Shown: one piece after another, positions 1-64,000 of the stretch
How positions within the stretch are numbered: the first letter of the stretch is position 1
How the letters are laid out: the number at the start of each line of letters is the position of its first letter
Assembly (NCBI GenBank): GCA_030141605.1
Contig: JAQGDQ010000049.1
Coordinates: forward strand, 124,001 to 188,000
Source: Tubiluchus corallicola
Taxonomy: Eukaryota > Animalia > Priapulida
Direction: 5' to 3'
DNA length: 64,000 nucleotides
The notes under the pieces: model-generated
Databases searched by the model: none
The model's input: only the letters and a program-made list of their open reading frames with translations
What the model was told of the DNA's origin: nothing
Translations under genes and position numbers: made by a program

Positions 1-2
1 GG

Positions 3-2906
3 AATGTATGTCATACTACGGTGTTAACAGCTTGCTTAATTGAAGAATTAAATGCCGACTTGAAGATGTCTAATTTAAATTCCTTAGCAGAAGGTGTTTT
101 TCGACCTCACTGCACAAATTCCGGTGTTTACAGTCCCGTTCAATTTCATCACAGCGGGAGTTATTCTTGGTGTACAACAGAAGCAGGTCAACCAATTCCT
201 GGAACGACACAGTCGATTGGGTCCTTACCTATTGCTTGCGACGTCTTCAGAAGTAAACCTGGCAATTGTTTCGATTCTGATAAGTTTAAGGAAGATAAAA
301 GGGCATGTCCAATACAGTCATGTGAAAAAGACAGTGATTGTTTGGGAGACCAGAAATGTTGTTACTTTAATGCATGTGGATATGTGTGTATTACTCCGTC
401 ACCACTATATATCAATAAAGCAGGAATATGCCATGAACCAAAATATTTTAATGGTACACAATGCCCAGCTAAGTCATGCACAAATGATATTCATTGTCCA
501 GCAGATCAAAAATGTTGTCACTTTGTTGCATGTGGTAGTGTTTGTTCTGCTCCGATATCAAATAAGGAGTTTAATTTATGTAACGACATCTGCAAATGTG
601 TTAAAAAACCCTGCTCATCAGATGCATACTGCACTGGTGACCAAAATTGTTCCTATTCTCAAAGATGTGGCACTGTCTGCAATGTGGTTGTACTAAATAA
701 AAGTGAGCATGATGGTTGCTATAATAATGCTAATAAACGGATAGAATGTCTTAATGATCAAGGTAATGTTTTGAAGTGTGAACATAACAAAAACTGTCCC
801 AATGAGAAAAAGTGCTGTACTTTTAATGCTTGCAATTCATTATGTACAAGTTTAGCATTATCGCTGAATAAACGGGGGATTTGTCCTCCTTTTCTTTATC
901 CAAGTGACAAGTTTTGTCCTAGTCAGGCATGCTATAATGACATTGATTGTCCTTCAGATAAAAAGTGTTGTTATTTGGAAACATGCGGACCTGTTTGCTA
1001 TAGCCCATTGACGTTTGAACTGAAGCCTGGCTTATGTATTGACAGAATTGGCTTAAGCAAGTGTCCGCTTCATAAATGTGTTAAAGACTCGGATTGTCAA
1101 GGATTAGCAAAATGTTGTCCATCTGCCCGATGTGGCAATGTTTGCACAATTCCGATACTGAATGGCTTACAGATCTGTATGTACAATATAGAAGAGTGTC
1201 CTTTAAAATGTGACTATGGATACACACTTGATGATGAGACACTTTGCCCCATTTGCAAGTGTAAACATTCTCCATGTGAAGGTGTCGTCTGTCCAGGTTC
1301 GCAGGTTTGCAATACAGTTATTATAAAGTGTGGAAGCGTGTCTTGTCCTGCCCTAGCAAGATGTGAGGACATTCAAAGAAGTAAAGTTGGCACTTGTCCT
1401 GAATTCGGTAATTTGACAAGAAGTGAGTGTCCAAAGTTGTTGTGCAACGCAGATGCAGATTGTCCTGCCGAAGAAAAGTGCTGTCCATTTACAGAATGTG
1501 GAAGAATTTGCTCCATACCTATATTAACTGCTTGCCAAGTTGAGCAAACAAACAGTGATGTATTACTCCTACAGCCGTATTCAGGAGCTTACATGCATCG
1601 TCCTCAGTGTTTAAGTAATGGAGAATACAGTCCATTGCAGTTTCATAATACGATCGGTTACGCTTGGTGTGTTCTGCAACATGGTCAACCCATTCCAGGG
1701 ACAAAACTGTCAGCAGACTCTATACAAGCATCAATGTGTGTGGAAGCTAGACGGAGTAGTCGAGTATGTTGGCATTCTGCAGCATATAAGTTTGGTAAGT
1801 GCTCAGGGCAATCGTGCCACCATGATAATGAATGCAATGAAACAGAATTGTGCTGTGAGACTGCCAGCTGCGGAAGGGTGTGCTCCATCCCTTTGACCAT
1901 TGGCCCAAATTTATGTGAATTTGAAGAAGCTGACTGTCTTACGAAATGTATCTATGGTTATTCAGTTCACAAGACAACTCTTTGTCCTTCTTGTAAATGC
2001 AAATCGTCTCCATGCAAAAATATCAAATGCCCACCATCGCAGCGGTGTAAAACTATTAACATACCATGTGGAACTACTATGTGCCCAAAACTTGCAAAAT
2101 GTTTTTCTGTGAAAACAAGACAAGTGGGAACTTGCTTTGGTGTGGAAACATTTGCTCTTAAACAATGTCCAGCACAACCCTGTGATAATGATACAGACTG
2201 CGTAACAAGTGAAAAATGTTGTTATTTTGCAAACTGTGGTTACGTTTGTTCACTTCCTTATTTAACGCCTTGTCAGGTTGAACAAGCAAACTTTGATACG
2301 TTATCTGAAATTCAAACACAAATTATGCCTGAGTATTTATACCGGCCACAATGTCTAAGCAATGGTGACTATCGGCCAGTGCAAATTTCACCCCGTGCTG
2401 GCTACTTGTTTTGTGTTACTAAGGAAGGGGAAAGAATTCCAGGTACAAAACAAGTATTAGGATCGCCCTTTATCGGCTGTCAGGTTGCCAGAAATATTGA
2501 GTGCAGTCCAGAAAGTAATTGTACATTAAAGTGTTTGCACGGATTTGACACTAATGCCGAAACATTTTGTCCTCTTTGCAAATGCAAAGCTTCTCCGTGT
2601 GAGAATGTTGTCTGTCCAAATGACCAAGAGTGTGTACTAGTCAGTACAGATTGTGGAATGCATAAAGATTGTCCGAAACTTGTCAAATGTAGGCCTACAT
2701 TTAAACCTGAAATACGGACTTTTCCTGTAGGCGATACAATTTTAGAAAATTTTCCCTTGGGTTTGTGTATTGGTGTTATTCTAACGGTTGTCGTTTTGTG
2801 TGCTGCGATTTCTTGCACTATTATTGTTATAAAGAAAAGACGTAGTAAGAGGCAGGAAGACGACGACTGCACGTGTGGTTCACCTTGCTGCCTATTATGT
2901 AATTAA
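3..2906 (+). CDS. Membrane-anchored multidomain Cys-rich protease-inhibitor-like protein (about 9 WAP/4-disulfide-core, 3 thyroglobulin type-1, 3 antistasin-like and 3 follistatin-N-like modules, C-terminal TM); 5'-partial
   Basis: The frame is open from position 3 (NVCHTTVLTAC...), so the true start lies upstream of the window. WAP motifs such as KPGNC..C..SCEKDSDCLGDQKCCYFNACGYVC; Tg-1 motifs RPxC..xGxYxPxQ..WC...GQPIPGT; antistasin-like CPLKCDYGYTLDDETLCPICKC; hydrophobic LGLCIGVILTVVVLCAAISCTIIVI followed by KKRRSKR; stop TAA at 2904-2906. Confidence 0.88.
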   Translation, partial: NVCHTTVLTACLIEELNADLKMSNLNSLAEGVFRPHCTNSGVYSPVQFHHSGSYSWCTTEAGQPIPGTTQSIGSLPIACDVFRSKPGNCFDSDKFKEDKRACPIQSCEKDSDCLGDQKCCYFNACGYVCITPSPLYINKAGICHEPKYFNGTQCPAKSCTNDIHCPADQKCCHFVACGSVCSAPISNKEFNLCNDICKCVKKPCSSDAYCTGDQNCSYSQRCGTVCNVVVLNKSEHDGCYNNANKRIECLNDQGNVLKCEHNKNCPNEKKCCTFNACNSLCTSLALSLNKRGICPPFLYPSDKFCPSQACYNDIDCPSDKKCCYLETCGPVCYSPLTFELKPGLCIDRIGLSKCPLHKCVKDSDCQGLAKCCPSARCGNVCTIPILNGLQICMYNIEECPLKCDYGYTLDDETLCPICKCKHSPCEGVVCPGSQVCNTVIIKCGSVSCPALARCEDIQRSKVGTCPEFGNLTRSECPKLLCNADADCPAEEKCCPFTECGRICSIPILTACQVEQTNSDVLLLQPYSGAYMHRPQCLSNGEYSPLQFHNTIGYAWCVLQHGQPIPGTKLSADSIQASMCVEARRSSRVCWHSAAYKFGKCSGQSCHHDNECNETELCCETASCGRVCSIPLTIGPNLCEFEEADCLTKCIYGYSVHKTTLCPSCKCKSSPCKNIKCPPSQRCKTINIPCGTTMCPKLAKCFSVKTRQVGTCFGVETFALKQCPAQPCDNDTDCVTSEKCCYFANCGYVCSLPYLTPCQVEQANFDTLSEIQTQIMPEYLYRPQCLSNGDYRPVQISPRAGYLFCVTKEGERIPGTKQVLGSPFIGCQVARNIECSPESNCTLKCLHGFDTNAETFCPLCKCKASPCENVVCPNDQECVLVSTDCGMHKDCPKLVKCRPTFKPEIRTFPVGDTILENFPLGLCIGVILTVVVLCAAISCTIIVIKKRRSKRQEDDDCTCGSPCCLLCN

Positions 2907-2981
2907 AGTTGAAGTCGTAAGGATAAATAGATAATATGATAATGACAGTCCTAAGGACAAATCTCAATTCGTATTGTCAGG

Positions 2982-3400
2982 CAGGGTCGGATTATGCTAT
3001 AGGCTAGTGTAGGCTGCAGCCCAGTGTACTTTGGTAACATTTGGTAAAAAATGTGTTTTTTTCACTGCTGCTGTGTGTTGAAATAATGTGCTAATTTGGT
3101 TTGCAATGAACAGTAAATGGTGATATTTCTTAAAAAATATTTTATTGACAAACAAAAGATAGTTATTAAAATACTATATTTCTTAAAGAAAATTTATTGA
3201 ATTTATTGAGAAAAAAATAACTATTCTAGTTTAGTTAAAGAATTTGCAATATGTTTTCTTCAAGCTGCGTAAATGTCACTAAAATATAGCACGAGTAAAA
3301 TATGTTCAAGACAAATGCAGGCAAGTTAAGTGGGCAGCCCGTTTGAGAGAGCCCATCATTTCATTAGCCTAGGGGCCCCTAAAGTCATAATCCGGCCCTG
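2982..3400. mobile_element. Non-autonomous hAT-type MITE
   Basis: TIRs cagggtcggattatg...cataatccggccctg; degenerate 8-bp TSD ttgtcagg/atgttagg; related inverted copy at 38733-39088. Confidence 0.75.
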
Positions 3401-4442
3401 ATGTTAGGTATTAAAAGATATCGTTTAAATTTATTTGTATCATGCTAAACTACGCTCGTGGTTTATGTTACTTCTGCAACAATGTTTTCACTGTCTCTTA
3501 TGCTATAATACTAGATTATGGTCTTTTGATTGTACTAATCTATGTAATACATGTTGGCTTAGTTCTAGAATATGCTTATTGATTGCTTTGAAAATAATTA
3601 ATGTACCACTCTTTTAACAAGGAAGGACATGCTGATATGTTAAAATCGTAGTTTTCGTTCTCTTTTAGTTGTCATGGATTGTGTAATTTTTAATTTTATT
3701 AGTTTTGTGTGTAACATCGTGCTGGGAAGGCTTACTGTTAAAGATAGTCTGTCTGTTTCACAAAAAGCAGTTTACTCTTGCCGGCTAGACTGCCAAAAAG
3801 ACAGGCCGAACACTCTTGAACAGCACGTTACATCCTACTTGTTCCTATACAAACAAGTGATTCCACGAGAAAAATATTAGCGACATCAGACACAACATAT
3901 CAGACAAGCTGCAAAGATCCTCAAATGCCCCAAAATGTAGTCTCGACAGCTACAGCAAGTGAACAAACTTTAAGCTGATCACTGCTAAATCAAACGCAAA
4001 AGTCCTTAACAATTCGCTCATCTATTATAGGTTTGCTACCCAGAAGTAGATGCAGACAATTTCGGAAACAGGCCTACTACCTTACAGCTACAGGTTAATG
4101 TAAAGTAAATCTATCTTTTACTTAAAAGCCAAATGATATCATGTTGAACAAGGTTTAAAATTAGTAGAATGCCAGAAAACACCAGTGTATATGTAACAGG
4201 ATACAAGTGACGGATTTTATAAAAGTTGAAATGAATAGTATAAACGATAAAATAAAAGCGCCAGACCAAGTGCGTAGGCAATGCTATCTCAGGAAGATTA
4301 ATCCACAATTGTCTGTCGACGCCTTGTATACTATACTACAATTTTTTGCTCGTTAGAACATTGTAGAATAGCAGCTTCGCGTATGAGACTCGCCCCATCG
4401 TTTGAAAATGGAAAACTGACAGATGAGTAGAATTCCATATAA

Positions 4443-6595
4443 TTAAGGCTCTGTATATGTGGCAGAGATATACAAGATGAAGTGATATATTATAAAATGT
4501 TTAGCTATGTTGGTTCTACAGAAAGGCACAATGTATTGATTAAATCTTGTATTATGTCTCTTAGATGTCAATTTGACAGGAATTGCAAAAAACTTAGGAA
4601 ATAGTCTATAATTGCATTTATACATGAATACTGCAATATTCAATTTGATTAAATCATCTAATTGCATAATTCTACATTCACGGTAAAGAAGTAAAGGTAC
4701 TTCACTACGTTTCATTAGGCCATACATTAACCTTAAAAATTTTCGTTGCAACGTTTTTAAGCATATTAGTTTAGATGGATATGTGGGGCCCCAAATAATG
4801 CTGCAGTAATTGAGATAAGGTAAAACCAGACTATTATACAAGATTAGTAAGTGTTCTTTCGAAAGACTGCGTTTAATGTGAGTAATGATGCCTATATTTT
4901 TAGCAATTTTAAGTCTGATGTAAGAGATATGTGATTGCCAGTCTAAGTGTTCATGTATGACAATACCTAAGAATTTAATCTGTTTTACTTGTTGAATATA
5001 ACTATTTTCAATTTGTAATGTCAAATTTGGCATTCTCTTGTTTCTTGATCTAAAAACTACAAATTTAGTTTTGGAAGCATTTAGTGATAATTTATTACTC
5101 CTAAACCAGTTTGATATTTGCTGCAATTCATTGTTTATTTCAGCTTCATTAACAGTATTGTAATATTTAAATATTAAACTGGTGTCATCAGCAAACTGCA
5201 GGATTTTTCCATTATTAATGCAATGTTTTATATCATTAATGTACACAAGAAACAAGAGTGGGCCAAGTATCGACCCTTGTGGAACACCACAAGATATTAA
5301 TTTTGAGTTAGATATATAGTTATTATACTTTACTGCTTGTAACCTGCCAGATAGGTAACTTACAAACCAATTATTCGCAACACCTCTTATTCCATAGTGG
5401 TATAATTTGTTAATTAAAATTTTATGATCAACAGTGTCAAAAGCTTTTGATAGATCACAGAAAATACTCACAGATAACTTATTATCTTCAATATCTCTGA
5501 TTATGTTGGTCAGCATATCAATTAAAGCCATTTCTGTAGTACTGCCTTGACGAAATCCATACTGTGTGTCAATTAATATGCTTTGTTTATGTAAATAATC
5601 TGTAAGTTGCAAAGACACACATTTCTCAATAATTTTCGAAAAACATGGCAGTAATGAAATGGGCCTATAATTATTTATACAGTGTGGATCATCAGCTTTA
5701 TGAATAGGAACTATTATGGACTGCTTTAGCTTATTAGGGACAATTCCAGAGGTAAGTGATAAATTAATAATATGGGTTAAAGGTATGGCAATATATTCAA
5801 TAATATCAAGCATTATTCTGGGAGAGAGCTGATCAATACCGGTACTTTTATTTGGGTGGAATGACTTGCAGATTCTAATGATTTCATCTTTAGTTACAGG
5901 TTGAAAGAAGAAGGAATGTGGGTAATTTCCTTTAAGATAAGAATTTGGGTCAGTATTTGTAGGTTCAATGTTGTTTGATAATAAAGGGCCAATGTTTACA
6001 AAGTAGTCATTAAAAGCATTAGCAATTATATTTTTGTCATTAGTTAACTGGTCATTTACTTTTATAGAAGCAGGCAAGGATTCACGAGATTTATGCATCA
6101 ATTCCTTCATTACATTCCAGGTTTTTTTTTATATTATTTTGATAAGTTAGTAATTTCTGTTGATAATAGTTTTGCTTGGAAATTTTTATCAAATTAGTAA
6201 GTTGATTTCTGTACTGTGTATATTGTTCCTTGTTGATTTTGTTTTTAAGCACAGATCGATAAAGTTTGTTTTTATGTTGAATGCTTTTTAACATAGCTTT
6301 AGTTACCCAAGGTTTTTTTATTTTAGGTAGTAATTGGTCAGCTGAAGTTTTAACATGAGTATGGTAAATATTGCTTAACATTTCATGAAATTTTTCATAT
6401 GCTGAATCCGGATCATTATTATTTAATAGAATTTCGTTCCAACATATGCTTGATAAATCTGAAATAATTTTTCCTTTGACGTGTTCATTATATAAAATTT
6501 TTTTGATAAACTGTGTATCAGTTAAGTCTAGATTGAAATCAGCAATCATAAAATTTGGTAAGTGGTCCGATATATCAGTCAATAAGTTACCAGCT
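4443..6595 (-). mobile_element. Truncated non-LTR retrotransposon ORF2 (CR1/L2-group LINE): end of APE endonuclease plus reverse transcriptase, one frameshift
   Basis: ORFs 6091-6582 (TDISDHLPNF) and 4443-6110 (NYRPISLL, DLSKAFDTVDH, GVPQGSILGPLLFLVYIND, QFADDT) join into one frame if one base is removed from the T9 run at 6122-6130. Confidence 0.92.
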
Positions 6596-7420
6596 TATTG
6601 TTAGAACATGAATTGTTAGATTGTCAGCTAACTGAACATTATAGAAACCAAGCCTTTAAAAAATGTTTGATTTAATGAACTCAACAAATTACTTTTCACT
6701 AATTTCGTACGAAATTTTAAATTTATTTAAACGATAAAACAAAGCTTTAAATTTATTTAAATGATAAAGTAGATAACATTGGTTTGTTACGTGCTCTACC
6801 TCTGTAGCTTACAAGCATTTTTGCAAGATTTTTAATTTTATTATGTATTTTCCCTGTGTTAATGTCAACAAATAAAATAACTAACTAAACTTTTAGATCA
6901 CGAAAAACACAAACTGCACAAAACTGAAACCTATCAAATCAGGGCAAAATAAGCATCTTATACAGAAAAATCACTGCTGCTCTTGGAAAATGACAAACAA
7001 ATATATGCGCCTCTATTTATAGTAATGTTTGAATTAATAAATTAACACAGGAAGAGGTGTAAAAGCCATCAACCGTCAAGTTGAACAGCGCGCTGAATTG
7101 CGAGTTTTGCAATTAAATAACAATCATGTATAAGTAGGTTTCGTAATTACTTGACGCCCATTGGGACGAAGCAACCCATAATGACTACTTTAATTACCTA
7201 CCTGCGTGAGCTAATCAATCTGAAAATGATTCAAAATCGCAATTAAGGAGGAGTTCTGAGCAACTCTTTTCGATTAGGTGCGTGTAAACCACTTCGCTCT
7301 TACGAGTGGCATTTATGGCCCATAATTTTAGAAACTTATAATACGTAGCCTACATCATATACTAGCACTATGCAAACATCAAATTTATACAAAATATTTA
7401 CTGGACCTTAAGGATCTTGG

Positions 7421-7490
7421 ACTAGAATGGAAGCACTAATGTGCCTGGATCCGTCACGTCCTACTTGCTCATTTCTTGTAAAGTTAATAA
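7421..7490. repeat. Dispersed repeat fragment, inverted copy at about 32820-32889
   Basis: actagaatggaagcactaatgtgcctggatccgtcacgtcctacttgctcattt closely matches the reverse complement of aaatgagcaagtagaacgtgccggatccaagcacatcagtgctgccattctagt. Confidence 0.65.
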
Positions 7491-8400
7491 AAAAATCATG
7501 GGAGCGCTAACCGCTTTTTTTTGTAAAAATTTAAAATACACATAGTTGGAACATATCCATTTATGCAGTAAAGTCAAAGTAAACCCTCAATATTACACCT
7601 TCAAATCCTGCTCTCGTTGCGAATATTCAATTTATTTTATTATGAACTTTCTAGTAAAACTTATTTCTTCTGGCTTTTTATGACTTCGTTGTTAGTGGTA
7701 TTAAATTTGAAGAATCGACGAAATGAGTACAGCAACGAGGTGATCTAAGATCGGTAAACAAACATTGGTAACCAAAGACGCTTTCTGTGCCTCGAACGTC
7801 ATTCTCGCTTATTCGCATCAAAGACGCGATACATGGCGATCTTTACGGCAATAGGCGCGTTCGAAATTCGCCAGAAAAAGGTAAACGATTTAATTCATAA
7901 GTCTCTTTTGTTTAACCGCCTACGATGAAAACTGTGGCCTGTCATAGCTGTCAAAGATAAATATGGCAATGACATCATTGACAACAATTACGTGGCGAAG
8001 CTCTAGGGATCCCGCACTTAGTTCCGGAATAAAAAACTACAAGAGAATTAATTTAATACTTATTAATACACATAAGGAAATATTCAATTGAAATTCCAAA
8101 AGGACGTGTCTGTATACCTCTTTCACAACAAGTAAAATAATATAGCCGCTTTTGTGGCATCTCTTAATTAATTTGCAGGATTCCACTCTTACAGGGCCTA
8201 TAGTCCCAAGCAAACAGATTCATCCTCGGGGATAAATCAGTCAGCGTAATTACGTTTATTGTTTAACTGTACCATATGCACTATTGCTCAAAGCATCTTT
8301 GCAATGTAGAGTATACCTTATCGATTCGTTGTCTTATTTATTTTTATTCAACTCTCGTCTTCTCTCCACCTCTCTTTCTGTCTGCCTTTCTTCCTCTTTC

Positions 8401-8402
<2 letters not shown>

Positions 8403-8455
<53 letters not shown>
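8403..8455. repeat. (CT)n microsatellite
   Basis: Direct reading. Confidence 0.95.
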
Positions 8456-8456
<1 letters not shown>

Positions 8457-8853
8457 AGTTCTTTTCTGCTTAACGGTATTTACATTTCAGCCTTGCACTT
8501 CTTATTGCTTTAACAAGTATAACTCAATCCTTCTTCACTATGTTCAGTAAATTAGCGTCTGCTAGAGGATTAACTTTCTAAGTTGATTACTAATTCACCC
8601 TCCTCTTCAACCCAAAGAGAGCAATCTCTGCACGCCATTAACATACACGTGCAGCTATAAGAGTTCCATCTGAGCACTTTAGGGCTTCGAGACCCCGCAG
8701 CTCTATGTCGCTTGGCCTGTGACATTGCATAGTTGCTTGGTGAAACAAACGCATGGCAAAATATTAATATAAATCTGCTCCAACCAGTGCTTTGATCCAC
8801 AACAAACAGTACCTGATATATATATATATACATTAAAAGAAAACGCCTAATTC

Positions 8854-8947
<94 letters not shown>
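8854..8947. repeat. (TA)n microsatellite
   Basis: Direct reading. Confidence 0.95.
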
Positions 8948-8948
<1 letters not shown>

Positions 8949-10621
8949 GTTAAACTTTTTTAGGCTAACTTATGTAGTTTTATGATATGTGTGTTTTAAA
9001 TTGCCTGGTACAACAAAATAAATATTAACATAAAAGGTTTAATTGGAGAAGTTTTGCTGTCATGATGAAGGTCGCCTCACCAAAAAAAGTTCAAATTGGG
9101 GTCGAGGCCATAGTTCCTCCCATGATGCTACGTGCTTTCAATATTTGTGGCTTTTTTATGATAAAACGTACTATAAAAATATATAGAATATGCAAAAATA
9201 GTGACGAATGGAACCGCGAACAGACAAAATATGAAAATTAGACACACGCATGCACGTACACGCATGACAGTGTAGAAGTAAACACAAGTTTAGTAGATAG
9301 CGTGCAGTGAAACACGTAAAATTTGATTACTGCAGCGATATTATCACTGTGTTGATGACGATGTTTGGCGATTATCATAGTGTACAAGCCCTTTCTAGAG
9401 GGCCTGGAGCCAGTAATACATTTAGGTATACCTTTGTGTTTCAATTAATAATCCAGCTTTTTAGCTGCTACTTCTCCTTATTTTTGTTTACTATTTATTG
9501 CATAGTTCTTGGGAAGAGATGACTACAACGGCTGACCACAAAATTCTTTTTGCTAATCGTCGTCATTATGACTGCATTTTCCTCTTGCCGGCTTTTTTAA
9601 AGAAGTTCAAAATGCTTAGCATTGCAAAACTAATTCCAACTCGTTTGCTTTTAGCCGTTATTTACGCTAAACAGTAGTTATCTTTTAAAAGTACTCCTTC
9701 TTTTAACATCATAATTAACTATAAATTATTGGCGCAAGTAGTTGGATAAACTCTACAAAATCTATGGTATCACTTATTATGAGCAGCAAGGGAATAGTAC
9801 AAAACAAAGTTAATAGATTACAGGCCTGCATCAAGACATATCAACAGTTTCAACAGAAAAACCCGCCGTAACGTTAAGTCTAGTCAGGTTGTCGAAGAAG
9901 AAAGTTGGGCATGTCTATATAGTTGCAAATTGGACATTCGTGTGTTCAATACTTGATTCTAAGCTGCTAAACATACTGATTCTAATCATCTGATTCTTTT
10001 GCAGACATACTCATAATATCAGCACAATCTGCTAATGTCTAGCTGCTCCAAACTGATATTTGTTTAAAAAGATCGAATGCGGCTACATCTATCTTTGACA
10101 TAATGTAATTATGTTTATGATACTACCCGTGCATGCATACTTGTATTTGTATGATATAATTATAACTTTTTGTGCTGAAATGATTTTTTTAAATTACTTA
10201 TTTATATTTTGTACACATTTATTCTTTTAATATACCAACTTTCACCAGCAATTAATTTTTCAAATTAAGATGAAAATAGATAGAGAAAAAATTGGACACA
10301 TAAGTCTACATTGCCTTCAAAGTGTCATTTTCCCACCGTATGCACTGTAACGTTTCTGTGCGTATATTTTGATATATTTGTTTTTATCTTAAACCCGTAG
10401 TTCTAAGCTATTAGTATTATATACTAACGTGTATGTTTGTATGTGAAAATAAATAAGTCTATCAATTATCAGTTTTCAATCTCCAAACTCATTAGACTAC
10501 AGATTCATTATCAATCCTGCAAGATGAGGCATTGAACCGTCAGAATTACCTTTACCCACATTCAGATGTGAATACGTTCTTTTCCAACGTGTTAAACAGC
10601 CCGAATCAGTACGGCAAATGA

Positions 10622-10698
10622 ACTTCCTGGAACACGCGAACCCCGGCGATCTCCAATCTACTCACTAACCAACCTCAATGTTGCTTAACTTCAGTCGC
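10622..10698 (-). mobile_element. 5S rRNA-derived fragment (SINE3-like or 5S pseudogene)
   Basis: Minus strand reads gaagttaagcaacattgaggttggttagtgagtagattggagatcgcc, a degenerate version of the 5S internal control region (gaagttaagca...ggttagtacttggatgggagaccgcc). Similar fragments at about 56798-56848 and 61940-61982. Confidence 0.5.
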
Positions 10699-13269
10699 TT
10701 GGCACGTAGCGTCATTGTCATTATCAAAATAATCTCGCCAACGTAACACATCTTTCTCCACCAATAGACTAAAAAGTTATCATGTGAAGAAGCTTAATTT
10801 TCTCAAATTCGGTTAGTTGAAATCATTTGGCCTGAAACACCGCAAACTTCAATCAAAGACAAATGGAACTGCACGCATTACAATGCCTCATTGTGTTTTC
10901 AGTGTTTGAAGAGTCATGTTTGTCTTAACCTGACTTGTGTTATTGCTTCGAAATTGTAGTGTATGAGCTGTCAGTTGCAGCGTTTGTAAGTCTTGCGGCT
11001 ATAGTAATTGATCTGAAACACAGTTTCTTCAAATCGCTTCAAGTTTATGTTGACTGACAATGCATACAAATATGTCTACAGTATGGCCAGGTTAAACATT
11101 TGAATAAAAGTCATGTTAACAGAATAAATTTACTATGTACAAAGTTGTCAGTGTAAAAAACAATGTTGTTTCTGACTGAAGTCTAGATCCTCGAAATTCC
11201 TAGAAGACTATTTCACTCCAACTTGTAGGAGTGTGATTTGGTCTAATCAGTCGGGTCCAGTCTGGTCCTATCCCTCTTGTCTCATCCAACCGTGTCCCGT
11301 CCTGTATTGCCCTGTCCCGTACAGTACAGTCTATCCCTTTCGTGCCATTGCCAAAGACTATCTTCATTCAGTAACCAGTTAGTTATGGTTGCTTAGCATT
11401 ATAAGTGTGCATCAAAGTTCATAGTTGCAAGAAACTTTCTTTAACACATCGTTTTTATGTTTTTATCACATTCGTACATACACGGCAGCAAAAGTATCAG
11501 GCACACGTAAAAATGTTAACGACTAAGAATGCAGGTTACTAAGCAACTAATGGATGCAAACGTTCTTATTCTTGTGCACGCTTTATCAAAGTAGTTCATA
11601 CAGCATCAGTGAAGGCAGTGATTAACAAAAATTTCTGCTTGGATTATTACAGGCTGCCGCCGCCGTAGCCGTTGTCGCTGTGTGGATGCATTATAAGTTC
11701 ACTAATGTGGAAACAGTTTAAAAACCAAGACCGGTAATGAGCGCAGCTTTGAAGGTTAGTGCTGCTCGTAATTTGTAAAACAATCTGGTAGACCTATTTA
11801 AGTTTGCTGGCTACACTGTGGGTTGTTTAAATGACGGCTTTGCTGCTTTCTTTAAAATATCTAGTGTTCTACATATCCCCTCCGATATTTAAAAGAAAAA
11901 TAGGACACACCGATAATGTAGAAGAAATGCATCTTGAGAAAATTCTGTAATTACTCTAAATGTGCCGGAGACAGATTTGAAAAGGTTTTGCAAAAATAAC
12001 CTTTATCATCGTCATCATCGTTATTCTCATCGTCATATGATCGTCATAATTTTCACAATTTTCCATGAAAAGTTTATTAAAAAACAAGCATTACCGTTAT
12101 CGCTGACAAATTTATAAATGTTGCTAGGTTAATGATTTTAGCTTTGAGTGGATGGAATAATGCTCAACTTTGACGTATGGTTGAAGGCGGTCAAGCTACT
12201 GAATGTGAGGTTGTGGGTACTGGGTTCCAGGTGCTCAGTTCGTGGATAAAAACGCGCACATTTTCGCAAAAACTTTTATTAGAGTTCATAACAGCTTTTT
12301 ACATATTGTAACGGCGGCGAAATGTCATTTGTTTTCACCCGCACCCCCTGCACTGTAATCATTCTGTTACGAAGCCATTGCATACTGGCACTATAAACAG
12401 GCTGGGATGTAATGGTTCCGGTGGTCTAGTAGGTAATTTTTATCATTTCAGTACCTGTTCCGTTGGCATGCAGAACACAAGCAGAACAACATGGCAGTTG
12501 ATAAATAAATTTTGCTGTTTCTACACGTTTGTCTAACGTTTTTCTCCATAGTCACATTTCACAGATTATTCAAAATTTCGTATTACAAACTTTGTAATAA
12601 ATTATGAAATTTGTACAAAGTTCATATTCGCAAATAGATATTTAACAATCGCAAGTGAATGTCCAGTAGCTAGCTTAGGTTGCAAGCTAAGAGTATGATT
12701 GAAAATGAATGACGTCAAATACCCCTTTCGAGTATTACGGCTTTGTCAGCACAATGCAATAGGCTTCAGCGCTTCACTACCAAAAATGTACCGCGAGGGT
12801 ACATTGGGTACAAAATACGGTTCTGGTAAAAATATAATAATCAAATAACTCGTCGCTTAAGCAAATGTCAAAATTGATGCAATGTTAAATTCTTGTTCTA
12901 TGGCCAGCTACAGCTGTGCATTGCCATTTATTTTTTCCATTACCTAAACGTCAAAATATCACTTATCGCACTACTTTCTCTCTCTAATGTCGATAAATAG
13001 CTATAAATCTAGCCTTATAATATAGTTAATCTTTAGCAATTTTATTAATTTTCTTATTTTATATCAACTAGATTTTTATTAGTTTTTTATCAGAATTTCT
13101 AACTTAGATTATTCATCCACTAGAACAAAGTAGATATTGTAGTGTTTTCTCTGTTTTGATCTTAAGATGTCTCTTTGTATTTCTGTTTTTTTCTGATTGA
13201 TTTTGTATGCATTTTGATTGTTTGATTTTTTAGCGCTCATATTATTTATGTACATAAAATAAAATTTGG

Positions 13270-13418
13270 CTTACCTTACCGTATATTATCTTACCTTACC
13301 ATACCTTACTCTACCTTACCTTACCTTACCTTGTCTTACCTTGCCTTACTTTACCTTACCTTACTTCACCTTACCTCACCTTACCTTGCATTACCTTACT
13401 TTACCTAACCTTACCTTA
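13270..13418. repeat. (CCTTA)n pentanucleotide microsatellite
   Basis: Imperfect cttac repeats; explains spurious ORF 13266-13643. Confidence 0.9.
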
Positions 13419-14449
13419 TTTTACGTTTGTTGCCTTACTACTCCGGACGCAATACTCCTCGTAAGCGCTCCAAAGTGCTTTACGTCACTATTTTCCGATA
13501 GTGTTTTATTGCGGTTCCAGATAATTTGTTGCGTGGAATCAAGAAATCACTGCGAGGTACCGTGGAATTCATCATACAAAATTACAGACTATTGCTGGAA
13601 TTGGACAATCAGCAAAAACCACCTTTGCCCACTTCCTGCTTAAATCAACCGTGTCTACTGCTACATAATAAATAAATCCTCAATCACATTAGTTCAATAA
13701 AATAACTAGGTCATGACATTGCGCTTGCAGAGCATGGTTAATGGCGATAATTGCAGCTTAAACTTAGTGGCTTCCAGCGTCTTAAAGTTTCGAAACCTAT
13801 TAAGTTGCTGAAAAATCAGTATTTCGACATTCATGGCATTCGCAGTGTAACTTCAAAGAAGCATTGATTTAATCACCTAAACAAAGGTTAACTGCACAAA
13901 CAAAGAAGAAGAAAATATTAACATACGCAAGAAACTAAAGAGAAAAGAACGAAAGTCAGCCACATTTACAGCTATTCCAGTTTAACCGTTTTAGAGCAAC
14001 TTTTTCATTGTTCTTTATTAATTAAACAAGAATGACTTTATACAAATTCCCAGCCTATGTTTGGTAATTGATTATAACTATATACTATGTAGTAGGTGGG
14101 TGAGATCGAGTCGTGTGTGTGCGTGCTTCCGTCTATAGATATGTATGTTCGCGCGCGCGTAAGTATGTATTCGTGTCCGCAATTTTTCAGCGACTCCTTC
14201 TTCAATTAATAATTAACCATTAGGCTAATTGTGGTAAGCGTAATGTGTTAATGTGTGTATTCGTGCTGAAGTTACAAAGTTCTGAGTTCAAGTCCTAGCT
14301 GGCCTACAATATTTCAGTACCTCCTTCAAACTATTATCATTTTGATGGAAGCGCACACCGCTCTAGAGAATGTCCCTCTGGGATTTTTTTTAAATTAGAC
14401 TAGATTTGATAAATATGGATGAATCGTTATTTGAATCTCTTGGTGTCCT

Positions 14450-15130
14450 TTCCTGGAGGCTCAAATCGCCAACGCAACAGTTATCCTTAGCCGCAAGGAG
14501 TCAAGGGCAGCGACATGTTAGGTATAGCTACTGTATAGATAACTTTTTTCTGCTTTATGCTTTTCCTTATTTCCTACAACAGCTGTCGTTATTTAGTTGT
14601 CATGTATCCTTATTCAAGTTTCATGTAGAAAGTTTATTGTGCCATTATCGTATACCACTTGTCCATTTGTCAAATCAAACACTGATTTTACTGTTTTCTG
14701 ACCTTCCACATAATTGCCTGTTCGCTTTCCTTGTCTTCGATTGATGGCGGGCGCGATTTCAGAAAGTGCATTTTCAGCTAAGAAAACACTTGAAATTTCT
14801 CGAATAATCGGACGTGTTTCGTCAAACAAGATGGCGAGAAAAAGAACGCCATGGTCCCGTCGGTATTACATGACAACATTTCACTGATTGCTCTGAAGAA
14901 AGGAGACTTTCCGCCAGCAGTGATGATGTGTGCAAATGGGCAAAATTCGTCCGCGATAAGGGACTTTCCATTATGTTAACAAATTGGTAGTATGCGCACT
15001 GATTATGTACAATGGACACTCGAGAGATTTGGATGGCGCAGATTTTGTAGTTTGAATCTGCATCATCAGCATAAAATTCTGGCTGCTATAATGCACTGAA
15101 CCACAGACGATGTTTGCTTTCAAGAATAAA
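14450..15130 (-). mobile_element. Possible highly decayed LINE RT remnant
   Basis: Minus strand at about 15060-15077 reads ttt tat gct gat gat (FYADD); the surroundings are broken by stops. Boundaries are approximate. Confidence 0.3.
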
Positions 15131-16036
15131 CGCTTAGAAGATTTGCTTATGAATGGAGTCTACCTATATGAAAATGAGAAAAAGTAGAACTTGCCTGTCA
15201 TAATAATTTAAATAAAAGTTTAAAATTTATATGCAATTAAACAAATTATTCAAAACATATTAACTATTCTCTTCTTGTTTTTTCTTTGAATTGTAAGTTT
15301 ATGTGGCTATACTTAGTTTTTTATGGCTTAAGACTATGTCTAAGAGCTGAAATAACAAATAGTAACACTATTTGTGCGGTCACTAATCCAGTGACTTGCT
15401 CTGCGCGATAAGGAAATAAATTCAACCGCTTCATTAATAAATTAGTTAATGTGTAACATCAAAAGTATAACGGGTACCTTAAGTTCAATAATCGCTCAGC
15501 AGATGGACCTACTAAGATGGAACACTGTGATTTTGCATAGTTCTATTCCTCGTTTGCAATTAATCAGTAATAAGGCTTCCACTATTACAAACGTAGTGCG
15601 ACCAAAAGTAGCAGTTTCACTTCTGTTTTTTAAACGCTCGCTTTATGTCTGTGTTTTAATCGTCAACTAAACCGTCATAATTACTTCGATCAAACAATTA
15701 CTCGTAATTGCTCTGAAGCCTTGTCAGACGGCCTGGGAATTCTACTCAAGTAGCAAACCCGCTGAAATCGCCATTAGCCAGCAGTTAATTAATTACTTAT
15801 TGTGTGATTATAATGATTCTCGCATTTTTGCAGAAAACGCTAATCACTGACTTGTGGTGAATGTGATTCGAAACAATAATTTTTTGTAGCCGCGAGCCCG
15901 TATAACGTACGTCCATGAACGGCCTGAGTGAAAACCCTAATCTACTGTGCCCAAAATACCACCAACACTGCCCACTGGAAAGAATTTATTTCTCCTTACA
16001 TTAACTTTAGTGTAATAATAACGTAGTATAAATGCT

Positions 16037-16876
16037 AAACTCATCCTTTAAGGTCCTTTAAACGAGTGATGAGGCATTGCTTTCAAAATCCGCCTTTCGC
16101 GTCTCAGTAGGAGATTTGCCTGTAAACACCGAAATGACATACGGTGAACATCAATCAATTTGAAATCAAGGTAGTGCTGCAGACAAGTATTTTTGAGGTC
16201 AAAACCAATGAGTAATAATAATAATGTAATAACTTTTCGAAAAATAAAGAAATGCTTTTTTTCTCGATCTTGTCTCATGTGATGACAGAAGGAATTAGGA
16301 CAGTTTCTTTTGGGCTTCCATGTCAAGGGAATGTGTTTCCTTTTGTGCAGACTTCCCCACGGAATTCTCATCTGTAGTATATATCAACTTTGACATAAAA
16401 AGAGAAAATTGATCAAAGATATGAGCATATCTCTTAAGGTTTCCTTCATTTGTAGTTCACTGTGCATTCCCACCTTCAGAAAGCAGGAAAACTGCGTGAG
16501 ACAAACGTAATAAGTTGTAAAGACTTTAACATGTCAAACTGCGGCTTGTAAACGTCTCATAAGATCTGAAGATCCTTGCTTTGCGTGTGGCGAAAGAGAA
16601 AACAGAAGCATTCTTAATGCACTGAAACACCACAAACTCATCACTTAGGCAATTTATCGCCAATTTGACTGATTTGGAAAAGGTTAAGGTGTCATTTACG
16701 TGCAGCGGTGACAGCAAAATCGCTCGTCTGTGGTGGCTCTACCTTGATTTCAAATTGATTAATGTTTACCACGTCTCATTTGGGTGTTTACATGCAAATC
16801 TCCTACTGAAAACTGAAAGGCGTATTTTGAAAGCAATGGCTCATCATTCATTTAAAGGAACTTAAGGGATGAGTTT
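16037..16876. mobile_element. MITE/foldback-like element with about 145-bp imperfect terminal inverted repeats
   Basis: 16037-16182 is the imperfect reverse complement of 16726-16876, also visible as near-identical peptides in opposite-strand ORFs 16048-16371 and 16665-16865. Confidence 0.8.
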
Positions 16877-17322
16877 TACTAAACTTGCTTATAACTTGGT
16901 AACCTCAGTTGATTAGTTTAAGAACGTTTTTTGTTGTGGAGGCTAATCATAATAACACCTGGCTTCTCAACCTTAACTGAATTAGGCTGCGAGATGAGGC
17001 CTAGCCGAGTGATTACAACGTATGCTTAGCAACCGAAGGTAAGCAACGCCGGGCCTGTTCGGTAATCAATCGGTGAGTATTAAGTTCAATGCATGCTCCG
17101 AGCAGTTGTATTAGCCATATTACCTCGTTAAAGAAATTGTATACCCAATGGCTAAAACACCTTGCTGATCCACTGCAGCCTTCATTGAACTTAGTCATGG
17201 TTTCGCTACTACCACAAAGTAAATTACATTGTATACAATGTAATTTTGTGAGTTTTGTCACCTTTATCCTGAAGCGTGTAAAAACGGAGTTTTGTCAGTC
17301 TTATAGTCTAAAACTGTAACAT

Positions 17323-17468
17323 AATAAGGTATGTGCCACCAACCAGAGTAGCACAGTTTTTTTGAAATACTGCATGCTTTATTAGAACGATGTACATATA
17401 CGCTATAAAAAGCAGTATACGTATTTTAAACAAACCGACCTATTCCAACTGGTGACACATACCTTATT
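17323..17468. repeat. Small element with 19-bp inverted ends (MITE-like)
   Basis: aataaggtatgtgccacca ... tggtgacacataccttatt (18/19 match). Confidence 0.6.
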
Positions 17469-18399
17469 CTAATTCAGTAGCCCAACTGCATAAATGTAGA
17501 TAATTCTAACAGCGTTTAGTAAATTACCAAAAAAGTGATTTTGGTTTTTGAACCTCTATATTGAATCTTTTATTAATTAAACTAACCAAAAAGTATTCGC
17601 TAATATTGCTTGTTAAATGAAGTACAGTAAATAAATTATGTTTTTGGCATATTTTCCAGAACCTTCAGAATTGTTCTATGAAACTGATTTTCGTAACCAT
17701 CCAATTGATATAGTTCTTTTTGTAATTGCAATGATGGCATCACGACCGGCACGCAATCTAGTTTCAACCTACGGGGCTTAAAACTGCGAGCAATAATTAT
17801 TTGCAAAACTGCTCTTTTTGAAAATGACTTGTTGTCGGATTGCGATCGAGTCACAAGAGGCTTATCTCACACGAAATGAATTTGTTCAATTATAAGGTAT
17901 TAGCTATTACAGTTTTCGCGTTTCGCTGAGGCCGGGAAAAGCATCACGCTGCAGCAAAGGCATTATAAGGAAAGCTCATTATGCGGTGGTTTTAAACGAT
18001 ACGTGTTTAGGCAACATATGGGCGGAGCTTCGCTGAAAGCGGAATTTTTAAACTCCTCAACGTTAGGTTGTCAATTCGCTGAATAAAAACCAAGAACCGT
18101 TGGTTTCTGAAACAAACACAAATAGTGTTCAGTTTAGTTTTTGGTATGTGAAAGGACATATGGTACATTATTATTGTTGTCATTATTATTATTATTCCGT
18201 TATTTCGGATCATTACATACAGATACAGCACATAATCATATACACAAAATATAACAAGGAAAAGTTGATATAAACACGCGCAAAAAGGAAAGAAATTAGA
18301 ATACATAAAATAAACCATTTTTAAAAATGACAATGATTTTACATAATCGTACATAAAAATATCGTTAGTTTTCACATACAGTCTCTTTCACAGATAATC

Positions 18400-21040
18400 T
18401 TGTAAACACAGATTAAAAGCATTAATAACGAGCTTTTTAAAATTAATGTTACCAAACCTTAAAGATAAGCCATACTTTCTTCTAAAGTGACAATGACTAT
18501 AGTTAGTTAAATACAACATTTATTGAATACTGTCACTGTCAATGCTCGAGTTTTGAATTTTCTTTAAAAAATTTAATTTTTCACAATCAATTAGAAAGTT
18601 TGCAGTCATAGTACCACAGTAATTCATGAAAACCTTGACACTCTCATTACGTCTATAATTTAAAATCTTTTTATAGGCTGTGTTCCAGCAAACTTTTAAA
18701 ATATTTTCTTGCTCAAAAGATAATAAATTAGCTTCTAATGCGTGCAACAAAACTGGTAAACAATATGAATTTATTAGTGTTCTAGACACTGTTTCATTAC
18801 ATCTCCTTCCTAGAGTTGGCAACATGGAGTTCAACGATCCATATAATTTCCTTTTATTTATAGCAATGTTTATTTTAAAAAAAATCAGATTTTATATCAA
18901 TTCAAGTATACCAAATCAGTGTTTTGCCACAAAAAATATTTTACCAACACCAAGACCTGCATTACCTGTATATAACAACGAGGTTTTACTAGGATTAAAT
19001 GTAATAGACCAAGAGTTGACCATACATTTCACAGATTTTGAACATTTTCTTAAGATGATTATATGAACCAACCATTAGGGTTATATCATCAGCATACATG
19101 ACTGATCCCACAAAAGTTTCGCCAACCCAAACCTGATTCACGCAGTTGCTTTATTAGATCATTCGAGTAAATTGCATACAAAACAAGCGACAATGTGCCT
19201 CCCTGCTTAATGCCTGAATTGATACGAAATTCAGAACAAAATTTGTTGTTCCATTTTACAACAGCGTTTGCCTTGTTATACCGATTGATCAATATTCTAA
19301 TAAAAAATCGAGGTAAATTATTTTCTTAAATTTATAGTACCATCCGCTGTACAGTACTTAATCAAAAGCTTTAAATGCGTCCAAGAAAACCATATAGACA
19401 GGATTATTTCTCTGGTTAAAAATGACATAGTTTTTTTAATAGTAAAAGTGGCGTGTGAACGACTGGAGTTGCTTTTATATTCGAATTGAAGCTGATTAAT
19501 TCCGAGATACATTCCAAACTTCATTAATAACCCTGATTCAAACAATTTTGAGATAACTGGAGAGGGAGAGTTACTGCAAGCTAGTTATCAAAACTAGTAA
19601 AGTCACCTTGATTATTTTTTATTACAGAAGAAATTACACCTTTGCCAAAGTCACTGGGTATATAACCATGATTAAGCATTACGTTAAATAACGATGTCAG
19701 ATACAAGGCTAAAACATTCGGCGAATAAAGTTCATCTAATTCAGCTGATTTGCCTTTCTCCATATCGTTAATTAGTTGCAGAAATACATTTGCATATTGT
19801 TAAGTGCTCTACCTGCTACCTGAATTGACTCATAGTCATTAACAATGTTATCAAGCTGAAAAACATTTTCAAAACACGTTTTAAATTCAGCTAGCATTGC
19901 TTTTCCTCCCTTAGCTTCATTTAATTTATTTGTTACAGTTTTCGTTTTAGAACCGTGCCTTTTCTTTCATTTACTCCAAAAGCGATTTTGATTTCTTCCT
20001 GATTTTCAGTTCATTGCTTTCCAGTTGGGCTTTTTTCTGAGCATCATTAATAGCCATTTTATAATTTGATTTACATTGTATCCTATACGCATTTGTATAG
20101 CCACATATAGGTTTGGCAATGCTATTCCATATTCACGCATTAATAGACTTACGTTTTAAAGAAGAGAGAGTTCATCATTCCACCAATGTTTCTGAAATCC
20201 TACAGGATAACACGGGACGTGTGCTTTACCTGCCCTAAATAATGTTTGCGTTATGTTATCATAAAACTGATGAATTTGCAAACTATGCAACATTCATTTG
20301 GGCATTCCCTCAGTAAATGCCACGGTATTCTAATTTGACCTATGGTACGATAATAATTTTATACGCATGCAAATTTATTTTTTTCCCAATTCATGAAATG
20401 AGGTTTTTTAGTTTTGCAATAAACTTCTCTGTTTATATTTTCGGATGTAAACAAGAAACTGATAGGAAAATGATCAGACGTATTGTCACCATCACTAATA
20501 ACTTGAAGACCTGGAGTATTATTGGCCATGTGTTTAGAACAAATTGTATGGTCAATATAATTGCAACGATTTAACGAATTCTTATTATAAGTATATGCAT
20601 CAGGTATTATGTTTTTGTCCCATTCCAGATCATTGGTTTTCACAAATACAACCAGCGCTTGCTGATTTTTCGAAATTTTATGTCTTTCTACATTCAAATC
20701 CCCAACAATTAAAACACTGCGTCATATATCACCATTATACCATCTATTACTGTTAGCACCTCTTCAAATTGGTATGCATTTTCTTCATTACACGTATAAT
20801 CGTCATCAAAAGGCGTGCACACATTTACCATTGTTACATCCCTACTGGTATTGATATTTTTAAGCTTTACCGCTAAGCATCGCGAATTAATAGTTTTAAC
20901 CATTTCTACATACTTTGCTAAACTTTTACGATAAAATATATATACACCTCTAAAAGCACAGCCTATCAGAATTCCCTTTTGAACAAAGTAATATGAGTAA
21001 TAACATATAATTTGCATGTTTTACCCATAATTTACTCAGA
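18400..21040 (-). mobile_element. Decayed non-LTR retrotransposon ORF2 (APE + RT), many frameshifts; different family from 4443-6595
   Basis: Collinear fragments: endonuclease (INSRCLAVKL, IDHTICS, DNTSDHFPI), GYIPSDFGKGVISSVIKN, GIKQGGTLSLVLYAIYSNDL, MYADDI at about 19082-19099, SYCLPVLLHALE. Confidence 0.85.
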
Positions 21041-21939
21041 AACATGTCATTTCACTTGATATTTTTTGTACAACATTCCAGCCTAATTCGTGTGTTGCAC
21101 CATTACATTCGGGGCAGTGTTTTGAAAGACCTATATATATATATATATATATATAGCTGTGAGTTGGCTCAAGATCGTCAAAAACAATTTTTGTTTAACC
21201 GCCCTACAGTTTCCAAGGTTCTGGAAAAACAACAAAAAGACAGAATTCATTACCCGCCGCTCATTCCATAAACAATATAATCAGTAACTTAGAACAAAAC
21301 AAGTAAGGACACAACATTCAACTAATGAATAACATGTAGGGTATATGCCCTAGCATTTGCTGGCGCTGGTCTCGAACCGAAGACGGACCCACTAAGCGTG
21401 TCCGCAATCCACTCTTGCACTCTAGTACCATTCCTTTTACGCTGTAGATCATCAATACCAAATTTTACATTCAAATTGTTGATGATGCATCAGTTTCTTA
21501 GTGCTGTAAGAGGGCTACATTTTGGCGAGAAAACGCGGCATGATCGCATGAAATACCGTATACCTATCCTCAATAGTTTATAAGAGGTCAAAAAACTTTG
21601 TGTGCAAATATAATATAAAAACTCTGTAGAGTTATTCAGACATGCGTGTCTGAATTGTTTAGATTTCAGATTATTTAGAAATTCAGATTTATTTAGACAG
21701 GAATTCAGTGAAAATGGTGCAATATTAAATTTGGCGAAAATACTGAAATTAGTGAATCATTGTGTAACTAAAACTATCTATGGATTTGATTTATTGCTTT
21801 TGACTTATTGCTTAACTTTTTACTGTGCTTGCACATTCTACATTTTAGTTTGATTTTATGTATTTTATAACAATGGCAATATTTTGTGACTACAAGCTGC
21901 TTAATTTCTAAACACAATGTATGATATGATATTAACTAG

Positions 21940-22853
21940 ACAGACCCTTAAATAATACTAACTGGAAAGCTGTGAGCGTGTACTCATCGAGCCCACCAAA
22001 CTGTTCAGTTTCAACTGCTGGTTCTCTTAAAGATCTTTATACACCTAATGACATTTTACTGCTCCAGTTTGGAGGAACAGCCTATGATAACAGCATGCTG
22101 ATTGAATACATTAGAAAGCAGTGGTTAGTAGCACCGACCATCGATCCTGCTACAGGTATAGTGAAAGATACATCACAAGTGAAAGAGTCGGCTGCAGTGG
22201 ATAAATTGCTCAGAGAAAGAAGAAATGGGTTTTATGTGGAAAGTGGCGCAGCAGATGGTAGCATCTCCAACTCTCTCTTCTTTGAGAGGAATCGTGGATG
22301 GTCTGGACTCCTCGTTGAGCCCAATCCATTATCGTTTAGAAAACTGTTGAGGCAAAAACGAAATGCGTATTTGGTTAACGCCTGTTTAAGTCCCACAAAT
22401 CGGTCAGACAAGTTGGATTTTACAACAGCTGGTTTAGTTGGTGGTCTGACTAATGCAACAGATCCGAATCGTGATAAAAGAATAAAAAGATGGTTCAAAG
22501 GTTTCGCGAAAATTCAAAATGTGCAGTGCTTTCCGCTTTACTCCTTAATGCTTGCTATTGGCCGGACACACATTGATTATTTTTCTTTAGATATTGAAGG
22601 CGAAGAACTATCTGTGCTACAAACAATTCCTTTTAATAAGCTTAATATAGATGTGATGACAGTAGAGTACTTTTCAACAAATGGCACACACGTAGACGAA
22701 AAAAATACAATGACAAAACTGAGGAACATACGCACGTTTATGCAAAGAACAAATCTGTACCAGGAGGTCGCCATTTTACCACCAGGTGACGAAATATTCG
22801 GTCATGACGTTGTATTTTTACGGAGAGATCAAGACAGTTCTGCTATAAAGTGA
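21940..22853 (+). CDS. FkbM family (Methyltransf_21) SAM-dependent methyltransferase, Star-like; probably the terminal exon with the N-terminus not identified
   Basis: Motifs GFYVESGAADG-SISNSLFFERNRGWSGLLVEPNP, VQCFPLYSLMLAIG, HIDYFSLDIEGEELSVLQTIPF, IDVMTVEY. In-frame stop at 21933-21935 and AG dinucleotides at 21938-21939 and 21942-21943 suggest a splice acceptor rather than the GTG start at 21972. Confidence 0.85.
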
Positions 22854-23688
22854 AAATTATTCACTGGAATAGAAAATAGGTTTCAATTTTTTTCATCAGC
22901 GAACTTATCAGAAATAAAAAGTTTTGTACGAAAATAGATTGCAAGTCTCAACGGATGACGTAAGCTATAATATTGCCTTCCTGATGAACTGTAATAACGT
23001 ACCCTGGACTCTGTAATATCATTACGCATCTTATTTAGCTCCTTTGTGGTAGATTTCTCTTTCTGATTTGTCAGCGAAAATCGAAATGCAGCGTTTTTCA
23101 AGACTGACGAATAACAGCTAAGCAAGATAATTTAAGGCTGTGCTCAAACAAGTTGTACGTTTGCTGATATAAAATTGGTTTAATTTAATAGATGACGGGA
23201 TAAAAATCCTACGCAGTCAGCATATTTAGCGTTCAACTATCGATTGTAGTTTAATTGGAATTTTCAAGTTGAGCCAAATACAGTAGCAATGTGGTAGAAA
23301 TAAGGCTATTCTCTGAACTACTCGTTCAATGATATTATTGATGGAGTTCAGAAATTTACAGCCTAGCAGAAGCACTTGCTACCCCGAAATATGCGACATG
23401 AGTACAGTGCGACCGCGTTTATCATTTGACTGTGCCAGGGCCAGTGTTGTTTACTTGTATCTTTAACTACAGATTATTACGCTGATGTGTGACTGATTAG
23501 TATACCAGTGTGCACGGTTCTCGTGGCTAATTATCACTTGACTGTGCCTGGTGCTATCACTCCTGTGCAGTTCACTCGTGTGACTCAGCAGTTTATCCTA
23601 ATTTTCACATCATGGCCCAGTCTAGGACCCTTAAGCAATTCTTGCTTTTTAACACAACATTCTGAGACAATGTTAATTGGTTGATTGT

Positions 23689-23694
23689 TTATTA

Positions 23695-23773
<79 letters not shown>

Positions 23774-23780
23774 CATTATT
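23689..23780. repeat. (TTA)n microsatellite
   Basis: Direct reading. Confidence 0.95.
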
Positions 23781-23854
23781 GATAGGTGTCCATCCTGTGT
23801 AGTCAATTGGTAGATACGGTTTCTCCCATTGTATTCTGGTAATCGATAATAATA

Positions 23855-23975
23855 AGTGGTAACGTGTCCGCTTTCCATCTGAGAGGAAGTAAGTTCGATA
23901 CAACGGCCGGGTCATACTAAAGACTTTAAAAAAGCCCTAACTGGCGCCTGTTATTTAGAGTGAAAGTGGGGTAAT
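23855..23975 (+). mobile_element. tRNA-derived SINE-like fragment
   Basis: B-box-like agttcgata followed by ggccgggtcatactaaagactttaaaaa; related to the copies at 47180-47670. Confidence 0.4.
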
Positions 23976-24065
23976 AATAGTCTCTGTTATGTAGTTGTCG
24001 GTTGTTATTTACAGTCGGCGATAATAGCTCTTTGAGCCAATGTTATTGTTCACCCAAAAGCCGAC

Positions 24066-24084
24066 TATTGTCATTATTATTATT

Positions 24085-24175
<91 letters not shown>
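24066..24175. repeat. Compound (ATT)/(ATC) microsatellite
   Basis: Direct reading. Confidence 0.95.
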
Positions 24176-24177
<2 letters not shown>

Positions 24178-24479
24178 GAACCAACGTCACATAAGAAATA
24201 AATTAAAGGTTTAAAAAGCTTGTAATAATAATTTTGATGAAGTAGCTAGTTGTGATTTAAAATGCACATAAAATTTTGAATTTACATTAAATATACATTG
24301 GTGTTAAAGAGTGGGTATTTAACAGGATAATTAATTGCACTAGTCAGTGGAATAAAAACGTCTATAAATGCATTTTAAATTTCAAAATTGATGGACTTTC
24401 AGATTAGTTGCGTTCCATATATCCGTACCGTGGGATTTTACGGAAAATTAAAAGGTGGCTTGGGTTACATTTTACAAAA

Positions 24480-24640
24480 TTTTAAAAACTTTTTCTCAAA
24501 CAGAATAATTAAAATCTGGAATAAACTCCCTGAGTTAGTCAGCGGAGCCTCCTCGGTCTGTGCTCAGAGTAGCAAACTTTTAAAAAATGTTTAAAAGATG
24601 CAAATCTTAATAATCATTTATCTTTGAACAGGCACCTGTA
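24480..24640 (+). mobile_element. CR1-type LINE 3' end fragment
   Basis: Peptide FFSNRIIKIWNKLP is the typical C-terminal motif of CR1 ORF2. Confidence 0.6.
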
Positions 24641-24871
24641 AGTAGGGTTGGCTCTATGCTTTTTATTTGTAATCTTCTGGCCAGCCATTTTTATCTGTAA
24701 AATTTATATCTGCGCTGTATGTACGTTTTATCCTGGTTTTATATTTTATACTTTCTTGTATATAAATTTTAACGTTTTTTAATAAAGATTATTAAACTAA
24801 TTAAAAGCTTGTCACGAGCATTGCATCTATAATTATATAGATTTACTTGAAACAGTAAATAAATGTTGGGT

Positions 24872-24920
24872 ATAGATTAGATTGATTAGATTAGATTAGA
24901 TTAGATTAGATTAGATTAGA
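24872..24920. repeat. (TAGAT)n microsatellite
   Basis: Direct reading. Confidence 0.9.
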
Positions 24921-25354
24921 CTTATAACAACGTGTCATGTTGTCGTTGTAACTTTGCCTGATCTATACCCGATATTTATAATATTCTTTTTTCGCAGCGA
25001 CTGAGAAAAATTGCACGTCTGTTTTCTTTAGCAACCAATAAGCAGCTGCAAATTGGCGAAGTGTTGTTAGCTATGAGTCGTCTCATCTTTACAAATCGAA
25101 GTGACAGCTTATACCGGCGGTTAAAAGCCGCGTAATTCAATAACTGAGACCTGCTGAAAGACAAAACTAGAATTAGGATCTGTCCGCTCAATGTCATCGA
25201 ATTTTAGAAGAACTTTTACGACTTTCCTGGGAGCAGGATTTCACCATCATACTGACGTGTTTGAGTTTGTTGACGCTATGAAAACTGAGGCTTTTTGCAG
25301 GTTTGCGTATCTCGAGGTAGATTAACACTGTCTGCGTCGCTTTCATTCCTTTTG

Positions 25355-25535
25355 CTGTCGTCATCGTCATTGTCGTCACTAGCACCATCACCGTCATCGT
25401 CGTCCTTCATTATCGTCATCATCTCCGACATCATGATCATGACCATTGTCACCATCATCATCACCCACGTGATCTTTGTCACCGTCATAATCGTCATCAT
25501 CACCATCATCATAACCAGCAGCAGCAGCTGCATCA
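25355..25535. repeat. Degenerate (CAT/CAC/CGT) trinucleotide low-complexity tract
   Basis: Direct reading; produces spurious ORFs on both strands. Confidence 0.8.
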
Positions 25536-26773
25536 TAGTTGTATATACGCTTCAAATTTTACATTTTTAGTCTTTTCACGGTAAATCTACCGTATCAAAT
25601 ATTTCATTAATTATACTGTGCCATTTGGTTATTTTCATTCATGAATACCTCACACTGGTATGTAAACAATAACATCTAAACAGTTTTCAATCTTGATTAA
25701 TGCAGTGAATGAAAAACAGCGTCGAAAGTTGAAGTTTTGTTTCCAGTTTGAAGGTTTTTTAGCAGTAGGCCTAATTAGTTTCGTGCAAGGAGAAAAATGC
25801 ATATACCAAATGCGCTGCAACTCAAGAGGCTTGTCAGACGGGTAATCACGTGATGTGTTACAGAAAGAAACTACTGCAAATTAACTCCCTTGTGGACAAT
25901 ATCTACGCAGATTAGACTGAGAGTTAGGCAAAAGTTAAGGGGGGCGCATTGTTTATGATCGTTAACTACCGTCGTTTTAAATTTTAAAGGACTTGGCAAA
26001 GCTAATTTCTTAAAATCTTATTGTGGCAGGAATATTGCAGTTATATATAACAACCCAGGCCAGTCATGGTGTCACCATATACAGATTTGTCATAGATGCG
26101 CCCCTAGTGAATGAAGTTTCTAAAGTGTTGTAACGCTTTACATTCTGGGCTGGTTACTTTTTTCAGTACTTAAGAGTGCGTAAAAGACGTTTATTAAAAG
26201 CTTTAAATGAGAAAAATTCTATAGGGTTGACAATAGAACTGGAAATACCCTCACTAAATTGAGATTTTTATGAATGGAGCAGACGAAGAACGATTTAAAT
26301 TTAGTAGTTGCATCAATTCCATTGCGAATAAATGAGTTAAACAAACATTAAATTAGAGTGAATTTTTATAATGCGCACTCTCCAAGCAGGAATGCAGAAT
26401 TCAGTGACACGGCTTATTTAATGTGCGACGGGACAGTTATCTAATTCATTTATTTATTTAAAGTATCTGTCTCATTATCAAGCCCGCGCAGCAAACCATG
26501 TATCTACCAAAAATGGATATGCACTCAAGCCGCAGAGACTACTCAAACTGAAAGTGGTTACTCGCGTGAAAACAGTTTACCTTCGTGATGCGAAACAATT
26601 TTACTTCGAAGAAAACTATCTTAAAATCTACTATGCGTTACACGTATGCGATTAGCTTTTCTTACTGCCGTAGTACTGGTGAACTCATCAAATACTGCTT
26701 TGTTATCCAGGATGTCATTTAATTACCAAATTGTAAGTTCTGTTGATTAATTTAGACTAAATTATCGTTATCT

Positions 26774-27099
26774 CAGTGGTTCCCAAAGTAGGGGTAAATT
26801 ACCCCCCGGGGGTAATATGGTTTTTGGGGGGGGGGGGGGGTAACGGGTACCCCTCTGAAAATTTTTAAAACTTCGCTCGGAATGCAGGTTCAGTAATTGT
26901 AATTCTTGTTTTGGCAACAATACAACAACAACACCTGGAAATTTATTTATGTCACGAGCAAACGTAAATAATTTTGCTTGCTTGTGGCATATACGTGTGT
27001 TTACTTTTTGAGTTGGAGAAGTAGTACTAGGTGGGGGGTAATGGACACGACCGGGTTTCCCGATTTGGGTAACGGTCCGAGAAAGTTTGGGAACCACTG
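26774..27099. mobile_element. hAT (Charlie-like) MITE
   Basis: TIRs cagtggttcccaaa...tttgggaaccactg; perfect 8-bp TSD cgttatct on both sides. Confidence 0.92.
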
Positions 27100-27948
27100 C
27101 GTTATCTTGTAAATTAACGCAATAATTTGCTATTTTTGCTTCCAAAATCGATTGGACTATTATTGGAAACATGTCATATTTTTACTTAGCTGCTGTAATT
27201 TTTTTACCTGTTAATCTGTTGATTATTTTTCTATTATTTGCTTCTCTTTATTGTTGAATCACATCTTTATACCGAATAAATTAATTTCAGGTTTAACACG
27301 CCAGGTAAATGCCGGAGTTACATTTTTCCTTTGGATATTTTACTTTGGCGCATCCACATTTACCTTTACAATATTAAATTTTTGAAACGAAACTTGACCA
27401 ACACAATAAACTGAGGAAAAAAATTCGGACTGGGCCTGGATTTTAATAAAGACCCTTGGGTTACTAGTCCAGCATCATGACCACTACACAACACAGTCCC
27501 TTGTGCTCATAGCAAACATTTTTTTTCAATTTCAACAACTCACTAACTCATCTAACATTTCTGAGTGTAATTACTAATCGACTAGATCATTTTTGTAATT
27601 AGTTTAGATCAGGGAACTGATCTGCAGGTAATTAATTAATTACTTCACAGTGCTTTACTGTATTTTCAAAATTAAAACTAAAATGCTGATTTTAAAATTA
27701 TTGGAAAATGATGAAATAAACACACAATTGTTGAATTTGAAGCGAAATGCGTATAGCGCCATCTCCGAAAGAGAAAGTGTAGAATTCCTCTCACCTCGTT
27801 CAGCACAGCTAATTTCATTATTTGCGTAAACGCCATCACTTAAAAACACCCTGTGTGTTAGTAGTGCGTAAAAAGGCATTACTCCGACAAACGATACGCT
27901 TATTTAGCCGCTTTTACCGGATGGTATAGGTTGACTAAGTGACCATCC

Positions 27949-28853
27949 CAGAGCCGATTCTAACATTAGGCAAACTAAGCAGTTGCCTAGGGCACCAAAT
28001 TTTGGAAGTAATCCGCCAATTTTTACGTTTAGGCATAAAATGATAACATACTGTATGTGTACTGTTAAGTGCCCAGCACATTTACTAAACGAAGCGAATT
28101 ACTTGCGTTATTTTCCTGTCAAAATACAAGATTTATCCACGCTAACAGGGAACTGTCTTGCCACATCAAAATACTATTTTTGCTATACCTGGCTTCCTAA
28201 ATTACGTCATTCATTTAGATATTGGTGGATCGTTATTTCCCTGCTTTCGCCCAGTTTATGTTATATACTAGAGCAGCAGAGAACGTAACGACTCCTTCCG
28301 TTAATAAAAAAGTTTCTTGCAATGACATTTATCTAATTTTGGCAGATAAGCCTATAAGAGTCCAAACCTTCAGGAATATTGGAAACGAAAGGTAAAAAAC
28401 CTGGCGAACATTTGACAGTAAGATAATTCGCTAATGAAATATTTGCAACTAGACCAAAGTTATGGTTGCAAAGATGATGAAACTAGCGAAATGGATGTAA
28501 GTGAAAAAGAGGAGTTGCTGTTTCAAAAATTTTCTGATGAAAAGGCTGAGCGAAAATCTAGACAAGAGTATGTACATGAAATTGTGCAGCAGAAATTGAA
28601 GAAATTGTCCACGATGTACGATGGTTCATAAATTCAATTTCAAATAAATTAACACAAAATGTAGATAGGCAGTTAGCTACAGTTAATTAGTACGCTACAG
28701 TACATGTATAAATCCAACACACAAGTAACGTTATACTTTGTTATATCCAATCGAAATTCAAGTTCAAATGGGGACCGTTGAGACGTTGACCCTTGAGAAG
28801 GGGGCGCTAAAATACTTTTTCCTAAGGCGTCAAATTAACTAGAGCCGGCCGTG
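27949..28853 (+). mobile_element. Non-autonomous hAT element (internal-deletion derivative)
   Basis: TIRs cagagccgattcta / tagagccggccgtg; perfect 8-bp TSD gaccatcc; internal FQKFSDEKAERK resembles a hAT transposase C-terminus (inference). Confidence 0.85.
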
Positions 28854-29940
28854 GACCATCCAACTGCTAAACGTCAATATTGATGCATTTACTAAATAAA
28901 TTTACTTTGATAAATTTAATAACATTATTATTTATGGAAAAATGATAAATCGTTCCGGGATTTAGACAGCTATATATCAGAATGCCGTGCCTCAAGGTTA
29001 TTTTTCTTAGCCAATTTCGGTAAATGGGTAGCAAATTTGACAGAATTTGAAGCAAAATATCAAGTTGAACTTTGGTGGTGCGTTTGCTTATATCATGACA
29101 GACGTAAATGTTCGTGAATCTGAATGCAGTTTACATTTCATAATAATGATGATGGTGCAACGTGTGTTTCTAAACAAAAACTCTAAAGTAGAGAAATACA
29201 AAAATAGTCCGGAATGCGAAACATTGATTGCTTGTTTATTCTGCCCTAATTACTGCCCTACGTAGCTATGTCATTTAGAACGCAGAATCTGTTTTTTCGT
29301 AAAAAAAATAAAATACCGATTAACTCTATCATTACGCCACAGTGTTAAACAACCTGATTAAATACTTATTACGTGAACAGCAACAACAAAACAACAACAA
29401 CAATACCAACAACAACAACAACAATACCAACAGCAGCAGCAACACCAACACGGCGATACAAACCTGTTTATAGAGTTACTTCGCAAGCAAGGAACTCAAA
29501 GATCACAAAGTACCATTTAATTTCATTTTCACAAAATTGAAATAATGTTAATTAAGTCAACAGGAAAAAATATAGGGAAAAACTGTTAAATTGCTGTTTA
29601 ATGACTTTGCTGCAGATTTTTGCTCGTCACATCGAACATGTCAGTCTATGGTCACATCTTAATTCTTAAAGATTTTCTTGCGCAAGACGCGCTCTCGAAC
29701 TTGTTGAGCATTCTAATTACGCGTTAACTCAACGCAAACCTAATCGAATTACAAATTCTAGTGTAAACTGATTTCGATTACCTTGCTAACCAACTGACAA
29801 AATGAAGCTGCTTGTGAAAATAATTGCTAGTATAAGCAATTTATCTAACCAGTTGCAATACATACACATACAGGTTGTAAACTCGTCGCCATTACTTAAC
29901 AAAGTTAAACTTAATGATGCTATTTATTACTTACTGAAGT

Positions 29941-30410
29941 CAGGACGGGCTCTAACACGAGTTGCCTAGGCCGCCAAATTCTGGAAGTAGGTCTTTAATT
30001 TTTAAATTTAGCATAAGTAATAACGTAATGTATATGTGACTGCTCAAGTGCACAATACTTTAATTAATGAAAACGAACTGCATTCGTTATTTTCCGGTCA
30101 AAATGTATGACTCGTCGATGCTAGCAAAGTATCTTCCTACAGCAAACATTTGTATTTTTTGTTTTATCTCGTTTATTAAGATTATATCAATTCACTCAGA
30201 CCACCGCTACCCTTCTTTACTCTGCTTTAACCTACTGTATGCACAAACTATCAGATCTAATGGTTTATACGTGAAAAAAGAGCTAATGTTTCAAAAAATT
30301 TCTGATGAAAAGGCTGAGAGAAAATGTGGCCAGTGTAGGAGAAACTGCAGATTTCATGATTGCTCTTGAAAACCCAGGACAAACAGTGTTGTCATAAGTT
30401 CAGTTTCAAA
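29941..30410 (+). mobile_element. Partial second copy of the 27949-28853 hAT element
   Basis: Same left end (caggacgggctctaaca...gttgcctagg...ccaaatt) and shared tttcaaaaa.tttctgatgaaaaggctgag. Confidence 0.75.
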
Positions 30411-33343
30411 TTTAACAAGCTGTATGGTTTAGGCCAAGATATTTTACACCCCAGATATAAAATAGGCTAGGCCAGAATATATCCCTCTGTTCCAGAATAT
30501 ACGCCTCTGGTCCATAATGTAATACGTTAGTCTTTTTCTGCGCATTAAGATTTTAACAATAACGGTTTCCTTATTCAAAAGAAATTCATGATTGCGTCGG
30601 ACATCAAAGAATCTCATGATTCGTACACGGATTTTCGTGATCTCTTTCCTCATGAACTAAGATATAATGTTAATATGATTAAAAGTTTCCTTAATTAAAT
30701 AAAAAATCAATCTGCCCAGAACATTCGCGCACATTTTACATAAGTGCAGTGTATATAGTGTAGAAACACATGTGCAGATACAAAATCCTGTGAGCACTTT
30801 TTGAAGAAAGCATTTCGGCTGTTGATGTCTTAGAAACAGCCTTAACTCAAGTTAGCTGCAAGAAAAATCAAGGTGGCAAGCCAAAATATTATTACAATCG
30901 AAATGACTCGGAAAATTCAAATTGGCCGCAAGACGATCCTTGGGCGCACCTTCATTCTTTTTATCATATTTTTAAAGATGCAGTTACAAGGCTAAGCCAG
31001 AATGACCTTGTTTCAAGTTTCTTGTAGAATCTTATCGATTATTTTGATTCTTGTAATAACGCAAATGTCTCGGCGAGTCGCAGCTTCCTAAATTTAGTTA
31101 ATTATGCAATGACGCAAGAAGACATCTTGGTTGATTTGGTTACTTTTCACAACGTGACTGTCACGTGACTACAACATTTTTATTTACAGTGATGCACGCT
31201 GAAAACTTGAATTACTTGCTGATTTTGCTTTTCAATTGTGAATAAAACCGACCTTTTCTGCACTGCTCGTTAGTTCGTAAACACAGGTAGCTTTGAGTTT
31301 CAAACTATTAATGGTATTTATTACTATCTAAATAGATTGTACTTAGATTAAGTGTTTCATATTGTTTTAAGATATAATTATAAGGATTTAAACTTAGACT
31401 ACGGTGAAATTAATATTAAGACAATCTTGCTTAAAGCACGAACCGTGCATGATGACCGGAGTAATCTAAATAGCTAGAAGAGTTGTAATTATCCAGCAAG
31501 ATAAAATTTAACTTAATCTTAATCCAATTAATTAATAATAAATAAACCTAAGCTTAATTATGAAGGCAATGACAATGAGAAAAAATAGCTTAGCCGCCAT
31601 ATTGAATCAGTTTTGGCTACAATTGATGGCTCTTAGAACCGTGACGTCACAGTAAAAACAATGGCGTTGAACTAACTCTTGGCGATGTGAATACTATCAG
31701 TTCAACTTGTTGTTCGTCTGCTTTAGCAGTTCTGAACAAGCAGAACTACTCTTGGCTTCATTCAGGCTAAACACAATGGCTTTATCCGCCACTTCACATT
31801 CAATAGTTCTATTGCACTTGAGGGAATTTACCCTCTAAATTGTGTTGCCAGTAATGACTGGCCTTATCAACAAATTGACCAATCCTCGGCGAAAATAAAA
31901 GCCGAGATGTAGCGAGGGTCGAATCTCTTGGCGCTGGTGACAATGAATGAGTGAACCAGTAACAGTGTTTCAACTTCCGAGGTCCCGGGAGTTTCCGAAA
32001 GAGTTGAATCTTCTAAATAACTAGAGCAGTTGAGGTTACCTAGCAAAATAAAATTAAGGTTAATCTTAGTCCAGTTATGAAAACAATAACAAGAACGAAT
32101 TCGTTTAGCCGCTATATTAAATCAGCTTTATTTACCGTTTATTCGTGTACGATTTTGTCCATACAATACAGTCACGCTAGAGATTAGTTCAAAAAAGAAC
32201 GCAACGTGAGCGCACACGGACAGCATACAAAACACAAAAATGGATACAACAGTTACAAAACGAACAGGCTTGCAACTAAAATTTAAGGCATGAAAAGTTT
32301 ACATAACCTGCACTAGCAAAAAGAACTGAGGACCTAATTTTGACCGTGCAATTTCGATTCTCCAAACATCTAAAAAAGATTGAAATTACTTTAAATTAAT
32401 GTAAATGACTTTATCTGAGGTTATTTACACTAACTTGACAAAAACGTAAGAACTATGCAGAAGCTTTTAGCCTATTATTGGATCCGAAAAGCTTAGTCAT
32501 ATTGTTGGTGTTACTGTTACATTTATCTTTGAAAGCTATCACAAGCCACAGTTTTTAAGGCTTCAGGTTGAAATTTTCCGCGAAGACACTGTGGTCCATC
32601 GCGCACAACTTTTCACTTTCCAAATACAGCCCTTTAGTACGACCGCTAAATTTATGACGCTCATTAAATGGCTCTGCCCTATACATTGTTTTGGTTTCTT
32701 TCATTCTAATGCATAAATAGATCTGCCCCAACATTGCGTACGTTTTTTTTTCTAAATTTTACGAAATAACGTGGTCCGTGGAAACAACAAACGCTTCCTA
32801 TAATTTTCTTTTGGAAACCATTACCTTTTCAAGAAAATGAGCAAGTAGAACGTGCCGGATCCAAGCACATCAGTGCTGCCATTCTAGTTTTTTAATTTGC
32901 AAAATTTAAAACCACGATTACTCTACATTTTGCAATTTTTAATGTGCTAGTACAGTATATTTTGTGTTTAAGTTTCTCCATTTTGCGCTGTTCCACAAGC
33001 ACCCATCCTATATTTTACCCGTAAACAATGTTTTATTACAAATTGCCTTTTTATTCAAACACATGGTTCATTTAAAGAAGCAAAGATCCTATTTATTATG
33101 TCAAAGGACAGTAGAAGGTCATGCGATGCATTATTTATTCGCTTTTGGTAAGTTTGGCACGTGTAATTTTCGAAACATGAAATTCGTTACAGCTCATTTT
33201 TTACTGTTTTCACCGCATTAAAATATAAGAGTTTTAAGAGCTTCACTGCAGTTTTTGAAAGAGAATTACACTAAACGTCTTGTGAGCAGAGCATTAACTC
33301 CAGCTTACATGAGAAGAGACTTTCAAATGGCATAATGGCATGC

Positions 33344-34066
33344 TCCGACTTGAGAGTTCTCTCGCAAGTTATTCAACAAGTTCTCTGAGTGTGAATGACT
33401 TTGCAAGTCCACTTGCAACTTAACTTGCGCAATAAATTGCAAAGCTGTTCACGCTTGCGAATTTATTCTCAGAGAGAATATGTGCAATAACTTGCAAAGC
33501 CGTTCACGCTTGCGAATTTATTCTCAGAGAGAACATGCGTAGTAACTTGCAAAGCCGTCCACGATTGCGAGTTTACTCTCAGAGAGAACATGCGTAGTAA
33601 CTTGCAAAGCCGTCCACGCTTGCGAGTTTACTCTCAGAGAGAACATGCGTAGTAACTTGTAAAGCCGTTCACGCTTGAGAGTTTACTCTCAGAGAGAACA
33701 TGCGTAGTAACTTGCAAAGCCGTCCACGCTTGCGAGTTTACTCTCAGAGAGAACATGCGTAGTAACTTGCAAAGCCGTCCACGCTTGCGAGTTTACTCTC
33801 AGAGAGAACATGCGTAGTAACTTGCAAAGCCGTCCACGCTTGCGAGTTTACTCTCAGAGAGAACATGCGTAGTAACTTGCAAAGCCGTCCACGCTTGCGA
33901 GTTTACTCTCAGAGAGAACATGCGTAGTAACTTGTAAAGCCGTTCACGCTTGAGAGTTTACTCTCAGAGAGAACATGCGTAGTAACTTGCAAAGCCGTCC
34001 ACGCTTGCGAGTTTACTCTCAGAGAGAACTTGCGCAATAACTTGAGAGAGAAATCTCAAGTCTGGA
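33344..34066. mobile_element. TIR-bounded element containing a 55-bp tandem array (about 11 copies)
   Basis: Unit agagagaacatgcgtagtaacttgcaaagccgtccacgcttgcgagtttactctc; about 45-bp imperfect inverted termini at 33344-33390 and about 34018-34066. Confidence 0.85.
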
Positions 34067-34952
34067 AATAAAACACTGAAAGGGAAAATTTTGTGGTTTT
34101 AGTTGATTTACGTGTAAAATTTACATGATTTACCTCGGAAACTTTAATTTCACTATTTTTCGCTGTTGCACTCTTTCAGCCATACTACGCTTAAATGAGC
34201 AACAGCAACACATCTCGAAAGGCGCTACACCAAAATGGCTTTCTATCTAAGCAGGATAAATCCCACAATCCCACTTATGACGTCACATTTAGTTTTACTT
34301 TATTCATTTATTTCACCAACACGTGACATAATTATAAACAAGGAAATAAAGCTTATACTGCAAAATACAGCAATAAAATAGTTTTACAATATCCTGTCAA
34401 CAATAGTTGAATAGTTATACAGACAACAATAAAATATCCGATGAAAAAATTACTTTAGTTTATTCTGTCATTCGTCATAATAACAATAATTATGTAACGT
34501 GTTACAGAGCCCTCAAAAGTCAAAGCAGACAAAAGCTTATACGAGAGACTCATTGACTGTGAAGCAAAGATTAGTTAGTAAAAAGAGATGAGGATGAACT
34601 TGCCATGTCAGCGAAGGGATTATAGAAAAGAGCGATAAGAAAGAAAACAATATGTGATTTAACAATGATAATCCATGTTAATTATAATTAGGATTACGTC
34701 ACTTATATAACCTCGTGAAATAATGCGTAAGTCCTGTAATAATTTAAAAATTTTAAAATGTGAACTTAAAAATCTTCCCAGCTTTTGTGTTTCATAGTAA
34801 ATGCTGTACGGCACCACCATTCTTCAAATTTTGCTTTGGCAACACATGCGAATTTTCTCGTATTTGTGTATAGTATATATTGTTTATATGTATATTGTAT
34901 ATATATATATTAGTGTAACTATATATATATATAATTATATATATATATATGT

Positions 34953-35028
34953 AATTAGTGATTACACTGCAAAGATTAGTGTAACTATATATATAGTTAC
35001 ACTAATCTTTGCAGTGTAATCACTAATT
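34953..35028. repeat. Perfect 76-bp palindrome
   Basis: aattagtgattacactgcaaagattagtgtaactatat|atatagttacactaatctttgcagtgtaatcactaatt. Confidence 0.95.
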
Positions 35029-35585
35029 TTTATAGCGTTTTTTTATGTTTTATACCTGCTATGTAATTCTAACTTCGTTGTCGAATAAATGTGATTATAC
35101 GAGTATGACAAAATAAAAAACACTACAAAAATTATTTACAATAAAAATGTGCACAAACAAATAAAGAAAATAAAAGAAACGTCTAGAGAAGAGGCCGTTA
35201 AAAATCATATATTAATTAAAACATTTTTCATTAATAATGCAGTCGACATCGTGTGACTCAAGCACATCACAGTCTGGAATATTTCTTTTAAAACACTACT
35301 TTTAATATCAACATGAATTTAAACTACTTATTTAAAATTTCAGTACGTAGAGACGTCAAATTATGAGTCACGTATCTTATTTCTGAGCATAAGGTTTCAG
35401 TAACGTTGTTACAAAAAGTCGAGAACGGGTTACAAATAGCAGTGAAAGGCACGTGACTAATCACTGGCACATGATGATTTGAAGCACTTTACACAAGCGT
35501 GCTGAATCTTAATTTAAATCTTATTTCTGAAGGTAAGCATTCAGAAAGTAGAGTAATGATATTATAATGTGTTCTAGAAGAAAAC

Positions 35586-35586
<1 letters not shown>

Positions 35587-35634
<48 letters not shown>
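35587..35634. repeat. (TA)n microsatellite
   Basis: Direct reading. Confidence 0.95.
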
Positions 35635-35638
<4 letters not shown>

Positions 35639-37584
35639 GGATATATATCAGAATCAAAATATATATACCATTATCAGAACATATATACATACGTTCTGAT
35701 ATGGACTTTCACCGGGAATAAAATAAAGTACATCTTATCTTTTATCTCATAGGTCAAAACGGATAGGGTCAAAAAATCATTCTGTTTTTCCTTTAACGAT
35801 ATCCCTTTGTAAGACAGTTGATTGCGTAGCATCTTGCTGATAGCAACATGAAACCGCGAGTTCTAGATGATCCCAAGATTTGATTACAATTAATATATGT
35901 TTAAACTACTCTTAACTAAGAAAGACTGAACATATTTGGTCAGTCGGGTCTGCGGTAATTGCGTGACCTCGCCTGACACGTTTACGTAATTGTTTCCGCT
36001 CGGCTTTCCGGGCAGAAGCCCATATGATTTAGGTCTAATTGTAATAGCCTACTGCATGTGTTCATGAATGCATTGATGATGATTATGACAAAGAGTCGTT
36101 AGCATCGTCAAATTACAAATTTACATTTGCCGCAAGGCCATAGAAGCGACGTTTGACAAACGGGTACGAAAATGGAACTAAATTTAAAGCGAAGCATCAC
36201 TGCTTCAGTTTAACCAAGGGCCTCAATAACTAAACTTTAGTTGTAGTGGTCCTTGGTTAAACGTAGAAGATGAATTTGTTAGCTTTCAGCATTTCCTTGA
36301 GTTTCTATTTTTCATTAAATCGACCGCCTGACAAGTAACTAACCAACATTTTCCTGACACCATGCAGTTAAGAGGAAAACTGTTTTTTTTTCATTGACTG
36401 AAATAAAACGTAATGATGTATTTTATATTATTTTCTACAATGTTGTCTAAGCAGATCACCGATTTATTAAGCAGGCAGCCCTTCCATCTTTGGTCAATGA
36501 CCGTTCAACTGGTGCTCATGGTCGATTTCTTCTGTGTTCTTAGGACCTTTTCGGATAATGACTGTCGTATGCCGGGTCACTAGGGTCCAGATATTTGCAG
36601 TGTAAGATATAATATCGTTTATGGCTATTTATTCCCTAATGTTGATTAAACTGCATTTTCATCAGTTTTCATCATATTAATCGTTCCTGCTCAGCGGGGA
36701 GGGGGGCTGCATTAATAACAGTAGAAACAACGACAATAATTCAAGCAATAACAACAATAACAGCAGCAGTCGGAAATATATGTATAGAAAAACTATTTTG
36801 ATAGTGATAAAATATTAGCTTTTGGTGCTGTCCTCGGCGAAGTTGTAATTTTCAGAAAAAATTCTGATTACGAGTTTCACAGAGAAGAAGTGCGAAAGAA
36901 AAATTGGAATATAACCAGCTGGTCAGAAAGACAGAAAGACTAAGAGATGCTTTAAACTTTTCTTCATTTTAAAAACAACATACGCCTGTTCTAAATTTTC
37001 AGCCCAGGTGACGATCCATTCGCTTCGCGATTCTTTAGTTTTGCGCAATTCGAATTCTGCGTGACTAGATGTTATAAATATAAAATAGTTTTTGCGACAT
37101 TCTAAAAAATCGCAGTGCGAAAGTAGCCTAACTGCCGGCTATAGCTTTAATCATAATTTGTTCACTCTGTTCGAATATCAAATCTAATAAACTTTGTCTC
37201 ATTTTACTGCCACATCTCCATAATACAAGCGTTACATGTTTCAAATTGGCAATTACTATTATCCGCCATGTCGGGAAAAGCGATTTCCTGTTTGAGAGAT
37301 TCTGTTTCCCTATTCCCTATTTACGAATGGATATTCTGCAGCGTGGAAAGTGAAATTATGAAATCGTAGTAGTATCCTACAGTGTAATTGCCGAGCGTTT
37401 TACCTTTTATGTAACTGTAATAAATAAGAACATATATGTACTTCATAACAAGTTTAAAAAAGAAACTGGCGGAATACAGTTATTCAATTTTCTTTTAAGC
37501 ATGAATATTGGAGCTGCTCAAATTGCTGCTTTCGTGACATCGTTACTGTTTTTCATACATGTCACAACAATAATAACAGTCATG

Positions 37585-37820
37585 AAGCAGCAGCAACAGC
37601 AACAGCAACAACACCGACGACGACGATAATGATGGCAGTTCAGCAGCGGCGATGATGTTGACACGATGACTACAACAACAACAGCGACAACAACAACAAC
37701 AACAACAGCAGCAGCAGCAGCAGCAGCAGCAAGAACAACATCAACAACACTAATGATGACAACAACCGGCCGTATCAACAACAGCAATATATATAGCAGC
37801 AACGATAGCAACAATAACAA
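37585..37820. repeat. (CAG/CAA) trinucleotide low-complexity tract
   Basis: Direct reading. Confidence 0.85.
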
Positions 37821-38732
37821 GGAGAGCACAACAAGATCAGTTGTTTTGGAAGAAGCGGCAACATCACTGGCGCCCACAGCAGCTTCTTATCGAAGACGTT
37901 TACCAACAAGAGAACGAAGAGATGTTATACCAAAGAGCCCTTATTCTTGGGGCTTTTAACATATTGCACTTACTGAGACCACAATATACAAAATCACATC
38001 AGTAGATGGGTGAAAGGCTGTCGTTCGCTACTGCGTCTCTTGCTCCTAAAGTGTTGCTAATTGCAAATTAAATCGGCATTGAGAATCAATCAGGAAAGAT
38101 TACATTGCCTCATTCAACACCCATACAGCTTGATTAGGTCTGTGGCGTATGGTTGGCGGGGGTCCTAGTTTATAAACTTCGAAAAACTGATAACTATTAG
38201 GGCCTGTTCTAATAACACCGAAACGCTTTGAAAAATCCATAAAACAAATTATTTCCTAGTAATTTCAGCCAGTCTTTCTTCGTTGGTTTTTTTTCTGCGG
38301 ACGGTTTATGTGTGCCGAGTCGAGATTATGTTTTGAAATCATGTCTTTTCTGTGGTACTTGATAATTTAATCTGATGGTTGTCTTACAAAGAGCAACACA
38401 GAAGCTTTTAGGTTGTTATTAGTGATAATCCGACGTGTATGTTTGCCATTGACGTAAGCAAAGCTGCACCAATTTGGTAATTTTTTGCCGTGATAGCAGG
38501 GAGTTTTTCTTTTAGTGAAAATATCTTTTTAGTACTGCAAGTCGACTAGCTGCCAAAAAGGCTGGGTCCCTAATTAATTAATTTGCGTTTAAAGTAGTCC
38601 CAGATATTGAAGAGAAAGCCAACTGAGCAGCCCAAAAGAGAGCGAGTGACCGGAAAATGTTGACCAAACAATATTTTAAACTAAAATAATTATCTGACCA
38701 GAGTAATCGTATAAATAATATTCTATTATTTA

Positions 38733-39088
38733 CAGGGCCCGATTATGACCTTTGGGGCCCCTAGGCCAATGAAATTATGGAGCCTGTCAGACGGAGCCAC
38801 CCTCTAATTTGCTCACACTCGTGTCGAATATTTTTTACCTCTAATATATTTTAGCAACATTTGCATAGCTGGGGGTCTCGTATTTCAAATAAAGTGATTC
38901 CAATATTGGCCCTTATCTCAAATAAGGAGCCACTTTAAAATTGGATTTTCAGACTGCCTGGCCTCTTTTTTAAAGTTGACATTTTATTTTAAGTTATATG
39001 AATTATTCAACAATGTAAAGTATGGGCCACCAAGTTTGAGGGGCGTTAGGCTGCAGCCTACACTAGTCTATAGGATAATCCAGCCCTG
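38733..39088. mobile_element. hAT-type MITE, inverted copy of the 2982-3400 family
   Basis: TIRs cagggcccgattatg...gataatccagccctg; shared ggctgcagcctacactagtctatag; degenerate TSD attattta/gttatata. Confidence 0.75.
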
Positions 39089-39317
39089 GTTATATATTTA
39101 CTTACACACTTTGGATCTAAAAACAGTACAATGTATGTCAAGCTTAGTATGTAATCAAGAATATAGTGAGATTTCATCCATTGCGCAAGTATGGTGATTT
39201 GTGTGATTATTTAGTATATCTACTTACATCATGTCAAGCATCAGGAAATAGCCTGCCAAGTAGCTGCATTCAGGCATATTTTGAAACAAAATTAGAGATG
39301 CTGCAAATTTTGATGCG

Positions 39318-39336
39318 ATGATGATGATGATGCTGA

Positions 39337-39377
<41 letters not shown>

Positions 39378-39400
39378 ATGATGATGACGACGACGACGAT
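39318..39400. repeat. (GAT/GCT/GAC) microsatellite
   Basis: Direct reading. Confidence 0.9.
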
Positions 39401-41517
39401 TGTGATATGTTTCAGTATGTCCAAGTACAAGCATAGTAGCAGCACATTTCAAAAAATGTCTATTTCGTGGATTATTGGCTGAAACCATATTTTACCGCTT
39501 CTTCATTTATTAGTTAATGAATGAATGAATAAAAACTTCAGCTGTTGCTTGAAATTAGAGCTTGCCCTGCTTAAACGAAGTACAGGTTTACCACTTCGAT
39601 TGTATTTGATTGTGGCCTGTTAATCACTTTCGCGTACTGCAATTAGTTTTGATCGGGCCGATGCAATTTGCCTCACCATAAAAATTAAACAACGATGTCA
39701 CAAAATCCGAGCCCTTGAAAATAATTAGAAAGGTTTGGTGAGTGTAATTTATATTCTGACGGAGGTATCATTGATGCATTCTGTCAACGACATTTTACGT
39801 TTAAAGAAAACGACGGCTTCGTTTCACATGAAGGCAATCATAATTCAGTTTGCAGATAACTTCATACACGCCGCTTGGTCTGTCCTCTTGACGGCGAAGC
39901 TTATATATGGTGTATGGTATCACTTAAGCTGTTGATCATTTAACATCGACATGCAGTTGAAACTGTTTCCCAACTGTTTTCATTGGTGGATCGTAATCTT
40001 CCCTAGTCGAAAATGAATTCTTGGGGAACTTTTAAAGAGCTAATAACTGATCAACAAATGATTAATAACTAATTAGTTAATCAATCAGTCACATTAATTA
40101 GTCAGCCAGCCAGTCAGTCAGTTATTCCGCACTCAGTCAGTCGGTCACTCCGTCAGTTTGTAAGGTAACCAATCTGTCAATCTCTCAGTCAAACGGTTAG
40201 TCCGTAGGTCGGTCGGTCGGTCAGTCACCTACTCTAAGCACTTTTAAGATACGATGTGTTACACAAAACTAAGTTAAACTGCACAAAATGCCCCAAACTA
40301 AAACTGTTGACGAAATTTTACGCTTGATGTAAGCACTTAAAGGAAAACAGGACAGTTTTTCATATCACATTCCATTTTAAAGTACGGGAAAAAGTATACA
40401 TTTTCAAACCTATAGTAAAGCCAAAGCTTTTCTGATAATTAAGTAATAGGTTAAAAAGCTTAACTAATGATGGTCAAACCAAACTAGTGTTGACATCAGA
40501 AGTGGACGTAATTTTCAATAGCACAAACATTCCGCGATAACTGAAGTACAGTGCTACTGTACAGCATTCAGTGTGATCTATAAAAACACGTCAATATGTA
40601 AATGTAAAATCCAAATTCCAAGTTTACCGCTGCGCTCACACTTGAGCTCTCCAATGGGTGTACTACGTCACAAACGAACACCTCTGAACTAAGAGATGCA
40701 GCACCTGTTTTTGTACAGTGCGTTTCTGCGATGCAGACGCTAGTGCCCGTTTAACTAGCGAATGGCAAAATACATGTAAAAGGCCAAGATCTAGGCTACA
40801 CAAACGGAAAATTACGTTTTTGTGGTAATAATTCTTTGACGTAATCATTCTTGAAAAATAGCATGTTTCCTTTCAATATTTTACTGGGTTGACTGCTTTG
40901 AGCTGTAGTTTAAGATAGAGTCCAGTTTTCCTTTAGACAACTATACAATTCCGCAAAATGTCGCTGAGAATCTTTTCTGTAAAACCTCACATAACATCAT
41001 TCGTTAAGATGTTTAATAAACTGCTGTCGGCATCCTGCTAGCCTTTTGACCTATCACAATCTCATCAATCTAACGCTTGTCTTCTGTACAATTATCTAAG
41101 TGTTATTAACCAACTATAAAATGATCTTTGACAGAATGAATGAATTTTTAATGATCGTAATTGCATTACTGCGAACTGTGACATAGCATGAAGTAAAGGA
41201 GAGGTTATGAGCCAATTCAGTTTTCTAGTGTGTTAACACTGAAGTAAGAGGTTTTTAGTTCTCTGTCTCACGAATAATAGCAAGAAAATTAAGCAGAGTA
41301 AAAATGTTTGAATTGCCGTGTAAGTGTAACGAGATTTGTATTTCTTTGCAAAATCTGTGATTTTAATCTGCGACAGATTTTAAACTGTGTGCACTGATTG
41401 TCGTGCCGCTAGACTATTTCCGATTGCGAGGCATTGTGAGAGAAATTGTGAATGTAACGTTATGAATTAGTCGCTATTAAAAGTCTGCTTTAAATTTCCA
41501 TTAAGGGATTTCAATTA

Positions 41518-41726
41518 GGCATTTACCTAACAACCGGAATGCGTATGCGTTATGAGGTAGGGAATAGACAAAATCGGTTTATATCGTTTTCAATGCACCC
41601 GTTTAGCAGACCTGCGTTGTTCGTTCTTTTTGTCTGCAGCTATTTCCTATTGATTTTTTATTCCGCAGCTATTCCGCATGTGGATAACGTATAACGCATA
41701 CGCATTCCGGATGCTACGTAAACACC
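41518..41726. mobile_element. MITE with about 36-bp TIRs (possibly PIF/Harbinger-type); partial copy at about 62936-63073
   Basis: ggcatttacctaacaaccggaatgcgtatgcgttat ... ataacgcatacgcattccggatgctacgtaaacacc. Confidence 0.75.
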
Positions 41727-41957
41727 ACTTTAGTTTTGTATAAAACTATGTATAGCAAACCTTGCTGCTTAGTGTAATCAGAAAACGTTGTAAGTGTTGC
41801 AGCTGAGGGACGGACATTATCGGCATACATTAAGTGGTTGATAATCATGTTTACGCAGCACTTACGTGCATGACAAAGCAATTCTCAAGTTTTTAAAATG
41901 AAAATTAAAAAGAGTTACTATGAGGGAAGAGGAAAAAGACAAAAGACAAATAAAGTA

Positions 41958-42078
41958 AGAGTGAGTGAAAGTGAGAGTACGAGTGATTGTGAGAGTGAGA
42001 GAGAAAGTGTGAGTCAGTGTGTGAGAGCGAGAGGGAGAGGGAGAGAGAGAGAAAAGAGAGAGAGAGAGAAAGAGAAAG

Positions 42079-42136
<58 letters not shown>
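41958..42136. repeat. (GA)n microsatellite
   Basis: Direct reading. Confidence 0.95.
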
Positions 42137-42141
<5 letters not shown>

Positions 42142-43192
42142 GTGGTTTCTTTCTGTACGTACGTATTGAAACAATATGTTTAGATAAAAAGAAACAAAAG
42201 AAACGCTTATCAGCTAATTCTTACTGTGTATATCCGAGGTTTGTTTATGCAGTTTTAGAAAAGCCAGCTCCATGTTTCTCTTTCTGTCTCTTTCGTTGTT
42301 TCTTTTTTTCATTGGTTTCGCCATCATTTTCTTCCTCTCGTCTCTCTACCTTCATACCACAGGTTTGAGAAATTGAACGCGACAATATATAAACTAATGC
42401 CTCGACTCGCTTTGGCTAATATCCATATTAGTGTAGCATGCCAAATTGATCAGTGAGCCAACTAGACTGTCGCCTAAGTAAAACCTATAGTGAATTACCG
42501 CTGCGTGAAAATGCTATTTAAAAATGGCTTACATTTTGCTTTCTCTGCTTCTTGTGGTCACGTTGAGGATGCGAAACGTGCTTTAAGAGAAACGATTCAA
42601 TTTTCGAAACCTTTTAGCTGATTTTTGCGTGCAACATCAACGGGAGAAATTTAAGGCCGCCGGATATGAAATATATCATGTTTGCAACAAAGTCATTAAC
42701 TTTATTATTATTTAATGAAATTCTCAGACAAGATTTGTCACATTCGCTTTGTCAACAGGTGTGGTTCAATTATTTATAATTTTTGTGCTTTTGCTTGCTC
42801 TCTGGCTGATATAAGAGATGCATTACCTGAATCAGTTCTTCACTGATTAGCGCATTACAAAACAGTATACTTGACAGATACTTGGTAAGATAAAAATTAA
42901 CAAGAAAGAATTAGATTCGAAGCACTTTTCAACATGGCACTTCATGACGTCACCTGATGAAAGATCTCTGATGGACAAGGTCTTCATTTTTACTTTTCTG
43001 CGAAACTTGTGTAGATGTGCATGTAGGAGCTGAAACTTCTTAGTAGTCGCATCTTATAGTCATATGTCTCCGCAAGAACTTACCAGTATAGCAAAGATGT
43101 GAACAGACAAAAATATAAATTGTTTAAGTGAAACTACAGATTTTTTCCAACTTAGCAGAAGGATTTAAGTGATAGCAACAATAGACCGATCA

Positions 43193-43374
<182 letters not shown>

Positions 43375-45090
43375 TTTTCATTATTATATTATTATTACTA
43401 TATTATTATTTCATGCAGAAGAGTGCAATTAGATTTATATGTAAGCATATTCGACTCCACTGACCTATATTATCAGTTGCTGTTTTTACTTATTTCAGCA
43501 TAAACTTATGTGAGACTTTGTCAATAGTAACAAAGTTTGTTTGTCTAGGTGATATTGTATTTCGACTGCTTTGTTTGATGCTGCACAATTCTGATTTGTT
43601 AAACACATGCTAAGGCAGACCAGGGAAGGATTCAGGCAGTAAAATTTCTCATTTATTTCAGATAAAAAATCGCTGATTTTTAGCATTTTAAAATTTTCCT
43701 GACGAGGTCAACGCTGTCGCGTTATTGCTACTGCGATCAGCGATTACAGTTAGAAAGAAACGAACTGCACGCCTACTAGAATCTCAGAAGGAAGGTCCAC
43801 TTATCAGTCTTGTCCTTAGTTGCAAACAATTAAACATTAATGCAAATATCAGATTCTGTGTATAACTAGGTATGTATGTGATCAATCATCATTTAGCCAG
43901 CAAACTTCCACAACTTGGTGGTTTTGTTGGAACTGGTATTGCTGTTATGGTCTTTGCAGTGAATCTTAGCCATAGAGACGGCAGCCGATCCTTATAATAA
44001 AATAAAAATTACGTTAAATTAACATGATAAACTTTTATATAATATGCACGTAAACACGAAAAACTGCCGTACGTAAGTTTACTTGACAACAGTGTTGTAG
44101 TAGTGGACAATGACAATCAACTTTTGAAAGGTATAATGCTTCAACGACAAACTTTTTTAATCCAGTGCTTCAATTTTAATTCAATGATGTCTTGATAACT
44201 ATTCTGACAAAGGGTATTATGCCTTGTGTTATTATCATTAGGTAGAAAACAAATACAACATCTAGATTTTCGACAGACAACGTCCACATACCTGTCGATA
44301 CGTCAGTACTTTTTTCATATCGAGTAAGCAAAATCAGACATTCTTTTTTTCTCAACCTTAAGATTCTTCTTAGTACACTTCAGTAATGGGCGAAGAAGTT
44401 TGGTACCATGTTGTAAAAGAGGCGAATAATTGCAAGGAAAAATTTTCATCCTGATTAAAAAAATCTTTATCTTTTCAGGTTTTAGGAGTGATCATCTGCT
44501 AATAATCATGCAATTGGCGTTACTGAAAATGCTCGCATAAGTCTATGATACCAAACGGCATCATACCTTTTGCTAGTTACGTCAAACACTAAGATGTCGT
44601 AATCTTCGTTCCGTTGTTGTGAAAATGAAAGTGAAGATTCAACCCACGCTACAAATAATGTGAACAACCAAATACTGAATGTTGTAAGGATATCTGCCGC
44701 CAGATTATCTGAATGATTCACTCTGGCCTTTCGTTCCACCATGTCGACCTCACGATGACAATGACAGGAATTTACTCGCTCCAAGTATACTCACGCATAG
44801 TAAATAATGTGGAAAGTGTTTGGCATATTGACCATTTAGGCTGTGGTAAGAGCGTTGCTTTGCACTAACTTGAATTATTCAAGCTAGTACCAATCGGTTC
44901 ATCGTTCATAAATGGTTAAACACAGTTTCGCGTGAAGCGAGAAGAAATTTTGTTTAACTTGATAAAGGCGCGTGTATCATTTGAACTTCACGCAATACAT
45001 TGTGCCTCTTTTCAACATTTCCCAGTGTCCATATATATATAGTGCATTATATATAGTTATTTAAACTTGAATTTACACCGACATATCAAC

Positions 45091-46353
45091 ATGGAAGCAA
45101 ATGTAACAGGCCAGCAACCACTCGACGACAAACAGTACGAAGATTTTATGTACTTGATGAGGAAAGTAGTGCAGAGGTACTCGATACCCGTTGTAGCAGT
45201 CATAGGCGTGTTAACGAACACTCTTGCAGTGATAGTACTGACTCGAAAAAACATGAAGTCGTCCACTAATTGCTACCTTACAGCACTGGCCATTTTTGAT
45301 GCTTTGTACATATTGTTTAACTTCTCGCTAAGTCTTATGCATCAACCGGGAATGCTGGAAAATCACACCTACATTGACTATGTCCCTTGGGGATTCCCCC
45401 TTTCAGACCTGTGCAGCAACACGTCAGTGTGGCTTGTGGTGTCATTCACTATAGAACGATATATCGTGGTTTGTCATCCACTGAAGGGTAAGGCATTCTG
45501 TACGATAACCAGGGCAAAAATTGTCATTGTCAGTGTGTTCTGTTTTGCTCTTGCTTGCATCCTGCCAACCTTCTTCGAATGGACAAGCGGTTGGGAAACG
45601 GATACAGAGACTAACGAGACGTACTATTTTTTCTTTCACACAGATTTGGGAAAAAATCCATCATTCCAGGATGCCTTCTATTGGTTCACGGGATTGACAT
45701 TCAGCTTAATTCCAATCCTGCTGCTAATAATCTTCAACGGGTTTCTAATGAGATCTGTTCATCTAGCGCAAAGACAGCGTCGTAAGATGACAATGACGAC
45801 AGCGACGAAGCACCATGGAGCATCAGACAGCAATCAGGAAACTCGTATCACAATCATGTTAATCGTCATAGTCGTTGTATTTCTCATCTGTCAACTACCG
45901 TCAGCTGTTCTACTGATCTGGTCCAAAGATATGAAGCAGGACTCCCCCAAGCAGAAATTGGCCGTAGGTCTTAACAACATCAGTAATTTCTTGATGGCCC
46001 TCAATGCCACCTGTAACTTCTTCTTGTATTGTTTCCTAAGCGAGAAATTTCGTCAGACGTTGATGGAACTCTTCTTTCCTTGCTTTAAGTGTGCAAAACG
46101 AAGAAAGAACAAAGGTGCAGAATCTATGACTAAGACGACTACGGTTTGCGTCCCGCACAGGACAAAAGGGAGACCAAAACCTGGCGAAGCAGGAAAGAGA
46201 TACAGCTGGAATCCGCTACCTGAAAATTCGGACTCTGAATATCGGCGTAACAGCTATGAACCGATGACAGAACTAGAAAAAGACAAAAAACAGTTATTTT
46301 CTGGTAATACCCAACGAAATGGCAAGACGAATAATTCGTTTCTTGCTCCATAA
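45091..46353 (+). CDS. Intronless class A neuropeptide GPCR of the FMRFamide/proctolin/myosuppressin/sex-peptide receptor group
   Basis: Seven hydrophobic segments; VLTRKNMKSSTNCYLTALAIFD, SFTIERYIVVCHP (ERY), CQLP in TM6 and NFFLYC in TM7 are typical of this group. The ATG at 45091 (aacATGG) is followed by an N-glycosylation site NVT; candidate polyA signal AATAAA at 46931. Confidence 0.92.
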   Translation: MEANVTGQQPLDDKQYEDFMYLMRKVVQRYSIPVVAVIGVLTNTLAVIVLTRKNMKSSTNCYLTALAIFDALYILFNFSLSLMHQPGMLENHTYIDYVPWGFPLSDLCSNTSVWLVVSFTIERYIVVCHPLKGKAFCTITRAKIVIVSVFCFALACILPTFFEWTSGWETDTETNETYYFFFHTDLGKNPSFQDAFYWFTGLTFSLIPILLLIIFNGFLMRSVHLAQRQRRKMTMTTATKHHGASDSNQETRITIMLIVIVVVFLICQLPSAVLLIWSKDMKQDSPKQKLAVGLNNISNFLMALNATCNFFLYCFLSEKFRQTLMELFFPCFKCAKRRKNKGAESMTKTTTVCVPHRTKGRPKPGEAGKRYSWNPLPENSDSEYRRNSYEPMTELEKDKKQLFSGNTQRNGKTNNSFLAP

Positions 46354-47179
46354 AGCACAGCAAAATCATAAATTGCTGAGGTTTTTGCAAGTCTTCGATA
46401 GTGACTTATTTAGTGACCCACCTGAGGTTATGATTGTACGATTGGCATGATATTATTATTGTATGTGATAAAAAGTACAACGTAGGAAAATAGTACTATG
46501 TACATAAAAAATATCAATGAAGCCACAAATACACAAATCAGAAAACAGTGGTCCGCAATTATGAACCGGCGTATTATTTTTCACAATATTTGGCTGCAGC
46601 TTTGGTGTGTACAAAAATGTTTTTTCCTATTACTATTGGTTATAGACTGTGTTTATTGCTACATTTCTGTCAATTTAGCTAGTTTGCATCCCACGTCTGC
46701 AGTGTAGTTTGTTGTTAGCACATTGGTGATGATGAATAATCTCTGTTATGAGCTATATTGTAATTAACCACCTTTATATCGGAAATATATTGCCGCTTCA
46801 TTTACCGAATCAAATTTGCATGTTAATAAGTGTATTAATATTGTAGTAAACCGGAAGTCATGTTATATATGTAATCAGTGAAATAGTGACCACGAGTGTC
46901 AATCATGTTATCATGTAATTATATTATATAAATAAAGTATTCAATCTGTTGCTGTTAAATGTATTTTTCCTTTGAAGTTCAAAGACCTTCCAGGAGAAAT
47001 TTTAAAAATAAGTGTTGCATCACTGTAACACACGAGAGAATAACACGTATCCGAATTACTTTTGCAATTTACAAAGCAAAACGAATTTAACTATTGTTAT
47101 TAGTTGGGGTCCATTACATCTTCGTGATTTTCCAGTGTAAAACGTTGTGATTTACTAATAAGCCTCCAGGTCTAGCTCT

Positions 47180-47670
47180 ATGTAGCTCAAGTTATGTCCT
47201 TGCAGCAGATTCAAATTTGAGCTGATCATATCCAAAAAAAGATTGCCTGTGTTTTCTCTGCCGAGCATGTACCCAGAGTAACAAGTAAAAGCAGGGAAAT
47301 AAAATCCTTTGAAACTCCTGTTATCGTACACACAAAAATTTAATTTCGACTGAATGGTAAAAGCACCTAAAACGATTGAGATTGAAAACAGTAAAATTTA
47401 CACTACAGAGTATATACTAGCTCAAGATAATCAGCTGAGCGCTAGAGAGATCTTCTTGTAGGAGATTCGATTTTGGGACGGGTCATATCCAAAAAAATAG
47501 TATGTATCTATTTTCCTCTGCTCAGCATGGACTCAGGATAACAACACAAAAGCAAGGTAATAATGCAAATGGCGTTTCGTTTGAAACTCCTATATCTTTC
47601 CGTATCCACAAGAAAATTAAATTTCCATTGAACAATAAACAAAGGCACCTAAAGCCGTTAAGATTGAAGC
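47180..47670 (+). mobile_element. Two adjacent degenerate copies of a tRNA-derived SINE-like element
   Basis: Repeated tagctcaag...gattc(a/g)a...tcatatccaaaaaaa...ctctgc..agcatg...tttgaaactcct...gcacctaaa...gattgaa starting at about 47183 and 47418, with A-box- and B-box-like heads. Confidence 0.55.
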
Positions 47671-49930
47671 AGCTATTGTTCACAGTAATACGATTCACTA
47701 ATACCTTTTTCTTTTCTTTTAGCTAAAGTTGCCACTAAGACAAAAAATCTCTGATGTTGATGTAACATCTATTGCTTGTTTGTAAATAGAACACATTGTG
47801 GACGTCGGCACATTATTGATCAATAGCGAATATGACATTTTAGATTTGCTTCATGGTTTGCACAATATCCTTTTCAAGGCATGCTAATTACTTTTATAGC
47901 TGTTTCGACCGAGAGAAAAATGGCTGAGACGTATTTTTGACTGGGAAGTTACGCAACACTGATTTTGGCTATAAAATATGGATAGGAACATAAAGAAACT
48001 ACTTGTGTAATTTTGTCTAGCTCATTACCGCTAGATATATGCAATAGTTCCACTTGTTCCGCTATTTTTCATATACAGGCATACTTTGTCTTTATTATAT
48101 CCACCAGTTTAACTTCTCATTTAAGATAAGGCATTAAATAAGCCGCATTTGTAAATTGTAATTTGCAATTTATTATCCGTTTCAGCATAGTTGCAATTTA
48201 CATTATCACATTATAACTGTTACACATCATATCAATTGTAGTTACAAAAATTGTAAAAGGACTATATTAATATAATTAACTAACTACATGATAGTTTACC
48301 ATCAGGAAGCATATACTGCTTAGTGGTCAAGAATGAGACCACCGTGAAAAGTGGAAAGAAAAAACTGCTTAACTATCAATCTAACAATCGTTGCATACAA
48401 TGCTACTGTGGCAACTGTGAAATGCATTTATTTCCCTAACCTCTTCGGTGTAATGACCTTATAAATAATCTGGGATGTAATCGTTTAACAGGTGTTTTTA
48501 CCATCTCACCACTTGTTCCGCTCGTATGGAGGATGAAAAGGGAGTTATTTGGCAAGTCTTTCTCCAATTTTTCGTACTATTGTTTAGCGTTTTGAAATAA
48601 ATGTTGTCACATTGGGAGTAAGCACATTTCTTCATGGATTTACCTAAATCAGTACATTGCCAACAACTCAATACCAACATAATTGTTAAACTAAATTTAA
48701 TCGTTGTTATTTTGTTGTTGTCGTTTTTGTGCTTTTGTTTGTTGTTGTTGTTATTGTTGCTGCTGCTGTTGCTCTTGTTGTTAGTTTAAACACACGTCAT
48801 TTATAAAAAAAATCACAAGCATCTATTTAAGGCCATGCTTCATCTTCTGTTACATTGCATTGTGGTATTTCACAGGGTTCGGCATTGGGATCAATCCCAT
48901 GGAACATGTACATTACTCCTCTGTCAAAAACGTGAAGATCAAGAAAAATCAAAAATACCCCGACAATAACCAAATTTATTTATCTTTTTTGCAATGCAAT
49001 TATGCAGAAGATCTTGTTCATATAAGAATTGAAAGCTGTATTTCTGATATTAGGCATAAATAGTGGATGCACGAAAATAAATTATTTATTGAGTTAAAAA
49101 CTTATTAATTAATTAAACAAATAATTATTTGGCTATTTGTCTCAAGGCGCAACTCAATCATGCTGTCTTTTACGGGTTGATGATTCTGATATTTCACGTA
49201 GCCAGACTGCTAGACATCTGAACATTACATTCGACAGGTGTCTTAAATTGCAAATTTCCATCATTTGTAATATTTTAAGATTAAATATTGTATTACATTC
49301 AATAATTGGCAACATACTACCACATAAATTTAATATTAATAAAGACCATAAGTCTAAAACAGCCAGAGCGGAAAAGATCAATAATAAAAAATATTTTATG
49401 TCAAGACACAATAATGTGTACAAAGAAATGCCAAAATAGCGCAAAATATAGACTTGTAAGAAAAAATCTTAGGAAATGGATCTGGGATATAAAAGAATAA
49501 GTAAAAACAGACGTCCTTGTGACGTATAAAATATGTGATGTATCTGACTATGACCAAAGTTTAAACGCCAGAGTTGTAAAAACGGCTATGGTTTGATTAA
49601 TGACTGGTCATGTCCAATGTGACTATGAGGACGGCACAACTGAACATCTGTTAAGATTCCACGTTTACCGCAGTTTTTGTCACGATGATGTATCAGAGGT
49701 GAACATCAGCACAGAAAACGTATATGAGTTAATTAAAATGCCAGGTCGCGCACGTGATACAAAACTGTTACTGTAAAATGTGTAATATGTATATAAAAGA
49801 ATAAATAAATGTAAATGTAATGAGTAAATTATGTAAAACAAATTGTACGTTTTATTCACCTGTACCCAATATGAAAAGAATTTTAAATGGTAGTAATAAA
49901 TATTATCATGGCGAATAGGCATATTTTTTT

Positions 49931-50057
<127 letters not shown>

Positions 50058-50689
50058 TTAATAATGTTTTAGTGCGTTATTGCGTATTTTTTCCAGTAGG
50101 TTGTATTAGTATCGCTGTCTGTAAGATCTTAGTATATTTTTTTATCATTTTATTGTTTACAACTACCGTCTTTTAATTGCCTTTTTATTGTAAATGTGAT
50201 CTTATTCCATCTTCTAACTGCTACAATTTTTAGTTGAAAATAAACCTTTTATCTACCTATCTGTCTAGCTAAAAGAAAACACAACGTGTGTTGGTCCATA
50301 CCCGTGAAGTGAAGCTAGAGAAATCACCGAAGTCACCGAAATATAAACTCACTTGATGATTATGTTTTAAATGTCTTTAACAACTGATTGTCCCACTATT
50401 AACGATCTGGAGCTTCATTTGCAATTTTTAACTTTTTTCATTTTTTTGACGTTGTTTGTCTTTTTTTATTTAATTATAACTTTACCTCTGATTGTAGCTA
50501 ATTGTTATTTCTAGATGTTGTTAATTTTTCTTCTTCTAACAACAGGCGTGCCGCTCTGATCGTGGCGAAAAACTACAATCATGTTATAAAAAGTCTGTTG
50601 AAACTGAGAAGGTTTTGGCTATTTGTTTGGCTATATGCTGGCTGGCGTGGTCTAATTATGATTGACTCGGAAGTAGTGCTAACAAAACT

Positions 50690-51420
50690 ACTGGTATAGC
50701 AGTGTCTAGTTTTTTGCTGGATTACTGCTGTGTTTACCTGTCTAAGAGTAGAATTCTGCCTGCTCATTGTCAACAACAGACATGATGGGCATAAAATTAA
50801 GATGATAATGATGATCGCGTGCTAAAAGTGAAACCACTAGCACTACTATGGAGTATGGTATTTTTCAACTGTAAATGAAACACTAGTAAGAATCGCCTTA
50901 AAACGTTGCAAAAAAACATGACAAACCAAAAACAACTTGATTGGTTAAGTTAAATAACTGTTCAACAACTTCGACCAAATCTAACTTTACTTAGGAGCAG
51001 AAGCGCTTACACTGTCAGCTGCACATAGCAGTGGGGGAATATTATAATCAGTGGAAATGCAGTTAAGGACCCAATCTCTACAACATATCGAATAAGACTT
51101 TGGTGATGATTATGATTGTATATCTATGGTATTTGGATCAAAAGTGGTGCTGGCATAGCAGTGTTTAGTTTTTTGAGGATTACTGCTGCATTTACTTGTC
51201 TGGAGGGCGGAGTTCTTTCACTTTAAAATTCTGCCTGCCCAAAATCTTCAATAGATGTAATGTGCATGTGATGGTATGACGATAACTGTGTATACCTGTT
51301 TTGCTGGATTATAGTTGTGGTTTTTGTCTAATAAAAAACAAATAAGTTGTCTTAAGGATGTATTTCTTTTATTTGAGAATTCTGCCTGGCCAGTGTCTAC
51401 AATAGACATTAGTCAGCATA
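50690..51420 (+). repeat. Three degenerate direct repeats of about 100 bp upstream of COQ2
   Basis: ctgg(t/c)atagcagtgt.tagtttttt...ggattactgctg...aattctgcctg...caa.agac recurring at about 50690, 51150 and 51300. Confidence 0.6.
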
Positions 51421-52372
51421 ATGTTTATGATAAAAACTTAGCTGCCTAGGTCATGCTTTTCGATTACCAGAAGACAGTCCACTTTTTAAAGCTTTTAGTG
51501 AATGAATTCACACAAAAAGGTTTCAATGAAACATCTCTAATTTTGAAGATACTTCATCATTGAGAGTAGCTAAAGAATATACGGTTTGGCGGTAGAAGGT
51601 AGATGATGTAATGTCCTTGGACGATTGATGTGCATTATATGAGCATGATAAATGTTGGTAGATGCACTGGATGGGAGGAAGATGTATATAACTAAAAAAT
51701 TGTTTATAATTGAAATAGATTATGTATGAAATTATGTAGGCTGACTGGTCACGCACTTACTCACATGTATTTCCAATTCGATTTTGGTGGCTGGACTAAT
51801 TTTATCTTTAATTTTGAAGTCTCACTTAGCACGTCGAGTTTTGTTAAAGGTATCAAAAGCTAAAATCAGTAGTGATAATTATAATTGTGCAGTTTAATTA
51901 ACTACTGGGTTCATTTTGGCACTACTATGTTTCATGCGCCTGGTACTTAGTTTACTGAAGACTCCAAGAAGTTTGATTATCATTGGTAGTCGGGTCGTTA
52001 AGTCAAACATTTGTAAGTCGAAGATAAACTGCATGTTGAAATTTTTGTGTTTTTCAAGCAAGTGTTATATTGTCCAAATATTTCCATTGATTAATCTGTG
52101 CTGTATATCATATTTTTTAATGCTTAAACACTAATTTTCTTGGAAGTACTAATAAAATAAATAAGTTTAATTTTACTGACTATTTACATTTTTATTCCTG
52201 ACTTGCTGTGTAGACAGGGCCCCCCAGTGCACTGTTTTGCTCTGGGCCTATAATGCAGTTAAGACGGCCCTGAATTTTCTTAGCTTTGCAAAATTTGATG
52301 GTAGTGTTACACTTTTGCATTTTGTAGTTTTTTGAGCTAGGATTTTTGCTTCAGTTTTTAAATTATTTTCAG

Positions 52373-52418
52373 ATTAAGGTTTTTCAACATCACACTTTTG
52401 ATTAGGCCTATTACACTG
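52373..52418 (+). other. COQ2: Candidate COQ2 5'-UTR exon
   Basis: Acceptor ttattttcag| and donor ctg|gtaaga; next acceptor ttttcttttgtag| ends at 52818. No transcript evidence. Confidence 0.35.
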
Positions 52419-52846
52419 GTAAGACTAAACAAAAGGAAAGTTAGTTAGCACAGTAGAGACAGTCATGGATAGACCATTGTAGGGCTTTGGGCATGGTACC
52501 CCTACGTGAGGAGCTTGGGAATTTTTCTGTTGCCTTTTATAACTGCACCATTAGTGCACTGGATGAAATTTTTACACTGGCAGGACATTCATCAATATAA
52601 GAGCTCACAGATGTGTGTTAGAGCCTTCATTTTAATGAAGTTAACACATATTGAAGAAGCAGAAGCACTTTGTTTACTTTACTACCTAAAAGTTTAAAGC
52701 TTGTTTCAATGTTACTAGAGGTCATCTGTGCCAGCCCAGGAATAGAGAATATCGCTTGTAGCTTTGTAACCGTGCATTGAAACCAGTTTGTCTATAATTT
52801 TCTGGTTTTCTTTTGTAGTAACCATGGTTTATTGTAAAGATTAGCA

Positions 52847-53363
52847 ATGTGTAAGTGGTTTAAACACAGGTGCTGTATAACTTGTTTGTCAAATGCATCA
52901 TGGACTTCAACAGTAATGTTTCCACATCAGCTGCAGCAACCATTATTACTCATGCAGAATTCGAAAGATCTGCTGAACTGTAAATTCAAAAATCGGTTCC
53001 TACAGATGCAGAGTTGCCATTACTTCTCTAGTGTGGTGCTTACTTGCATATCCGGTACTTATGGTAGCTATGTTCAAAACTGCCGCTGCTTACATTCTTT
53101 AGCGAGTAAAACTCGGCGAACTATTTTGTGCAAAAATTCGTTTCATGCATCCAAAAAACCTAATCTTCTTCAGTATTCCTTTACGGAATTGTTATCACAA
53201 CAGATATGGATGAATAGGAAACATGAGTTACTTTCTAAACCTTGCTATCGTAATTTAAACATTTTAAAGAGACATTTAACATTCAGTCCAGAAGGAATCG
53301 TGCGTTCTGCTCCAACAGCCTGGCAGCCATATTTGAGGCTCATAAGATTTGATAAACCAACAG
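52847..53363 (+). CDS. COQ2: COQ2 coding exon 1 (long N-terminal presequence-like region, then PYLRLIRFDKPT)
   Basis: Conserved UbiA/COQ2 start WQPYLRLIRFDKPTG; donor acag|gtattt in phase 1. The start Met is uncertain because several in-frame ATGs are present. Confidence 0.85.
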
Positions 53364-53538
53364 GTATTTGTTCCTACTTTGTAATCAATCTTATCTAGAT
53401 TTTTAAATTTATTTAATTCTATGCTAATATGCAGAATGAGCAATGGAGCAAACCACTTTTGTTTGTCTCATCATTAATGTCACATTCCCGAAAAGACCCT
53501 TGAACTAATTCTAATGTGAATAACTGTAGTACTAGATA

Positions 53539-54358
53539 CAGTAGGTGCCGCTTAATAGACTCACGGTTAATAGACTGAATCGCTTAATTGACTCCAAAAC
53601 GCCTAGAACGGGCTGCTGCTGTCCAAATATACATAAAAACTATCGGAAATTGACTCAAATTACTCCGCATAATAGACTCAATATTTTTCCTTCACGTACT
53701 TAAAATAAGATATCTGTGTGTGCCCAAAGAGCATTTCCTACTTTTATGTCATCCTTACTTCCCTTTTGTGCTTTATATATGTAGAAACAATCATGTTGTT
53801 AAGTACCGTTTTATTTGTAAGCAGGTACGTTTATCATGCGCTAATACGCTAGCATAGTGGTTTTGCTTTGAATCTGTTACCTGCTCGCCCACTGTTGCCC
53901 AAAGAATTTCTGGAAGCTAAACATTTAATCGCTTGCCTAGCGGTTTCCTTTTGATGTGCTCGTTGCAAATCACGCTTTCAGGTTTAATGAGTTAACAGTC
54001 AAAGACACACTTACAGTAATCAGCCGGTATTCCTTGTGACTTAAAGAGTAAACATCGTACAGCAAATAAGAGCAATGTAAGTGAGCAGATTTTCGATGTT
54101 TTTATAATTACGAGAACTTTGTGGGCTAACTTACATAAATTAATATTTTAAAATATTTTTTCTAATTTTTAACTGTGCAAAGGAATTTAGGCATGACTTC
54201 ATTTCTAAAATTCATTAAAATCCTTTGCAGTGCATAGTAAGCTGATGACTCGTACTTCTATACCTGTAATACTACACCCATCGGTTAACACGTTCAGTCT
54301 GTGAATTGGGTCAAAACACGTCGGTCCTAAAATAAGTCTATTAAGTGGCGTCCTACTG
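53539..54358. mobile_element. Tc1/mariner (pogo/Tigger-like) non-autonomous element in COQ2 intron 1
   Basis: TIRs cagtaggtgccgcttaatagact...agtctattaagtggcgtcctactg flanked by TA on both sides. Confidence 0.85.
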
Positions 54359-54514
54359 TATCTAGATAAGTGTTCTGTACTCTTTAGTCTAAACTAAATG
54401 TTCTTTCTCATCGTTTTTAGTTTTTATCTGCTCTTTTTGGTTTCTTCTGTGCAGTGATGGACAGCATTTTGCAGTTTTATCCATATCTAAATATATTTTC
54501 CTTGTACACTTTAG

Positions 54515-54681
54515 GTACTTGGTTGCTTTACTGGCCATGTACGTGGAGTATAGGTCTGGCAGCCATGCCGGGACATCTTCCTAACATTTACTTGTTGGCC
54601 TTATTTGGTGCTGGAGCTTTTTTGATGCGAGGTTCCGGTTGCATCATCAATGATTTGTGGGACAAAGAGTATGACAAAAAG
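54515..54681 (+). CDS. COQ2: COQ2 coding exon 2
   Basis: ttag|GT ACT TGG: [13 protein letters not shown]...[19 protein letters not shown] (first Asp-rich motif); donor aag|gtaaaa. Confidence 0.95.
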
Positions 54682-55151
54682 GTAAAATAATTAATAGAAT
54701 GCCATTAGTTTGTAATATGAAGCGATGTAATAATTATTACATCATTATTATTATTATTATTATTATTTCCTATGGTTAGTATGTCAATTTGTCTCAAAAG
54801 TCAAACATACCTACCATTTACAACCATTCTGATCCTACTTCATAGAAAACTAATTATAAAAAAGCCTTACTATTTTATGGCAAAAATTACAAAATCAATA
54901 TTTTAAAATGAACCATATTAATGATGTCATTTCTCATGTTTAATTATTTTTGATTTTTTAAGCAATTGTTGTAAAGTATTGTATATACAAGAGAGCTCTC
55001 CTGATACTTGTCATCATTAACAGAGAAAAACGTAATGCCCTTTACAAATACTGAATAAATATTTTAATCTTTGAGAATATAAAAGGCATTACGTTTTTCT
55101 CTGTTGAAGTATCGTATATTTTGAAGAGTGAGCTTTTATATTCTTGTCTAG

Positions 55152-55273
55152 GTTGAACGTACGAAGCTAAGACCTCTGGCAAGTGGAGAGCTGAACATTT
55201 TTCAAGCTTTATGTTTCCTTGGGTTTAATCTGAGTTTATCCCTTATTATTCTTCTCCAGCTTAATTCATACAG
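55152..55273 (+). CDS. COQ2: COQ2 coding exon 3
   Basis: ctag|VERTKLRPLASGELNIFQALCFLGFNLSLSLIILLQLNSY(S)|gtatgg; 122 nt, phases fit the neighbouring exons. Confidence 0.95.
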
Positions 55274-56587
55274 GTATGGCACTTTATAAAAATAAAGATG
55301 CATTTTATAGTGTTGCCTCATACACACATTCGCACAACTTCACAACTTTGTGTCCTGATCATCGGGTATAATTGTTCAGATACAGTTGAATTGCACTTCG
55401 CTGAAACTTGAACTTAACGCCAGATCGAAGAGTCACACGAGAATTAGAGCAAGTTTTACTTTAGAAGCGTTTCTGACTGAAAAACGCAATGGAGTTGAAA
55501 AGAAATTAACATTTTTCATTTTCATTTGCAGGATACCAAAAACATATCGGTAACCAGTGCTATCAGTGTATATAAGTGTTAGAAGGAAAACACTTACAGA
55601 CTTGTATAAAATTCAATAATTTATTTAACAGCCTTACTCCTGATTTCGAAAATCTTTCACCAGGCGTCAGAAATTCTAAGATAAAATTAGTCCAAGTCAG
55701 AAAGCTCAGTGAATAAATAGATCAATTGGTTTTACACAAAAATGCAATCTTGCGATTTTTGCCCAAGAAAGAAGCCCAAAACTGTGGCGTAAATCGTGGA
55801 AAATTATTTAGAACTTTGCATGAACCATTTGCATCCTGTGTGATAAAACACAGTTGCGAGAATTTTTTGGCGACTGTTGGACTTAGAAAAGTCTCAGTTG
55901 TTACAAAAAATGCCATTACCCAGTAAAACCCATGGACAAATGCATTTGAACAAAAACTTATTGAAAAACTTGAAACATTTTCGTATTATTATTATTTTGG
56001 GGGGTTGGTTTAATGCTCTGGTTTAATTAGGATGTTGTTAGCAGATAAGAGATTCATAAAGTCAAGGCAAAAAAGTCTATGATACCACCTTATAGAACAA
56101 GTAATTGTAGAATTTGTTCAGTTGGTTGTGCACGGTGTTATTCACTGGGCACGTGTACATTTACTTGTTCTTTTGCTTTCCATCAGGAACATTGTCATAT
56201 GTACAGTTCAGTATCATAGTTTTGGAGATGCATTTTTCTTCAGGATTGTTTCTTTTTGAAATGCTGCCATTGTTATGTTTTCCTATTGCACTATTGCAGA
56301 ATTAGTGTTAAGGTTTCTTCCAGCAAGTGACGTATTATCTATTCTGAAAATTTTCAAAAGAAATTATCATATTTGCTATAAGATTATTATTATTTTTTTA
56401 TTATCATCATCATAATCGTAAAAAACAATAAATTTTGCTATTTTACATAAATTACGAAAAAAATAATGCAAAAATTGTTTTGTCAAACTTTCAACGATGG
56501 AGACAACAGTACTTGTTTAATAGTATTTCAAAATGTGCAAATTACAATGAAGTAATTTTTATCATTGCTTTATCGTTTTTCTTTCAG

Positions 56588-56673
56588 TGTTTTGCTTGGT
56601 GCTAGTTCCTTAGTGCTAGCTGTCTCCTATCCTTTAATGAAGCGTTACACATATTGGCCTCAAGCATATTTAG
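56588..56673 (+). CDS. COQ2: COQ2 coding exon 4
   Basis: ttcag|..VLLGASSLVLAVSYPLMKRYTYWPQAYL(G)|gtaggt; 86 nt, ends in phase 1. Confidence 0.95.
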
Positions 56674-58590
56674 GTAGGTATGACTTTATGTACTTTTGCA
56701 GTTAATCCACTAATTTTTCAAGAGTTAAAAATAATGCTGTTTTTGGCCTTAGGATGAGTAACACAGCTGAATTGCCTCAGTGCATGTGCTTAACAACCAA
56801 AGTTAAACAGTGCCAAGCCTGGTTAGTAAGTGGCATTAATGACCACCAGCTGTTTACCTGCGTAAGGGGGATATGTGCACAGCTGAATACTGGTTCATTT
56901 TCTAATTTTGTAATGATATGGTTAATGGCGAGCAGGATTCTGGTCCTACCACAACCATCTACATTACATAGATGCTGTTGAGTCCTGGATCCTGGTTTGC
57001 AGAATGCTAAACTGTATAATGGTTAATTATTTTTTACTGAAATTTGATGTTCTTTGATCAGAGCCATCTTCAGGTGTTTTTGCAAATTAATTATTGTAAC
57101 TATCCTTTTTCCAAAAGTCATAATTGAACTTTTAACAGTTTTTGTACTGTAAGATGAACTGCAAAAAACTCATGTAGCTATTAAGCCAATTGGCCCTTTA
57201 ATAAAGAGAAGAAATAATGTTCTTTTGTTTAGTAGTTGATGACTAGGTTATAATCTTCACAGCATTACTGCAATTTTTCTAGAGAAGTTTGTTGACAACA
57301 AGCTAAAACAAGTGACTTACACAAAGATTAGGGCCCTTGTTACAGCTAAAAAACTCTATTTCTTTTGCAAGCATGTTTTATTCGATGTTTTTCATAATTG
57401 TTAACAATATTATGTTGATAAATTGCCAATGTTTTACGTTGACAAACTGTTATGTTGATAATGTATTCCTTTCAATTTTGACGTTATTTTGCTTCTGTGT
57501 CCTTATAGCAAATGATACCATGCTTTTTCGCAGTTAACGTAAGCTTCAGCTTGACAAATAAATCGCAAACTCTTAATTTTCCTATGCGGTTGACAATTGA
57601 CCTGATTCATGAGCTACATGTCTACTGTTATGCCCGGAATTTTGTTATGTGTATTTTCCCATGTTAACTTAGCAAATTATTTTTCTGTCTCTGTATTTTC
57701 AGTTTTTGTTTGCATGTGTCTTTGTGTGTCTTACGTTGGCTTACATACCCACTTTTTTATTCTTGGCAGCACCTAATTTGTATATTTTTTGTCTATACAG
57801 TTGTTAGTCAGAATGTGTTTTACCCTTCATTAATTTCTAAATATCTAAACTAGCTGCTATAATTCTGCATATTTATCTAATTTTTACCAGGTTGGTGCTT
57901 ATATTGTCATTATTTTCACCGATTTAATTAATACTGGTGAAATACATACATCTATGTACTTAGATATCAAATAGTTATCATACATAAAGTTCTTACACGC
58001 AGAATAAGAACAAGCAATAATTTTTAGTTTTAGTGGTCAAAATCGTTGAACAGAAATGTGGAAAGTGACATTTCAGTACAAGTTGTGGAATATGTGTGCC
58101 CTACTGATGATTAGTGGAAGATGCTATAGCATTGAGCATTTGTAATGTTGCTTGCTAAGGGTGTATTATGAGGCATGAAAGTGCTAAGGCCAAGCCTTAT
58201 GTGAATTGTAAAATATAAGAGTGTTTCAGACTCTTTAGAACTAATATCACATATCATAAACTATCATAAGAATCAATTTTCGCAACACTGATTTTTGTTA
58301 CTGAATGCCATCATAATTGGAATTTAATGTATCTGTCCACTACATGGTATTCATTTCATTTCAATACACATTTTTATTTGATTACATGCTGTATTATCAT
58401 ATCATTTTATAAATCCCTACATTATTTTAGTTATGGCAACACTTGAACAAGTTTTACACAGCCATCCAAATTTTGCCAAAATGTAAAGTGTAAGTGCTTA
58501 ACTAAAACCAATAAAACAATCATTGGGATCAACTTTTTCCATATTAATCATAATCATTAATTATAATATGACTGTGAATGCCAAGCATTT

Positions 58591-58733
58591 CATTTCACAA
58601 CTATTATTACCCCATGCAGATGAGTTGAAAAAAGGAGACGCTGAAAAATTGTCGATTAATCGGGATAGTCGACAATTTTTCAGCGTCTCCTTTTTTCAAC
58701 TCATCTGCATGGGGTAATAATAGTTGTGAAATG
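58591..58733. repeat. Perfect 65-bp inverted repeat with 13-nt loop in COQ2 intron 4
   Basis: 58591-58655 is the exact reverse complement of 58669-58733. Confidence 0.95.
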
Positions 58734-59767
58734 TATGATAACAATTCTTTCGAGTAAGTCATTTTTGAAAAAATAACATGTTTCCGTTCAGTATTTTAAA
58801 GAGTAGACTATTCTGGCTTATAGCTTAAGATTGATTTTCCAGTTTTCCTGTAACACATTTATTGAGCATTTGTGAAAGAGGCAACACTTGGTTAGACTGT
58901 ATAGATGTGTAAAAATTTGATTCTTGTAAGCCAGTGACCAATTTGCCTCTCGACTCATTATCAACTTTAATTTGAAACATTTCGTCAGTACTCAGTACCA
59001 TCAAACAAGAAATGAAGTCTTATCTGTCTAGCAATATTTTAGTAATAAGAGGTACCCTTTATTTTAATGTCATCATTTCATATATACATTTGAAAACTAT
59101 TGCTCTGTACTAAAATGTGGTCTAGCCTTACCGTGTATGTTTGTATGGATTTCAGTATTTGTGACTGCAATGCTTAAGATACATCAAATATTTATTCTAA
59201 AAATTGTATGTTTGTACTTGTCTCAAATCTAGATGTTGGGCTAGATGAATGTTTTCAAACCACGTCTTGCCTGGACCCTGGATAAACAAAAACACTAAAA
59301 TATAAAAACCTGTTATATCAACACTAGGACAAGCATTGTTTGAGCTGCATGTTCAATAATCCCCATATTCCAAATGGATATTATATAATTGTGTATTATA
59401 CTGTCGTATCTTTTTGGCTACAAGTAAGAAAATGATTTAAAAAAACCGTGCTGTTCATTTGGAATAACATAATATCTTGAATATCTTGACTTAATATGTA
59501 CCTGATGTTTAAGTTAGTTTTACAAAGAGTATAAATGTTTGAATGCCGTCTGTTATGATTCTGTTCCAACAGATGTCACTGAAACATAGAACATTATAAA
59601 GTGCCTATATTACATACGCAAACACACACACACACACGTGTACTCTATAGACAGCTAGAGAAGACATGAATGTTTGTTGTATTACAGAAGTGCCATGCTA
59701 TATTGTCATCTGTATTAGTATAAGAGAATAAATATGTTTAATCTTTCCACACTCCTCCCCCGTACAG

Positions 59768-59901
59768 GTGCTACACTAAACTGGGGAGTGCTCCTGGGTT
59801 GGTCAGCATGCCAAGGTTCCATTGACACGGTTACACCTCTTCTGGTGTACGCTTCCTGTGTCAGCTGGACAATGATATATGATACCATATATTCCCACCA
59901 G
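59768..59901 (+). CDS. COQ2: COQ2 alternative exon 5, 'e'-type (rhodoquinone isoform)
   Basis: tacag|GT GCT ACA CTA...: GATLNWGVLLGWSACQGSIDTVTPLLVYASCVSWTMIYDTIYSHQ|gtgagg; 134 nt, phase 1 to 0; Leu (59776-59778) and Ser (59893-59895) are 39 residues apart. Confidence 0.92.
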
Positions 59902-62359
59902 GTGAGGCATGATCTAGATACCTGTAAATTGTGACGTGTTGTACTTATACTGCCTCTAAAAATCTGTTGTTGAATGTCCTCTTGCACTCTTAGAAGTAGA
60001 GCATGTATAACTTTTGCACAATAACTTGCTCTGTAACTCACCACAACACAAATCATAAATCACAATAATCAGTGAAATTAAACAGTGTCACATTCTCTTG
60101 AATGCGTGCTTAAACTACTTTTTAGAAAATGTTTTTTTAATAATGCTCTGTGTAGCTAATGATATATTTATTTGCTTATTAGAAGTAATTTGACGTGATG
60201 CATGCTATAATGTATCGTAGGGTGCTTAATTGGAATGGCAAATGTGGCTTCCTGATCATATGTTTTTAAATCTAGTAAAACTGTGTATATTTCATGTAGC
60301 CATATGCAGTTCTCAGTAGTGTGTACAATATTCAACACTTGCCAGAGCCAGAAAGACAGTTTTTCAAAAATAGTTTTTTCCGATCCACAGAAAATTAGAT
60401 TGTACATGAACTTCTAATTAAACTTGCTCAGGCTGTAATTTAAAATTGCTGTTGCATTTTCAAGGATTTTGATCATTTGTTAAATGACGGTTTCACTCAA
60501 AATTTTGAAAAGTGAAAGCTTAATGCGGGACTTTGAAAATAATACTTCCGTTGCTCTTTGTCTCATTTCCTGTCATTACTGCCTGCTATAGTGCTTAATT
60601 GCTCATCTCTTTTTACCATTTTCTATTTTATAATAACCGTAAATGAGTTTGACATTCAACATTTATCAGATCCTTAAGGGATTTATGTAGTCTGACTATT
60701 ACAAAGGCTATTTTTGGTCTGCTTTATAAAGCTAATAAACATGAGAAAATCTCGTAAATGGGACGTCTTGATGTTTTAGGCGACACACTAGCTGTTATTT
60801 AAGTAATTAGCGTGAAATAACATTAATGGGTAGTTAGCATGATTATTGTTTGTTTGCATCAATCTCTATTTGCTTCCTTTGTTTGCTTATTTATTTGTTT
60901 CTTTTGGTTTGTTTGTATGTTTCTGTCCTTGTATGTCTCAGTTTGTTTGTTTGTATATTTGTTTGTTTGGTTAGTCATTCATCAATTCATTTGTTTATTT
61001 ATTTAAATTCAATTTTCCTTCTATCTTTCTATTTTTTATTAACTTAAATACAAGCTCTTTGTTTATTCAGTGTTTCTGTTAGCATATAGTTTAGTCTATT
61101 GATGCTAGAATGATAATTATTTAATTTTAATTGTGCTATTATGGCAAGTACATATAAATATTGTACTACATTTTGGCCAGGGACTTTATTTTTAATTTAA
61201 CAGTGTAACAAAGTCGATATTACAAATTCTTTAAATTCATTCATTTTTATACATTAGTTATGACCATGTTGCATGTTTGTTGTGCATGCTCTTGTGCAGG
61301 TGGCTGGTTTTGTTGCCTGTCTTTGCATTGCCGTGTAACTGTAATGTAGACGTAACTTACTCGCTTTTAAATTATGGTATTCCTAGGCGCGAGAAACAAG
61401 CAAAGTAACATGACAGTATTGAAATCAGGTCAATCGTCAAATCATCCTGCATTTGGTTAAATGAAGTATCTTTTACTTACAATTAGTTTTCAATTTTTTC
61501 GCATTTTCAAATAATATTCAATACTTTGCCAATTAATGTAATGGGTAAAAGAGTTGATGCCTTGGTTATTTTCGCTCTATGTTACACTTTTTGTCTGTAA
61601 ATTTTTTGATACTTCATTTACAACATTGAAATCCAGTGGTTCTGGGTTCGAGTCCCACTTGTGTCGATTCTTTCAAATTGATCTACTACTCTGGTTACCT
61701 TTCACAGCTTATTCAGCCTTAATTATGTACTTCTGGCTGTCCTGGACCAAGCGATAGGCTAACCATCTGTTTTCCTCGTGTGTGGCTAAGACTTCATGTT
61801 TAAATGCTGCATCCATCTGTTCTTTGATAAGGGCATGGCATCATTGTTCTTCTTCTTTTACTATCATGTTACAATTTGGCAGTTGCTTTCTTCCAGTCTC
61901 ATTTGGGCTGAGGAGATAAAAGGTGTACTTAGCTGCGATACTTGAGCAGTGCTGAGCTTAGTTAGTACTTGGCAAATGGATGTGTGATTGGTGGAAGACA
62001 GCTTCCATCATTTTGCTTTCAGCTTTTCTTGAAGCACCTCATTTAATTCGGTATCTCATATTGGAGGATTAATCTTTGTAATAAGGTTCCTGTATCGCAC
62101 AATGATTCATCCTTTTTCATAGGCCCTGCCTTTGAGCACTTTGTTCCAGATTGTAGTGAAGCAAAAAACGCATGTATGTTATTTAAAGTAGCCTATTTTA
62201 CCAAATTTCTGTTCTTTAGAATAATCAGTAACTTTGCAGAAATTAATTAGACATTTGACTATAGCATTTCATATTTTCAATTTCATCATTTTTGCTTTTA
62301 GCAGGGCAAGAAAAGTACCTGTTTAACTAAATTTTATGTTTTGCTTGTTTCTCGCGCAG

Positions 62360-62493
62360 GGCTCACATTTAACTTTGGTGCACTCTTGGGATGGGTTGCT
62401 GTGAAAGGTTCCCCTGATCTGTCTGTGGTTCTCCCCCTTTATGCAGGATGCTTTGCATGGACTATCATTTATGACACGATATATGCACATCAG
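62360..62493 (+). CDS. COQ2: COQ2 alternative exon 5, 'a'-type (ubiquinone isoform)
   Basis: cgcag|GG CTC ACA TTT...: [45 protein letters not shown]|gtatga; 134 nt, phase 1 to 0; Phe (62368-62370) and Ala (62485-62487). Confidence 0.94.
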
Positions 62494-62935
62494 GTATGAA
62501 CGTGCTTTAACAAGGGGCATCTTTTCTTCGACAGTCAAATCTGTTTAATGACACAGATTGCTTAACTCTTCTTTTGACTAATATCTGACTTCACCTCACT
62601 CCTACTAGTATACTGTGCACTCATATTAATTTCAACTGTTAGATAACAGTCTCCAAAAAAAGTGTTAAACGGGAATGACTATATTTAAACTTGTGTTTTA
62701 ATGATATTTTTGCTGTTTGTGAGTACGTATATTCTAAAAATTATTTGTATTTAATTTAAGTTTTAAAATTTAGAAGAATAAATGACCATTGCTTGTGTTT
62801 TCTGTGTTTATCATTCCACTATATTTGACGTAAAGAAAGCTTCCTAAGATTAGGACTGATAGGACTGAAGTTGTTCCAAGCTTCTATTAACCAGAACTTT
62901 TCTAACACTGTATTGCTGTTTTCTTGTATGGTTTT

Positions 62936-63073
62936 GGGTATGCGGAATAGATAAAATTGGTTTATATCGTTTTCAGTGCACTCATTTATGCACGCACCCG
63001 CGTGTGCATTTATCTTTTCTGCAGCTGCGCCTCAGGTGGAAACGCATATGCATCCCGATGCTATGTAAACACC
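62936..63073. mobile_element. Partial MITE copy (family of 41518-41726) in a COQ2 intron
   Basis: Shared ggaataga.aaaat.ggtttatatcgttttca.tgcac...gatgcta.gtaaacacc. Confidence 0.65.
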
Positions 63074-63587
63074 ACTTATATTTCAAACATAAATGTGTTT
63101 AACAATGAACTTAATGCATGAATCGTAGATTTTGCAACTAAACATGTTCTAAAGAAAGGAAATTGTGAAAAAGTCACGCAACAGTTTGTATTTGAACCTG
63201 GGCCCTTTTACTTAAGTTTCAAGCACGTTTGAGCAAGATTAGTTTCAGAATTTAGGAATTGTATGTTTAAGCCAGCATAATAGTAATCCTAAAAGTAAGA
63301 TTATCAATAAGTAATAATTATCTTTATTTGGATAACGGTATTGTACCCAATTGCAGTGCTTGTAATTAATTGTAAACAGTAAAATAACATTCTTGCAATT
63401 TCTTTGCATCAATTTAGAATGTTTGAACTGGTAGCTATGTGCATATAAATGTTGTTACATAAATGTACAAACAAAATTGATTCTCGGCTTCTACTATAAT
63501 TTGAATCTTCCTGCTCAGTAGTATTGTGTAGTAATATTTTTTATCATCGCTTTCTATCCCATTTTAAACACCATTTTGGTTTTGTAG

Positions 63588-63776
63588 GACAAAGACGATG
63601 ACATGGTAATAGGTGTGAAATCTACAGCACTGCTTTTCAGAGACAATACAAAGAAGTGGTTATCCGGTTTCGGATGCATGATGATTGGTGGACTAGGAGC
63701 AGCGGGATACGCTGCTGGACAAACATGGCCATATTATGCAGGGCTTGCACTGACAGCAGCACATATTGCCAATCAG
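63588..63776 (+). CDS. COQ2: COQ2 coding exon 6 (final exon lies beyond the window)
   Basis: tgtag|DKDDDMVIGVKSTALLFRDNTKKWL...WPYYAGLALTAAHIANQ|gtaaat; 189 nt, completes the second Asp-rich motif. Confidence 0.95.
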
Positions 63777-64000
63777 GTAAATAAGTCTTTTCACGATTTC
63801 GTTGTGCACATGCGCAATTGCTGTAGGTCAAAGGTTAACTGACCCCAATCAACGTATCTTAACTACAACTGTCACATAACTTAACTACAACTGTCAGATG
63901 TCATGTGGATAAAGCAAAGCTGTCTGCTGCATTATTTCAGTAACGTCAGTTGTTTTACATGGTTTTTACTTAATTATGCATTTGTCTGCACATAGAGTGA

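What the first reader, a model, noticed from the sequence alone, without database searches (positions are those of the whole stretch)
59768..62493. COQ2 has tandem mutually exclusive exons encoding a rhodoquinone/ubiquinone switch
Seen: two homologous 134-nt exons with canonical AG/GT sites and the same phases lie between constitutive exons 4 and 6. One reads GATLNWG...YDTIYSHQ and the other GLTFNFG...YDTIYAHQ. Established: in C. elegans, mutually exclusive coq-2 exons 6a/6e choose between ubiquinone and rhodoquinone synthesis, and the RQ isoform carries L204/S243 instead of F204/A243 (Tan et al. 2020, eLife); RQ is built on kynurenine-pathway 3-hydroxyanthranilate. The L/S versus F/A pair here has exactly that 39-residue spacing. 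Inference: this animal makes rhodoquinone and can run fumarate-reducing anaerobic mitochondrial respiration. The ORF track hides this, and gene predictors would probably keep only one exon. It would be new if the organism lies outside the lineages already reported (nematodes, flatworms, molluscs, annelids).
Basis: partly seen in the sequence, partly recalled or inferred. Interest (0 to 1): 0.9.

Follow-up and report, generated by a model that had tools for sequence, protein, structure and literature searches.

The report
Rhodoquinone splice switch in a priapulid
The quinone-making gene COQ2 of what is likely a priapulid (penis worm) carries two interchangeable exons matching those that let nematodes choose between oxygen-based and oxygen-free respiration, plus an intron segment predicted to pair with and hide one exon's splice site, which would extend this anaerobic switch to a new animal phylum and suggest how the choice is made.

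Summary
Confirmed. Two 134-nt exons (59768-59901 e-type L/S; 62360-62493 a-type F/A) sit between COQ2 exons 4 and 6; either keeps the frame, both or neither give early stops. A contig from a probable RNA run joins the e exon to exon 6, skipping the a exon. A neighbouring GPCR nests among Priapulus caudatus paralogues (100/99; spiralian and arthropod placements rejected), so the host is likely a priapulid, outside the four reported phyla; 'rhodoquinone' plus 'priapul' found 0 papers. New here: an intronic element (61387-61404) is a perfect 18-nt complement of the a exon's polypyrimidine tract, and its 3' half pairs with an element in intron 4 around the e exon. The two predicted helices cross and overlap, like the ATE1 switch. 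Unproven: rhodoquinone itself, use of the a exon, the helices in vivo. The e exon keeps three a-type residues, and common origin with nematode and mollusc e exons is favoured but not shown (AU p 0.04-0.34). The scan's earlier notes hold no such finding.

The parts
52847..53363 (+). COQ2 exon 1 (predicted start; long N-terminal region, likely mitochondrial targeting)
   Evidence: Open frame, GT donor, joins in frame to exon 2; no Pfam hit; start codon inferred
54515..54681 (+). COQ2 exon 2
   Evidence: UbiA positions 2-50; spliced to exon 3 in an X5 contig
55152..55273 (+). COQ2 exon 3
   Evidence: UbiA 51-89; X5 contig junction
56588..56673 (+). COQ2 exon 4 (constitutive, upstream of the pair)
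   Evidence: UbiA 93-119; AG/GT sites
57588..57626 (+). Intron-4 element, predicted partner of the 3' half of the dock (core 57590-57607); pairing would loop out the e exon
   Evidence: 17 of 18 complementary to 61423-61440; extended duplex; weaker support than the other helix
59768..59901 (+). Alternative exon 5e (e-type: L3, V7, S42), predicted rhodoquinone form
   Evidence: spliced to exon 6 in X5 contig; on the e side of exon trees
61379..61443 (+). Predicted docking element in the intron between the two exons; 5' core 61387-61404, shared stretch 61404-61413, 3' core 61423-61440
62334..62361 (+). Polypyrimidine tract and 3' splice site of the a exon; perfect 18-nt complement (62340-62357) of the dock, 24 contiguous bases paired in the predicted duplex
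62360..62493 (+). Alternative exon 5a (a-type: F3, A7, A42), predicted ubiquinone form
   Evidence: gap-free in X2 and X3 DNA contigs; use in mRNA not observed
63588..63776 (+). COQ2 exon 6 (constitutive, downstream); the last exon lies beyond the window
   Evidence: UbiA 165-226; joined to exon 5e in X5 contig
45091..46350 (+). Neighbouring single-exon peptide GPCR, used only as lineage marker
   Evidence: Best named hit Priapulus caudatus, 63%; trees

Best explanation
This is a COQ2 gene, likely of a priapulid, with two alternative exons 5 of which only one can be used per protein; the first is spliced into a probable mRNA and is predicted to make the rhodoquinone-pathway enzyme, the second is predicted to make the ubiquinone enzyme, and competing RNA helices likely decide between them. 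Shown: exon structure, frame logic, the junction e-to-exon 6, the two complementary element pairs. Inferred from C. elegans genetics (PMC7434440): the e form prenylates 3-hydroxyanthranilate and supports fumarate-reducing respiration under low oxygen or sulfide. Inferred from sequence: when the dock (61387-61413) pairs with the a acceptor (62334-62357) the a exon is hidden and e is spliced to exon 6; when the dock (61404-61443) pairs instead with the intron-4 element (57588-57626), e is looped out and the a acceptor is freed. Transcripts with both or neither exon shift frame and would be degraded. My odds by step: mutually exclusive pair 0.95; host priapulid or other scalidophoran 0.88; e form makes rhodoquinone 0.8; a-acceptor helix functional 0.75; competition with the intron-4 element 0.5.
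For: Frame logic: each exon alone gives an open 405-aa frame to the window's end; both stop at aa 357, neither at aa 302. X5 contig joins 59901 to 63588 with GT..AG ends, 98 nt on the short side; no such joint is listed for the five other runs laid. X5 differs from the window at 1 of 134 nt in the e exon against 16 of 276 in three constitutive exons (Fisher p 0.016; chosen after seeing the data). V7 is found in 8 of 8 named e exons and in this e exon. All 16 L/S exons form one side of the tree, 95/90; e precedes a in 17 of 17 species of Tan's supplement 3 (my reading of coordinates) and here. Lineage: GPCR sister to one Priapulus paralogue group (99/94) inside a 6-row clade with both (100/99); AU p 7e-7 against spiralians, 9e-6 against arthropods. 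Helix 1: perfect 18-mer; longest complement in 1000 shuffles 14, in 74 pseudo-acceptors 14, at the five other acceptors of the gene 9-12; both arms single-copy in the window. Only 2 inverted 18-mer pairs with at most 1 mismatch exist between exons 4 and 6 (hairpin element masked) and they share the dock; 0 of 300 shuffles give two adjacent pairs. Energies of the two states are close, -40.6 and -38.4 kcal/mol.
Against: No quinone, enzyme or expression-level data. The e exon has a-type L9, G10 and W33, present in 19 of 19 a exons, and its e-minus-a similarity score (-10.9) lies below all 8 named e exons (+1.9 to +38.2), though above all 19 a exons (-38 to -56). The L/S versus F/A counts are circular, as rows were classed by them. 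With those two columns dropped the tree no longer rejects a local duplication (p 0.34). Siboglinids keep the e exon while lacking most kynurenine enzymes, and the S/A site is not diagnostic in annelids (PMC12403961, passages). X5 is only guessed to be RNA and is one contig. Lineage rests on one gene, with no kinorhynch, loriciferan or nematode row in the tree. The intron-4 duplex (-34.9) beats 100 of 100 shuffled probes but not the best of 53 intron tiles (-36.5). The two cores overlap only through their extensions (61404-61413) and could form together as a long-loop pseudoknot. No covariation evidence exists.
Confidence: 0.7

Rival explanations
1. The pair arose by a separate duplication in this lineage and reached L, V and S by convergence; it still makes rhodoquinone, but says nothing about a protostome ancestor.
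For: Exon X is the most a-like of the L/S exons compared; AU p for X+Y together is 0.041, 0.055 and 0.34 in three analyses; locus L039 has an L/V/S exon in the reverse order with an a-like remainder; Tan 2020 cites mrp-1 as a case of repeated origin.
Against: Best trees always put X with nematode and mollusc e exons; same order, same length and phase; the first five residues equal those of C. elegans 6E.
Confidence: 0.2
2. The e-type exon is expressed but does not make rhodoquinone in this animal (kept for another substrate, or a second ubiquinone form).
For: a-type residues at 9, 10 and 33; siboglinid precedent of e exon without a complete kynurenine pathway; pathway genes not checkable.
Against: Both residues that Tan 2020 found invariant are present; the Aplysia e exon also has L9 and G10 and several unnamed e exons have W33; a reference title records long-term anaerobiosis in a priapulid (title only).
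Confidence: 0.15
3. The exons are mutually exclusive only through splicing factors and frame-shift decay; the complementary elements are incidental or only the a-acceptor helix matters.
For: Both/neither forms carry early stops; the intron-4 pairing is not exceptional by energy; one pair with at most 1 mismatch appears in 21 of 300 shuffles.
Against: The perfect 18-mer sits exactly on the acceptor and exceeds every null; 0 of 300 shuffles give a perfect pair or two adjacent pairs.
Confidence: 0.3
4. The host is a mollusc, annelid, flatworm or nematode, so the exon pair is already known for its phylum.
For: Exon 6 is most similar to bivalve COQ2 among the proteins held (68%), a set that had no priapulid COQ2; only one marker gene was tested.
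Against: GPCR tree and AU tests; best mollusc and annelid GPCR hits are 42% and 40% against 63% for Priapulus.
Confidence: 0.08

Closest known systems
coq-2 exons 6a/6e of C. elegans and other helminths, molluscs, annelids (Tan et al. 2020, PMC7434440; parts 1-4 of 7, passages, supplements 1 and 3 read)
   Same: Tandem 134-nt exons, e before a, same phases, L/S versus F/A 39 residues apart, e form spliced without a.
   Different: Host likely a priapulid, not among the phyla surveyed; e exon keeps a-type residues 9, 10, 33; e exon is 134 nt where the three mollusc and annelid e exons listed are 131; Tan 2020 gives no cis mechanism ('docking' 0 hits, 'secondary structure' only in a reference title).
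COQ2 a/e exons of Alvinella and siboglinid annelids (PMC12403961; passages read)
   Same: Genomic detection of adjacent a and e exons as a marker of anaerobic mitochondria.
   Different: Annelids only; 'priapul' 0 hits in that text; S/A site not diagnostic there.
Human ATE1 exons 7a/7b competing helices R1R3/R3R4 (PMC7797038; passages read)
   Same: Two flanking elements compete for one element; choice works by hiding a 3' splice site.
   Different: In ATE1 both partners touch polypyrimidine tracts and function is proven by compensatory mutation; here the upstream partner is deep in intron 4 (predicted loop-out), the cores are adjacent rather than identical, and nothing is tested.
Docking-site/selector pairings of Dscam1 and mrp1 (search listing and abstracts' first lines; Yue 2017 title only)
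   Same: Long-range competing RNA pairings for mutually exclusive exons.
   Different: Different genes; selectors there usually activate the adjacent exon (recalled), whereas the strongest helix here covers the acceptor.
RquA route to rhodoquinone in freshwater sponges (10.64898/2026.04.08.717022; passages read)
   Same: Extends rhodoquinone to animals outside the four classic phyla.
   Different: Uses a laterally acquired gene acting on ubiquinone, not a COQ2 splice form.

Membership tests
COQ2 a/e mutually exclusive exon pair | Gene is a COQ2/UbiA prenyltransferase | tested here: met
   Pfam UbiA on six exons in order; exons align to COQ2 proteins at 43-64%
COQ2 a/e mutually exclusive exon pair | Two tandem homologous exons, same phase, 131-140 nt, only one compatible with the frame | tested here: met
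   lengths
COQ2 a/e mutually exclusive exon pair | L204/S243 in one exon, F204/A243 in the other | tested here: met
   Residues 3 and 42; same positions in C. elegans 6E/6A by eye and in aligned nematode and bivalve exons
COQ2 a/e mutually exclusive exon pair | e exon spliced into mRNA without a | tested here: met
   One X5 contig, run type guessed as RNA
COQ2 a/e mutually exclusive exon pair | a exon spliced into mRNA without e | tested here: inconclusive
   No contig laid on it in the only probable RNA run; contigs cannot show absence
COQ2 a/e mutually exclusive exon pair | e exon homologous by descent to other phyla's e exons | tested here: inconclusive
   Trees 94/88 and 95/90; AU p 0.041, 0.055, 0.34
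COQ2 a/e mutually exclusive exon pair | e form needed for rhodoquinone; animal contains rhodoquinone | not testable with these tools
   Needs LC-MS or genetics
COQ2 a/e mutually exclusive exon pair | Kynurenine pathway present to supply 3-hydroxyanthranilate | not testable with these tools
   No genome held
Competing-RNA-structure control of mutually exclusive exons (ATE1 type) | One element complementary to two partners flanking the choice | tested here: met
   second partner less well supported
Competing-RNA-structure control of mutually exclusive exons (ATE1 type) | The two helices exclude each other | tested here: inconclusive
   They cross and share 61404-61413, but the 18-bp cores do not overlap
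Competing-RNA-structure control of mutually exclusive exons (ATE1 type) | Conservation or compensatory change across species | not testable with these tools
   No diverged priapulid intron DNA available; loci L030 and L039 give only weak hints of a shared dock (4 of 200 shuffles each)
Competing-RNA-structure control of mutually exclusive exons (ATE1 type) | Disruptive and compensatory mutations change and restore splicing | not testable with these tools
   Needs a minigene

The most novel reading that the evidence does not exclude
Probability: 0.35. Interest if true: 0.85.

Novelty: new member of a known kind. Interest (0 to 1): 0.68.

Why it matters
Tan 2020 calls the patchy distribution of animal rhodoquinone an enduring mystery and leaves single versus repeated origin open. 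A scalidophoran with the same exon pair in the same order adds a slowly changing ecdysozoan branch beside nematodes and favours an old protostome origin. It predicts a measurable molecule in sediment-dwelling priapulids. How coq-2 splicing is steered was not found described in the library searched (1 paper, a reference title only); the paired elements give exact bases to mutate, and COQ-2e splicing is a proposed anthelmintic target in parasites, where the same kind of element can now be sought.

Tried and rejected
No whole genome is held, so kynurenine genes and further lineage markers outside the window were not checked. No holder is on record as RNA: no RNA holder listed. X5 had 1 record on 59300-63790 and none on the a exon: no evidence either way. 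A 1-base gap at 62433 in an X1 contig would break the a exon, but X3 and X2 contigs cover it without gaps; the X4 contig there has 5 gaps whose places were not listed; taken as a likely homopolymer error. Octopus was my first guess from the microsatellites; cephalopod GPCR hits are 27-29%, rejected. No priapulid COQ2 was among the best 120 of 7901 hits, so Priapulus caudatus exons were not compared. An ATE1-style single dock for both acceptors in the window is weak (1 of 60 shuffles, -18.3); the e acceptor's longest perfect complement is 9 nt. A crude complementarity scan between introns put the intron-4 pair barely above 8 shuffles. Rfam: 0 matches. The protein atlas gave no answer. PMC3372258 and PMC5711460 could not be read. 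No structure was predicted: the spliced proteins span several exons and Tan 2020 already places both residues by the substrate site. Supplements of bioRxiv preprints (including the sponge rquA preprint, which may tabulate coq2 forms) and subscription papers were not seen and could hold an earlier mention of priapulids.

Full report
Observation. With exons at 52847-53363, 54515-54681, 55152-55273, 56588-56673 and 63588-63776 they build a COQ2 gene whose last exon lies beyond the window. Pfam UbiA covers the pieces in order and both alternative exons fall on profile positions 122-164. Either exon alone keeps a 405-aa frame open to the end of exon 6; both together stop at residue 357, neither at 302. 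They share 77 of 134 nt and 25 of 44 aa; no third copy is in the window.

Identity of the exons. Tan et al. 2020 (PMC7434440; parts 1-4 of 7 read; passages; supplements 1 and 3) show that C. elegans needs exon 6e for rhodoquinone and name L204/S243 against F204/A243 as invariant. The first exon here has L at residue 3 and S at 42, the second F and A. The C. elegans 6E and 6A sequences, read by eye, start and end like the first and second exon. Among 121 COQ2 proteins examined, 106 had a single F/A segment and the rest had L- or S-type segments, the named ones from nematodes and bivalves. Against 8 named e and 19 a exons, exon X also has the e-type V7 (8 of 8), but a-type L9, G10 and W33 (19 of 19 a exons), and its similarity score lies between the classes. 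The classes were defined by L/S and F/A, so those two columns are not independent evidence. The order e then a holds in 17 of 17 species of Tan's table and here.

Expression. Of six runs listed, X5 is guessed to be RNA. One X5 contig joins the end of exon X to exon 6 with GT..AG ends, skipping the a exon, and another joins exons 2 and 3. No such joint is listed for the other five runs. X5 is a diverged relative: 16 differences in 276 nt of constitutive exons against 1 in 134 nt of exon X (p 0.016, post hoc), so exon X is not decaying. Use of the a exon was not seen; contigs cannot show absence. Its frame is intact in X2 and X3 DNA contigs.

Lineage. The single-exon GPCR at 45091-46350 has Priapulus caudatus as best named hit (63% and 55% for two paralogues; arthropods at most 49%, molluscs 42%, annelid 40%; 75 hits). 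In a quick tree of 70 rows and a careful tree of 27 rows picked from them it is sister to one Priapulus paralogue group (99/94) within a clade holding both (100/99); grouping with spiralians or arthropods is rejected (p 7e-7, 9e-6). The host is therefore likely a priapulid other than P. caudatus, or another scalidophoran; the species was not determined. This is one gene, and no nematode, kinorhynch or loriciferan row was in the set.

Between exons 4 and 6 repeat finder lists a perfect 18-bp inverted repeat, 61387-61404 with 62340-62357, whose second arm is the polypyrimidine tract ending at the a exon's AG, and a 17-of-18 pair, 57590-57607 with 61423-61440, which spans exon X. The first exceeds 1000 shuffles (maximum 14), 74 pseudo-acceptors (maximum 14) and the gene's other five acceptors (9-12), and extends to 24 contiguous acceptor bases plus the AG. 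Both arms are single-copy in the window. These are the only two such pairs once a 68-bp hairpin is masked, and 0 of 300 local shuffles give two pairs with arms within 60 nt, although 21 give one pair. The helices cross, share 61404-61413, and have similar predicted energies (-40.6 and -38.4 kcal/mol). The logic fits: state 1 hides the a acceptor, state 2 loops out e and frees a. Against: the second duplex is not better than the best of 53 intron tiles, the cores could coexist as a pseudoknot, and there is no covariation. The nearest tested precedent is human ATE1 (PMC7797038, passages). Two other animal loci with both exons show only weak hints of a shared dock (4 of 200 shuffles each).

Origin. 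Exon trees place X with nematode and mollusc e exons: 14 L/S rows 94/88 (37 of 67 rows used), 16 rows 95/90 (41 rows); the 67-row tree agrees. Holding X and Y together gives AU p 0.041 and 0.055, but 0.34 once the two diagnostic columns are dropped. With 44 columns this favours, and does not prove, one old duplication. Locus L039, with reverse order and an a-like L/S exon, warns that convergence or exon reshuffling occurs.

What is in print. Ten searches of the held library: 'rhodoquinone'+'priapul' 0 papers; coq-2/coq2 exon searches list nematode, helminth and annelid work (listings); 'coq-2'+'rhodoquinone'+'RNA secondary structure' 1 paper, by a reference title; some searches gave context only. 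The Alvinella paper (passages) reports both exons in annelids and cautions on the S/A site. The sponge preprint (passages) reports rhodoquinone by other routes and has 0 hits for 'priap' in its main text; its supplements are closed. PMC11422605 (passages) shows the e form is needed for sulfide survival in C. elegans. Long-term anaerobiosis in a priapulid is known to me here only from a reference title. PMC2859860 (passages) added nothing on priapulid quinones. Subscription journals were not searched. The scan's own notes hold no look-alike and one related note on kynureninase exons in another genome.

Verdict. It is a new member of a known kind, likely in a fifth phylum, with an unreported and directly testable splicing element. 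Interest 0.68.

Noticed in passing
L001-L029 (e.g. L003:5411-5541, L006:4139-4269, L012:2173-2303, L025:4441-4571, L027:778-908): Animal COQ2 genes in metagenome contigs with a 131-nt e-type (L/S) exon only: in the 5 loci checked, the upstream exon, e exon and downstream exon lie on one contig and tblastn finds no a exon between them (19 distinct exon sequences). Either a dedicated rhodoquinone paralogue or animals that lost the ubiquinone form.
   Followed up: partly
L039:595-1293: COQ2 with the reverse order, F/A exon first and L/V/S exon second; the second is a-like elsewhere and its best matches are a exons. Possible separate origin of an e-like exon in an unplaced animal.
   Followed up: partly
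L030:60-1557: e then a exon, both 131 nt; one intronic element near 999-1024 can pair with both acceptors, ATE1-style (4 of 200 shuffles as good).
   Followed up: partly
window 58591-58733: 68-bp, 99% perfect hairpin in intron 4 beside a high-copy repeat; probably a small transposon; lies inside the predicted e-exon loop.
   Followed up: no
window 52885-52897 and 62433: X1 contigs show a net 9-base deletion in exon 1 and a 1-base gap in a C run of the a exon; the latter is absent from X2 and X3 contigs.
   Followed up: partly
window 3-2903 (+): 967-aa open frame with thyroglobulin type-1, WAP and antistasin repeats and a probable transmembrane end: multi-domain protease-inhibitor-like protein.
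   Followed up: no
window 21936-22850 (+): Single open frame with an FkbM methyltransferase domain.
   Followed up: no
window 4446-6594 (-) and about 18500-21000 (-): LINE-type reverse transcriptase frame and fragments of a second, broken element.
   Followed up: no
proteins P0215, P0276, P0327: Unnamed COQ2 exon segments with L at the first diagnostic site but A at the second, matching the Alvinella paper's caution on the S/A site.
   Followed up: no
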